Positions 1 to 64,000 of a stretch of 64,000 nucleotides of DNA are shown here, piece by piece (the stretch's first letter is position 1; every line of letters starts with the position of its first letter). The notes below the pieces were generated by a model, which saw only the letters and a program-made list of their open reading frames with translations, was not told the DNA's origin and did no database searches. Source of the stretch: Epithemia pelagica (taxonomy: Eukaryota > Protista > Bacillariophyta); NCBI GenBank assembly GCA_946965045.2, contig OX337242.1, positions 868,001 to 932,000 of the forward strand. The letters are read 5' to 3'. A program made the position numbers and the translations under genes.

Positions 1-185
1 GGTCACGTTTAGTGGATGGAAGACTGACCACGCGATATGTGAACGATTAAAGTTACTCTCTAGCGATTTTTTGTTGAGATGCATCCTCTCTTTACCCCGA
101 AATCTGTCTCATACGCGACCACATCATTGATCCTGATTGGGAGTAAAACGTGCGGTTTCCCCAAACGCATCCCGCAAATCCACTT

Positions 186-294
186 GGCCTTTGTATTGTT
201 CCTTTTGTCCATCCTTGTTGTATTGTTCATTCATTGTTCCGGCCTTTGTATTGTTCCTTTTGTCCATCCTTGTTGTATTGTTCATTCATTGTTC
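186..294. repeat. 55-bp tandem duplication (2 copies)
   Basis: ggcctttgtattgttccttttgtccatccttgttgtattgttcattcattgttc occurs at 186 and again at 241, upstream of the Elongin A-like ATG. Confidence 0.9.
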
Positions 295-412
295 ATTGAT
301 CTCTTGTGTATTGCTTGCTTGTCTCTCGGTTCTTGTTTGTTTGTTGATTGTTTGGATTCCACCTATGATTCCCTTGGGTCACGCACGCCCCAAGTCTGGC
401 TTGGCCTATCGG

Positions 413-1945
413 ATGGAACAAGATTCCTTGTCCGCAACACATCACAACCCCAAGAATAGTATTCCCCTGGCCTTTTCCTCAACGTTACAAGAAGCTTGTC
501 GCAGTGTGATTGTTGCCAATTTGGAACGATATCCACCAGAATCCTTGGGTGTGTTGGAAGAACAGGAATGGAATTTACTCATTACCTATCGTCACGAAAA
601 GACCAAACCCAAAAAGACGAGTAGTACGAATCCAGGCCATGGTGGTGGTGGTGGTTTGGATGGAACGGGTCGTTTAACACCCGCCTTGTCGGACAAATTT
701 TTGGCGGCCGTCGAAAAGGTGCATCCCGATGAAAAGGTACGAGAAAGCACCGTGGCCGATACCTTGTTGTGGAAAGATTGTGTCAATTTTTCCTTTCGAC
801 GAGGAGGACTGACTCGACCACGTGTCTTGGAATATCCCTGGCCTCTCTTGGTCCAACGCCTGGAACGAGCCGTCGAAACGACGGCCACACTTCTTCCAGC
901 CACACTAGTGGATCCGGCTGCCTCCACAACAGTGGACCATTCGGAGGAAACGGCCGAATTAACGTCCGAAACCATGTCCGCAATTCATGATTTGGATGCT
1001 TCTCTCACCGTGTTGGAAGAATCGCCCATTTCGGTCCAATTGTTGGTGGATACGGGAGCAGGCAAGATTCTCAAGAAATCTCTCAAAAAACACAATCCAC
1101 AAGAATCTCATGTACCAGGAGGCATGGAACGTTTGGAACGACTCTTGGACTCGTGGAAACAAGTGGCCCAACGGGAGGGTGTTCAATTGCAACAACAGTC
1201 TCCGACGCCCAAGACCCCGTCCTCCAAAAAGGCCAAGATGGTATCGGGTACGGCGTCCGCCACGAAACATGCCACCACCGACGCCTCGTCCACATTGGAG
1301 GACCAGAATGCCAAGGAAGATTGGACCCTGGCACAATCCTGTCATAGCTGGCGTCAATTGTTTGCCGTTCTGAAACAACGCGAAGAAACCCGACGATCGC
1401 AACAGGGACAACGAATGCGACAAATTCGACAAACCTTGAATCACGATCGACCCAAAATTGTCAAGGTCCGACGAGCGACGGATCAACACCAACGGATCAT
1501 GGCCCATGGAGACCTACGCAAAAAGGCGAGTTTTGGAGCAAGCATTGCGCAACCCACAACACCATCCAATTCCAAAATGGCCCAATTGAAACGAGAAGCT
1601 CAAGTGGTGAGTAGTCGTCAAAATCGTGGAGAACGATCCAATGTGGCCGCTCCGGCACGATTGCAAGCATCGACTCGGAACGGTGGGAGCAGTCTGTTCT
1701 CCATGGCCGTCCAAGGAGCAGCAGGTCGCAAACCCACAGCTCGAACCACCACTCCGGCCGTTCGGGGACGACTGACCCCACCACGATCTACTACGACCAC
1801 CACCACCATTCGACAAGCCTCCAAAGACCGGCCTCAGGCCGCTGTCGTCACCTATCCCAATCGATATAGTCACAAACCCAAAGGTGTCTTGGCCGCGAAA
1901 CCCAAGGCAGCTCCACCTACCATGAAGCAAATTCGGAGAAAGTAA
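413..1945 (+). CDS. Elongin A-like protein (BC-box + Elongin A domain with embedded TFIIS-N-like helical region)
   Basis: BC-box-like STLQEACRSVI; DTLLWKDCV and SWRQLFAVLKQREETRR match Elongin A helices; LEESPISVQLLVDTGAGKILKK resembles a TFIIS N-terminal domain. ATG at 413 chosen (365 is an alternative); the ORF track start at 137 is a non-ATG extension. Confidence 0.62.
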   Translation: MEQDSLSATHHNPKNSIPLAFSSTLQEACRSVIVANLERYPPESLGVLEEQEWNLLITYRHEKTKPKKTSSTNPGHGGGGGLDGTGRLTPALSDKFLAAVEKVHPDEKVRESTVADTLLWKDCVNFSFRRGGLTRPRVLEYPWPLLVQRLERAVETTATLLPATLVDPAASTTVDHSEETAELTSETMSAIHDLDASLTVLEESPISVQLLVDTGAGKILKKSLKKHNPQESHVPGGMERLERLLDSWKQVAQREGVQLQQQSPTPKTPSSKKAKMVSGTASATKHATTDASSTLEDQNAKEDWTLAQSCHSWRQLFAVLKQREETRRSQQGQRMRQIRQTLNHDRPKIVKVRRATDQHQRIMAHGDLRKKASFGASIAQPTTPSNSKMAQLKREAQVVSSRQNRGERSNVAAPARLQASTRNGGSSLFSMAVQGAAGRKPTARTTTPAVRGRLTPPRSTTTTTTIRQASKDRPQAAVVTYPNRYSHKPKGVLAAKPKAAPPTMKQIRRK

Positions 1946-2753
1946 ACAACATCCGATTGCATCGCCAAACTTGCCAAGTGAAGTTGACGAATCACTTCAT
2001 ACTGATGGGAACAACAGCTAGACTTGTTGCTTCCCCAGACGGAAAAGAAGGCCATAGATTGTGTTTCAAGGCAAGAATCAAAAAAGAACCATGCCCAAAA
2101 GATAGACCTTATTGAACAAGAGAAACCTTCTCTACATGTGCCACGACACTCGTGTAGGGTGTGTGGTACGTCGTACGAATCCGGTTCATGTTAAAGACAA
2201 AATAGAATCCATTTTTGTGTTACTTGCAACGTAGAGTATTGTCCGTCCTCGTTCACTGAGTCCCTCTCCAGACATTGCATTAGAGATTCGTAGGAGTAGG
2301 AGTAGGAGTACTCCTCTAGGAAGCATCTCTCTACTTAGCTAGCCGGTGGGAGGCTCCGCATAGCTTTTGAGTCACTTTCCGGACGCACTTTTTCATCCGG
2401 TCGCACATGAGCTGGCCGAATGACGCAACATTCGTGTCCTCTTTTTTGTTCTCAGGCCGTTCCTATAGCATCGACAAAACCAAACCTGAAGCGTGACGTC
2501 ATCACTAAATTCAGTTTTGGCGCGTTTCGCCGTCCTATAGCACCGGCAAAACCAAAACCCGATTCCGCGCTGCATTCCCCCAAGGCCCCCAACAGTCCCC
2601 AAATTCACTTGAAGTAGTTGAATACTAAAAGTTTTGAAAGCATGTTTTCGGTCCGACGACGTTGACTTCCTGCAAACAAAGAAGCCGTTTGCATTCTTGC
2701 CGTAAGCACAAGGAGGAGTGTGTATCTGATCGCTTCTGCATTCTAGAATCATC

Positions 2754-4628
2754 ATGGTTGTTTGGGGTGGTTTGAGACCCATTGCTTCTCAGGTTGTGTA
2801 CGACGTGTTGGACTTGGTGGGTTTCTCCTACTCTACATTCACACGTGTACAATACGTTGAGCATGAAACCAAGGAGAAACGGGACGAACAACGAGGACGA
2901 AGATTCTTGTACAATGGTTGGGTTTTAATGGTGTCTTGTGTATGGACTGTTCTGGCAGCTGGAAACTTGACCAACCGATGGACCTTGTCCTTTCCCATGA
3001 TACCTCTGGTGATTCTGCAAGCGTCGCGACGAACCAAGACGGTTCAGCACAGCAAGGGATTGCGATACTTGATTCAGGGACTTTGTATACTCTGTGTCGT
3101 CGCGGCCACTCAACTATGTATTTTGTTTCCTGCCGTGGAGCTACCACCCCCCTCAGGACCATATCATGTGGGCACGGTCGACGTTCACATTCCGGCCCTC
3201 AGGGAGTCAGGAGATGAGGAAAAAGGCTTGGATTGTTCCCACTTGCTGCCGATTCGAATCTTGTATCCTACCTTGGATGCACCGTCGTCGTGGTTCAAAC
3301 CCAAATACCTCAACCCTGCCACTGCGTTGGACTTTTGTCGAGAGACGATGCGATTTGGAGCCCCACCTCCTCTCAAGGAGTACGATTGGATGTTGCATAC
3401 GTGGCGTTTGACAACCTCTCACACCCAACGAAATGCCACCTTATTGCCCGGCAAGCTCCCTATTGTTGTCTTTTCTCATGGATTGGGAGGAAACGCCGAT
3501 ATTTACAGTTGTACGTACTTGCTTGTCTTCTCATGTGGCCCCTATCCTGAGTATCCCGTTCTCCTGACACTGGCTTTGCGCCTCCATCGTGTTTCTTTAT
3601 TCATCATTGAACCCTTTTTCAGACCAAACCATGTCCTTGGCATCACGAGGCAATGTCGTGGTGGTACTTAACCATTTGGATGGGAGTGGACCCTTTGTCC
3701 GAACCAATAGTGGCAAACAAGTCTCGTTTGATTTTGATACTCCTGCACTAGACTATCAACTGGCCGAAAAGGTACGACGAAACCAGACCAATCTACGAGT
3801 GCAGGAAGTTTTGGCGGCCACACACGCCATTGTCCGCTTGAATCAAGCCCAATCTACTTGGACGGAATGTCAGGATGCGGACAATTTGTACGTGGCCGAA
3901 ACCTTGGGCTTGAATTTTGTGAATCGACTGGACACGAATCACGTGACTGTCATGGGGCATTCCTTTGGGGGTGTCACGGCCATTACGGCCGCCACACGAC
4001 GGCCTGAATTGTACCATGCTGTCATTGCCCACGAACCGGCCACTCGATGGATGCCGGTCGATGCGCGACGATCCTTTTTTGCCAAGAGTCGACTCTATGG
4101 ATTGGACTTGGAACATTCAGCCGAACGCTTGTTTAACAACGACGACGACGAGTATGAAACCAACAGCAACCAGGACAAGGAACCAGAGACGGCAGCGCAT
4201 GAAGTGGATATGCTCTTGTTATTTTCGCATCAATGGCGAGAAAATGGTTGGGGAAGTTGTCGATTAGTGGAGGAAATGCATCAAAAGGGCCGTTTGGGAC
4301 CGGAAGGTGGAGTTGCCCACTTTTCCTTTATCGATCAAGCTCATCACAATGAGTTTTCTGACACTTGTATGTTAACTCCAGTCTGGTAAGTTGCTTTGTG
4401 TGTGCGCATGCGTCCACGAACCATTTGGTTGGTTGCTGGATGTATCTCTGACCTTTGTTTTTTTTTCTCTCTCTTCCGCTCGTCGTTGTTGTTGTGAATA
4501 GGTTGGCAAGAAGCGTGGGCGTCACGGGAGCACGCAATCCACTGGATACGGCATTGGAGATTCATGAACGGACCATGTCCTTTTTGAACGAAACACGGAA
4601 ACGACACGGAGTGTCCTTGCCTCCGTAA
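2754..4628 (+). CDS. PAF-acetylhydrolase (isoform II)-family alpha/beta hydrolase with N-terminal membrane segments, 3 exons
   Basis: GPYHVGTVD, LPIVVFSHGLGG, LASRGNVVVVLNHLDGS and nucleophile motif GHSFGG. Introns 3511-3622 and 4386-4501 (GT..AG) restore the frame (ADIYSYQTMSLASRG; TPVWLARSVG). Stop at 4626-4628. Confidence 0.85.
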
Positions 4629-5310
4629 GTCAGTGTGCCAGACCCTTACCACAGGACAAGCCAGTCTTCGTTTCTCCGAGTGACAAACGACAATCATCAT
4701 GACGTGATTCAACCATGGTGTATTGGGTGTGGCACAAGAGAGCACATCCCGATGGAGTAGCTCGGGGCCTAGAGTCACACATGGCAACAAGGAACAAAAG
4801 TACACATGTCAAATTGCCTTGTGGAATGCTACGGACCACTATGGTCCAATAACGAAACAAGGATTGTGTGTGGCATACCGTTTGTTGACATAACTACAGA
4901 GCGTGGCACATCATGTTCTCTGCATTGGACACGACCATAGGTCTATGAATGCACTACCTACGGATATGATTGGCTTTCTAAGACTTCATTTTTTGTACCT
5001 TCGACGCAATCTCCAATAGGATTCCAAGCTCCAAACAGGTCTGGCAGCAGTTTCGCTTCAAACAACAACTCTATCCACAATGATCCCACTGGGACCGGCT
5101 TCAAGGTAGATTCCGAACCCATTACCTCGATCTACACCAACTTGTTAAGATAATAATACCGCAATAAAGCTAGGGGTAGTCATCGTGATTCCTTGTGCTG
5201 TTCCGCTGAACGCGAAGCCGCGCCTCCGATTGCCCGGTGTCGGTCGCGTCTGACTCTCACAACTCACGCTTTTTTTCTGTGGCACAGAAAAAAAACAACC
5301 ACCCACGACC

Positions 5311-7557
5311 ATGGCCGATGCAGCATCGTCGTCGTCGTCGTCGCCTCGCAAACAAAACAACAACAACAACACTACCACTAAGAATCCTCCATCCCGCAAA
5401 CGGTCTCGATCGAAACGAGACGAAGCAACACGCGAAAAGTTGCAACAATATGGCGTGGATCTTCCCGACATTCCTGGATTGCCCGTGGAGGTGATCCCCC
5501 TGCAAGTTCATGCCTTGAAACAAGTGGTGGCCTCCGTCAAGCACGATGCGACGCGTCAACCCCTGGTTCCGTGGGCCAATGAAGAGCAGAATCAGAATGA
5601 GAATTCAGCGGACTCCCACAACCCTCTCACTACTGGAACGACTGGATCCTCGGCACGACATTCCTCGGCCCCATCGTCGTCGTTGGTCGCACGTTTGGTC
5701 GATCGGGTCGAACAGGCCACCACTACGACGACGAATATGAGTACGAGTGGTGCCGCCGTGTCACTGGCCGAACAAGTGCATCACCAACAACAAGTACGGA
5801 TGCGTCAGGACCAGCGTCGAGAATCGGTGCAAGCGTGGTTGACTGCTCTGCATCGACAGGTTCGCAACCACAAGAAGCAGCACAAGCAGCACACGACATC
5901 AAAGGACGACGACTCACCACTACCAACGAACGACGACCCGCAATCCCGCATTCCCATTGCCGCCCTGACTCCCTTGTGGACGGCTGCCATATACCATGGT
6001 CGTATCACAGTTCGTCGATCGACCTTGTTTCTAGCTGGACACTTGTTGCAAAAGAGTTGTGCGGCCCGTCAATGGTTGTTTCAAGCACCACCTGTGGAGG
6101 AAGACGGACCTGCACCACCACCACCACAGCGGGGATCCTCCTCGTCGTCGGAACCGACCGTCACAAATCCCTTGGTGGAATGGCTCGATGCATTGATTGC
6201 CGTTGGAGGACGACGACAACAGTCCCCCGAGGATCGGTCCAATTCACGACGACAAAACCAACCACAACAACAACCACAACCACAACCACAACAAGAACGA
6301 TTGTGGCAACGCGAGGGATACTTGTGGTTGTATACCTGGGCCATTTCCAAGGGCTTTGGCACGTTGTATCCACGCTTGACCGTGGCCCTGCAAAAATTGG
6401 AACAATCCTGTCCGTGGGTCGTGGCGGCGGACGACTCGATCGTGTCCTCGCCACCAACGACAACAACAACGACTCCCATGAACATCACGTGGCGAACCTG
6501 GAGAGATTGGGCCATGCAGCATTATCGACAAGAACACCAACGTGTTTCCAAACTCTTGCAGCACGTCTCCAAGTGTTTGGAAATTCTCGTTCCTCGTGTG
6601 GACCATGGCAGTGATGGTGGTGTGGAGTCGTTGATGCAGACGCTGAAACCAACAGAGCCGAATGACAAGGAAGATCACGGCCCCAAGCATGCGTCATCAA
6701 CCTCAAACGATGCGGACGAGACTATTGCTCGCAGTAGTAAGGAGGAGAACGATACCAAGAGGAGTCCGGAACATGACCTGGAAGACGACGATGATGATGA
6801 TTGGGACGACGCCATTGACTGGGAGGATGGGTGGGAGGAGAAGGACCACCACCACCAAGACAAGAACGATCGTGAAGACCAGAAAGACGACCCTGGCGGG
6901 GACGGAATGAGGGCCCATCGAGCATCGGTCGAACGGACCATGGCGGCCATGCAAGCAACGGCACCCATGCAAGAACAAGTATTGATCATTGACATGAACC
7001 AAGGGAATCGCACAGTGTTGTCCAAAAACAACAACGACCAACCACAACAACAAACAGAACAGGAGCAAACACGACACGAGACGGCGCGGAAACGATTGAT
7101 GCAGTGTCGCAAATTGTTGCACACTCGTCATTTGCCACGACTGGTGCGTTGGATCGATGGCTTGACCAAGGCCGATGGATTGGTCCAAGAAGAAACGAAT
7201 GGTTCCTGGGTGCAGCAAACACAAGATTCGTGGAAACAGGAACGGGTTCGGGCATTGGCCACGTGTATGGAACTCAAATCGCTCGTGACGAGTACCCTGT
7301 CCTCGTTGGAACGACTTGGCTTGGAGCAACACGACGAGGACGACACAACAGTTGTCCCCAACAAGACGGAACCACACGAGGACTTGCAACACAACAGCAT
7401 GGCCACAATCATGACGACGACAACGACTCTTGGTGGAAGAGGAAGAGGGTTGTCCCTCTTGTCGTCGTCCCCCAAAACGGGTCGCACCATCCCAACCAAG
7501 CCGAAAACCAAGAATCCTCGCAAACGTCCCCAAATCCGGTATTCCAGCAACAAATGA
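5311..7557 (+). CDS. UV-stimulated scaffold protein A (UVSSA)-like protein
   Basis: RRSTLFLAGHLLQKSCAARQWL and W..GFGTLYPRLTVALQKL resemble the UVSSA VHS-like domain; VSKCLEILVP and RKLLHTRHLPRLVRWIDGLT resemble downstream conserved UVSSA helices. Long low-complexity insertions. Confidence 0.58.
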   Translation: MADAASSSSSSPRKQNNNNNTTTKNPPSRKRSRSKRDEATREKLQQYGVDLPDIPGLPVEVIPLQVHALKQVVASVKHDATRQPLVPWANEEQNQNENSADSHNPLTTGTTGSSARHSSAPSSSLVARLVDRVEQATTTTTNMSTSGAAVSLAEQVHHQQQVRMRQDQRRESVQAWLTALHRQVRNHKKQHKQHTTSKDDDSPLPTNDDPQSRIPIAALTPLWTAAIYHGRITVRRSTLFLAGHLLQKSCAARQWLFQAPPVEEDGPAPPPPQRGSSSSSEPTVTNPLVEWLDALIAVGGRRQQSPEDRSNSRRQNQPQQQPQPQPQQERLWQREGYLWLYTWAISKGFGTLYPRLTVALQKLEQSCPWVVAADDSIVSSPPTTTTTTPMNITWRTWRDWAMQHYRQEHQRVSKLLQHVSKCLEILVPRVDHGSDGGVESLMQTLKPTEPNDKEDHGPKHASSTSNDADETIARSSKEENDTKRSPEHDLEDDDDDDWDDAIDWEDGWEEKDHHHQDKNDREDQKDDPGGDGMRAHRASVERTMAAMQATAPMQEQVLIIDMNQGNRTVLSKNNNDQPQQQTEQEQTRHETARKRLMQCRKLLHTRHLPRLVRWIDGLTKADGLVQEETNGSWVQQTQDSWKQERVRALATCMELKSLVTSTLSSLERLGLEQHDEDDTTVVPNKTEPHEDLQHNSMATIMTTTTTLGGRGRGLSLLSSSPKTGRTIPTKPKTKNPRKRPQIRYSSNK

Positions 7558-7764
7558 CACCCATGATTTTTGGGTCGGTCGTTAAAAGCGACAAAGAACG
7601 CACGTAGTGACTATCATTATACGAGTCTACTCCACACTATCATTCCTCGAGGAAAAAAGAGCATCGATCGATATAGTATTCAGTTAAACTTGTTATAAAG
7701 GATGTTTGGAGAGTCCCTTTGTCATGGACAAATGTCGAAAAGAGCGGTATAGTTTTGGTTCGTC

Positions 7765-9420
7765 TCATCGCAAATCAAAGTCATCGTCGTCATCGTCGTC
7801 TCCATCATCTCCAAAATCCAAATTGTCCAACTCGGCCGCCAAATCATTGGATTGCAACTTTTCACCCTGTTGAATGTCGGCTTCGTATCCCGTCTTCATG
7901 GTCATGAGTTCCGACAAGTTGGCATCTTGAACGGCCGCGGCCGCGGGAGGAGCGGCGGTTCGACCTCCTGGAGGGGGTGGACCTCGACCCCGTCCTGGAG
8001 CACCACCACGACCACGCCCTGCCGGAGGAGAAGATCCTCGACCACGTCCCGCTTGCGCGGGTGATCCGCGTCCTCGGCCACCACCACTACTCGTAGTCGT
8101 CCGATCGGCCGGTTTGGGTTTGCGGGCCACACCCGAGACACGCAATTCCTGCGTCAATTGTCGCAAGGAGGGATGCAAATTGGCCAAGGCCGCCTTGTTA
8201 CTGCCCGTGGGCGACCGGACCGTATCCAAGGCCTCCAGACTGCGTTGATTCAAAATGGCTCGAATTAATTCTTCGGCCAATTGACATTCCCGGGACGACA
8301 AGTAAAAGGTTTTTTGGACATGACGTTGCATAAACATTTCCTGGGCGGCCACGGCATCGCCCAAGGCCAAGAACAAAATGGTTTCCGTCAGATACATGCG
8401 CGACAAGGAGAGGGTGGAATGACCGTCGCGTTCCAACAAGGCCGAGGCGGCCCCGGCCGCATACAAGGCCGAGGGGTATTCGCGAAAGTCTTGGACCAAC
8501 ATGTAGACCAACTCTTGCACGGGTTCGTGCGCATAACTGGCCGTGACCATGTGTTCGCGCGCCAGGGCCATGGTTTCGGCCGAAGGTTTGCCATTGGCGT
8601 CGGTATCGTCGGGGTTGTCAAAGACGGAAGCGCCAGTTTGACGATAGCGACGATAGGGATTCAAGACATCGGGTACATGGGCTTCCACAGCCTCTTCCAT
8701 GGCCGTCAAGGCTTGTTTGGACAAGTTGGACGAGGAGGAGGAGGACGAAAAGGAATGAAGGGCCATGGCTGCCTTGATTTGGGAGGCGGCCGCCTTGGAT
8801 TTTTCATTCATTTGTGTCCAAGCATGAGACGCCTTTAAATGATACGACCAAGCTTCTCGGCCAGGATCGGCCACGGTGGGATCGGGCCCGGTGCGATCGT
8901 ATTGTTGGGCCAACAAATCGGCCGCCCGCGTATAATCAGAGGCCACAGAAGCCCAGGCTCGAATTTGTTCGTTGCAAGCGGCTGATTCCAATCGATACAA
9001 GCGCTCTTCTCGAGGTAAATCGCCAATTTGTTGATAACAATCGGCGGCCCGTTTGTAATAGGTGGAGGCCGCCACAGGATCGGGTTTGCTAAAAAAGGAT
9101 TTTTGCATACACTTGTTGGCCTTGTCCTTGTATTCCTGCGCTTCTTTTAATTTCGTTTCACGGACTTCGCCTTGTAATCCAGGAAGTGTGGCCTTGGTTT
9201 TCTTATTCTTCATGTCCCGCAATCGTGCCATGGCATCGGGCGGAGCTTGTGCCGGAGGAGGAGCTGTTGTCGGACGATTCGACGCCATGGTGGGCTTGGA
9301 GGATGTATTCCGTTTGCTGTCGCCACGGCCGGCACTGCTGCCACCACCACCGCCCTCATTGCTCAATCCTCCAAAGAGAGCGTCACGGTCGTTGGCTGCC
9401 TTTTTGCGATAGGCTGCCAT
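7765..9420 (-). CDS. NAPG: Gamma-soluble NSF attachment protein (gamma-SNAP)
   Basis: EAQEYKDKANKCMQKSFFSKPDPVAASTYYKRAADCY matches the gamma-SNAP N-terminus; helical TPR-like body; acidic C-terminus ending DDFDLR. First ATG at 9420. Confidence 0.75.
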   Translation of the reverse strand: MAAYRKKAANDRDALFGGLSNEGGGGGSSAGRGDSKRNTSSKPTMASNRPTTAPPPAQAPPDAMARLRDMKNKKTKATLPGLQGEVRETKLKEAQEYKDKANKCMQKSFFSKPDPVAASTYYKRAADCYQQIGDLPREERLYRLESAACNEQIRAWASVASDYTRAADLLAQQYDRTGPDPTVADPGREAWSYHLKASHAWTQMNEKSKAAASQIKAAMALHSFSSSSSSSNLSKQALTAMEEAVEAHVPDVLNPYRRYRQTGASVFDNPDDTDANGKPSAETMALAREHMVTASYAHEPVQELVYMLVQDFREYPSALYAAGAASALLERDGHSTLSLSRMYLTETILFLALGDAVAAQEMFMQRHVQKTFYLSSRECQLAEELIRAILNQRSLEALDTVRSPTGSNKAALANLHPSLRQLTQELRVSGVARKPKPADRTTTSSGGGRGRGSPAQAGRGRGSSPPAGRGRGGAPGRGRGPPPPGGRTAAPPAAAAVQDANLSELMTMKTGYEADIQQGEKLQSNDLAAELDNLDFGDDGDDDDDDDFDLR

Positions 9421-9809
9421 GGTTATTCCCTTGCTCCTTTTTCTTTCTAACAAGGATTGTTTCGTCTGTAAAGATTTTTGTCGATGGCGGTCACACGATC
9501 GATTCCAGTCGTTTACTGACAACGGACTATCAACCTACATAGCTTCTTTTGTCGGTTTGGAATGATTCGCGACCAAACCTTCTCAGCCGCCCAATTTTCC
9601 CAACACGTTTGTTTTGCTGTAGGTTGTCCTCACAAAACGGAAAACGCAAAAAGGTCATGTGACTCCCCTCTCTCGAGTCTCTCGAGAAAAAAATCCAAAC
9701 GAATCATCTATTTGGAGTTGTCTATCGTCCTTCCGATCCGCATCAGATATTCTTCAGACGACGACCAGATCATCCTCCATCTCTCTTACGACAAAAGTGT
9801 CACGTCCGT

Positions 9810-11618
9810 GTGGATACGAATCGATACATTCTACATTTCGCGTCCATTGTCACAAGAATGGGATTGTTCCACAAACGTCGATATCCTTCTACTACTAGTA
9901 CAACAACCACTTCCTTGACCAACCAAAGTACCACCACCACCATGAAATCCACCACCAACAACAACAATGACACGTCGTCGTCCATTCATTCCTGGCTTCC
10001 ACGCATGGCGGCCTCGTCCGCCGTGGCACTCTTGTGTGTGGCCAGTCTCACTGTCCTTGTATCCTTGCAGCAAGAATCCAAGTACATGATGACGATGACA
10101 TCGGTGGCTGCTAGCGCGTCCCATTCCTATCCCACCCACCAGGATGCTACTACTGCTAGTACTACTAGTACCACTCCGTCCTCCTCCGCCGCCGTTGCGT
10201 CTCACTTGTCGCAACAAGGAACCCAAAGCAATCTTTGTGCTGCTCCCAGTACCGCTGACCCAAATAATCATCATCATCATAACAACAATAATACAGTGCA
10301 ACCCTTGCTTCCTCCCTGGCCGACGCAACATGCGTTGCCCGATTTTTTGGAAGGACCCGCCTTGCGGCAACGGCAAGAACGCGAACAAGAACAAGAAGAA
10401 GAACCACCACCATTGGTCGTCCTGGCATCGTGCAAATTCCAGCCCAATGCCCATACCACCTATTTCCCGCATGCCCTGCAACAATTGATTCGATGCGTTT
10501 CCTGGTGGAACCTACACAAACAAGAACATCAACTAGCATCATCAGCATCAGTATCATCATCGAGCGTGTCGAGTCGACCAGAATCGTTGCCACAAGGAGA
10601 CCCACAACGAATGGATCCATCCTTGGAATTGATTTTGGTGTGGAACAAAGACACTGCCCAAAAACCGTCGCCCTTTCTCATGGGCTTTATCAATGCCTTG
10701 CGCAAAGTGTGGAAGCTACGAGTCTATCCCTTACGAGGCAAGGTACCCGTCGTACGGGCTAAGGTGGACTATTATACCAAAGAGGAATCCGACCAGAAAA
10801 AGAACAACAATGACGATGACTCTATCACCACCTCACCCACCACGCACCATCGAGGCTTTCAAGCACAACGTGTGTCCGATCTGCAAGGGTTGCGTCGGGA
10901 TGTCATTCAAGAGTTTTTTCCTCTGCGCTATCAGCAGGAACAACAATCCACAGCCGCACCGGCACAGCAGCCAGGCATTCTCTCCTTCACCACTGCCTCT
11001 ACTGCGACGGGCCCTGTTCGGCGAGCCAAAATTACCATTCTCAATCGCCATGTGGATTCGGGACGATCGATTCTCAATGCACAAGAGTTACTCCAAACCT
11101 TGCAACAACAAGACTTTGTCCGGAACAATCATGTAACTGTGGAATTGGTAGACAGCATGGACGGTCGTTCCTTTTTGGATCAAGTTTATATTTTCAGCCA
11201 TTCCGATTTGGTCATTAGTCCTCATGGCGCACAACTGTCCTCCCTCTTCTTTATGCCTCCCTGTGGTGCCGTCTTGGAATTGTTTGGACGGGGCTATGAA
11301 GATGCCGAATTTTATGGCAGTTTGGCCGCCATGAGTGGGATTCGGTACTCTCATCTCTATACCGGAGCCGGCAGTCCGGTGACGGTCCTGGCCACCACCA
11401 ACGCCACTACTACTACTACTTTGGGGACTGCCACGGCAGCGGTGACGACGACTACCAAAGAAGCGGAATTGGCCCTGTGGAACAAAGATGAGGAATCACG
11501 CGCCGTGGCTCGTCGCTTTCCCATTTGTGCACCCATTGCCACGATTGTGGATTACGTACGCACCGAATTGGAGGATTGGAACCGACGCATTCAGAATCCC
11601 CAAACGCAATGTCTGTAA
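9810..11618 (+). CDS. Glycosyltransferase family 61 (DUF563) type II membrane protein
   Basis: N-terminal TM (AVALLCVASLTVLVSL); KITILNR; SFLDQVYIFSHSDLVISPHGAQLSSLFFMPPCGAVLELF is the GT61 signature. Exact start uncertain (9810, 9858 or later). Confidence 0.85.
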   Translation: MDTNRYILHFASIVTRMGLFHKRRYPSTTSTTTTSLTNQSTTTTMKSTTNNNNDTSSSIHSWLPRMAASSAVALLCVASLTVLVSLQQESKYMMTMTSVAASASHSYPTHQDATTASTTSTTPSSSAAVASHLSQQGTQSNLCAAPSTADPNNHHHHNNNNTVQPLLPPWPTQHALPDFLEGPALRQRQEREQEQEEEPPPLVVLASCKFQPNAHTTYFPHALQQLIRCVSWWNLHKQEHQLASSASVSSSSVSSRPESLPQGDPQRMDPSLELILVWNKDTAQKPSPFLMGFINALRKVWKLRVYPLRGKVPVVRAKVDYYTKEESDQKKNNNDDDSITTSPTTHHRGFQAQRVSDLQGLRRDVIQEFFPLRYQQEQQSTAAPAQQPGILSFTTASTATGPVRRAKITILNRHVDSGRSILNAQELLQTLQQQDFVRNNHVTVELVDSMDGRSFLDQVYIFSHSDLVISPHGAQLSSLFFMPPCGAVLELFGRGYEDAEFYGSLAAMSGIRYSHLYTGAGSPVTVLATTNATTTTTLGTATAAVTTTTKEAELALWNKDEESRAVARRFPICAPIATIVDYVRTELEDWNRRIQNPQTQCL

Positions 11619-12257
11619 CCTGGAAAAGTCGGACAGGGCGTGTGTTTGAGAGAGAGAGGTTGTGGCGGTCTGTACCCGTAAAAGGCCTCGCGTCCAGTGT
11701 CCTGCTGTGAAACGACCTTGGTTATCCCGTGACGCCAACAGTCAGTCTTATATTGCTCGATAAAAGTTCGAACAAAGACCTATCCTTCCTGGTGGTCCCT
11801 TGTGTTTTTGCGCGAGACAGATAAGAATGTCTGGAGGAACACCAATCAAGTTGTGGTGCTCTGGTATTGTCCAAAGCCGTATGGGAGAGACGTGGACTCC
11901 CAAAACTGCGGGATCGTGGCGCTTGTTCCGATTCTAGCTGCCCACACTTGAACACTGTGACGCCTGGGGGGCGAGAAACTACGCCTTCTAAACGTCCTTT
12001 CATTATTCTTATTTCATTTTACCATCATTGAGAGTGAAGCTGAGAGGTTCATTTACAGTCTAGCAATATATATTGATAGGATACGTAGTATAGGAATTGG
12101 AGCAACGCACACTTTGTGCAGAAGTTAGACTTAGACTACTTATGCTACCCCTTCGAAAACCCTGAACCTTAGAAGATTTGACCCGATCGACGACCATGAA
12201 CGGCGGGGACTCAGCCTGAGAGATAGCGAGAAAACTGACAGGGTTGAGAACCACTCC

Positions 12258-12598
12258 ATGACACCAAACACAACAATAGTTGAAGATGTCGCTTCCTACG
12301 AATCGGTTGTGTCGGCCATTTATCTTGTCCTATTCATCGGCTTGCTTGTGGGATGTTCTCTCCTCAATTGTTGGATGGAGGAACGAAGAGAAAAGGAGCG
12401 TGTTCGTCAACGTCGTCGTCACCATCGCCGGAGGCAAACAAACAGTACTTAACTTCGTCTTTCAACGGACAAACCAAGCTGCAAATATATTGCTGTCAGA
12501 CACCTGATCACCGAAGCACCATGAGTGGTTCATTTCACCCGGCACCGAACGAACGATATCTGACTCGACCACGAAAACCTACGAGCTCGTTAGTCTGA
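12258..12598 (+). CDS. Possible small single-pass membrane protein
   Basis: ATG 12258, hydrophobic VVSAIYLVLFIGLLVGCSLLNCW followed by charged residues. Unspliced stop at 12452, or spliced via a putative GTTCGT..CAG intron 12402-12499 to a stop at 12598. No family recognised. Confidence 0.3.
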
Positions 12599-12951
12599 CA
12601 GTCAATCTGAAGAATGGGAAATAGAAACCTTTATCAAGAGACAATGCCCTCAACAGCGCTGGACATGCTTTGTCAAGAGCAGGGACAAAAACAATCTGCG
12701 CGCACAACGACTGAAAGCCATGGAAGACTAGTATCATACGAGAATGCCAAGTGAGCAAACTAGTGTCATGGAATTCGATGGAACTGTGTCCAATCGAACA
12801 GGTACACCCAAGTGGCTCAAACCCGAGAACTATGACAAGAGCGTCGACGGTTCGCTACGTGGTCAATCCACACAATCATGAAACAACATCCAATGCTCTC
12901 TGGCCCCTATTCGTTTTCTTCCACCTACTACATTCATTGGTGTTTGTTACT

Positions 12952-14659
12952 TCATATAATGTCACCTTCCTCTTCTGTTTCGACGTCTTTCTCCGTAGAA
13001 GTTTCCTGTTCATCGTACGGACCTGCTGTATCGTCTTCTTTCGCCTTGTCTGGTGCTGTTGCCTGGATGTTGTTTTCTTCTTCTTCGTCATCCTCTGGTT
13101 CACTGGGTTTTGGTTTCACTGGACTCCCTGCCCCTATAGGTTTTGGGAGAACATGAAGACATGAGTGTTTCAGAAACGTGCCAAGTCAGCGCAAAGCCAA
13201 CTACCAAATGGGTTTCTTTGTGGCCTTTTTCCAGCACGACTAGCTGTAAAATGCTGTCCCATAAACGTACCTTTGGGATAGTGATGTTCCATCCAATGAT
13301 CGGCAATTTGTTCCCGAGTGCAGATCCATACATCCCGACCATAACTTCGGGCAAAGTCCAAGAACTCGGCCACGGCTGCATCACGGCCCGGATGTGCCAA
13401 TCGACAATGCAACCCCACAGACATCATTCGCGGATGCCCGGCGCGACCTTCTTCCACCATGTAGCGAAGACTGTCTTTCAACTCTTGCAAAAAGGCGTCG
13501 TAATTGCAATATCCGTCGGACGTGGTGTAGCGCATGTCATTTTCCGTCAACTGTACGCATCGAAAGAGTGTAGCGACCAAAACAAGAGTGAGGAGCCACC
13601 AGTGGGTACATCTCCCTTGTGCGAGTTCAACCTACAGTGTATGGAATTGTTAGATGAAGTGTGTCGTCATGGTCCATGTTCCAATATGGCAAGTCGTCGC
13701 AGTAGGAGTCCGAATCGTATTTGAAGCCACCAATTTCGACTAGTAAGCGTCGTGTGTGCTCGCTTTCCTATAAGAGAAATCCAACATTGAGAGCAAAGGA
13801 TGAGAATGCATAACATTCTATTTCCATTCCACTTGTTGTTGGACTATCGAACGCACCTTCCCGGCATAATAGCCTACCGGTCTCCTTCCCAACATTTGCT
13901 GATGGATACGAATCGATCGATACATGTGTTCACGTTCCACTTCCTCGCCCGCATTCTTATAGTCAACCCATCGATATCCGTGCGATGCTACCTCCCAGTC
14001 CTACTAAAACAAAGATGTAGCATTGGGTAAGACGCGATGCAGATAGCATGGCCACAAGTTCCGTAACACAACACATGATAACGTACAGTTTGCTCACGAA
14101 GGCAGTGACAGACGGCAGGATTTCGTTCCAGGGCCATTCCCACTGCAAATACAGTGACTGGTGTTTTCCTTTTTGTGAACAATCGGTGGAGTCGCCAGAA
14201 TCCTGCCCTTGAACCATAATCATAGAGCGACTCCATGTTGATGTTTCGCTTGCCCTCCAACGGCTGAGCGTCTGGTAAATCAGACAAAAGAGACTCGCTT
14301 TCCTTATCTCCATGCAAGACACATCGTTCTCCTCCTTCTTCATAGTTGATGACAAAACTGAGGGCAACCTTGGCTCCCTTGGGCCATGTCACCGCTGGGT
14401 TGGCACCGTATCCGAGCAAATCGCGAGACGGTGTCCCTCCCCCGCCACCATACTTGGATTGTCCGTCGTTCTCATGACTCGTGAACGGCCACTCCTCGCG
14501 GGCAGACGACATGGCTCGAAGGGATACGGAATTGGATGTCTGTCGTTCCGTGGGAAATACCTTTGAAAAGGCCCCTCCGATGGCAGAATACAATTTTTCG
14601 ACCATGGTGGATGGTGGTCCCAGATTTTTTAAAAATGGGGTGTCATCAGTCATCATCAT
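12952..14659 (-). CDS. puuE: PuuE-type allantoinase (polysaccharide deacetylase fold), 5 exons
   Basis: Exons 14659-14087, 14000-13857, 13767-13636, 13550-13271, 13133-12952, all GT-AG and in frame. Motifs WPKGAKVALSFVINYEEGGE, ESLYDYGSRAGFWRL, WEVASHGYRW, YDSDSYCDDLPYW, MMSVGLHCRL, VWICTREQIADHW. Acidic tail in the last exon. Confidence 0.9.
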
Positions 14660-15424
14660 GGGGACGAATGTCTATCCCGAACCGTATTGGGCAGAATATC
14701 TTTTTCGCGACCAATATCGAATAAGGCAAAGTTAGTCGCTCCAATTATGCGACTACGAGAAGTTGAATCCGGCGGAATTGTGTCGCGAGCCACGCCCTTG
14801 GGCTATAGTATAAAATGTTGAACCTAAAAATATCACCGTCTTGGAGAAGCCTCGGATATTTCCCTCGGTATCAGTGTCCACTGCTTAGCTGTTTTTTGTC
14901 TGTGCCATCATTTTAGGTTCCCAGGTGGACACAGACATCATTTTTTGCTTTTGAGACAAATAGAAATGATCAAATGGCAAATTGGCACGCATACTCAGCT
15001 GGAGTTTTCACAGTTTGAAACAGACGCATGCCCAGCAAGCGGCCGTGCGTGGATAACTGCTGGTTGCTCCATAATTCATAATGACAAGCACACAATTCTT
15101 TTCTCTTGTTGCCGAAGCACATCGTACGAATGGCATTCCAGGTGAGTGTGATCCGTTGCCAATTGCCATGACAATTACATAGCTCATGCTCACTGATCAC
15201 TGACACTTGTCACTTTTGTTTGCTCTGCTCATGGGAAGAGAGGCGATCATCTGTTGTGTCTCTGGGTAGCTCATTACGTGCCATTCTACACTACATGTCG
15301 AAATGACGGATTTTTGATAACTTTCATTCGATTCATAAACAGACTGCAGACATTGTTTTCTTTATATACTAGGAGTAGAAATAGAACTCAAGTGCTATTC
15401 ATTCGTAGAGTTCAGTGCATTCTG

Positions 15425-15589
15425 CGAAGAAGAAACTACGAACACATCCTGAAGCACGTGTCGCTTCGCGCCTGTCCAAGAGATCGCACGTCGGTCACAA
15501 GAATCATGTCCGTTGAGGAGTTCACAAATTCCGAATCCTACAATCAAACAGATCTTTTTGCCGAAGGCCTCAGAAACCGAAAGGCTCCA
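15425..15589. repeat. Split direct repeat B2 (165 bp)
   Basis: Reads identical to 15854-16018 (cgaagaagaaactacg...aaggctcca). Confidence 0.92.
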
Positions 15590-15609
15590 GGGCGGGTTAG
15601 GGGAATTTT

Positions 15610-15853
15610 TAAACTAGCTAAGATCGTTGCGATCGTCTTGAACTCGTCTTTAGGCCTGCAAGAATGCTGGAATCCAGAAGAGTGAGCTCTTCTCAAAACA
15701 TCGGCACCTTTGCATTCGGTCATTCGAATCGTAGAGTCCGAGGGATCAAAATCGGATGCTCGCCTCGCGACGAGGCGGTGCAGTCGCACCTCGAATGTCA
15801 GTCGCCGAAGTCTGTCCAGCATCGGCCACGTCACTCCACATCAGTACAGACAA
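15610..15853. repeat. Split direct repeat A2 (244 bp)
   Basis: Reads identical to 23227-23470 (taaactagctaagatc...gtacagacaa). Confidence 0.92.
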
Positions 15854-16018
15854 CGAAGAAGAAACTACGAACACATCCTGAAGCACGTGTCGCTTCGCGC
15901 CTGTCCAAGAGATCGCACGTCGGTCACAAGAATCATGTCCGTTGAGGAGTTCACAAATTCCGAATCCTACAATCAAACAGATCTTTTTGCCGAAGGCCTC
16001 AGAAACCGAAAGGCTCCA
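15854..16018. repeat. Split direct repeat B1 (165 bp)
   Basis: Reads identical to 15425-15589 and abuts A2 directly, mimicking the circle junction. Confidence 0.92.
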
Positions 16019-16065
16019 CACCATCCGTCCCGAAGTAGCAATCCAACGATGGTCCATGTCGGATC

Positions 16066-17424
16066 TTACAAGTCGAGGTGGAGTGTGTTGGGGAAGTGAA
16101 TGAGGGGTCCTGGGCCATTGAAAAGGTTTTCTTCCGGCGATTCCATCGCCGTTTCGGTATTTGTCTGGAAGGCTGGATCGATGAGGTTGTCTAATCGATT
16201 GCAAAGTCGTTCCAGGGATTCGGTGCGGGAGGCGACGGTGGAACTGTCGAGGTGGCGAAAGTCTTGGGTGGTCAGCATCAGCTGAGCCATTCCAGACGTC
16301 CATTCAAGAACTTGTGGACGGATGTATCGCATGAACGCTGAGGAGCTCCATCGTCCCAAGATCATAATCTTGGCGACGGAACAATCAGCGAGAAAGAGAG
16401 ACATGGCCGCGCCGGATCTGATTGAATGAGTCCCAATGTCCATTGGGTGGTAGCCGAATTTTGTGTAGCCTCCACCGAGAGCGCAGGTTTCGCGAAGTAA
16501 ATTGCGCAAGTCTTCTTGTCGAATGAATCGTGGTGGTTTTGATGGTTTGGTTGGGTCGAACCAACAATTCACCGGCGTGTCTGGTGGGGCATTGGGGCAA
16601 AAGTGCAGAATGCGCCGAATCACACGTCCCCACATGAGAACAGGATCGAAGACGGGGTCGCTGGTTCTGCTCTGTGTGCGTGTTTCGGCTTTCTTGTTGT
16701 TTTTCTGATCGATAAAAGTGACGGAGACGTAAGCAGCCAGTTCGTTGAATCTTGGGTGGTCGGCTCGGATGGTAACATGTTTGTCTTTGGTGGTGAAGAC
16801 AATGTTGCCGATTGTGAGGAGTTTTGTTTTGCCTCTTGATGGAACGGTCAAGTATTCGCAGCTGCGCATGGCAAAGAAGAATGCGCAGCCGGCCAAATCA
16901 ACAATGTATGCGTCGAAGGTGGTGAATTCGAAGATGAACTTGGTTGGATGGCCTTTCGTTTTACGGACACAACAACGGACCCACATGAATCGCAAATGTT
17001 TTATTGTGATGGCCTTCTCTCTCTTTTCCGGGGGGTCAAGATTCTCCCACGCGCGCTTGAGGGGGGCGACGATGGGGTGGAGGTGACTGCCGTCTTGACT
17101 GTGGCAAGGGCTCGGCCGGTCGTGATGCCGGAAGCTCGATGCCAAGTCTCCAATGGCTTGTTGGAGAGTGCTCGCTCGAAGAGGGTTCGAGCTGTCGCGG
17201 TTGCGTGTGAACTCGGCTTCCCGGAGGCGTTGGAGGAAGGAGCATGCAACACTGGCTCTGTGGTTGGCGGCGTGGAGGGATTCGAGGAAGGGGTCGTGAC
17301 TGAATCCAATACCCCGCAAGTGCGTAAGCCATCGGTCCCAAGTTCGGTCGCGCTTTTGGTGGGATCCTTCGGTTTTGCCGAAGAAGATCCGGGAAACGGA
17401 GGCACGATGGAGCAAATCCAACAT
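16066..17424 (-). CDS. Tyrosine recombinase (ORF3) of the Ngaro element
   Basis: FFFAMRSCEY (catalytic R), HSIRSGAA (HxxR), ILGRWSSSAFMRYIR (W and catalytic Y). ATG at 17424; overlaps the 3' end of ORF2 by 424 nt. Confidence 0.93.
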   Translation of the reverse strand: MLDLLHRASVSRIFFGKTEGSHQKRDRTWDRWLTHLRGIGFSHDPFLESLHAANHRASVACSFLQRLREAEFTRNRDSSNPLRASTLQQAIGDLASSFRHHDRPSPCHSQDGSHLHPIVAPLKRAWENLDPPEKREKAITIKHLRFMWVRCCVRKTKGHPTKFIFEFTTFDAYIVDLAGCAFFFAMRSCEYLTVPSRGKTKLLTIGNIVFTTKDKHVTIRADHPRFNELAAYVSVTFIDQKNNKKAETRTQSRTSDPVFDPVLMWGRVIRRILHFCPNAPPDTPVNCWFDPTKPSKPPRFIRQEDLRNLLRETCALGGGYTKFGYHPMDIGTHSIRSGAAMSLFLADCSVAKIMILGRWSSSAFMRYIRPQVLEWTSGMAQLMLTTQDFRHLDSSTVASRTESLERLCNRLDNLIDPAFQTNTETAMESPEENLFNGPGPLIHFPNTLHLDL

Positions 17425-20381
17425 AAGATTTCGCTCGGGAGTTGTTTGATGCGAAAATTCTGAGGAATCTGTGAAGCATAATTTTCGTGAATGAAAAAGG
17501 TGAGTTCTCTGTCAGATTTTTCCCAAGCTCGAGATAAGATGTCTGACACCTCGTTCCTTTTCCCTGGTATGTGTTCCGCCTGGAGAGCAAACTTGTGGAG
17601 CATGACCAAGTGGGTCAGTTGTGCTGACACTTGGATGTGGAGTGGCTTGTCGGTTCCAAACGATGTCTTGTGGAGCCATCCCACGGCTGAAGAGTTGTCG
17701 GATAAGGCGAGAACGGCGGCATCTTCGGGGATGTCATGAAAGTAGCAATCCACCAAGATGGAGACCACAATCGCAATATACTCAAGAAGGTTATTCGATC
17801 GTTTTTCTTCGTCGATCGAGTGTGTGCGGAGAGTGTCGATGGCAGACTGGTGGATCTGCATCCGCCAGGCTCGGCCAGTGGATACCGAATATCCACCCAT
17901 TCCCTCTGGACAGGAGTCGGCGTGATAGAGATGGGTGGGGACTCGACACACGAGACGGTTCAGCGAGATTCCTTCGTGTGAATGTGAGAGAAGTGTTCTC
18001 CACATTTTCAAATCAGCAATCAACGATTCGGGGACGTTGTACCGGTAAAACGGTGGCGGCGTGTCACGGTTCGATCGTTTGGGATTGTCGGAATCTTGTT
18101 GTTGTTGATCGGCTGTTTTGGCTGCCTGTTTCTGTCGATATGTCCGTTCGATGAAGGTCTGGTATTCGCGGAGGCGACCGAGCCAGTGGGAGGCAAGGGG
18201 GATGCCCTTGATTGCATGTAACAATTTTCCATTGAGGCTTCGGAGATTGGCGAAAGTTGTTTTTCGTTTATCCAACAATTCTTGGACTTGTTTGGTCCAG
18301 CCGACCTTCTTCTCATACGGGAGGCGAAGAAGGAGTCGTCTGGTGTCAATGGTCCAGCCGAGAACACGTTGTTCTTCGACTGGGGCGCCCTCTGCCTTCA
18401 GTTTGTCGTCTTCCAGCATTGCTTTGCGGGTGATGGGTTCGTCGTCGGCGAGAGGTCGAGTCATAAGATGGACAATCAACGGAACGATGCATGGGCAGCG
18501 ATGAATGTTCTCTTCAGTGGCCAGGAACAATTGGATCATGTCATCTAAATAACAGTCATGAAATCCGTGGGGACGAGGAGGAACCATGACGGCTAGTTCT
18601 TGTGCTTGTGCAATGGGAATGTCTTCGGATAGGAATTGGGGCGGGCCAATGCCTGACTGAAGTGGGGAGACACAACAATCAGGCGTCCATTCTTGGAGAT
18701 CGGCAAGATCATTGCAAAGATCTGTCCCGATTTCGGAAACGACGGAAAACTCGGCGGGGTTGGCGGAGGCTCCGAAAGTCAGTCGAAGGTTCAGATGGGC
18801 GAACAAGTTTGACGGGTCGATGGTGATATTCCTGGCGGCCACTTCGCCGTCGCCATGGATGCGACGATAGGCCGATGCCCAATCGAATTTACTCAACAAA
18901 ATCTTCTCGGTGGGGTGGTGCCAGCGTAATACAACAATTTGATGAATGATGCGGTCAATGCAATGGCCCATCACGAGGTCAATTAGCTGTTCCTGATCGA
19001 TGAGGTCGTTTGTGGAGGGACAGAAACCGAGAGAGAAGGATTGGTCATGGGTCAAGCGGTCTTTGGGAATCAGGTCGCCGTGAGCGTCGATTCCCAACTG
19101 GTGAGCCACTCCCATCGGGCTGATACGACTATGTTTAATCGATTTTGCACAGCTAAATGTGATTGGGAGGGAGTAACCACGAGAGGCATCCTTAAGCAAG
19201 ACTTTGGTCAGTGCCTCAGGATTCTTCTTTCCTGAGGCATGGTTTCCATACTCAAGGATTGCGCCGTTCTCAGCTCGCCGTGCGGTCTCATCTTCCACAG
19301 CTGTGAGGGGGTAGGAGACGCCGTGAGAGATAATGGACTTGAGGCGAGGCCAATAGGGATGGCCTGCCAGTAAGGGCTCCAAGACTCCGGCTGGCCGGAA
19401 TTCGGATCCTGGGGAGATGACCGAGTATGGATAGGCGTCAAGGAGACGCTGCATGTCCATATCATATTCATCAATCAACCGTGAGTTGAATTCAGCGTTA
19501 GCGACAGCGACTTCATCTGGATGAATGTCGTGGCGAAACGGGGAATCGTGTGGTGTATCTTGCTCAGTCTGGGAGATGGCAATGATGACATCCAACGATA
19601 GGGGATGGCTTTCTTGACGGAGTGCCGGAGGGAAGAGTCGGTTCGGGAAGATCTTGGGTACATCGTTCGGGAGGTAGGGCTTGGGATCATCATACTTGGG
19701 GAAAGGACGGGGCAATAGTCTAAACTCACCTAATAGTTGAACATCCGCGTTTCGAGCATCTTGTAGTCGTTTCACATTCCGGTGGAGAGGGCGTCCCGAG
19801 AAGTCAGATCCTTCAATCGCAGATTCGCTTCCTGGAAGAGAATTCTGGATTTGTGAGGATAGATTTGGGGGAAAATGGTCGGTGGTCTTGGGGGTCGTGT
19901 CAAGGGTAAGGAAACTTGAAGGGCGGAGAGCCGAATCCGAAGGGGCTGGGATCAACGAGAGCGAATCGGAAGGGGATAAAGTCTTGGGGATAACTGGAGA
20001 AAGCGAAGCCGGCTGACTTGCATCAAAAAGTTGAATCTTGTTGAGAGATCCACAGTCCGTTGGAAAACGCACATGTGGAGTCGTCGTCAAAAGATTTGTC
20101 TTGGGGAGAATTTGTCTATGGATCGCAGCAGCACAAGCATCTGGATGCCGTGTGTGGTTTTGAGATGGTTGATGGGGAAGGAAGGGATTTGCTGTTGAGG
20201 GAATGGATGGGATGTCATGGGATGACAGGGAAGCGAGAGGTGGAAGAAACGATGGAACTATTATCGGAGCGGATGAGTGAACTATGGGGAGACGATGGGA
20301 GAAGTCAACGGGTTGACTGTCGACGTTCGGTGGTCCAGGAAGGGGAGATATGGAGGAAGTGACAATCAACCCTTCATGGCG
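17001..20381 (-). CDS. Reverse transcriptase / RNase H (ORF2) of the Ngaro element
   Basis: KDRLTHDQSF, SKFDWASAYRRI, LTFGASANP and CYLDD (RT); HADSCPEGMGG, NNLLEY, SDNSSAV and HIPGKRNEVSDILSR (RNase H). No ATG until 19460; in frame with ORF1. Confidence 0.93.
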   Translation of the reverse strand, partial: RHEGLIVTSSISPLPGPPNVDSQPVDFSHRLPIVHSSAPIIVPSFLPPLASLSSHDIPSIPSTANPFLPHQPSQNHTRHPDACAAAIHRQILPKTNLLTTTPHVRFPTDCGSLNKIQLFDASQPASLSPVIPKTLSPSDSLSLIPAPSDSALRPSSFLTLDTTPKTTDHFPPNLSSQIQNSLPGSESAIEGSDFSGRPLHRNVKRLQDARNADVQLLGEFRLLPRPFPKYDDPKPYLPNDVPKIFPNRLFPPALRQESHPLSLDVIIAISQTEQDTPHDSPFRHDIHPDEVAVANAEFNSRLIDEYDMDMQRLLDAYPYSVISPGSEFRPAGVLEPLLAGHPYWPRLKSIISHGVSYPLTAVEDETARRAENGAILEYGNHASGKKNPEALTKVLLKDASRGYSLPITFSCAKSIKHSRISPMGVAHQLGIDAHGDLIPKDRLTHDQSFSLGFCPSTNDLIDQEQLIDLVMGHCIDRIIHQIVVLRWHHPTEKILLSKFDWASAYRRIHGDGEVAARNITIDPSNLFAHLNLRLTFGASANPAEFSVVSEIGTDLCNDLADLQEWTPDCCVSPLQSGIGPPQFLSEDIPIAQAQELAVMVPPRPHGFHDCYLDDMIQLFLATEENIHRCPCIVPLIVHLMTRPLADDEPITRKAMLEDDKLKAEGAPVEEQRVLGWTIDTRRLLLRLPYEKKVGWTKQVQELLDKRKTTFANLRSLNGKLLHAIKGIPLASHWLGRLREYQTFIERTYRQKQAAKTADQQQQDSDNPKRSNRDTPPPFYRYNVPESLIADLKMWRTLLSHSHEGISLNRLVCRVPTHLYHADSCPEGMGGYSVSTGRAWRMQIHQSAIDTLRTHSIDEEKRSNNLLEYIAIVVSILVDCYFHDIPEDAAVLALSDNSSAVGWLHKTSFGTDKPLHIQVSAQLTHLVMLHKFALQAEHIPGKRNEVSDILSRAWEKSDRELTFFIHENYASQIPQNFRIKQLPSEILCWICSIVPPFPGSSSAKPKDPTKSATELGTDGLRTCGVLDSVTTPSSNPSTPPTTEPVLHAPSSNASGKPSSHATATARTLFERALSNKPLETWHRASGITTGRALATVKTAVTSTPSSPPSSARGRILTPRKRERRPSQ

Positions 20382-23192
20382 TCAAGAACTCTCGTACGCT
20401 GTGCGATAGAAGTTGTCCATCTCGGTCTTCTTGTTGTGTTTCGCTGGATCGTCGTGACAAAAGCTGCATTTTGTACCCTTCTTGCAAAATCCTTTTGAGA
20501 AGAGAATGTTGCAAAAAGGAACAGTCTTGCCGTCTTTCTCGATTGATGGCATGTTCTCCAAGATATGAGGAGGGAAGATCTTCGGATAGGACTTGTTCTT
20601 GGGTAAGCGCCAATTGGAGGGGGAAGCGAAAGTCGCAGCACTCTTGGGGAGTGAGGATTCCTGATTTTGCTTCTTGTTGGAACTGCTTGGGTCATCAGGG
20701 TTGGAAGATCGTTTCTTATTGCCTTGTTTTTGTTGTTGGGCATAAAATTTTGCTTGTAAGGCCGCAGGTAAGCCGCCTAAGGGAGCACCCAACTTGACAT
20801 TGAAGATCAGCCAATTGACACGTTGTTCTAATTCATCAAAGGCAACGTCAGAGAGAGAAGAGGCTGAACTCAAAGATCCAACAAATTCTTGTATGGCTTC
20901 GTCGAGACCGAAAAGCATCTGACCGTAAAGGAATTCGTTGGCGGAACTCAACATTTTGGCCATGATTTTCGTACGATTGCCATGGAAAAAGTTCAAAAAC
21001 TTGAGGATTTGATTGCAGATCATGGAGGTGGGACCGCAAAGGCCTTTGGCGCAGGCCCAATACGAACGCAATTGTTTCTCAAACTCGTCTTCGGTACGTG
21101 GAAAGAACAGGTTGTGGTCCGAATAGAGTTGTTGCATATCTTTACTCTGTTTCATCTCGTTGAGATGACAGAGAGAGGCGTCGTGAATTTGTTGTCGTAT
21201 ATTCTTGTCTAACGTGTGTGAAGAGTCAATCCCTGGAATCGCGTACGGATCAAAAGAGAAAGGGCTGAAGCCTCCGGGAGAGGCTTCAGATCGCCAGCGC
21301 AAACCAAGGCGTTGGATCACCGTGCATTGGCCGAGAAGAATCGTGCACACGTTGTCCATGGGGTCGAAAACTTCTGCGACAAAAGACTCGAAAAAGGTTG
21401 CCGAGTTTTTCGATTTCCAAACTTTCTTCACAACATCTGGGAGATCGGTGGGAAGAGAGGTGAAAGATCTGTCAATAACTCCCAGGCGAAGTTGTTTTTG
21501 GGCTATCTGTGGCATATCTCGGAACATACTTTTTGATTCGGGTGAAGTAATGTCGTCTTCGTTCGAAATCTTCTTCTGGGAACCAACTTCACGGAGGCAT
21601 TTCGAAATTAGAAACATCTCTGGGGAAACAAAATGCTCGATGCCTTCATCGTCAATCATACGAACACCATTGGTGGGACGAGGTGGGTCGTTTGAAGATG
21701 GAAAGGAACAATCAACCTGGGGCGGAGAAGTTTCTTGAGGAGGGGTGGTTGTAGTTTCAATTGGATTGGGTGACGAGTCGGGGGACGAAAGTAGTTCGGG
21801 AAAGACTCGGTGGCGATGATCCAACAATGTCATGAATGCAGATTCGGTGTCCTTTGGGATGTTGGGAATGACGACGCGAGGGAGTTCAACTTGAGAGCGA
21901 GTGGTCATGACCCAAAGAAAGCGAAACATGTGTTCAAGTGCAGAAAGAAAAGGAAAATCAATCTGCATGCCTTTGAGTTTCGTCTCCAGCGGCATATCGG
22001 GCGAGTGGGACCACCAGTGCTTGAGGGTCAACTCATACAAGTTGGCAGCGATGTCTTCAAACGAAAAGGAAGAGTCAACTCGGGCTGGATTCATGTACTT
22101 GATCATCATTCCGGCAAAGGCAGGAGGAATGAGACAAAGGTTGGAGTAAGTGAATCGGTCTGATTCTTTGGCTTCAGAGGAGGGAACTGGGTTCATCTTC
22201 TTGAACTGACTCCCATTGAAAAAGAAGCATGGGGTCGAATCTTTGCCTGGAGGCAAGTCAAGTTTTCCAACACATTCTTCGAGGATCGCCGAGAAGGATG
22301 GGACGTGCTTCAGGGTCTCTTCTTGGAGGAGAGATGAGATATCGTCGACGTCAATCTGGATGGGAGGCGCATCAAAGGAGGGACGATCAAGAGCGAAGAA
22401 TTCGATCGACGGGTTCACCAAAGTACCACAATCCACTGGACAACAAAGATTATGGAAAATCATGGGACGGCCGGAACGAGAGGATCCAAGAAAGGCCAAC
22501 GAATTGGTCTTGATCTTAGCAGAGATCCAAACATGAAGTTCTTCAGGAGTCGATAGGCGGATGAAACTTGCTTGGAGCTGTGTCCAAAGGGAAAGGTCGC
22601 GAGCAAGAGAGATGTGAAAAGGAGTCACAAAGGAATCACACCAATCAACCGGGGCAATCGTTGCAACATTGTCTAATGCCTTGGGGAGAGTCTTGGCCGA
22701 AATCAGATGGAAGTCGTCAGCGAAGTAAAGTTCGAAACGACGAGCGACTTTAATATCGGACTTGGACAGAATGGAAGAAGGAGAGGAGCGATTCGAAGCG
22801 GTAGCTGTCGAAGGACTCTTGTCTCCTCCACCGCCAACAAGAGAAGAGAGAACGTCATCATTCGATTTGGCTGTACCACCCGTGGGGGAAGGAGGAGGCG
22901 GAGGAGGCGTATCGTCAGAGACGGAGATCTTGGACTTGATCTGGTCGATCTTCTTCTTCTTGGCTTGGGAAGCGGCAACGAGAATCTCCTGGAGTTCAGA
23001 GTCCGAGAGGGCACTGTAATCCACATCCTCAAACAATCCACCATCAGACTTCGAGGCAAAGGCGGAGGGTTTCTGGTCCTGCGAATCATCGGGCTGAGAA
23101 ACGACGGGCGGCGAACCTCCAGAGGCGGCAGACGAAAGGGGGATCGTCGGCGACTCCTTGTCGAAGAAAGGAACAGAATCCTTAAAGGTCAT
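20382..23192 (-). CDS. Gag-like ORF1 of the Ngaro element with C-terminal CCCH zinc finger
   Basis: 936 aa, uninterrupted; CNILFSKGFCKKGTKCSFCH fits C-x8-C-x5-C-x3-H; lies immediately inside repeat A1. Confidence 0.85.
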   Translation of the reverse strand: MTFKDSVPFFDKESPTIPLSSAASGGSPPVVSQPDDSQDQKPSAFASKSDGGLFEDVDYSALSDSELQEILVAASQAKKKKIDQIKSKISVSDDTPPPPPPSPTGGTAKSNDDVLSSLVGGGGDKSPSTATASNRSSPSSILSKSDIKVARRFELYFADDFHLISAKTLPKALDNVATIAPVDWCDSFVTPFHISLARDLSLWTQLQASFIRLSTPEELHVWISAKIKTNSLAFLGSSRSGRPMIFHNLCCPVDCGTLVNPSIEFFALDRPSFDAPPIQIDVDDISSLLQEETLKHVPSFSAILEECVGKLDLPPGKDSTPCFFFNGSQFKKMNPVPSSEAKESDRFTYSNLCLIPPAFAGMMIKYMNPARVDSSFSFEDIAANLYELTLKHWWSHSPDMPLETKLKGMQIDFPFLSALEHMFRFLWVMTTRSQVELPRVVIPNIPKDTESAFMTLLDHRHRVFPELLSSPDSSPNPIETTTTPPQETSPPQVDCSFPSSNDPPRPTNGVRMIDDEGIEHFVSPEMFLISKCLREVGSQKKISNEDDITSPESKSMFRDMPQIAQKQLRLGVIDRSFTSLPTDLPDVVKKVWKSKNSATFFESFVAEVFDPMDNVCTILLGQCTVIQRLGLRWRSEASPGGFSPFSFDPYAIPGIDSSHTLDKNIRQQIHDASLCHLNEMKQSKDMQQLYSDHNLFFPRTEDEFEKQLRSYWACAKGLCGPTSMICNQILKFLNFFHGNRTKIMAKMLSSANEFLYGQMLFGLDEAIQEFVGSLSSASSLSDVAFDELEQRVNWLIFNVKLGAPLGGLPAALQAKFYAQQQKQGNKKRSSNPDDPSSSNKKQNQESSLPKSAATFASPSNWRLPKNKSYPKIFPPHILENMPSIEKDGKTVPFCNILFSKGFCKKGTKCSFCHDDPAKHNKKTEMDNFYRTAYESS

Positions 23193-23226
23193 GATGAAAA
23201 GGCAAAGGTAGAGGCTGAAAGCAAAG

Positions 23227-23470
23227 TAAACTAGCTAAGATCGTTGCGATCGTCTTGAACTCGTCTTTAGGCCTGCAAGAATGCTGGAATCCAGAAGAGT
23301 GAGCTCTTCTCAAAACATCGGCACCTTTGCATTCGGTCATTCGAATCGTAGAGTCCGAGGGATCAAAATCGGATGCTCGCCTCGCGACGAGGCGGTGCAG
23401 TCGCACCTCGAATGTCAGTCGCCGAAGTCTGTCCAGCATCGGCCACGTCACTCCACATCAGTACAGACAA
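23227..23470. repeat. Split direct repeat A1 (244 bp), 5' end of the Ngaro element
   Basis: Reads identical to 15610-15853. Confidence 0.92.
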
Positions 23471-25453
23471 AATTCGTTGCAGATCTCTTTTCTGTTTTGA
23501 GCATGGCAATGACTCTCAGTTTCACCATGAACACAAGCAGCTCTCACACGCTACAGCTGCAACTTTTGACTCTATGAACTGATAGACATGGAAAGTAGGG
23601 TGTGGCAAGAGCAAGAGGGCTTCCCATCTATTTGAAGCAAAAACAACAAAGTGTTCGGTCATTGAGAAATGAGATGATGCTACGACCTATGACGATTGAC
23701 GATAGTGAATCATCTATCCTACAGAAGACATGAAAGCAACCAACCAACAATCAAACAACAAAACAATTACTCCTACATCAACAAATGAGACGGGTAAGAT
23801 ACTCCAGTTGACATCAAGCGGCTTGTTCCTAGTCTACTCGTTCAACAAGAGACAAGCCAAAGGATCATGCATGAACAAGAGGAAAGATTGCAGCAGTGAT
23901 GAGTGAGAAGAAAGAAAAAGAAACAAGAAGATTAGAAATAAGCCACAGTAGTGAGAAGTGAGAAGCAGTTCAGGTTCAGCCCAGCATGTTGCATCCATTG
24001 TTCTCACCTCACGTCATGGTCAACCATTTGGCTCGGTTTTTGGTGTTTTGTGACAGACGAGGACGGGAGGGTTGCCCAAAAAATTTGAATCGTGGTGACC
24101 AGAGGGCAACCACCAACCGTCAACTGTCACATGCACGCTGGCCTTGCTCCAACCCTGAGGAATTTTATTGGGTAGACAGACAGACGAAAAACATAAAATG
24201 CTGGCTGTGTCCACTTGGGAACCTGTGAAGGTGGCACAGACAAAAAACAGCTAAGCAGTGGACACTGATACCGAGGGATATTTTATACAGTAATGAACAA
24301 CATCTAATGAAATACTTTGATTAAGCGCATCGTTACTTATTAAAACTTTAAATGTCACACAATCTCTTTTAAGACGACCTGTTTCCATCCCTCATCCCCC
24401 ATTCTCGAATTCGAAAATTCGAAAGGAAGTGGAGGGACGAGCGAACGAGGATTGTGGTGGGTATGCGTATTTGGCCTATCGAACAGAAGGAGGAAGGAGG
24501 AGATGTTGACAATTGACAATGATCAGTAGTCTCAAGCAGTTTTGCCACGGTCTCGCTACGTGACTGCTGGTGCTGTCATTTGAACTAAGTCCTTCGTGAA
24601 AAGAATTAAATCTACTCAAAAACACTTCAAAAGTGGGACGGTGAAAGTAGATAGGTAGAAGGTAGATAGAGCCCGAAGTCGGCGCTGTGAATTCTTCATT
24701 TGAGAGGAGCAGCTAAGTTCATTTCCATCCCAATACAGTCGACGCATAAATCAAGCCGTCTTCTTCCTCGAAAACGAAGGAGCATAACAAATGGTGACAG
24801 GTTGTGTGAAACGAAAAATAAAAATAACAGACAACGATGACCCATGAAAGCAAGTCGTGAGTCACCTTCTTGACCGTGAAGCTGCGTCGTGCAACGACAT
24901 GGACGAAGTTCCAGTAAGACAAGGTCTCTTGAAAAAGAGCAAAGAGCTCTCACGATTCCACCGTGTTCTCGTGACGGATCGTGGATGGATACGATGCCAA
25001 CAGTCGTGCAACCGTCCAACCGATGGAACCGATCATCGTCGATCGCCATTCGCCATCCTCATCTATCTCAAGGTTGACCTAAGAATGGGGTTCTCTTTTC
25101 AACCCTAGCGGCCACCTCACACGTGAGTCTTGAGTCACTCATATCGATAATCGATAAGCCTGAACCCATGATTCTAGGCCATCTATATTTGTTATGACAC
25201 ATCATTCCAAACTGATGACATTGTACTTTACATTTCCTTAACAATTCTTCTGTCCTCTGTCCTCTGCGAAAAAATCAAGAGAACCTCGCGAGCAGAAGGG
25301 TGACAAAGAGAAAAATCACCACTAAAACGAGACCCGCCACCGCCAACGGCATAGATTCTATGAGCTCTTTTGGATCTGGGGGAAAGGAGAGTCTCTCGAG
25401 CTCGGGGTCTCAACTCTCAACTCTCCCACGACCCACGTCGACTCTGACTCTTC

Positions 25454-26612
25454 TGACTCCCGATTAGGCACACCCAGTTTTTTAATCCGGTCGCTCTTCG
25501 CGACCAACATTTTCATTTTCGTTTTTTTCGTTTTTGATGAAAATTTCTGGTCAAAATGAAAATGATCACGCCGGCCTTCTGTGTCACCCTTTTGAAATCT
25601 TGTGAGCAGACGTGCGCGCTTTGACCGTTGGTCTTCTCGTTCGTCCTCACTTTCCCCTGCCAATCCACACAATTTTTTCTCGTCTTCTTCTCTTCTCCCT
25701 CTTTCTCATGGACAATGGACATGCACCATGACCATGCATTCTCTATCATGCATACCACTGACATTTTTGACATGAAAAGACCATAGATAGAGTTTGGCTG
25801 TGCCCCATCCCTCCTTTTTCTAGTGTTTCTTTCTCCTGTAGTTCTCGGTTTAAAAGCACACCCTCATCCACAACACCTTGTCTATGCTGTAGGCATGTCT
25901 CTTTGCAAGCAATTGTGACCTTGAGCTAAAACTACACCTTACACCCCTATTTGGAATGACCATCTTCGTGCTTTTGTTATGGAGCCTGCAGAGTCCCAAA
26001 TGCTGCTCAAAAACACCAGCATGCTCCGGGCAAAAAAAGAACAAGAGGAGCAAGTCGACAACACAAGCAACTGAAGACTCAATCTGAGCAACAGATGATT
26101 TGCACCACTAATTCTATCTCACTGAGCTTTAAAACTCTATAGAATACTAAAAGAATCCTACAATTGATTTTAGCTGCCGCCCATTGAATGGACCAAAAAT
26201 GGATGTTATACGGCACAAACACATGGCACTATGGCAAAGAAGTGAGAGAACCTATCCCAAACCATTGTCCAATTCCAATGCAGGGGTTAAGCTATGTGGA
26301 ACTTACCATGCTGACAAAGATGAGATGCTCAGTGCTCAGTGATGAAGCATGAGGCCGTTTTGGTGTTGTTGTTGGTTTGGTCGTTGCCCCATTTTGTTTT
26401 CTGCGTGGGTTTTGTGGCCTCCGGACCGGACCGGAGTCTTGTTCAGCAGCACGCCTGCCAACTTCCAACTGCCATATCACGCAAGCCTTTCCAGAGGGAT
26501 GTGAAATTTTTTTCTAGACAAGCTGGAGTTTTTGGTGAGCGGGACAGACCATGAAAGAGTTGACAGGCAGACCACTGGTGCCAAAAAACTGGGTGCGGTT
26601 AATCGGGAGTCA
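25454..26612. mobile_element. Degenerate non-autonomous TIR element (~1.16 kb)
   Basis: 30-bp inverted repeats tgactcccgattaggcacacccagtttttt (25454-25483) and aaaaaactgggtgcggttaatcgggagtca (26583-26612), 27/30 complementary. No TSD and no intact ORF recognised. Confidence 0.6.
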
Positions 26613-27600
26613 ATATATGTCGTATGTCCAAGGAGTAAATCTAAATCGCCGATGACCCATGATCATGAATGGTGTTATGGCCCCATCAAGGTTGATGGTC
26701 CCAGTTCCGGGGAAAAGGATCTATCTCAGATTCAGTTTTCAGTTCGCATGGATGAGAGAAAAGAGAAAAAACAAGAACCCTATAGTACTGTACTATTTCG
26801 GAAAGAGTACAATTTATTTTTTATGTACGAGGTGCGAGTACTACGTACTCGTAATTTAAATAGCATTTCTTCTGTTTCTGTGTGTCCCCCAAGACCCAAG
26901 ACTCATCTGACCACTCCCCCCATATTTTCATATGCCCCATCAGCTCATGTCAGCCCCTGTCGGAATGCAGCGGAAGCACATAAATTGAATCCCGACCGAC
27001 GTCCCCCGAATTTATCCACCTCCGGTAGAATTGAAACGTATGAATTTCCGAGGATCACTGTACATTAAATTGTAGATTATTTTCATAGGATCGACCTTTA
27101 GTCAGATATTATCGCTCATATCGAAATTTCTTCCATGTTATTGTAGTTTTCCTAGAGCTTCTGTATTAAAGGAAGCACGAGGGATTGAATTTAACAACCT
27201 TAATTATTTGAGAAATTGCGCTTCATGGTGGTATGGAAGCGTGTGATAAGTGTCTTTGTACAGTCTACAGTTTTGTCGGCACTTTTTCGAACAGATGGTT
27301 TTTCTCGAACGAAATCGAACCCGATCAAACATAATGTGACCATCCCTGCCCTCTTACCTCTTGTCAGACCCCTGTCTCAGATTCCATCGAACGGATCCAG
27401 ACACCTTCCTGCCACATCAAAACAATCACGGATCGACGATTGTCCACCATCACCAACCCCCCAGAAAGCACAAGTGTCATCCAGCGAGGCGTAAAAGTGC
27501 CTTGGAGGTGTTTCGATCAGGATAACCGGCTTTGCATTTCTGGAATCACTCATAAAATTTATATCGAGACATTTTGAAAAGTTCGCCCTTCGGAATCACC

Positions 27601-29776
27601 ATGGCGTTTACCTACAGCACCGTGCATCAAGAGCAACAAGAAACACTACCACATGAAGAAGAAGACCAGCATGATTGTGAACAAGCATTGCCACCCACGC
27701 TTCGAAACAAGACAACGAACCTCCCCATCGCCAACGTACAGCAAGAAGAAGATTCGTCTACAAAGTTGTCCCGCCTTCACATCGATCACGATGATGATGT
27801 TATTGATATCAAGAGCATCAAGGACCGACAAGGCATGAAGTCTTCTTCTTCTTCTTCATTATCTTCTTCGCCAAACGGCGCATCCAAGATTGCCATGTCT
27901 CCTTCGTTGGCTGTATTGGAAATGGTCCGGCAAGTGGCTTGTTGGGGCAGTAGTACCACTTCGTCAGGTTGGTGCTCCAGTTTGCTGGTTTTCCTTTTTG
28001 GGCAAGGCATATCCCTATTGGCAACGACAGCAGGAGCAACACAATCGACCTTGGAGTTAGACTGTCACTTGAATGCACCCACTCTTTCTTTGACCCCCTT
28101 TTTCTTTTTGTTGTCGCTTGGTGTGATTCCCCTGTACTTGCTTCACAAGCAGAACCAGCAACAACAAGAAGAAGAGCATTCGCAGGACTCGACAGTCGGC
28201 AATGCTTCTTCTCCTGAAGCGCTCCACAAGGAACCACAAGACATCAAGGCAGACAAGCTCAAAGAGGGAAAAGAAAGTTCACCCTGCTCTCAACATTCAT
28301 TACAAGAAGTAGAACCTCAAGACTCCTGTACCGACATGGAGAAAACCAAGAAGGAATCGGCTTTTCCTATCAACAGCGATACGGACACTACCCCTTCGAC
28401 TCCTACTTCTACAACAGCCACGACTCATACGTTCTTTGGCTTGATACCATCATCCCGAAGCATGCTGGTGTATTTCGGAGTGGCCCTGGCTGATTTTTAT
28501 GCCAATTACTTTACGGTCCTGGCCTACCGGTATACCAGCATTACCTCAGTGGCATTGTCAGATGCCTTGGCGCTACCAACTGCCATGATCTTGTCTCGAG
28601 TGTGGTTTAAAAGACGATATTCCCTCTGGCACTATATCGGTGTGTTGATTTGCCTTTCGGGGATTCTCCTCAATTTCTACCAAGATTACCAAACTGATCA
28701 CGCGAATTCCAGTCCTTCATCTTCCTACGATCCCCCGATGCAACCCACAACAGCCCTGGGAACGGAAGATGTGCATCTTTTGGCCGAACAGCAGCATGAA
28801 GGCGAACTCGATGCCGCTTATCCTCACAAGGCTATTGGTGATTTGTTGGGTTTGTTGGGAGGCATTCTATTTGGTGTGAGCAATACCATTGCTGAATTTC
28901 TGGTGTGCGATCCCAATCACCCCAGTGAAACCATTGCCAATGTGGAGTACTTGTCCATGGTAGGATTCTTTTCCATTATTGTTTGTGTCATTCAAGTGGC
29001 CTTGTTTGAAACCGATCAGGTGCAAGACTTCCTCTTTGCCCTTTTCGAGTCTGACGATGATCTGGTACACGACGACGAGGACGACGAATGTTCAGCCGGC
29101 AAAGTGTTTGGCTTGTGGATGGGATTCAGTTTTTGCTGGTTCCTCTTTTACGTTTGTTCGGCTCGATTCCTCCAAGTATCCGAAGGTACGTGACGCTTCA
29201 GTCTCTGCATATATGTGTGTATCATCTTGTTGTTGTCCATTGTCTCACAACCACCGTTGCCTTTTTGTCCCTTTAGCCGTTTATTACAATTTGAGTTTGA
29301 CCACCGATGACTTTTGGTGTACGGGATTTTCCTTGATTGCCCAACATATTGCTCCCATGCCCTTGTTTTACCCATCCTTGGCCTTGATTTTGGGTGGCAC
29401 CGTCTTGTACGAAATGCTCCCCACTCCAGAAGATGAACAAGAATGGACGGCTGTACCCCAACAAGAAAGCAAACCAGAAGACGGTGTTGCCGCGACCACC
29501 ATGGAAGACGACCAGAGAGAGCCTCGTTACCTGGAGGTGGAGGAAGACGAGACGGAGGTGGAAGAGGAAGACGAGGTTAGCTTGACCGACTTGATGAACC
29601 AACGAGAGCAATACACTGACAAACTCCGCAAAGGCAACAAAAGTGACTGCGATGATGAAGAAGACCTGGATCCAACCGAAGAAGAGTCCTTCACGTCGTT
29701 TGGGGAATCATTGGAAGAGCCTTCCTTGCACGAAGACTGGTTTGTTCGAATCGATTCGAGAAACCAGGGTGCTTGA
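27601..29776 (+). CDS. SLC35F-family (DUF914) solute carrier, 2 exons
   Basis: ADFYANYFTVLAYRYTSITSVAL, RRYSLWHYIGVLICLSG and GDLLGLLGGILFGVSNTIAE. Intron 29186-29276 gives SEAVYYNLSLTTDDFW. Long acidic tail. Confidence 0.88.
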
Positions 29777-30366
29777 TTCATGGAAGCTCTGTTTTTTCCA
29801 TGCCATGACCAACAATGCCTGTTGGTTGGCATGCGGAAAAGATCTTAGTAGATTGTTATATATAGATACATGTTCCTTTAGAATATGGTTTGAGTTTTGG
29901 ATTCCATCTCGTTCATTTTAGAGTGTTCTTCCGTTGGTCGTACAGACACAATGAGGTCACACGGTCCTTTGCCTGAGAAGAAGATGGAGGAATCGTCCTG
30001 CAACAGTTTGAGCCATAGAAGACAACAGACATTGCATTTGTGGTCAGAAAGAGGAGATCCATTGCACATGACAGCCATCGTCGATTTTGGTAGGAGGAGG
30101 AGGCAGGTTGGATTATCCTATATATGGGTATCCTTCCTAATTGAGTCCCTCATTGTTTTCTTCGAAACACGTGGCTTTTGTGTTTTCGTTTTCGTTTCAG
30201 TTTTCAGTTTTGATTTTCGTCGATTTTTTCACAAAGGTCTCATCTTCCTCCCCCGCGCCCCTCCTGCGTCCGCAGCTCAACGCAAAATCGAAAAGAGCCA
30301 AACTCTGTCTTGCTTGGGTGTGTGTCGTTTGTCTTTGGACAGTATCTTGCATTCAAACCGAAGACC

Positions 30367-33300
30367 ATGAGAAGTGCTAGCAAAGATCCGTTTGCTTCGA
30401 CTTCGCAGGCACTGGGACGGGCCCGAGAACGACGAACGCAACGGACCTCGACGTCGGTTGGTCGACGAGGATTGGAAGAAGACGAGGATGAGGACCACCC
30501 TCCGCAACCGACGGAACAGCGACATCGCCGGAGTAGTAGCAGCAAACACCGTCACACCGAATCGAGCGGATCCGATGCGGCGATTCCCTCTCGAACTTCT
30601 CAGAACAAGGGAACACCCAGTCGTCCATCATCTAAAAGTTCGGAACCGACTTCCTCGACGACGCCCAGTCGACAACATCGCAAACTCGGATCGGGCAGCA
30701 ACCACAACGACGAGGGATCGCAACCGTTACAAACGACGCCTCATCGAGGTGGAGTTAGTACCAACATTACCAGACCTAAAAAGTCTAAGTCTGTGACATC
30801 AGGAGCCGATCATGGTGGTAGTATGGATTCCCTACCAAGTACCTTTCGCACCAATCCGAATCAAGCCGATCCGATCCTCTTTTATTTGCCTCGATTGATC
30901 AGTTCAGAAGAAAAGGACGATGAGTCGCTATTGGATCTCAAGAGTTTATTACAAGCCGCAGAAGACGATGTTCGTCTGCACAGGGGACGGGTCCAAGCTG
31001 GTCTAAAAAAGGGTAAGACTCATTATTGTGAAAGATGATTGCGTGGAACCAGTAAATTTTCTTACGGGCATGGTTCTGCCGTTCTTTGAACACGTTTCAG
31101 ATATGCGCTTGATTCGAACGTACACATTGGAGAATGACCCTGCCTATCGTTCTCGTCAAGAGCGGTTGACAGAGCACCGAGATTTAGTAGAATCCTTGGA
31201 ACGCGATGCTCCCAATATCATGTCCGCCTTGTCCGGTGACCAACCGGTGGTCAAGGGCAAAACCGTCGCCGAAATGGCCCAGTTGCATTTGCAGCAATGG
31301 CAACGAGCCTTGGAAGTCTATGTGCAATGCCCACCGTCCGAGGACCAAAAAGGCACCAGCGCTACGACGGGTGGATATTCGTCAACCCCTGCAAAACCAA
31401 CGGCCGATTTGGATTGGTCCACCTTGTTTGATTTACTCTTGTCTGGCATTCCGGAAGACCAGGATATCTCCCAAATCCTCTTGCAGGCAGGGGAGATGTG
31501 CAGTTCCCTGGTGGAATCCTCCAGAACCATTGTCCACGACGCCGCGCAGCATGTGGCCGATTTGGAATCCAGTTATCGGATTCGATTGGAAGCCCATTCT
31601 GAATTCTCGCGGCATTCCGTACAAGTAGTCGGTCAGATTGAAGATCAGTTTAAACGATCCGGTCGTACGGCTCTACAGATTGGACAGCAATTGGAGCATG
31701 CCGAATTGAAACGATCTCAATGTGAAGCCGCGTCGGTGTTGATTCGACGATGGTGGGTCTTGGAAACCTTGGCCGAACAAGAAGCTCAATCCGATGAACC
31801 TGTGGAAGTCATGGAGGAAGTTTTAGGACGCAAGTCACCTGAGGCGTGTCAAATGGATCCCTTGTACACTCGACCGGAAAATTCCTTGGAAGCCGCGCGG
31901 GCCTTGAAACAGTTGAGAGCGGTGATTCGCGCCAAGGGCCATGCGGCGGGGGGTAGTGCCAGTTCTGGATTAAACGACAAAGCGGCACAAGGACGCTTTG
32001 ATTTGACTGCCTCCTTGATTCACAGGACCTCGGAGGCCTTGGAGAAGAGATTGTTGAGCACGTTCGAAAAGGTTTATACGGAAGGTGGCGGAGCCTACGA
32101 TTTCTCTGCCAAACCACGACCAGGCTCCATGGATTGGAGAGAATTGCGTTCCTTGGCCCAAGCCTTGCTCTTGTTTGACTCGGGACGAAGCTTACACAAG
32201 CACTATGTCGATATGGTGGTCACGTCACGGTTCCCCGAACTATTCCAAAAATCAATCAACGAAATGTCCAAGAAAAGGTCTGGTGATGCTGAATTTGATA
32301 TGGATTCGACGCGAAGTAAATTATCCAATCTCTTTCATCGTGTCAGCGACGTCTGTACGGCGGAATTCGAACTCATTGCCTACGTCTTTGGCTCGAATGC
32401 CATTCTCACTCCCAGCGATTCGTCCAAGAAGGGAAAGAATGACAAGTCCTCCGCTGCTCGTCGTTCCGATCGGATGGCCGATGGAAGTGAGGAAATGGCA
32501 CTGGTGGTCGCCCGTGCCTTGTTGCAACGAGTCATTTCTGATCCGGTCAATGGGTTGCAGGCTCGTATTAATGACTTGTTGGCAAGCATTGATCGCATTG
32601 GGGACTTTGATGCGGGAGCCAAGAAATTGGATACCTTTGTGGTGATTCACGAAAAGGCTGCCGGTCTCTTTTCGCTCTTGAAGGAAGCAGCGGATCGAAT
32701 GATTCCCAATTACGATAAGAACGTTGCGATTTTGTCAGCGGCCCAAATGGCTGCCAAGAATGCAGTGGATTCCCTCAAGGGCTTTTTGACGTCACAAGAA
32801 TTGGCCCTCAGTAACACACATCGACAAGGATATATCAATTTGGAACTTCGTCTTTTGCACCATGATTGTTGCACCAGTCTTGATCAAGCAGGATGTACCT
32901 TGGTGAAAACACCCCCGCGACGACCCGATAAGTCTCTGATTGAGAAGGGGATTCTGGAAGAGTACAAGGCTCCCATCTTGCCCTTACACAAGTTGTCGTT
33001 GGCCAAGAGAGGATTCACGGGTATCCTGGCTGGTCCGTTGAAGCAATCCGTCTTGCGACAACCCTTGATTCATGCCACCGATTCTTTGGCCCGTGCTCGT
33101 CTCATGTTTGGCACCACCAAACGAGGAGGGGAGACCACGGCACGCGTCATTTTGAGTATCTACAACCAAATGTGCAACTTTTATGGACATGGTTTCTTGT
33201 ATCCGATTGTGGAAACCATCAAGGAAATGTTACCTTCTCATCCGCCCGCTCAAATGCCACCGCTCCCCTTCGACGAAGAACAGGAAGCACCCGATTTGGG

Positions 33301-34201
33301 TGTCTCACCCGCCTTTTGGGTGGCCTTGGAACGTGTCCATTCCGCAAGCAAATCCTTTGATCGAGAATTGTGGGCGGAAAATCGTGAGGGAAGTCATCGT
33401 GTTTGGGAAATTTTGAGTTTGTGTGGAGACGAATCGTCCATATCGGTGGCCCGTGATTTCCGGATTGCCTTTTACACTGATTTGGAACGTCGTGGAGAGG
33501 CGGCCATTTTGAGTGCCTTGGATACCTTGAGTACACACATTCAGTGGGTGTTGGTTGCCGGTGGAGAATCCATGATGGCCACAGGCGGAACCCGCATCTT
33601 TAATCAACTCACGGGACAAGCGGGTGGTCCCTACTCAATACCGGCCGGATCGTCCTTGGATACACCCAATAGTCCAGCCATCAAGTCGTTAACGTACTGC
33701 CTGCGGGTCCAATTTGTTCATGTCCAAGCGGCCCTCACAGCCAAATCCTTGGCCAACTTTTGGACGGCCTTGTCCATGCGGTTATACGATATTTTGGTGG
33801 CTCGGTTGTTGCAGCACTATACCGTGTCGACGGTGGGTGCCGTCATTTTGTCACGTGATATTGAGGCGTTGCGATCCGTGTCCATGCTGGCCGGAACAGA
33901 GCATTCTCATTGGGATCTGTTGAGAGAACTCGTGACCTTGTACATGACACCACCGGATGCTATCAAGACATTGTTGCTAGGACCGGAAGGCGATACATCC
34001 AAGGGTTTGTTTGCCAAGGCAGGTCGTGATCATTCTCTGGTCTTTTTGAGTCGACGAAATGATTATCGGTACAAGACCACAACTGGTCCCAAAAAGAGTA
34101 CCTGGGTGACGGAAATGCTCATTGACCTGAACATGGTAGATCCCTCGGATGGTACCATTAACATTGGATCATTTGCGGCCGGACGAAGCACCGCTTCATG
34201 A
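30367..34201 (+). CDS. SEC10: Exocyst complex component Sec10/EXOC5-like, 2 exons
   Basis: FKRSGRTALQIGQQLEHAELKR and CTAEFELIAYVF match Sec10; long all-helical body; intron 31013-31100 joins the two ORFs in frame. Disordered N-terminal extension. Confidence 0.7.
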
Positions 34202-34949
34202 GGGCGTACAACTATGGACAACCTGACGTCTCGTGGGACTCATCGGGTCTCGGCAGTGTTCCAGCTTTCCGCATCTCTCTTTGAACGACATCCATGATGG
34301 ACGAGAGACGAGAGGACCCATTTTCTTCGTTCATTCTCCTCCCGTGTTATCCCATCCTTCAAATGCTCACTGAATGCTCACTGGCCATGTATGTAGCTCA
34401 TTATGTTTTCTCTAGGAATTCCTACGAGACCCTTTTGGCATCCCTAGTCCCTATGTTCGCACCTTGTCAGTGGATTGTGAGCTACCTAGACTATACCTAG
34501 CTAGAGGCACTTTGCAATCCACACTGTCTGTCCATGGCGGTTGAAAGACTTTTATTTAGAGGAGTAGCAGTAATGATTTCTTTTGAAAATTTGCCGCTAG
34601 AGAGTGTTGCCCGCTCCATTCACCACGTCAAAGTCGTCCAAACGTCAACACGCGAAGGCCGCATTGTTAATTGAGGCTACTGCCAAGAGAAGACGAAGAA
34701 CATTTGTCTTGTTACGAGCAACCTGTCTTCTGTTGTTCGATCCCAAAGAACCGCAAGGGAGAGAAAGAGAGGCCTGGACAAGACTTTGTGTGGGTGTTTT
34801 GTGTTCGTTAGTTGGTGAGTCTGTTGCTCCAACAATTCACGTTCTCGTCCTGGACAAATTGACTGTTCAACGGCTATACTTTTACGTAGAAAGGAAAGGG
34901 GCACGATACTTGTTTTGATTTCTTGCTAAAGCAAGAAAGTGTCTCTATT

Positions 34950-36110
34950 ATGGATCAAGATTCGAATGATTTGACGTCAACGTCCGTGTCGTCCGCAGAT
35001 AGTGGACAGTCGTCTTCCTCGGCATCTCCTCCACCCCCTCCTCCCAATAGCATTTCCATGGACAGTAGCAGCACGGCGCAACAACAACAACAACAACGAA
35101 CATCGACGTTGGATCCGGAAAAGTCGTATACCGACTTGGAAGTTTGGTTGTCCAAGTTAAAGGAAGGGACACCATTGACGGAATCCGAAGTCAAAACATT
35201 GACCGAATTGGCGCGTGAACGATTGTTGCAAGAATCCAACGTGCAGCCTGTCCAAGCGCCGGTCACGATTTGTGGTGACATTCATGGCCAATGGCACGAT
35301 TTGATGGAATTGTTTCGTATTGGAGGATCGGCACCGGATACCAACTACTTGTTTATGGGCGATTATGTGGATCGAGGCTACTATTCGGTAGAAACTGTCT
35401 CCTTGCTTGTTTGTCTCAAGATCCGATACCCCGATCGAGTCTTTATTTTGCGAGGCAATCACGAAAGCCGTCAAATTACGCAAGTCTATGGCTTTTACGA
35501 TGAATGTGTCCGTAAATACGGTTCCGCCAATGTCTGGAAGTTATTTACCGACTTGTTTGATTACTTTCCCTTGACGGCGGTGGTGGAAAATGCCATTTTT
35601 TGTTTGCACGGTGGCCTTTCGCCTAGTATTGACACTCTCGATCATGTCCGACAATTGGACCGTGTCCAAGAAGTTCCTCACGAAGGTCCCATGTGCGATT
35701 TGTTATGGTCCGATCCGGACGATCGTTCTGGATGGGGAATTTCTCCCCGCGGTGCCGGCTTTACCTTTGGATCCGATATCTCGGCCGCCTACAATCATCG
35801 GAATGGTTTGCAAATGGTTGCCCGGGCACATCAATTGGTCATGGAAGGCTACAATTGGTCTCATGAAGGAGCCGTCGTGACCATTTTTAGTGCACCTAAT
35901 TATTGTTATCGGTGTGGCAACTTGGCCGCCATTTTGGAAGTGGATGAATCCTCCGTTCTGGCGTCCACCTCTTCCTCATCACCACCTTCGCCTCCGGGAG
36001 TAGGAGGTTCGACGGGGGGATCCCGACAGTTTTTGCAATTTGATCCAGCTCCGCGACGAGGAGAACCCAATCCAGCATCCTCCCGAAAAACACCGGAATA
36101 CTTTTTATAA
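34950..36110 (+). CDS. PP2A-C: Serine/threonine protein phosphatase 2A catalytic subunit
   Basis: [32 protein letters not shown] and [11 protein letters not shown]; C-terminal TPEYFL. Confidence 0.93.
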
Positions 36111-36553
36111 GCAAACATGGAAATCCATTCATGAGATGCGCCAGACAATCCCTCTTCGGAACAAAGGACTAAAATAATGGAGGACGCGGAGTCAGGGGCA
36201 ATGGCCAGGCAATTGTGTGGAATAGTAGTAAGCTTGAACGAACTGCAGTATGATTCCGTTGGGCGAAGGATTTTTTCTAGGTTGTGTTGCGAGCGACTTA
36301 AAAAGGAACCTTTGTTTTTGTGTGTCGAATGCCAATGGGAGCTTGGTTTCGTCACAGCTCGACTCAGTTCTAGCTTCGTTGTAAAATATCTCGACTGATT
36401 CTCCAGATATGCTGGGAAATGACACGGACGCAACCCAGCAGACGCCACTCAAAGAACGGGGGAATCGCTATCAAATTCCTATATAGACAACGACAGCTAC
36501 AAAACAATGGAAAACGTAGCAAAGCTTCCAAAACTGACGTACATGAATGGAAT

Positions 36554-38422
36554 CTATTCGACACTATCCGAAAAGGAAAAGTTTGGTTGATCCAAAAGCA
36601 ATCGATCGTGGGGTAATACATCAGCAGACGTTCGAAAGGTTCGTATGGATGATACAAATCCAAAGTTGGTGGCTTGGGAGGTGTACAGGCACGCATAATT
36701 CTGTACGTAAAAGGCAAAGCGCGAATCTTGATATCCTGCATTGAACAAGGCGCCCCACACTGGATGAAAGTGTGCATGCCATTCCCGAAACATGATTCCG
36801 AGCTTTTCTCGAATGGCCCGTTCTTCTTCCTCCACCTCTTCCAATACCCGATTCTGATCTTCAATGCTGAGTTCACCATTCACTATACCTCGTCGCATTT
36901 GGTCCGCATAATCGTCCAGTTCATCGCGCATCCGACGCAAGGCCATAATTTTTTGAAAGGTTGGAATGTTGTTGTGAAAGACCCGCATTTCTTCCACCAG
37001 TTCCGGGACAACAAAGCAACTCCGCCATCCCAGCGTCCTCTTGGACCGCAGCACGTCCGAGTAGAGATGATCTCCGACGTAGAGAATCTCATCTCCCGTT
37101 GTCTCCAACATGGCATGCAAATGCTGCCAATTACCACCTTGAAAGGTCTTGCCCTGCGCCAAGAATTTCGAGGGACCATTGGGACCCAAGGCATCAATGT
37201 CATAGACACCGTCGGTATTTCGCAGAGACCCATCCTTGGGATCTACTCGAAACAAATTGAGATAGGGATCCAACATGTAGGCAGGTTTGCACGAGCCTAC
37301 AATGACGAGATCAAACAATTCCAACCATTCGTTTTCTCGTTGTCTCTCGTCACTCACACGTTCCCCATGATACAGATAGTTCATGACGGTCGATGTATAT
37401 GGCCAATACGAGTTTGTCAGGAGAAAAACCTTGATTCCGTCCTCACGAAACCGTTGCAACATGGGGACCAGGTTCGGGTCCTTGACAATAAACGGCACTG
37501 GATCTCTCGCCACCTCGTCTTTAATGACACCATCTCGATGACACAGGTCGACGCACTCCCGAACCTCCTTGTACATTTCGGCATATGTTTTGAGATTAAG
37601 GACATCGTATTCTTCTTGGTCCTTGAGATTGACCAAGGAGGCAAACAAATGGGCATCCACGTACTGAAACAAGGTATCCATGTTGACAAAATGCTTTTCC
37701 GAAAAACTAATGACTTTGTTGAACGTTTTGGAGTACAAATGCTTTCTGGTTGTGGGTGATATTTCATTGAATCCATGATAGGCCACTCGAACATATTTGT
37801 GGCGGTCAATCTTTAAAAAGTTTCCGCGTTGCGTATCAATAATGAGGCCCCGCGTCCAAAAGGATGCATCGTAGTCAAACTCCAAAACTTCTTGGGGGTA
37901 TCCCTTTTGTACCAACTTTTCCTTGGTTCCTTCAAAGGCCAACAGATCAAAGGCAGGCTGATTGTATTGGGCCAAGGTATAATCCATATCAAAACCAATG
38001 GCTTGAATTCCACTCATGCGTAGTTCGCGGTTGCAAAAGACGTCGGTGGGCCGTATCGTTCTCATGGGAGGAATATTGGTCGCATGACGAAACTGAGACA
38101 CATCCAAGCCCACATCGGATAAGAGATTCGACTTGCTTTCGCCTTGGTTTTCTTGTACCTGTTGCTGTGTTTCTCCGTTGGTTGTCAAGGAAACGGATGT
38201 TTCGTTGCTCACTGTCGCTTGCAAGGGAGAGAATCGAGAGTTTCCAAGGAGTGATAATCGGGAACCCAATATCGACTGGGAAGCTTGTGGTTGTCGCAAC
38301 AACGTGAATGCATGCGTCGTAATACCACAATGAAACACAGTCTGAACCAAACTGGCAGCCCAAAGAATCTGTCTCGTGGCTCCGATAGATCTGTTCCACA
38401 TGGTTGGCAGGTTGACCCGCAA
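36554..38422 (-). CDS. HAD-IG family purine 5'-nucleotidase, predicted plastid-targeted
   Basis: IGFDMDYTLAQY (motif I) and ILYVGDHLYSDV (motif IV). Signal peptide with THA|F cleavage motif followed by a Ser/Arg-rich transit peptide. Confidence 0.88.
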   Translation of the reverse strand: MRVNLPTMWNRSIGATRQILWAASLVQTVFHCGITTHAFTLLRQPQASQSILGSRLSLLGNSRFSPLQATVSNETSVSLTTNGETQQQVQENQGESKSNLLSDVGLDVSQFRHATNIPPMRTIRPTDVFCNRELRMSGIQAIGFDMDYTLAQYNQPAFDLLAFEGTKEKLVQKGYPQEVLEFDYDASFWTRGLIIDTQRGNFLKIDRHKYVRVAYHGFNEISPTTRKHLYSKTFNKVISFSEKHFVNMDTLFQYVDAHLFASLVNLKDQEEYDVLNLKTYAEMYKEVRECVDLCHRDGVIKDEVARDPVPFIVKDPNLVPMLQRFREDGIKVFLLTNSYWPYTSTVMNYLYHGERVSDERQRENEWLELFDLVIVGSCKPAYMLDPYLNLFRVDPKDGSLRNTDGVYDIDALGPNGPSKFLAQGKTFQGGNWQHLHAMLETTGDEILYVGDHLYSDVLRSKRTLGWRSCFVVPELVEEMRVFHNNIPTFQKIMALRRMRDELDDYADQMRRGIVNGELSIEDQNRVLEEVEEEERAIREKLGIMFREWHAHFHPVWGALFNAGYQDSRFAFYVQNYACLYTSQATNFGFVSSIRTFRTSADVLPHDRLLLDQPNFSFSDSVE

Positions 38423-38735
38423 GGCGCAGTGGGTTCAGAGTATAGTTTTGGTTTCAGATCGTCGCAAGGTCTGAGAAAGCACCCAACTCTGTTTGTCACG
38501 GTGTTGTCGGAGTTTGGGGAAATCGACCCTTTTATGCACAATCAGGGTTATAGGCAATAGATTAGGGACGACGGACACAACAAGAAATTAGGGCGCCTAA
38601 TATGAGGACACTTCTACGGGTAGATATAGGTTTTGCAACGGGGAGGACTCCGTCGGTCCGCCATGAACATGTAACACTAATGAAATCGTAGTAACACACT
38701 ATGAGTAATGACTAGGTAGATTAAAGATGCTACTT

Positions 38736-39813
38736 CTAGAGCTCCACTGCTGCCAAATCTGGCCCATACTCAATTCGAGCAATGTAGTCGTCATCCCAAT
38801 TGGGATCGACATAGTCAATATCAAAGAGAGGTTCCCCATGTTGGATAGAGAGCTGTGTAACAATGGCAGCCACTCGGAATGCCTTCCCATGGTTCATCAA
38901 TCGATGGCGCCAGACTTGCTTCAAGGCCCCAAACTGCTTAAACCGCTTGTTGATTGTTTCGTGGCGGCGTCTGGAAATTGATTCCATTCGCTCGAATTCC
39001 TCAATTGCTGTCATACAGACAGCCGGGCAACGGACGTACTTTGGTGCTTCACCCCGATAACCATCGTCGGCCTCGACTCTTTCACCATCCGTGAGAAGGT
39101 CCATTATCCCACTATTGCGGAAGACTGCAATGTCATTGTAGATTCCTGGTTCCCATGGGCCAGAGATCCAGACTAGGTCACCTGTGCGAATGCACGTCGC
39201 AACCTCATATCGTAGACCGGAATGATTATACTTGTAGGAGTAGAATTTCCGTCCACTATGACGAATGAGAAAGTCTGTCCCATCCACATTCGTCAAGCAA
39301 TCATTGTCAACATCGTCATGAAACCTATTATCAAAATCAATCTGCCACAGAGAGAATACAAAGGGTTAGAACAATAGACAATAGAAAATACATACAACAT
39401 GATTGCAGTCGACTTACCACTATATCTGTTAAATAGGAGACAGCTGTCATGAACAGCCGAATCCATTTTCGGACTGTTTTGCGGTCAGGTGTACGGCCCG
39501 TAGGATCTTTACAGAGCTTCGTAAGAGTCTCTTCAGTGGGGTACACCTTGACAAACATCAGGGCCCAAAACAAATGAATGAGTTTTCCTCCGGGGGGCAA
39601 AACATCGTGCTCGACAAGAAGACTCCACAATGCGAGCATAACAACGGCAGAGCATCCAAACAGTGCTCGGAACTTCTTGTCTTCCGTTTCTGGTGCCTTG
39701 GCCTTGAAGGGGTCACACCCAAAGATGAAACGAGCCTTGTACATGATGTCCTCTGTTGTCAGCTCTTCATTTCGAGTGCGCTTGAGGGGCGGTGGCGAAT
39801 CGGCTGTCTCCAT
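38736..39813 (-). CDS. Harbinger-type DDE transposase (DDE_Tnp_4-like), 2 exons, 333 aa
   Basis: Exons 39813-39418 and 39341-38736 (76-nt GTAAGT..CAG intron). Catalytic triad in VDGTD, ADDGY and RRRHET; N-terminal HTH-like region ending DRKTVRKWI. Confidence 0.9.
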
Positions 39814-40182
39814 GGTTCGTGACGGACTCCGACGACAGCAGCAGACGAAACTCTGAATGAAGATGGTGTTCGGAATTATCCCGAGGGACAGAAGACAGAT
39901 TGGAAATTTGCAAAATCCTGGGTGGTGAGAAAGAATCATGATTGGAGGTGGACCGGTAGGAACATTCTCGCCAGAGTCCGGAAGGTGCAGAACCAACTTA
40001 CTCGTAAACGGAAGAAGCAAGCCGATGGCTGATTGATACATTTTTCTGTGGGACAGTTGGTGGTTCCATCGGAATACAACAAGTGACAAAATGTGAGACG
40101 AAGAAATTTTCAAAGTAGGTTTTCAATAGCCCCGGGACCAGGGGCTGTTTAAGAATAATGTGGAAAAGTTATGCCCAATCTA

Positions 40183-40433
40183 ATCGGGTTGAACCCGATT
40201 AGATCGGGTTGAACCCGATTAGATCGGGTTGAACCCGATTAGATCGGGTTGAACCCGATTAGATCGGGTTGAACCCGATTAGATCGGGTTGACACCGTGT
40301 AAAATCCCATAGTAATCATCATTAGATCGGGTTGAACCCGATTAGATCGGGTTGAGACCGATTAGATCGGGTTCAACCCGATTAGATCGGGTTCAACCCG
40401 ATTAGATCGGGTTCAACCCGATTAGATCGGGTT
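40183..40433. repeat. Tandem array of 20-bp palindromic units ATCGGGTT(G/C)AACCCGAT-TAG
   Basis: 5 full units plus a partial at 40183-40292, a 28-nt unique spacer at 40293-40320, then 5 units plus a partial to 40433. One unit is variant (gagacc). Confidence 0.95.
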
Positions 40434-40750
40434 AATCGAGATAAGCCCACTACAATGGCCCTGAGTCACATTTCAGAAATGAGAAACGAAATACCACACA
40501 CAGATGACTGGTTCGCTTTCTCGTTCCCTTGTCGTCAAAAAATAACGTCTCACGGGAGTCATTTTGATAATTAAAAGTAGGTTATTGCTGTCTTAGTGGT
40601 ACTCGTTATGGTCACAGGCGCGCCAACTCGTTGAAGATTTGAAACCTATCATGTGCAAAAGAGAACATCTCTTTTCTCCTCGTTCATTCGGCAGAGATCC
40701 GTCTCATAATTTCTTCACATGGTTCGGCAAAACCGTAAGTAGTTCCAACG

Positions 40751-41900
40751 ATGGAGAACGCTGATCCTGCTCCTGCTCCTGTCGGAAAGCGTCGTCGATG
40801 GGGCCCCGACGATGACGCAAAGCTTCTGCGCCTCTTTCGGATGAAGAGTGGAGGCGTCAATCCTCTGTTTCGAGACGCGCAGGACATTGAGGCTGTGCGT
40901 TTTGCTCATTGGCCTGACATCCGCGATAAGACCTTCTCGAATCGTTTTCGAGAAAAGGCACGCGATTTCTGTGTCAGCCGATCTCAAGATGGGCATCGTG
41001 CGCGTAAGTGATTGATTGTTGTGTTTCCACCGACTTCTCATTCTCTCTTCTCATCGTTGTTTCTTGACAGGTTCGAAAGCAGCGCAAGGAAAACTTCGTC
41101 TAGAAGACATATCGGACGATTCGGACGACCCATTTGAAGAGGATCTCGCTGACACGGAGTCAGCTGATGAAGAAGAGCTTATTGCGGACGACGAAGAAGA
41201 CTTGTTGATTGGTGAGACGATGCCTGTTACCCCTGCCCGCACACCAGCCTCGGCGCGAAAGAAGCCAAATCCACCCAGGTCGGCGGCCAAGAAGCTCGTT
41301 GGTGCACCAATGGAAGACTTGACTAACAAGTTTAGTCAGATGGCGGTGGCGAAGCAGAGAGTTGAGTCCAAGCATTGTCACTTTCCTTGGTTTTGCTTCC
41401 AGTACAAGGCAAATGGTGGGCGCGATCATACAACAATTCGGATCCATGGACTCTGTCGTCCGAAGAGTCATTTCAAGATTTCAGTGGTTTCAGGTGGAAA
41501 AATGTTGGAGCTGCGTGTTCGGATCTCAGATCGGCTCTACTCCAAGCCGATGAACAATGCAATCTTGCAAGCTTTGGGCATTCTTCATGACCTATCTGGT
41601 TTGAAGAATGCCTTCGAAGCCATGGTTGGCGACATTACCAAGTCCATGGAAGACAAGAAGCGCATTTGGTCGGATCCCATGCATATTCCTCTTCCGTTTG
41701 AGTGCGAAGAGCAGGTGGTGCAGTGGGATGTCATTTTTACTCCTGTGAACATCGAGGAGCTCACGGACGAGGTTGGAGGGCAACAATTCGATGCCATTGT
41801 ACATGTAGAGCTGCGCAGCACCTACGTGAATGTTGACAATGAGCAAGTCGCCACCAATCGTGTTGTCATGTTGGATGAAGACAACGACATGGATGTCTGA
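40751..41900 (+). CDS. Harbinger accessory protein: Myb/SANT-like N-terminus, acidic linker, HSP20/alpha-crystallin-like C-terminal domain, 2 exons
   Basis: Exons 40751-41003 and 41071-41900 (67-nt intron, frame restored). RRRWGPDDDAKLLRLF is Myb-like; the C-terminal beta-strand pattern is HSP20-like (by-eye inference). Confidence 0.75.
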
Positions 41901-42635
41901 CTCAATAGTAATCGACTTGTCGGATCAAACTGGCCTGGTCTTTGGGACAGCTGATACAACTAGTCATACTCCTACTTATTAAAAACTACTAGTAGCAACA
42001 AAACACAACATGTTAACTGCTCTAGTGGCACTACCATATCTAGAAGATCGGGCCCCTATCTCATGGTCCGGGCGGTCGGGTCGATTTCCCCAAACTCCGT
42101 CGGAATTTCAAGAGGTCTGCACAAAAAGCATACGTCGAGTGGCGAATCTTCACAGAGAGATATCCACCCCCACTTTTTGAACTCGACGAAGGGATCTACA
42201 AACCTACAAACGCACATGACAGAACATATCTCAAAGAGGGGCATCATTCGATCCATCAATTCGCCCCATGAATAGATTCGAAAAGAGGGGACCTTAGTCT
42301 ACCAAAGCTATCCACTCCTAACATCAAACAAACTTTCATTTCTCTCTCTAGTACTCCTAGCTAGTACTCCTAGAGTCTAAGGGGGTGACAGACTCTTCTA
42401 AAGTGTCTATGTAGTCCCACAATCATTGCCATTGCATGGCAAGGGACAATTGAGAACAGCATGTGTGCAAAGAGAGACAACAATGTATAATGATGCGTGA
42501 ACGAGATGCACTGCCGATTCGGAATTCGGCAGAGGCAAAGCAAAGTTTGTAGGTTCATGATTCCCCTTTCAACCCAAACTCCATCCGGAACAAACAGGCA
42601 TCCTTTTCGAATTTTTCGTCTCAATTGGACACGGA

Positions 42636-43121
42636 TTATGGGGTGTCGTTCTTCTTGTCCAGTGGATGGTGCATGTTGGGTAGACGAATGCGGAACGATT
42701 CGCGGTATCCATTGTCACCCCAATACGTGAAACGCACCGTGGTTTGTTGAGTACAAGAACCCAATGACACAAAGAGCGAACGGAGCGTCTCAAAAATTTC
42801 TTCATCAGTCATGCCTTCCTGGTACGAGGCAATCTCCCCTCTCACCTCTACCACTGGCTCCACATAAGTTTGGAGAGTCGTCTCATTTTGAGGATCGACG
42901 AACCCGTATGAAATATCTTGTGTGACACCGAAAATGGCACCGACAAACTTCTCCTTGTTGCGGTGGCGTTCTTTCATCCATGATGTAAACGCTTCCAAAA
43001 GATCGGATCGATTAAATTCCATGCCTCCTTTTTCGTACCCTGATCTCAAACCGACCGTTCCACTGAAATGGCGGCCTCGCGTCGTAGAAACTTCATATTC
43101 TTTATCACTAGCCGATGGCAT
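42636..43121 (-). CDS. Uncharacterised 161-aa globular protein
   Basis: ATG at 43121, intronless ORF with alternating alpha/beta composition (FSGTVGLRSGY...EPVVEVRGE...QTTVRFTY). No named family recognised. Confidence 0.6.
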   Translation of the reverse strand: MPSASDKEYEVSTTRGRHFSGTVGLRSGYEKGGMEFNRSDLLEAFTSWMKERHRNKEKFVGAIFGVTQDISYGFVDPQNETTLQTYVEPVVEVRGEIASYQEGMTDEEIFETLRSLFVSLGSCTQQTTVRFTYWGDNGYRESFRIRLPNMHHPLDKKNDTP

Positions 43122-43563
43122 GTTGTCGATGCCCGAAGATGCCAAGGGTGGGAGCAGAAGTGGGGTTTCTACAGGTGTCATTAAGACAAGGAAAGAAACT
43201 ACCGTCCGGCTCCACAAGACCATTTGATTTTGGATTTTGGACAATTTTGTGAGCGTATTCGTCCATGGTACATAGTACAACAACCATAAAATAAAACTAA
43301 CCCGAGCGGCAAAATAGCCCCTCTATGTATTTTAACGTGTTGTGTGCTTGCGCGCCGACGGAAATTTCGAGCGACCGTTGGATCGATTCTTTGTGTCCAT
43401 TGTCTCATTTTGGGTTTTCTGTACTTTTTATTCTTCATATCGTTTCTCTTTTGGAGCTTGCAGCAAATCAAGAAATCTCAATTCGGTAGAGACGATTGCA
43501 GTCTGGTACCGAATACATGTCTGTCGCCATTGTTTCCCATCGTGTACAGTGGATATCACAAGA

Positions 43564-45115
43564 TCAGGAGAAACTAGTAGATGGTCCAATAACATCATCC
43601 TCTCCAAATTCCACCAGCGAAAACTCGAGGGATGCATCATCTTCATCATCATCACCATCCCTATGTTGTCCGTTCATATAGGCTTGATGATCATGATAAT
43701 GAGTCCGCCTGGAGCAATCTGATGAAGTGCCACGTTGTCCCGACCCAGGAGTTCCGTTGTCGCGGTTGACCACGGCATCGACCGACAAGGCGAACAAGGC
43801 CTCTCCTGCACAGCGATCACTTTCTGTGAGATCATCGAAAGAGACAGAGGACGTTTGGTGCCCTACGCCAGAAGAGGAGGATGGTACTATGGGAGATGGT
43901 GGTCGCTCGTTCTTCCGACTCACGGTTCCGTCTCGGTGTCTTCGTCGTGACGTCTGCTGCGGCGGTTCCTGCCATTGAAGCCGATCCTGCCCCCAGCCGG
44001 TCTCCATAGGATCCCGCTGGTGACGCATTCCTTCCGCCTCGTATCTTGGGAACGAAGAAGTCGTATAGTACGACGTGTTCCTGTTGGAGTCGTATGCAGG
44101 AGTCCGTGGTTTCATCCTTTTAGTTTTATCTTGTTTCAAGGAATCTTCACGAAGTGACTGCTGTTCTGCTTTCCATGTTGGGGTGCCAGCTCCACTACGA
44201 GTGCCGGTTGAAAAGTCGTGATGCTGGTAGTCCTCCCTGGGGAAGTGCGCTACATTTCCGTTGTTCGTTGTTCGTGCCACGGGACAATAAGACTGCGATG
44301 ATGGTTCTGGCTGTGTTTCAATTCGTTGCCTGTTGCAGTCCTCGTCAACATGATGACTTCTTACAGCTTCAGGATTCTGACCGGGTTCATAAGTACTCAG
44401 ATCTTGATCGTCGGCAAGTCGTCTTTTGTGCCGCATTGCCTGGTTGATGAGGACCAAGACAAAGAAGAGAACATGAACAAGAAACAAGATGCAAGAAAGA
44501 AAACGTCAATATTGAAGAAGTAGAAGCGCATAAACATTGGACGCAGATGGACGGGTTATCTGTACGAACCTGAGACACTTTCACCCGGGCTTTTCGATCA
44601 CATAGTTCGACAAGTCGGAGTTCGGTGCAATTGTAACTACTGGTATCTTCTTTCATGAATCGACCACCACGTTGTTTTACAGAATTTACAATGAAGGTCG
44701 TGATGGCTACTTTCTCTTTGTTGCTTGTCGCCTTTTGGTAAGCAGGCAGATACTCGGTAATGAGTAACGCGAGACGACGATTCCCCTCATGTAAGTACGC
44801 TCCCTTGCCTCGTCCAGCAAACACGTCCACTGGACTGAGCATGTCGTAAAGGCTTGACATTTTTCTGTTTTGTCGAGGAGGTTGTGGGTTGTGTTGAAAA
44901 GAAGAGCCAATGCTGCTTTGTGTCCTTACCACACAATTCGACTCTTCGGTGGGCGACTGGAAGTGCTGCAGCTGGCGTTGGAACTCACTCCTATCAGCAC
45001 GCGTCCGTAAGCTCCTTCTTCTGATGCTTCTTTGCGGAGCATCAACAACGCTCTCATCATTGTTTGAACGCCCTCTCTTCTTGGAACGCTGCCATGGGTG
45101 AGTATTTTCTTCCAT
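43564..45115 (-). CDS. DUF6824-domain protein (diatom-expanded), 2 exons
   Basis: DVFAGRGKGAYLHEGN...EKVAITTFIVNSVKQRGGRF...ARVKVSQ|AMR. Intron 44569-44440, phase 0. Confidence 0.8.
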
Positions 45116-45945
45116 GGTGGTGTTCTGTACTCGTTGTTTCAAAATGATTTTTGTTTGGTGGACGTTGAACGTAATAAAGCGAACACCACGTAGGGGAAAT
45201 GGGAAAAGAACACATCTGGACGTAGCACCGAGAGCGACTGGGTAGTGCAAATCCTATCTTGACCTTGATGGCGTTGAGGAGGATCTTGTCGTTCTATTGA
45301 TCTTTCCGAGATGGCGCAGCATGCCGCAAGATCCCGCATGTACCACGTTCTCTGTATTATTGTAAGGGCTATTGTCCACAGACGCAGAACACGAGCACGT
45401 CCGGCGTCCAGCACTTTCGGGGGAGTTCCCGCCATTGGATGATCGCGCGCCGGCATTGAAGACTCAATTAGTGCCACACGAGTAACCCAAATCACAAATC
45501 ACAATCAAAGAGGGTCTAAAGTTCCATGAACGGAACGACCATGAAAAGTGCATTTCTTGGACGAACGGTTATCTCTGAAACTGAAAACCACCATATTGTC
45601 TCTCAACCCGAATGAATCCCATGTCAAAACATCCCTTCCACAGTCAGTGAAGAACGCAACTCGTTCAGTATAGGATAAGGCTACAGTATTGGAGGTAATG
45701 GTTTTGTGGGATTAGTTTGTCACTCATGTTTACAATAGGACAATACAGGTATAGTCTCGCTACTAGAGTGGAGAAGCATTGTTGACACGCTCACATTTAC
45801 CTTGACACTATTCCCTTTCTTTCCACACGTTTTCCACACATTTCCCTGCCATGCATACTTCCATAGAACTAATTGAGGCTGCTTGCGCTCTCGTCCCACT
45901 CCGAACGTCCCGCTGCCCCCCTTCATACCAAAGGACGATATTGGT

Positions 45946-47187
45946 TTAATGAATGGTGGCGGCTGTTGTAGAATCATTCGTATTGGAAAAGATCCCTCCT
46001 GTGGGTTCGTTGCTTTGCAAAAAGACGCCGTCATTGCTCGATCCATGCACATATTCTTCGTCGTCGTCGTCTTCTTCTTCCTCCTCCTCTTTTTGTTGTT
46101 GTGGGCGGAGTTGGTGTGGGAAATCTTCGTCTTCTTCGCGACGATGGGGGTACAAGTTCATGATACTGCCATTGATCTTGTCGCCATCATCATCATCTTC
46201 GTAGATGGAAGAAAGCATGACTTCCATACGACTTGCTTTGGAATTCCAGGAACGGGATGTCGAACGACTCGGCACAGATGGAGCTGCCAACGACGGAGTC
46301 TGCCACAAGTTGACTTGGCTATGATGATCATGGAATGAGGAGGACGACGACGACGAGGCGTCACGTGCCTGCCGCCGTCGTCGTCGCACCAAATAAATGG
46401 TCATTCCTACCACCCACCCAATCAAGAACAAGCTCAACACTACAGCTCCACCCGTCGACATGCCCTCATTCCTGTTCGCACCATCCTGATTGGGTGCATA
46501 AAAGCCTCGATTGGGGTCGATCAAGCCCTGCAAATCCTGAGATTCAAAGACAAGTCGTTCGCAGTGACTTCCTTCAAAATGTTCATTGCATTCACATCCC
46601 GCATTCATGTATTGTTCCCGAAAGTCCAAATCTCCCGGCTGTTCTTTGGCCGCCAAAAAGTCGACCCGACACTTGCCTCCATTGGTACAAAAGTACAAGG
46701 GACGATCGGGATGGTAGGGATGAGGATTGCAGTATTCCGTGTAGCCCTTGCGACACACCTTGCCGGCAAAGTTGGAATCGACGCGATCGGCAATACCACA
46801 ATGACAGCTCCATTGATGATTCAACGAAAAGGGATCAGGTGTGGCGACCCAGGGAGAGGTGGAGATGACAAGTTCATCGCAGGCACGGCCAGAATATTCA
46901 CAGGTTTGGTCGGAAAGACAATTTTCTGTGGGAATTTCGCACACGACGCCACCCCATCCAGGAGGACATCGACATCGTTGAATGAGACCACCGGACTGAG
47001 AAATCTTTTGCAACTGATTCACCGTATCGGCCACGAATTCGCAAAAGCCATTGTTTTCGCATTCCAGTATACAATCGCGTCCCATGGGAGAGAGACTGAG
47101 TTGGTCATCAAAGTTATGGTTGGCCTCAAGTGGAGAGGCCATTGTAACAAGAAGCAATAGGGCTGGGTGGTTCCATTCCAATCTCAT
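45946..47187 (-). CDS. EGF-like-domain type I membrane protein
   Basis: Signal peptide; CENNGFC..CRCPPGWGGVVCE and CTNGGKC..CECNEHFEGSHCE; TM GAVVLSLFLIGWVVGMTIYLV followed by RRRRR; acidic cytoplasmic tail. Confidence 0.8.
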   Translation of the reverse strand: MRLEWNHPALLLLVTMASPLEANHNFDDQLSLSPMGRDCILECENNGFCEFVADTVNQLQKISQSGGLIQRCRCPPGWGGVVCEIPTENCLSDQTCEYSGRACDELVISTSPWVATPDPFSLNHQWSCHCGIADRVDSNFAGKVCRKGYTEYCNPHPYHPDRPLYFCTNGGKCRVDFLAAKEQPGDLDFREQYMNAGCECNEHFEGSHCERLVFESQDLQGLIDPNRGFYAPNQDGANRNEGMSTGGAVVLSLFLIGWVVGMTIYLVRRRRRQARDASSSSSSSFHDHHSQVNLWQTPSLAAPSVPSRSTSRSWNSKASRMEVMLSSIYEDDDDGDKINGSIMNLYPHRREEDEDFPHQLRPQQQKEEEEEEDDDDEEYVHGSSNDGVFLQSNEPTGGIFSNTNDSTTAATIH

Positions 47188-48101
47188 GGTTTGATCTTTG
47201 CGATGATGAAAGCGTTTACGAGGAACTTGGTCCGATCCAATTCAATGGATTGGTTCTTCCTTCCAAAATAAGGAAGGACGGCCACTGTTTTGAAATGGTA
47301 ATTATTTTGGTTTGAAGCTACTTGTTCTCTCACATGATTTCGCCGAGGACATGCCAGCAACAAACAAATCTCGGTTGGGTCTTGTGTGTGTCGTTTCCCA
47401 AAAATGGCGCATCGGCAAAAATCCCGAAAACCACATAAATTGTGAGGGAGACCAAACCAAAAACCTGGGATGAAAAATTTGCCGGAATGACTCGGTCCAT
47501 TCGCGCCGGGCGAGTCTCTGCAGGACTCCAAAGAGAGTTCCTCGGCACGGATCGGTCCCCCAACTGACACCCTTGGCCGGACAACGACTCCAATGGGCCA
47601 CAATGAGTATCGATGAGACCCATCCACACGGATTCCAAATTCATACATACGACCAAAGACCCCTTGTCGTTGGTTTGCTACACAAAAAAGAAAACTGTTC
47701 GGATACGAATAGCAGTTGTATTCCGACCGGTATGAGTCTCGTCGAGCGCTCCGGCCACTGTGAGTCTGATGGCTGTCACTTTGTCTCTCTCTTAGAAAGG
47801 GATGGGAACGTGATGGCACTGATAATTGGAAACGTGCAATACGTATTGGCATAAAAACAAATAGACATTCATCGTCCAACGATTTTTCTGTTGTACGGAT
47901 TGGGAGACCCAATTCCCGTCAAGTCTTGTGCTCGCACCCACACATCGTGTCAATTTGGAGCTTCCACAACCGCGTTTGTGTTTGCCCTGTGGTCCTGAGA
48001 AGCAGACCTCTCCAGAATTCGCTGCTATACAACAGTAGGATTACTCGAGCAGTTCCTGCCATTCATTCATTGCCAGTCCAATTCTTTGATCTGCGAGGAG
48101 C

Positions 48102-50447
48102 ATGGCAACGACACTTGTTCCATCCTCTGCACCTCTACCCAATCAAAACCTTTCTCCATGGGACTACAACCAGGAAGATGATCCACTTTCGTCTCATGCC
48201 ATCATCGATCCGGTTCCAATCGCTGCCGAAAAGAGACTGGACTGTCAACCGATGAAGGAGGGACAACAGCAATCCACAAATAACAAGGACGAATGGGTGA
48301 TGGGTCCCGGTGCATCTTCTAGCAACTACCAAAAGGAGACACAAGACGATACAAAGGATACTTTTGAGAAAGAAGTAGCAGATGGCACTGCCACTACCTC
48401 ATTTAGGAACATTGGTTTGAACACTCCGGATCAAGAGGACGAAAAGAAGGAGGACGATCATGAAGAACGAGCGTTTGTGACGGAAACTCCCACCAACTAT
48501 TACACGTGCCCTGAAGATGGAGAGGAGGAAAGCACGGGCGATTCCTCTCAAGACAATGACACCAATGGAGAGGAGGAAGATGAAGATGATGATGAAGAAT
48601 CGACCGAGATTCACTTTATTTCCGACGATGATTCTGCCGGTTCCTCGACTCTGGCACAACGTGCCTTTCATGCCTTTGCGCCCTATCTACAACGCAACCA
48701 CAACACTCATCACCACACCAGCATGACCAAACAACGCAAGGATCGACAGCCTACACCCGCAAACCAAAAGAAAAACCATGGCTTGCACGAGTGGGCCTGG
48801 CGTCAAGGTTCCTATCAATCGCAGCCATTCCCAGAACAGCAAGACGAGGAACCACAGGCAACCTCCTACAACACGCATGGACGTCAACCGCCACAACCCT
48901 CGTCTCATGTTGCAAGTCCTAAAACCACACTATCTGCCTCCTTGCCTACCACTCAGGCAAGAACGGCTGAACAGGATGGAGCAATGCGGAGGCCTCCATC
49001 TAGGAGTAGTTTGGTGTTGCGAAACCAATCCCTGGACCTGACGGAACAGAAAACGGGTTCTCAAGATGAAGAAATGGAACATAAACACGACGAAGAAGCG
49101 GCTCGAGAATCGTCCTCCTCTTCATATTGGTTCTCCCTTTCCAAATCCTCCTCCTTCTCATCGTCCGCCATTCCTTTGTTGTTCCCTCCCGCTTCTGCTT
49201 CACTGTCATCTTCAGGACAAGAACAACCCAAAGGATCTGCCCATTCTGCGCGCAAAGATTCTTCCCTATCCACCTTGACTCATAGTCACGGCAACAAGCC
49301 CCATCACTCGAAGCAACCACGCAAGTTTGGTCTTCCAGTATCGTCTTGGTCTTCGGCCTCCGTATCGTCGTCCATGTCACCATCCCTCGTCTCCCGAACC
49401 ACGAGCAGTACTACGAGAGCAATCGCCTCGGTGGTCCGTTCCTCGACACGGGTTCTACCCGGAGAATCCGATCGAATTGCCCATACCGAGTCCTTTGAGG
49501 TTTCCCTGGAGGGGACCACTGACACAATGGTCTTGTATGGGGCGTCCAACATGCCCCCGCATGACTATACCCAAGACGAGCAGGACGAGGAGGATCAAGA
49601 CGAGCACCGGCTCTTACAACCTCCCCAGTACTACTACCATTCGTATCCACAACCCCAATTTATATCCGAACTTTCATGGGAGGGAGGCAATCAACTACAG
49701 CCTCCTCAAGGTGATCGAGTACCACCCAACAATACCGGTGGGCCGGATACAAATGTACGGAAACCGCATCGACGAGGCCTGGCTGGTCGGTTACCGTTTT
49801 CGTCGTCGTCTTCTTCTTCTTCTTTGAAGCGCACGAGCAGAACATCGCAAAACGAGCCCAACAACCACGACAATGACAAGATTGCCGTTCATAATCACAA
49901 TAATACCACACAGACAAATTCTGTGTTGGTGGGAACGTTTTGGACCGGATCTGACACCAGTTGTGCGGCCTCATCCTCCATTTCCAGCAAGGACGAGGAT
50001 GAGGAACGTCGCAACAGAGACGCAGAAATGACGCGTAGAATGCAAGACAAGGATTATGACAGCCACGCCAGTTCCAGTGTTTTGGCATTTTCCTGCGCGG
50101 GTGTCAAGGTGACCATGAAATGGGCACAACTCGTGATTGCACTTACCTGCATGCTTCTTATACTGGTGTTGATCTTTTTGATTGTGGGCTTTGGGAACGG
50201 TTGGTTTGGAAACGAAACGACTACCAATGTCAGTACCAACGAGAACAACAACGACTTCCAAGAAACTTCAAAGGGTCCCACCATCGGGACCACCTCGGTT
50301 TCCTCTTTGGTAGCGATCGAAGTAACCCCTTCCGTCCCGACCCTGGTAGTGTCGCCCACGTTCTCACCAAGTGCTGCACCCTTGCTACGCTCTCCCACGG
50401 TGGTACCGGTTGCCATGACAGGTTACCCTTCCTTTGCCCCAAACTAA
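48102..50447 (+). CDS. Uncharacterised disordered single-pass membrane protein with S/T/P-rich C-terminus
   Basis: 781-aa ORF; one hydrophobic segment (LVIALTCMLLILVLIFLIVGFG); PTFSPSAAP-type stalk. Confidence 0.7.
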   Translation: MATTLVPSSAPLPNQNLSPWDYNQEDDPLSSHAIIDPVPIAAEKRLDCQPMKEGQQQSTNNKDEWVMGPGASSSNYQKETQDDTKDTFEKEVADGTATTSFRNIGLNTPDQEDEKKEDDHEERAFVTETPTNYYTCPEDGEEESTGDSSQDNDTNGEEEDEDDDEESTEIHFISDDDSAGSSTLAQRAFHAFAPYLQRNHNTHHHTSMTKQRKDRQPTPANQKKNHGLHEWAWRQGSYQSQPFPEQQDEEPQATSYNTHGRQPPQPSSHVASPKTTLSASLPTTQARTAEQDGAMRRPPSRSSLVLRNQSLDLTEQKTGSQDEEMEHKHDEEAARESSSSSYWFSLSKSSSFSSSAIPLLFPPASASLSSSGQEQPKGSAHSARKDSSLSTLTHSHGNKPHHSKQPRKFGLPVSSWSSASVSSSMSPSLVSRTTSSTTRAIASVVRSSTRVLPGESDRIAHTESFEVSLEGTTDTMVLYGASNMPPHDYTQDEQDEEDQDEHRLLQPPQYYYHSYPQPQFISELSWEGGNQLQPPQGDRVPPNNTGGPDTNVRKPHRRGLAGRLPFSSSSSSSSLKRTSRTSQNEPNNHDNDKIAVHNHNNTTQTNSVLVGTFWTGSDTSCAASSSISSKDEDEERRNRDAEMTRRMQDKDYDSHASSSVLAFSCAGVKVTMKWAQLVIALTCMLLILVLIFLIVGFGNGWFGNETTTNVSTNENNNDFQETSKGPTIGTTSVSSLVAIEVTPSVPTLVVSPTFSPSAAPLLRSPTVVPVAMTGYPSFAPN

Positions 50448-50994
50448 ATGTATATTATCAAACAAAAGTTGATTTTCGCAACCCTACTAGGAGTACTAGG
50501 TAGAGAGCGATTTTTCAAGGTTGTCATTTGTCATGGCCCTAGCTAGGTAGGGAGCGGGAGGTAGGAGCAGGAGCATGGGTATACGGAATACGGATTACGG
50601 ATAAGGTATCTTTCCCGGTGTTGGTTTTTGGGGGCAAGCGGCCAACTCGTACATGCTAATTATTTGTCATATTATGATATAAGCCCTTTGAGTCGCTTTT
50701 GTCGAAGGAAATTAGTGGAGAGTAAGGGCATATGTATAATAATATTACCTGCACTCGATACAATTCTCGAGAACGCCAGCCGATTTGCCCAAATACGAGT
50801 ACCGATGTCCCACCATTTTTGTTGGTTGGAATTTTTGTTGTCGGATATGTGAAGGTAACATGAAAAATCTTTCTCGACAGAAACCATTTCGTCCTGGACG
50901 GCAAATGATCAGGGACTGCGCCTCTGTTCAAAGTCTCTTCTTTCGTAGATTTGGAACACTTCCATCAACGAGTTTCAAGAGGAATAGTTTGACA

Positions 50995-52676
50995 ATGGAG
51001 CCGTACCATATTGGGTCTGACGACAGATATATCCTTCATGACAATGACACCAACCATACATCTCCCACGGCACTTGAAGGAAATGCCTCTCACAGTGATC
51101 CAGAGCCGCACGATAAGATTCCACAAATAAAGGTAGAAGAGGAGTCGAAAGGCGAGGCTGAAAAGGGCAATATTTTCCAGGAAGATGAAACCAACCATAC
51201 ACCTCCCACGGCACTTGAAGGAAATGCCTCTCAAAGTCAACCAGAGCCGCACGATGAGATTCCAAAAATACAGGTAGAAGAGAAGTCGAAAGGCGATACT
51301 GAAAAGGGCAATATTTCCCAGGACGATGAAACCAACCATCCACCTCTTGAAGGAAATACCTCTCAAAGTGTGACCAAGCCTCTCGACGAGACTCCAAAAG
51401 TAAAGATAGAAGAAGAGTCGAAAAGTGATGCTGAAAAAGGAGATGTTTCAGACCAGAAGACCCACGAAGGTTCTTCAGTCGAGTTGCCAGAACACGACGA
51501 TCAAAGTCCTACAAATGATATACCACAAAGAATTGATCGTTTGCTTGGCCTTCCAACTGAGGGATTGGACTCCTTTTCTGGGGACGAAGCCAAGTTTGGA
51601 GATTCTGTTCTGAGCCTTTCTCAACTTTCGACCTCAAGTATCGGATTGGGTGTTGACACAAAATTCAGAAACTCCGACGGCCCACCATTGCTTATTTCTC
51701 CTTTTGACGTCCGACCACGACGCTCCAGTGGTAGCATGCTGTCCAAAGAATATTTTGATTCCAACTATGAGAAAGAGTCAGTTCTTTCTTCTGTTGGGGC
51801 ACATTCAGTTGGGTCTGATAACCGACCGGAGAAGGTCTCGCCTCTTTACATGCCCCCGACTTCTCCTGTCACGACCAATGGTTCTTCAACAGAGAGCGGC
51901 AGCAATGAGACTAAACCTAAAGAGAAAAGAAGGTTTTCGGAAACGGCAAAGGCGGCCATCATTGTCGGCGTGGTCATGCTCCTCACGTCGCTTGTTTTAG
52001 TATGTATCGCGATGGCCTCTTCTGTAACTTCTGATGACAACCATGACACGGTTGTCGAAAGCAACGACCATGAGGATTTTTGGAAGGTATATAATGATCA
52101 AACATCCAACAGCAAGTAAGTTACTGATCTCACTGAAAAATTCTCAGCATCACGCGTCATTCAGTATGTTGTCCTGACACAAGCTCACACGCAAGTCAAA
52201 ATGACCTTTTTGTTATTAGAGATACGAAGACGAACAGAACGGATGTATCGTATGCATCAATGCCGACGCCGTCACCCACAACAGATATTCAAGACGTGGA
52301 CGGTACGAATACAGACACGTCCAACTCGTTGCAAAGCGAACCTGGAATCTCACCAAGTCCATCAATTAGCCCAACTTTCACACCATCTGGTACACCATCT
52401 AGTACACCATCAATCAAACCCTCAGGTTCCCCATCGAGTATTCCACCATCTCGAGTCCCTTCCAACTTTCCATCCGTCTCTCCATCTCTTTCACAAATGC
52501 CAACAAGGACGACGAGTCCATCTAAATTCCCTTCCCAGAGTCCATCCCAATTTCCGTCCAAGTTCCGATCTAGTGCTCCAACCGTTTTGGGACTTCGACA
52601 ACAAGGTGTTGATCCAGATAGTGATGCTTCAGCCAGTCCCTCAGAGCACAGAGGTAAAAAAAGTGCTCGACTTTAA
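50995..52676 (+). CDS. Uncharacterised single-pass membrane protein with 47-aa repeats and mucin-like tail, 2 exons
   Basis: ATG 50995; TM AAIIVGVVMLLTSLVLVCIAMA; intron 52116-52219 joins in frame to a PTPSPT/PSxxPS-rich exon. Confidence 0.7.
51049..51460 (+). repeat. 141-bp in-frame tandem repeat, ~3 copies
   Basis: accaaccat starts at 51049, 51190 and 51331; unit TNHTxPTALEGNASxSxPEPHDxIPxIxVEExSKGxxEKG; the third copy is shorter and more diverged. Confidence 0.9.
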
Positions 52677-52959
52677 ACAGTTTTCTTTCAGATCCCATTC
52701 AATGGATTGGTTTGTTCATTAGAATATTTGTATTCTCTGTCTGCCTCTTTGATTCTATACGACAAAAAGACCGTGTTTCAACACACCAGAATGATTCAAT
52801 GAGCTTAGTCGTACATCTGACCCATACATCGTTGAATCGGGACAAGTATATGTCAGAAACATTCGGCAAGAGTCAACGAAAAGGAATGACTTTTTATGCA
52901 TGTAAATGACCCTGTTAATTTGATTCTCTTATCTTTACGGTGCTCATAGTTCGTCACTT

Positions 52960-55857
52960 ATGCTCACTGACAGGATTCGCATGAGCCACCTCTACGGTAG
53001 CAGGGCGTTGCTATGTCAGCACCAGCGAGCTGCGAATTGTTCGAGGAAAGATCGACTTCTCACGCCTGTCTCTCATAGTCCAACCTTTATATTGTTCCCA
53101 CCAGGGTCCTTTCGGTACTGGGAACGTATTCGGTCCATGAGGATAATCGTAAACTCAGGTGCGTCTTTGTCTTCAATAAGTCGCATGCTTAGTTTCCACG
53201 TAGGTGAGACGTTCTGAACAGAACGAGAGATGAGCTTGCGTAGAATCAAGTCCTTCAACAAGCAATCCCCTCCGGAATCTGGACGTCAAGCTCGGTGCTT
53301 TGAGATCCATGCTCTGTATAAAGAGGCGGCTCTTTTAGCCGAATGACATATCGTGCTCCAGGAAAGTTTTGTACTCCACTGTGGTATGAATCATCTAGCC
53401 AAATGTCCCCATCCATTGACTTGATCAACGCTCTCGACAGACTCAGTCCAACGCCGACGCCTTGGCTGATCTGATCTAGTCGACTTTCATATTTGTTGAA
53501 CACATTTCCTCGCTTTTCCACTGGAATCCCAGGGCCTGAGTCCTCTACATAGATTTCAACAAAGCCTTTTTTCACGACAGACCGATATCGGATGAAGCCT
53601 TCTTTTACGAATTTGGAAGCATCAACACCGAGATTTAGAAGAACCTGCTTCAGTCGCATGGCGTCCGTCAACACCACCAGATCCTCTGGGGATTCAAAGT
53701 ACACATTAAAGGAGCTGTTGCGCGTGAACAACATCCTGCAAATGGGCTCTAGAACACTTTTCGACAGCTTAGTTGGAGAAATCTTCAACTGTAAGCACTT
53801 CGAAGATGCTTGATTTATCTCCAACATGCTTTCCATGAACTCATTGACGAAAGAAAGGCTTGTGTCGATGACTTTAAGATCTTCCAACATCGATTTCTTC
53901 AATTGTGCATTTTGGCGTTAGGGTTTTGGCGTAGGTTGTTGCTAGCTTCAGCCTCGATGGAGGACCATACAAAGGAACACGCTGACATTGCGGCCGCAAG
54001 GGGATTTTGCAACTCGTGAGAAAAGAATTCATTTAGATCCTGCTCTGTTCTCGCGGCTTTCTTGGCGTTCTCCGCTGCAGTGGCCATCATCAAATGTTGA
54101 CGACGTTCCACTACAAGAGAAAAACAAACAAAGACAATAAGAGTGAAAGCAAACATGAAAGCAACAGTAGCTGTGTAGACGGCTGGATCACTTGTCCGAA
54201 ATCCCTCAGCTGTTGCATCTGAGGGATAAATGCGGAGTGTGTACCTCCCGTAGTCCCGGCTTAGAGGTACAGAAGTGTACGAGCCTTTCAATGAGAGCAG
54301 TCAACTTATTTCGTGAGACCAAAAAATGGTTGTTTTCTTGTCATTCTTTCATACAAACCATATACTAACTGACTTCGCTTGATCGAGCTTGCAGGTATGA
54401 GTTGATATTTGCGGTTTCCTCAAGGTGATCATATGCCGGGTCGTGAGGATCGTGCGTACCAATGAACTGGGCCTCCATTCCATTGACAACAAATGCGAGT
54501 GTCTGATTGTAGGAGTTTTCCAGAACGCATATATATCCAATTGCATTTGGAGGGAGCAATCGTTGGAAGAAAATTGTCCAATGAATGTTGGTTGTAAGTA
54601 CACCCCCAATGTTGGGAGTTGTTGTGGTCGCGTCAGTGAGATCCAATGAATCAAAAACAGGATGAGCGATAAAAGTAAATGGTTCATCCAGAATGTCCAC
54701 AATGTCATGGCGAAACTGAGACATGGCAAGATCCGCCTTCAACATTGATTTTCCTTCGTTGATAACTATATTGGTAGCGCGGTTCATGATCACTTGTTTC
54801 GTTTCAAGCAATTTTGGAAGAACACCCTCGGAAATAGGCATATTGGCATAATTCATATTTAAGAAGTTTTGTCGAGCGGCGCTGACGGGACTGTGGTTTG
54901 AACAAAAACATTTGCATTGCCTTTGAGGACTTGATCCCACGGAAGCATGATTCGTAAAGGATCAAAGAGAACATACCTGCTATGCCAATCTGGCAGATAC
55001 GGGCCATTTCCATCAATTTCGTCTGTATTGGATGGCCCTGCCCATATTTTAGGATGAAACCCTGTCCCATCGCGTAAAATTGTCGCTGGATTAGCCCCCC
55101 GCACAATGTTGGCATTTATTTCCGCCCGACCATAGTGCTGAGGCGTAATGTCCAAGCCAAAGCTCGCATCCTGTTGCTCCCGCAGTGCTACCTCTGCCTT
55201 GTATGCTTCGTCAATGTGAAATCGATTCTCGAAGGAATACTTTTCCCAAGCTTCACGGTCATCCTCCATAATGAGTGGCATGTAGTTCACTGAAATGGCG
55301 TCTGATTGTATCCGAAGGTCACAACCTCGAATGGCTGAATTGAATCGATGCATGAACATGATAAGCTGAATTAATGTTCCGATGATAATAAAAAACAGGT
55401 TCTACCTGAGTCACTTACCAAAATCAGGCACTGTGACAAAGGGAAACGTTTGGTTGGTAGCCAGTGCATGCGAAGTGATAGCCGTGGCCATTGCATTGAT
55501 TGCACCTAATCGTCTTTCAATTGACATATGGAAGGCTTCAATTAGTTCGTTGGCATAGATTCGATACTCTGCCTCGAACCTTGATTCTGCTTCTTTCTTG
55601 GTATATTTGTACACTCCGAAAGATAACAGTACTGCTGCAGAAACGAGAATAAACAAAACCGCCAAACGAAGGATATGAATCACATTCGCTTCGCCCTTGG
55701 CTACGACATGTGACTCCTCGCCAGTTCTGTCATTGCATTGCCCTTTCGCGATCGCAAGACCTCTGGTTTTGCTGGAACTTGTTTTTCGGCATGTTTCAAA
55801 AATGTCGGATTGGACCAGTTTCGACGGACGATCATGTTGATTTATTCCGTCCGCCAT
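52960..55857 (-). pseudogene. Decayed diatom-type hybrid sensor histidine kinase (TM-sensor-TM-HisKA-HATPase-receiver)
   Basis: Introns 55418-55335, 54976-54891 and 54369-54285 are in frame. H-box HELQNPL, N-box NLGVDASKF, VEDSGPGIP, GVGVGL. Frameshift near 53900; frameshifts and stops in the receiver region (53255-52960). Confidence 0.8.
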
Positions 55858-57613
55858 TTGCTTACCACACCAATCTTTGGCTTTCCTTATACTGCTATTT
55901 CAGTCTAGGCGCTTGCTGAATGGATGGTCTCTTCCGATAGATGCTTTATGGATTCAGTGATTCCGTTTAGAATGTACAAAGGCAAAAGGATGAAGTGAAC
56001 AACGAACAGCGACTCTCTCGCATCTCGCATCTCTTTTACTCGTACCACAGACGAAATATTCCGTACGTGGTCGCTTTAGAATTAGAACGCACGCAGATTG
56101 CAGATGTCTGTGTTCTCTCTCTTCTGAGACATTATAAAGACATAAAATATATTAATAAAAAGAGTATCAACCGACATCGGAGATAGAATAAGAGCGGTAC
56201 TAACTGGTAGGTATCAATGGATACTGGATGGGAATTCAAATTTTCTGCTAGAGCCGGTGCCCAGTTTGTTGAATTCAACTAGATTTTTTATTCCTATTTC
56301 CCAAAACAAGCTTCTTGGGTATTATTATTCGTTCAATGCAATCTGGTAGCGCTTTATGATAGTTTTACTCCTCCTACTCGTGCTTCAAGTCATGTATTAG
56401 GATCGGTTCCAAGTCTATTATTTAGTACAAGGACCGTGATCGTACTCGTACTCGTATGTCATCCAATCCCCACCTGATGCCCAGTGAGCAATCCATTTTC
56501 TGATTCGTAATCCGCACACCGACTTGTAAAGAGATGAGGATGAGACGAGTGTTCAAACGAAATGACATCGCTCTCGTCCAAGGCGTCATGGATGTGCGGA
56601 AAAAAGCAAATCCGGTTCATTTCAAAAACAGAAACAATTCGTTATCATCGTCGCAAGAAAATTTCAAAGACAAAGAAGATGGTGTTGTGAGATTCACACA
56701 TTTCGATGAGAAAATTAAAATAATTGGTACTTTTAGTGCTACCGAGCGACACCGTCAGGTCATCAACTCCGTCGAGAACGACTCAAGAATGCTGATGTCG
56801 GGGACCCTTTTCGCAAGCATGCCAAATACGTATACATGTGGACATACGGAAGTCCAACCGATCTCACTGATCATTGGATATGACAGTCCTCGGTAGATGC
56901 AACCCGCAAACGACTCTCAATCCAGGAGCTGTCAACATGGTACCGTTGGAGTTCTTTCCAGGCAGGGAGGGACAGGGGAAAGTTCATCGATCCACAATCT
57001 ATTTGCAGGTGGAGCAAGTCAACTAATTTATCCGTTTCGTTTCCTGTGGAGCCATTTTTCGAATGGGGCAACTGTCCTGAACCACGGGACCAAATTCCTT
57101 GTTTAGATTAGGAGTGGAAAGAGATTTTTGTCGAATAGACCATAGACAACGAAAAAATGTGTGACAATCCAGCGCGAATGGATGGAGTCCGCTTGATTCC
57201 AAGATAGAATATTCGTAGATGGACGATGAAATTTGCTAGCAAGTCGTGGCGATTGTCCCCCGCCATTTCCCTGCGAGACTCGTTGTCCCCCAAAAAATCG
57301 GCCCGCGCGTGTAGGCTTAATTGATGTTGCCTTAAATTTTTCAGTTGGTCTTTTCTGGAGAACACATAACGGACACATTCATACGCCCGACCCGAAAATG
57401 AAATAATTGCCAGTTCCTAACTTTCTCTGAAATCTGAAATGTGAACACTTTCGTATCTCCTTCATTTTTGTTGGTTGTCCCACTCCTCTCTCCGTTCTAT
57501 TGCATGGCTGAAAACGGACCGTAAAGCCAGATAAAGTTCCCGCGGTGAGCTTACGATTCTATTTCAGAAGAAAAGAGCTGTTTGCAAGCTCAAGAGATTG
57601 AATCTAAGCCACC

Positions 57614-58999
57614 ATGCCTCATTTCGAAGACGCTTCGAGCATCCCGTCTCCCTCATTTTCGGACAAGTTCGACGTGCCGAGAAAACCCATGATAAGGCCA
57701 TCTCATGACCTGGAGACAGCCGCAAGACTGTCTCAAACTACGTTGGCTCTTGGTAGAGCGAGATCACGAACTCAAGAAACGCATCTCCTTGACTTGGACG
57801 ACACAAGCAGCAGCGATGATTCAACCAATCATATCCATTTCCGCGGCGACAAAGATGTTATCGAAAACGATTTTGATGACAAGACAAACTCAACTGCCAG
57901 TGCAGACAAGACGTATCAGCATCAGCAAAGTCTATTTTCGAGGCTGTTGCAAACACCCAAAACTCCTCAACATGGTTCATTGGTGCAACGCATTGACAGT
58001 GACAATGAGGAGTGCGAAAGCTTAGTTGAATCGAATGTTCGAAAGCCTAATGGTTTCAGATCTAATGGTAGTGCTGAGCTTCATGTTTCACACCCTGTGA
58101 CTCATCTGGAAGCAGCAGAAGTGGCAATATCCTTGCCTCAACCGCAACGTCGACCTCCTTCCCATCGGCAAGTACAAGCACCGGCACAGTTGCTTCCGAG
58201 CGTTCAAAACTATACACCGGTTGGGAGTGTCGGTGGAGCCTTTACTCGGTACCATCCCAGTGTAGAAGGCACTCCTCGCGAATTCTCCTTTACGACAGTG
58301 AATGTGCAGACGAGAGAAGCAGTGCAGTTTCCTCGACGCTCACAAGAGGCCTGCCACGCACAAAGCTTGGACCGTGGCGATTCTGTAGAAGAAGGCAATA
58401 CGACATTGTCGGATCATGCATTGGAGGACGACGGATCCTCCTTTATCATGTCTCTTCCGAAAATGAGTGCTATTGCAGCAGCATCCGCTGCTTGCCAGCA
58501 CAACAGTAACCGTATTAAAAGTGGAAAGAAGGCAGCAGGAAGCGTTCGTACCGGGACGGAAACCTCCTCCGGTAGCGGCGGCGACGACATCTCTCTACAA
58601 ACTAGTGCTCGTCCACCAAGCTCTTTGACAAGTCCCTTTTCGGTGGACATGGCTCCGCCCCGTCGGTGTGGGTACCGTGCGACACAATGGTTCCACAACA
58701 GAATACCTCAATGGTTCCGCAAGGCACCTGTTTCCATTCAAGTAATCATTGTCTTTGGCTTCGTCATGCTGTTCCTGGTTGTCGCTGTGATCATAGTTTC
58801 TATACTTAAAGCGGCGAATGAAAACCAAGAGGAGGGCTTAAGGCTTGGAGGTCACCACACTGTGACCATTACCGATGACGAAGTGTTTCAAGAAACGCTG
58901 GCCCAGTGGGCGGACACAGCAGTCGACGTCGACGACGAACCAGACAGCGACCTTGGGGCTCAACGCTCGCTACATTTACGAAACACACCCAAGCCATAG
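57614..58999 (+). CDS. Uncharacterised disordered single-pass membrane protein
   Basis: 461-aa ORF; TM VSIQVIIVFGFVMLFLVVAVIIVSIL near the C-terminus. Confidence 0.7.
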   Translation: MPHFEDASSIPSPSFSDKFDVPRKPMIRPSHDLETAARLSQTTLALGRARSRTQETHLLDLDDTSSSDDSTNHIHFRGDKDVIENDFDDKTNSTASADKTYQHQQSLFSRLLQTPKTPQHGSLVQRIDSDNEECESLVESNVRKPNGFRSNGSAELHVSHPVTHLEAAEVAISLPQPQRRPPSHRQVQAPAQLLPSVQNYTPVGSVGGAFTRYHPSVEGTPREFSFTTVNVQTREAVQFPRRSQEACHAQSLDRGDSVEEGNTTLSDHALEDDGSSFIMSLPKMSAIAAASAACQHNSNRIKSGKKAAGSVRTGTETSSGSGGDDISLQTSARPPSSLTSPFSVDMAPPRRCGYRATQWFHNRIPQWFRKAPVSIQVIIVFGFVMLFLVVAVIIVSILKAANENQEEGLRLGGHHTVTITDDEVFQETLAQWADTAVDVDDEPDSDLGAQRSLHLRNTPKP

Positions 59000-59250
59000 C
59001 TATTACCAAAATTAATCTCTACATAGCATTTCTGCATGTACAACTGCCACAAATCTTTCACGACGTCATGTTTTGTCTTCATGGTATTGAACGCTAATAT
59101 TCAATTGGATGGCACGAAAAAGGCTTCAGCGCCATAGGACTTCTTCCATGACGAGAAGGAGGTCAGTCTTTACTTACGATCCAGTATTTTATGTTCGCTG
59201 ACAGAACATGGATTCTACCAGAGTCCTTTTGTTGATGTGTGGAGCTTTCA

Positions 59251-60672
59251 TCAGAACTCTACCCCGACAAAAACGAGGCATTCGGGTGGTGCCGCGTGAG
59301 CGCACAGGGAGCGATTTTTGGCCTCTACGATACTCAATAGGGAATCATCAGGTTCCGTAAACTCACTGAGAGTGTCTCGAGGGTCGCTCATGTATTCAGT
59401 TGGACAAGTGAAATTGTTCAATAATGTTCCATACGAGGGTGAGACAACAACATGCCTTAGAGCAGTGGCCACAAGAATGCGTATCTGACGCCGAAGAAAT
59501 CGATTGGCGGTTAATTCCACCACCAGCACATGGGAGGAAAGTCTTTCGGAACCATGATCGCATTGATGCAGTCTTCCCACAACCGCACGTAAATGAGAAA
59601 AGACACACAAAGTGTTCTCGGTTTTTACCTTGCCGTGACTCATGCCAACAAAATCAAGGGGTTTGGAAACAAGTGGCTCAAACAATCGGTTCAGAAGGTA
59701 CGCGAGTGCGTGCAACCGTGCCAAAGACGTAGCAAGGACGGAAGAGTGGCTGTTGTGGATAAAATGTGTCGTCTCATTTTTGTTTGTAGTGATGTTTTCT
59801 CTGTATGCTAATAGTTGCTTGTCTGCCAGAGGGTTCATCATGGTAGATGCGTCCAAAATGTACGCGTAGGAACGGCTCTTGGCATCGAACGTTGGGTGGA
59901 AGTGGTTGGGCTGGGGGACAACTCTCCAGCATTTCCATGCACGAGACTTTGGGTCTGACGAAGTAGCAGCGCTGGAGAGCTGAGATTGAATCATTTGAGC
60001 CGTCATGTTGGTACCTGTTCGTACACATGCTACCTGACCAAATGCATGGACTCCCGCGTCCGTGCGACCAGCAACTCGCACATTTCGACCACCCAGAGAC
60101 TTTTCCACAATGTCTTGTACTGCTGGAAGAGACGTCTTTGCTTTTCCTTGGCTTTGCCAGCCACAGAAGGACGGACCTCGATACGCCAAATCCATTCGAA
60201 AGGTCCTCGTTTTCCGGGGCGGATGAGGAGAATCTGTTGTAGGTTCCAGCACAGGAGGAAATAATTCCCCTTGATAAAACCTAGAAAAAATTACAGGAGA
60301 GAAACTTTTGCGAGAGGTATGCTTGGTCCAGAAGTCCGCTTCCACAAGTTGGATCAGAGGATGTCGCTCAATGCGAGACGAATCGTCTGAATCGAGTACA
60401 AGGTTCAGAACGTGATCAGCCGCACGGAGCGGACGATTCCGTTTCCAAAATTGATCCAAAAGTCCACGAGGATGATCATGCGCATGGCTTTCTTCTTCCT
60501 GATCATGCTTGTCATTAGATTGGCTTCGACATGAACTGAACCTTTGACCGCAACGTGCTCGCTTTTCTCCATGGTCGCGCTCTTGATCCACAATCACACT
60601 GCTGGATATAACTCTACATAGAGGAGTAGATCGTAGCACAAAGGCTACCAGGAATACGGCTGGAGCGAACAT
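59251..60672 (-). CDS. truA: tRNA pseudouridine synthase, TruA/Pus1 family
   Basis: DLAYRGPSFCGWQ, VQDIVE, AGRTDAGVHA (catalytic Asp), FLRRQIRILV and APPECL; hydrophobic N-terminal presequence suggests organellar targeting. Confidence 0.9.
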   Translation of the reverse strand: MFAPAVFLVAFVLRSTPLCRVISSSVIVDQERDHGEKRARCGQRFSSCRSQSNDKHDQEEESHAHDHPRGLLDQFWKRNRPLRAADHVLNLVLDSDDSSRIERHPLIQLVEADFWTKHTSRKSFSPVIFSRFYQGELFPPVLEPTTDSPHPPRKTRTFRMDLAYRGPSFCGWQSQGKAKTSLPAVQDIVEKSLGGRNVRVAGRTDAGVHAFGQVACVRTGTNMTAQMIQSQLSSAATSSDPKSRAWKCWRVVPQPNHFHPTFDAKSRSYAYILDASTMMNPLADKQLLAYRENITTNKNETTHFIHNSHSSVLATSLARLHALAYLLNRLFEPLVSKPLDFVGMSHGKVKTENTLCVFSHLRAVVGRLHQCDHGSERLSSHVLVVELTANRFLRRQIRILVATALRHVVVSPSYGTLLNNFTCPTEYMSDPRDTLSEFTEPDDSLLSIVEAKNRSLCAHAAPPECLVFVGVEF

Positions 60673-61189
60673 TCATCGCCATTCACCATGTACTCATAGT
60701 TTGAAGTAGGAGACAGGGTTTGACGAAGCGAAGATGTGAGGGCGAATTCAAAACACAGAGGTACAGATCCCAGTGTCTCAAAATTTTAGATAATACCTGA
60801 ATTAGTGTAGGGTCACGAGATCTCGCGTAAGTATTTAAGCACTTAGACAGGATGTCGTGAGAAACAAAACTCCCTCGCTGTTTGTAGTTTCCCTTGTAGA
60901 TAAGTTTTTGTAGAGACAACGACGGCAGTTCTCATGGGACTCGCTTAGCAGTATTTCAACGGACGTACAGATTTATGCCCCAAAATTTATCGTCAAGCCG
61001 GGCGGCTCTTCCATTAGGAGTCGGAAGTAATTTTTCGAGATCGGCCTCTCCGTTCAGGCTCCCGGGAAACCGCTGGAATCATCGGTTGGTGGGCTGGTGG
61101 TCGTGTGACTTCCTCCTTTCGCGTCTCCAGGTGTCTTCCAATCGACAAGGTCGTACTCCAACAACAAACGGGGCATCTCATACAGAAAA

Positions 61190-61960
61190 ATGCAGACAAA
61201 ACATAGACCTCAATCTCGAACGGCGACGGTTGCACATAACGTTCAGGGACGCTTCCCTGGTGGCGAACTGAGTGTTATCAGTGAAGGAAGCTATCGGACT
61301 TCTCAAGACGGTGAAAGCAGTATTTATACCTCTTCTCATGCCCATAGTCGCAACGGAACTTTTGATGAAGACGACTCGGCCCAATCAGTTGATCATATCC
61401 GAGGAGCGCAGTTGGCCTTTTCGTTCGACCAATCTGAAGGTACCAACTTTGATCTTACCGGAAAATCCAATGAAGAAGCAGGAATCTTCCGCAATCATGA
61501 TGACGGTCAAAACGGAAAACTGACGACTGCTTCCATTGCTTCCAATGGATCACAAATTCTGGGTTTCACGTCAGGAGACTTGGATGAAGATGACTTGGTT
61601 GACGCAGCGCTAGCTACAAAACCAAAAATAGACGGTGAAAAACCTATGCAAATATTGAAGCTTCCCAGCACTCGCCACAAATCGACCACTGCGTCATCGT
61701 CGAAACAAGTTCAATCTTTCAAATATTGGATGAAGGTGATACCAATGTGGCTGAAATTTGCAGTTGTGTCTTGTCTTTTGTTGGTTGTTGGTGCCATAAC
61801 GATTGGAATTGCAGCTGCCCTGAGCGATTCAAAATCCACGAGTTCAAATTCACAGTCTTCCTTTACTCAGACAAGGGACGACTTTCTCACGTTGCAAAAG
61901 ACTCCAAGCCCGTCGTTACGACTTTCGTCTTCACCAACTGTCGCCCCCTCGACGGAGTAA
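61190..61960 (+). CDS. Uncharacterised single-pass membrane protein
   Basis: 256-aa ORF; TM WLKFAVVSCLLLVVGAITIGIAAAL followed by an S/T/P-rich segment. Confidence 0.6.
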   Translation: MQTKHRPQSRTATVAHNVQGRFPGGELSVISEGSYRTSQDGESSIYTSSHAHSRNGTFDEDDSAQSVDHIRGAQLAFSFDQSEGTNFDLTGKSNEEAGIFRNHDDGQNGKLTTASIASNGSQILGFTSGDLDEDDLVDAALATKPKIDGEKPMQILKLPSTRHKSTTASSSKQVQSFKYWMKVIPMWLKFAVVSCLLLVVGAITIGIAAALSDSKSTSSNSQSSFTQTRDDFLTLQKTPSPSLRLSSSPTVAPSTE

Positions 61961-62925
61961 AAAAAGACGAAATTCCTGGTTCGTCTCGTGGACATTGAGG
62001 GTGAGGGTGGAGTGTCACATCGGGAAAGTGAAGCCCACAGCTAAATGTGCAGACAATAAGAGAGGGAGCAACAGCGGTCGAATCTTTCGTCTTCTGAGAT
62101 ACCGTTGAACATGATGTCCAGGAAATGTATAATGTATCGTCGATTCACCATTCTTGGGAGCTGTTGAACCATCAGTTTATAGGAGTACTCCTAGTGCAGA
62201 TTTCATGCAAATCAATTTGGTCTTAATAGGCTTTTAAAGTTTACGTATCTCATAAGCAAAATGAGCAATTCTCAGTGCATCACATCCTCTGACCCTTATT
62301 GCGACGATTTTGGATAAATGAATTGATCGTCATTATATACATTCACCTGACGAGTAGTGACCTTTCGTGTCGCAAAATAAGATGATTTCAGGTAACAAAA
62401 GAAACACATATTCCAATCTATAAAGCAAGTCTTGATCATGTTTCCTGATACGGATGATGGATGCGTTTTCCTTTTTCGTTCAGTTCCGAACTTGGCGATG
62501 AATTTGCCGTTTGGCTCAAGATCTAAGGAATCTTTGCTCCCGATTTGCGTACACCACCAAGGACATTTCTGCTATTGATCTCAAGCGCCGACAACCAGAT
62601 GAGGCTCATAAGACACCCAGAACCAGAATCCAGATCTCCAACGCCATTGGCGGGTGTGTTGGACTATAATACTCGTAGTAACTCGTAATCCCATCGTACG
62701 AAAGATTCAGATGATTCTTCGGCGTCGCTCGTGTAAGTGACAAAAGAACCCCGATGACTTCGCGCGCGTCGACCTACAGAACTCACTCCGATACTTCCAT
62801 GCACACAAAGTTGTCCAAAAACTTTTGTTGCCGTCAGACAAAAATCCGGGGTCCGTTCTCGCTTTATGCTTTCGTCAATAGAAGGATGTAAGGAGTACAG
62901 TTTTCTTTAGCGCTTCTCTTACGAA

Positions 62926-63366
62926 GTGGAGTTTTATTTTCAACGAACTCGAACAATGGGATTGAGAAACTTTAGTTTTGCTGCGAGTTCGAAGCGACCT
63001 CACCTGCAAGACGCTTCGTATTTGGCAGACGATGGGGCCGTGAGCGTTTCTTCACTAGCCAGTGAAAGCGTGTATACATCAACAGTGGAAACAGTTTTCA
63101 ATGAGGAGCAAGTTCACAAATCTTTTACAAGCTTAGTTTGTTCTGATGGAAAGGTGTGCGAAGCCAACAAGAAAGACGAGTCATTCGCTGACGAATATTC
63201 AATTGAACATATTCTTGGCACACACCCTGCCCTTAGCCCACCTCTTGCTATCGATTCGAACGATGGCGCAGTAATCAAAGAAGGTAAAGAAGACCATAGT
63301 CCAGAGGCAGAATGCGAGAACGACACAGACACGAACAGTTCTGTTAGGATTCTCACCTTTAACTAG
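62926..63366 (+). CDS. Possible exon or short uncharacterised ORF
   Basis: Acidic, protein-like ORF; a splice acceptor near 62910 and a possible upstream mini-exon near 62711 are unverified. Confidence 0.3.
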   Translation: MEFYFQRTRTMGLRNFSFAASSKRPHLQDASYLADDGAVSVSSLASESVYTSTVETVFNEEQVHKSFTSLVCSDGKVCEANKKDESFADEYSIEHILGTHPALSPPLAIDSNDGAVIKEGKEDHSPEAECENDTDTNSSVRILTFN

Positions 63367-64000
63367 GTGGTGGTGGAATCTACAACACATCGACTGATGC
63401 TAGTATTTTATGGCATCCGATGACATTTGTGTAAAAGTGAGAAAAGAATGACGGCATGCTCGCGGACCTATAATTTTGGCCAAGGCATGCTCGCAATGCA
63501 CGCGCTATCGGCGACCGCTCGGATATTGACTATGGCCCATCACGTGCGCGCCCAATATTCTCAAGCGCGCGCAATCACGAGCCGAGTGAGCACCTCCACG
63601 ACTTACCTCAACGACCTAAGTAATCAAAGCACGAATCACCATCACGCGAGACCATATTTCCATTCCCACAATTCCAAGAATGCAATCAACAACGCGCCAA
63701 GAAAACTACCTATATCACAACAAAGCAAGAGCTGTTGGCATTGGTATATGATATACAACTGCATATACTTTCAATACAACAATGCAGGTCTACTCCAACC
63801 ATTTGAGGACCTGTCACACCAGATCCATGGCCGTATACAAGAGCCAGGACCTCGACCTTCATCAAACACCTTAGTTAGTAATCATCTCACAATCATTAAT
63901 ATCACCATTTTAACACTCATCTTAAGACTTACCTCTTATCAGTGGACCGACTGCCCCCACCCACGGCGGACTTCGACTTGCAACTCTTCTCTGACCCGTG

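Follow-up and report, generated by a model that had tools for sequence, protein, structure and literature searches.

A tyrosine-recombinase retrotransposon of the diatom Epithemia pelagica probably expresses its Gag-Pol protein by stem-aided readthrough of a UGA codon, which stands between its gag-like and pol frames in one and the same reading frame. The element lies on the minus strand of the 64,000-nt stretch of contig OX337242.1 that was analysed (the window). Most ribosomes would stop at the UGA and yield an abundant 936-aa Gag, a minority would read the codon through and yield a 2,063-aa Gag-RT-RNase H protein, and a predicted stem 9 nt downstream would aid the readthrough. That the stem forms and stimulates readthrough, how often this happens and which amino acid is inserted are what we infer.

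The element and its gag-pol junction

The extent of the element and its repeats were as follows.

15425 to 23470, minus strand: whole tyrosine-recombinase retrotransposon, 8,046 bp, intact
23227 to 23470, minus strand: split direct repeat A1, 244 nt, 100% identity to A2
15841 to 16018, minus strand: split direct repeat B1, from the repeat search
15610 to 15853, minus strand: split direct repeat A2, 100% identity to A1
15425 to 15589, minus strand: split direct repeat B2, called at 97% to B1 over 178 nt, its end taken from the empty-site joint

The element is of the Ngaro type, filed on structure only; the RT trees cover relatives without a named Ngaro sequence. The order of the repeats, A1 ... 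B1 A2 B2, is the Ngaro arrangement, and the Gag-like, RT/RNase H and tyrosine recombinase frames follow each other in Ngaro order, all on one strand. The retrotransposon is young. In three DNA runs, contigs were found that fuse 15424 directly to 23471, which set the ends of the element and its length. No target duplication was seen at the element ends in these contigs, which derive from a repeated flank and possibly do not represent an allelic empty site. The empty target, folded as single-stranded DNA, gave a weak structure of -7.4 kcal/mol, a value that has no control and carries no claim of a hairpin target. The genes flanking the element are eukaryotic. DIRS and PAT elements carry a methyltransferase domain, and Ngaro elements have none. 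No Pfam match was obtained in ORF2, though Pfam missed the RT too; the part of ORF2 beyond RNase H is short and Ser/Pro-rich and overlaps the recombinase (YR) frame. The overlap, of 511 nt, goes against the usual tendency of Ngaro elements, which passages of PMC3266345 describe, in the wording of a tendency, as having no ORF overlap.

The features around the junction are listed below.

20385 to 23192, minus strand: ORF1, Gag-like, 936 aa, ATG at 23192, stop TGA at 20384-20382
20382 to 20384, minus strand: single in-frame UGA, candidate readthrough codon, context UCU-UGA-CGC
20373 to 20381, minus strand: 9-nt spacer, with an out-of-frame AUG at 20377 that opens a 3-codon frame
20361 to 20372, minus strand: predicted stem, 5' arm, 12 bp, with an in-frame UUG at 20369 inside the arm
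20310 to 20321, minus strand: predicted stem, 3' arm, with a 39-nt loop between the arms
17001 to 20381, minus strand: ORF2, 1126 aa, a Ser/Pro-rich linker followed by the reverse transcriptase (RT) and RNase H region, without an in-frame AUG before 19460

ORF2 shares the frame of ORF1 with one UGA between them, and the minus strand at the junction reads GAG AGT TCT TGA CGC CAT GAA GGG TTG, exactly as the preliminary description had claimed. It had also stated that ORF2 lacks an AUG for about 300 codons and that readthrough would give a Gag-RT-RNase H fusion of ~2060 aa; the first in-frame ATG was found to be codon 308, and the readthrough product would come to the 2,063 aa given above. The CCCH zinc finger of ORF1 ends 23 residues ahead of the stop (Torus/CCCH Pfam match with E of 1.4e-4, below the cut-off). 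ORF1 is called Gag-like by its position, as in PMC8547959; the Atlas search returned no usable match for it. The RT of ORF2 had no match in Pfam or PDB sequence searches; a structure model of ORF2 (pLDDT of 90.6) matched the RTs of caulimovirus, MuLV, foamy and Ty3, with a best E of 8.7e-10. UGA-C also terminates 2 of 11 listed host stop-to-stop ORFs and is therefore not diagnostic by itself, and the junction context UGA-CGC departs from the fuller UGA-CUA/CGG consensus.

Pairing of the two arms confirmed the helix proposed earlier, with 12 bp including one G-U, a 39-nt loop and a start 9 nt past the stop. With a helix of 10-12 bp at 8-12 nt taken as the criterion, the predicted stem opens at +10 after the stop. 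When uninterrupted helices with a span under 90 nt are compared across the element and G-U pairs are given half weight, it ranks first of the 7,946 positions at which a helix could start. When the 110 nt past the stop were shuffled with dinucleotides preserved, 0 of 3,000 shuffles equalled the helix at +4 to +16, the threshold being taken from the observed helix itself. The fold of the whole 101 nt was equalled by 13 of 200 shuffles (z = -1.77), and a z-score scan of the whole element in 532 windows gave z = -3.1 at the stop, which did not place it in the top 15. The pair probability of the stem was 0.5 in the 101-nt window and 0.8 in the 211- and 501-nt windows, and it was 1.0 if folding begins just beyond the stop. 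A comparison of 15000-24000 with Rfam, SECIS included, gave 0 matches even when E values as high as 1 were allowed.

The stop and the stem in copies and relatives

The preliminary description had named a sense codon in sister copies as the sign of a simple nonsense mutation. The stop was kept in all the sister copies examined, namely three contigs (X1-X3) and two proteins (P0141 and P0143). Collapsed contigs of the DNA runs, which belong to a single study and possibly contain the source of the window itself, showed 0 differences and 0 gaps from the window over 20270-20540 (X1 and X2) and 20270-20420 (X3), and the X1 contig differed at 10 of 3,037 places. For diverged families in the DNA runs the alignment spans 20427-20521 and does not reach the stop. 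P0141, which carries 14 changes over its 936 aa, stops at the same residue as ORF1, and so does P0143. Of the close ORF1 proteins, 42 in number, 30 extend as far as the CCCH finger, and without exception these stop 23-28 residues beyond it, with 12 different endings; these close families were seen as protein only, their frame and stem being read from the protein ends. The finger was present in 114 of 150 distant representatives, which end 20-30 residues past it in 88 cases, 31-60 residues in 20, later in 5 and earlier in 1, and none of the 114 has a tail that could accommodate an RT. Since the contigs and the sister proteins keep the stop and the close Gag proteins end at this place, it is, as far as these sequences are concerned, not a private mutation of this copy.

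These observations bear directly on the possibility that this copy owes its UGA to a nonsense mutation or a frame accident, or that the host decodes UGA as Trp or selenocysteine. A family with a fused frame does exist among the relatives (see below). However, stop and frame are identical in the collapsed contigs, and Gag ends here across families. Fourteen long ORFs contain 121 TGG codons; an internal TGA is absent from them by definition, and TGA is the stop of several. The host code is standard as far as these ORFs tell. No Rfam match to a SECIS was found in 15000-24000. Among 7,013 candidates no fused homolog with a length of 1,972-5,000 aa was found, which is weak evidence. A mutation or an altered code was thus largely excluded, and it is the least probable of the readings considered.

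A metagenome scan returned relatives only at 27-37% identity, and 50 loci were fetched; none came from the viral_contigs scans with three alignments or from the genome_contigs scan with the close-family alignment. A gag finger was present at 17 loci, after a CCCH-like match (L050), which sits past the recombinase, was dropped from 18 rows. The gag-pol state at these 17 loci was an in-frame UGA in 2, G_GAU_UUU at the gag end with an open -1 frame in 13 (the L003 copy is cut at the contig end), and decayed in 2.

The two loci with an in-frame UGA, L047 and L048, form one lineage with about 31% RT identity to the window element, and FastTree joined them to it at an SH support of 94 (the -1 loci were joined at 100). 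In both, gag ends 22 residues past the finger at UGA-CUG or UGA-CUA, 9 nt follow, and then a bulged stem; 1,078 or 1,061 in-frame codons are open past the stop. The arms are identical to each other in the two loci, and therefore give no covariation; the loops are 29 and 35 nt, and the stem sequence is unlike that of the window. The L047 stem is weak, with 33 of 1,000 shuffles and 632 of 7,386 positions equally good, and the L048 stem is stronger, with 2 of 1,000 shuffles equally good. The two contigs are filed under a cyanobacterial MAG; splice signals in them suggest that they are likely eukaryotic contamination of the MAG.

The slip-plus-stem survey covered 35 of 46 loci, the 11 without an RT start being left out, and found the site in 18. 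Alignment of the 15 distinct junctions that remained after removal of duplicates showed that 93% of 135 cells in the stem behind G_GAU_UUU were paired, with 10 double changes. This stem exceeded 500 of 500 shuffles and all slid controls, the shuffle test being inflated by relatedness. Pea enation mosaic virus is known to shift frame at a G_GAU_UUU site, as passages of PMC5009743 report. At the place where the window element has its UGA, these relatives appear to slip back by one base, and they would reach the same low Gag-Pol ratio by slipping ahead of the stem. In one further family the two frames are fused into a frame of 1,895 aa (34% RT identity, 4 of 10 members full length). A stem just past the gag end is thus a shared trait, and it goes with three distinct gag-pol arrangements.

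Within the close families, the codon that matches the window UUG in the 5' arm is the called start in 12 of 60 ORF2 proteins. D-S-Q/R-P occurs in 11 of these 12 (P0011 is the one without it), and its counterpart in the window is the 3' arm, one residue closer. In the corresponding stem a Q-to-R change would preserve pairing, and V-to-A, found in 3 proteins, would break one pair. The protein calls raise the possibility that Pol is made separately, by reinitiation or by a non-AUG start at UUG 20369, four codons past the stop, with the stem slowing the scanning ribosome. The UUG is in frame and has G at -3, and the out-of-frame AUG at 20377 is present. But the UUG sits inside the stem arm and would be kept for pairing alone; L047 and L048 lack the spacer AUG, have no start codon at the place of the UUG and share no common AUG near the stop. 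Such a start would also leave unexplained why pol shares the frame of gag, and the -1 and fused relatives point to a Gag-Pol fusion rather than to a separate Pol. We regard separate initiation at the UUG as improbable.

The segment behind the stop looks translated, because motifs are kept in it and second codon positions are more alike than third. Conserved motifs (RNxxRL..LG at 198-218, YLPND and SPF..) precede the first ORF2 AUG across families and in L047 and L048, with conserved residues at 198-218 and 230-300, all ahead of that AUG. In the comparison of the window with L047 and L048, second positions were alike in 18 of 28 and 14 of 26 codons, and third positions in 7 of 28 and 6 of 26. 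This bears on the possibility that Pol comes from a separate transcript or from a non-local bypass of the stop as in Tca2, starting at 19460 or at a near-cognate codon. According to passages of PMC2194720, the gag-pol junction of Tca2 contains a minor promoter, and local readthrough does not take place in yeast. A start at 19460, however, would lose 307 codons with motifs kept at 30% RT identity, and with them a predicted splice donor, and it would be preceded by 15 out-of-frame AUGs. A separate transcript or another bypass is about as unlikely as initiation at the UUG. Readthrough is favoured because it accounts for several things at once: pol has stayed in the frame of gag, C follows the UGA, two lineages have a 9-nt spacer, and the cassette resembles those of alphaviruses. 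The preliminary reading of the junction is supported, as an inference, by the stop kept in sister copies and by the layout that recurs in L047 and L048. It did not include the probable use of the post-stop segment for the recombinase by way of a downstream intron, nor the -1 slip and fused frame of relatives at this site.

The recombinase and a predicted intron

Two further features complete the element.

16066 to 17511, minus strand: ORF3, tyrosine recombinase, overlapping the end of ORF2 by 511 nt
17469 to 19729, minus strand: predicted intron, 2,261 nt, G/GTGAGT ... TTCACAG/

ORF3 carries tyrosine-recombinase motifs and gave weak Cre matches, with E of 0.053 for the sequence and E of 6.5e-4 for a fold from a low-confidence model. 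When the donor at 19729 was joined to the acceptor at 17469, an open linker-recombinase frame of 684 aa was obtained. Each of the 8 loci tested has an acceptor in the recombinase frame no more than 10 nt from the matching place; the donors were chosen by eye, and L008 and L023 are near copies. The donor lies 217 codons past the stop in the window, 220 in L047 and 208 in L048. The conserved predicted intron would thus fuse the post-stop segment to the recombinase, and as it starts 217 codons past the stop, one stop would set the levels of both enzymes. Readthrough likely gates both RT and recombinase in this way. Splicing would give a 1,621-aa Gag-YR, and the choice of splicing would pick the enzyme.

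Given that this group of elements appears to use splicing, an intron could also excise the stop itself, with a donor in the gag tail and an acceptor in the pyrimidine-rich linker, where the stretch from the stop to the first AUG contains 15 YAG sites. No candidate donor in the final 300 nt of gag scored above 4 of 7, while the donor at 19729 reached 6 of 7; the best gag-tail donors of L047 and L048 scored 5 and 4, and no strong site is common to them. Moreover, a region that is spliced out need not preserve frame, spacer and stem. Excision of the stop is hence very unlikely. With stem-aided readthrough as the preferred reading, the wider proposal is that three proteins come from one RNA, by stem-driven recoding and then by splicing that chooses between RT and recombinase, and that the recoding module has been swapped among readthrough, -1 slip and fused frames with the place of the stem kept. 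We consider this somewhat better than an even chance.

Significance and comparison with known systems

How elements of the DIRS order express pol and recombinase is unaddressed in the literature examined, and one leaky stop would be a compact and testable answer. No description of stop-codon readthrough in DIRS or Ngaro elements was found in the literature searched, in agreement with the preliminary statement that this recoding mode was not known to be described for DIRS/Ngaro elements or diatoms; Repbase reports, Poulter and Butler 2015 and Goodwin and Poulter 2004 may mention it. The main text of PMC8547959 contains neither 'readthrough' nor 'read-through', and the same holds for the main texts of PMC3266345 and PMC6681497; 'readthrough' has 0 occurrences in PMC7192593, and passages of PMC12440569 concern transcript read-through only. 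Gag-pol readthrough as such is already known from retroviruses (MuLV), readthrough is known from alphaviruses, and for Tca2 it has been proposed, so a known recoding mechanism probably operates here in a retrotransposon order for which the searches found no description of it. If true, programmed readthrough would extend to a retrotransposon order, and probably also to a host group, for which no precedent was found. The relatives provide paired natural cassettes, readthrough versus -1 slip with the stem at the same position, that are suited to side-by-side comparison; if module swapping is true, they would form a natural series on how one downstream stem drives readthrough or slippage. Annotators should not label such in-frame-UGA copies broken.

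The element resembles the Ngaro of Cafeteria burkhardae (order DIRS) described in passages of PMC8547959 in its A1-[ORFs]-B1 A2 B2 layout, its ORF order and its H-x-x-R and Tyr motifs, and a Ngaro has been reported from a diatom genome in an excerpt of bioRxiv 10.64898/2026.04.27.720831. It differs in that those passages of PMC8547959 mention no readthrough or frameshift, whereas gag and pol in the window are in one frame across the UGA, in that the window RT and YR have no Pfam match, and in that a predicted intron connects the linker to the YR.

Tca2 of Candida albicans, as presented in passages of PMC2194720, shares with the window element an in-frame gag-UGA-pol, a purine-rich spacer (8 nt in Tca2) and a predicted 3' structure; it differs in being an LTR retrotransposon. 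The UGA and predicted pseudoknot of Tca2 gave no readthrough in yeast reporters, which calls for caution here. In MuLV an in-frame stop likewise ends a zinc-finger Gag, with a spacer of about 8-9 nt, a structure behind it and Gag-Pol at a low ratio, but MuLV has UAG-G and a compact pseudoknot, where the window has UGA-C and a predicted plain stem (passages of PMC2194720 and PMC3159437).

A further comparison is with the alphaviruses VEEV, EEEV and SINV. Passages of PMC3159437 describe cassettes with UGA-CUA/CGG and spacers of 8-12 nt ahead of stems of 10-12 bp, and the proposal that a stem 8-12 nt past the stop stimulates readthrough accords with this pattern. The alphavirus loops are 101-154 nt, compared with 39 nt here, CUA/CGG stands where the window has UGA-CGC, and readthrough has been tested in alphaviruses, that of the window element being predicted. 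Both have UGA-C, an 8-12-nt spacer, a 10-12-bp stem, a loop of variable length and a polymerase as the C-terminal extension.

Predicted RNA structure in the element

Besides the 12-bp stem predicted behind the in-frame UGA, strong local structures were predicted at three places in the element:
20520-20476, minus strand, predicted local structure (z -4.8 to -5.1, together with the next)
16405-16331, minus strand, predicted local structure
18700-18626, minus strand, predicted local structure

One of these structures covers the zinc-finger codons, ~90 nt upstream of the stop. It was also observed that the 3' arm of the stem is able to pair with the bases immediately following it, forming a short hairpin at ~20314-20304 (minus strand), which is possibly a fold competing with the 12-bp stem; the stem itself had a pair probability of 0.5 in the 101-nt window.

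Splice-like sites and a possible route to the reverse transcriptase

19729-17469, minus strand, predicted intron linking the N-terminal linker of pol to the recombinase
L004:491, L005:921, L008:2342, L010:2274, L011:347, L018:2879 and L042:2987, second donor-like site in relatives

The acceptor of the predicted intron was in phase in all of the loci tested (8/8). The second donor-like site, AAG|GTACG, lies ~120-140 nt downstream of the first in 7 relatives. Because the RT frame of these relatives has stops beyond this site, a short intron seems to be required in them for reaching the RT.

Surroundings of the element and relatives' contigs

The flank around the element (15000-15424 and 23471-24000) is highly repeated and variable. 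Two further repeats were found in the window:
14858-14952 and 24187-24281, 95-nt inverted pair (88%) on either side of the element, possibly the termini of an enclosing DNA transposon
25454-25483 and 26583-26612, inverted repeats of 30 nt that lie 1.1 kb from each other and perhaps delimit a small non-autonomous DNA transposon

Among the relatives, the contig ends were identical in L003 (1-100 and 6498-6597) and L047 (1-293 and 7172-7465), a pattern expected of contigs derived from circular forms or from tandem copies that were collapsed. L047-L050 are eukaryote-type retrotransposon contigs binned within two bacterial MAGs, which is likely contamination.

Gag ends in related families

In the P0036 family, known from protein sequences only, Gag, linker and RT form one 1,895-aa frame; the gag end has no stop in the called frame, and the linker contains a long internal duplication.

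Other relatives carry a candidate -1 frameshift cassette, for which no description in order DIRS was found by literature search:
gag ends of L001, L003, L004, L005, L008, L010, L017, L018, L022, L027, L037, L038 and L042, G_GAU_UUU, then a stop, then a GGGGCAGAG-type stem

Compensatory changes were present in the stem of these cassettes, which come from lake-metagenome relatives.
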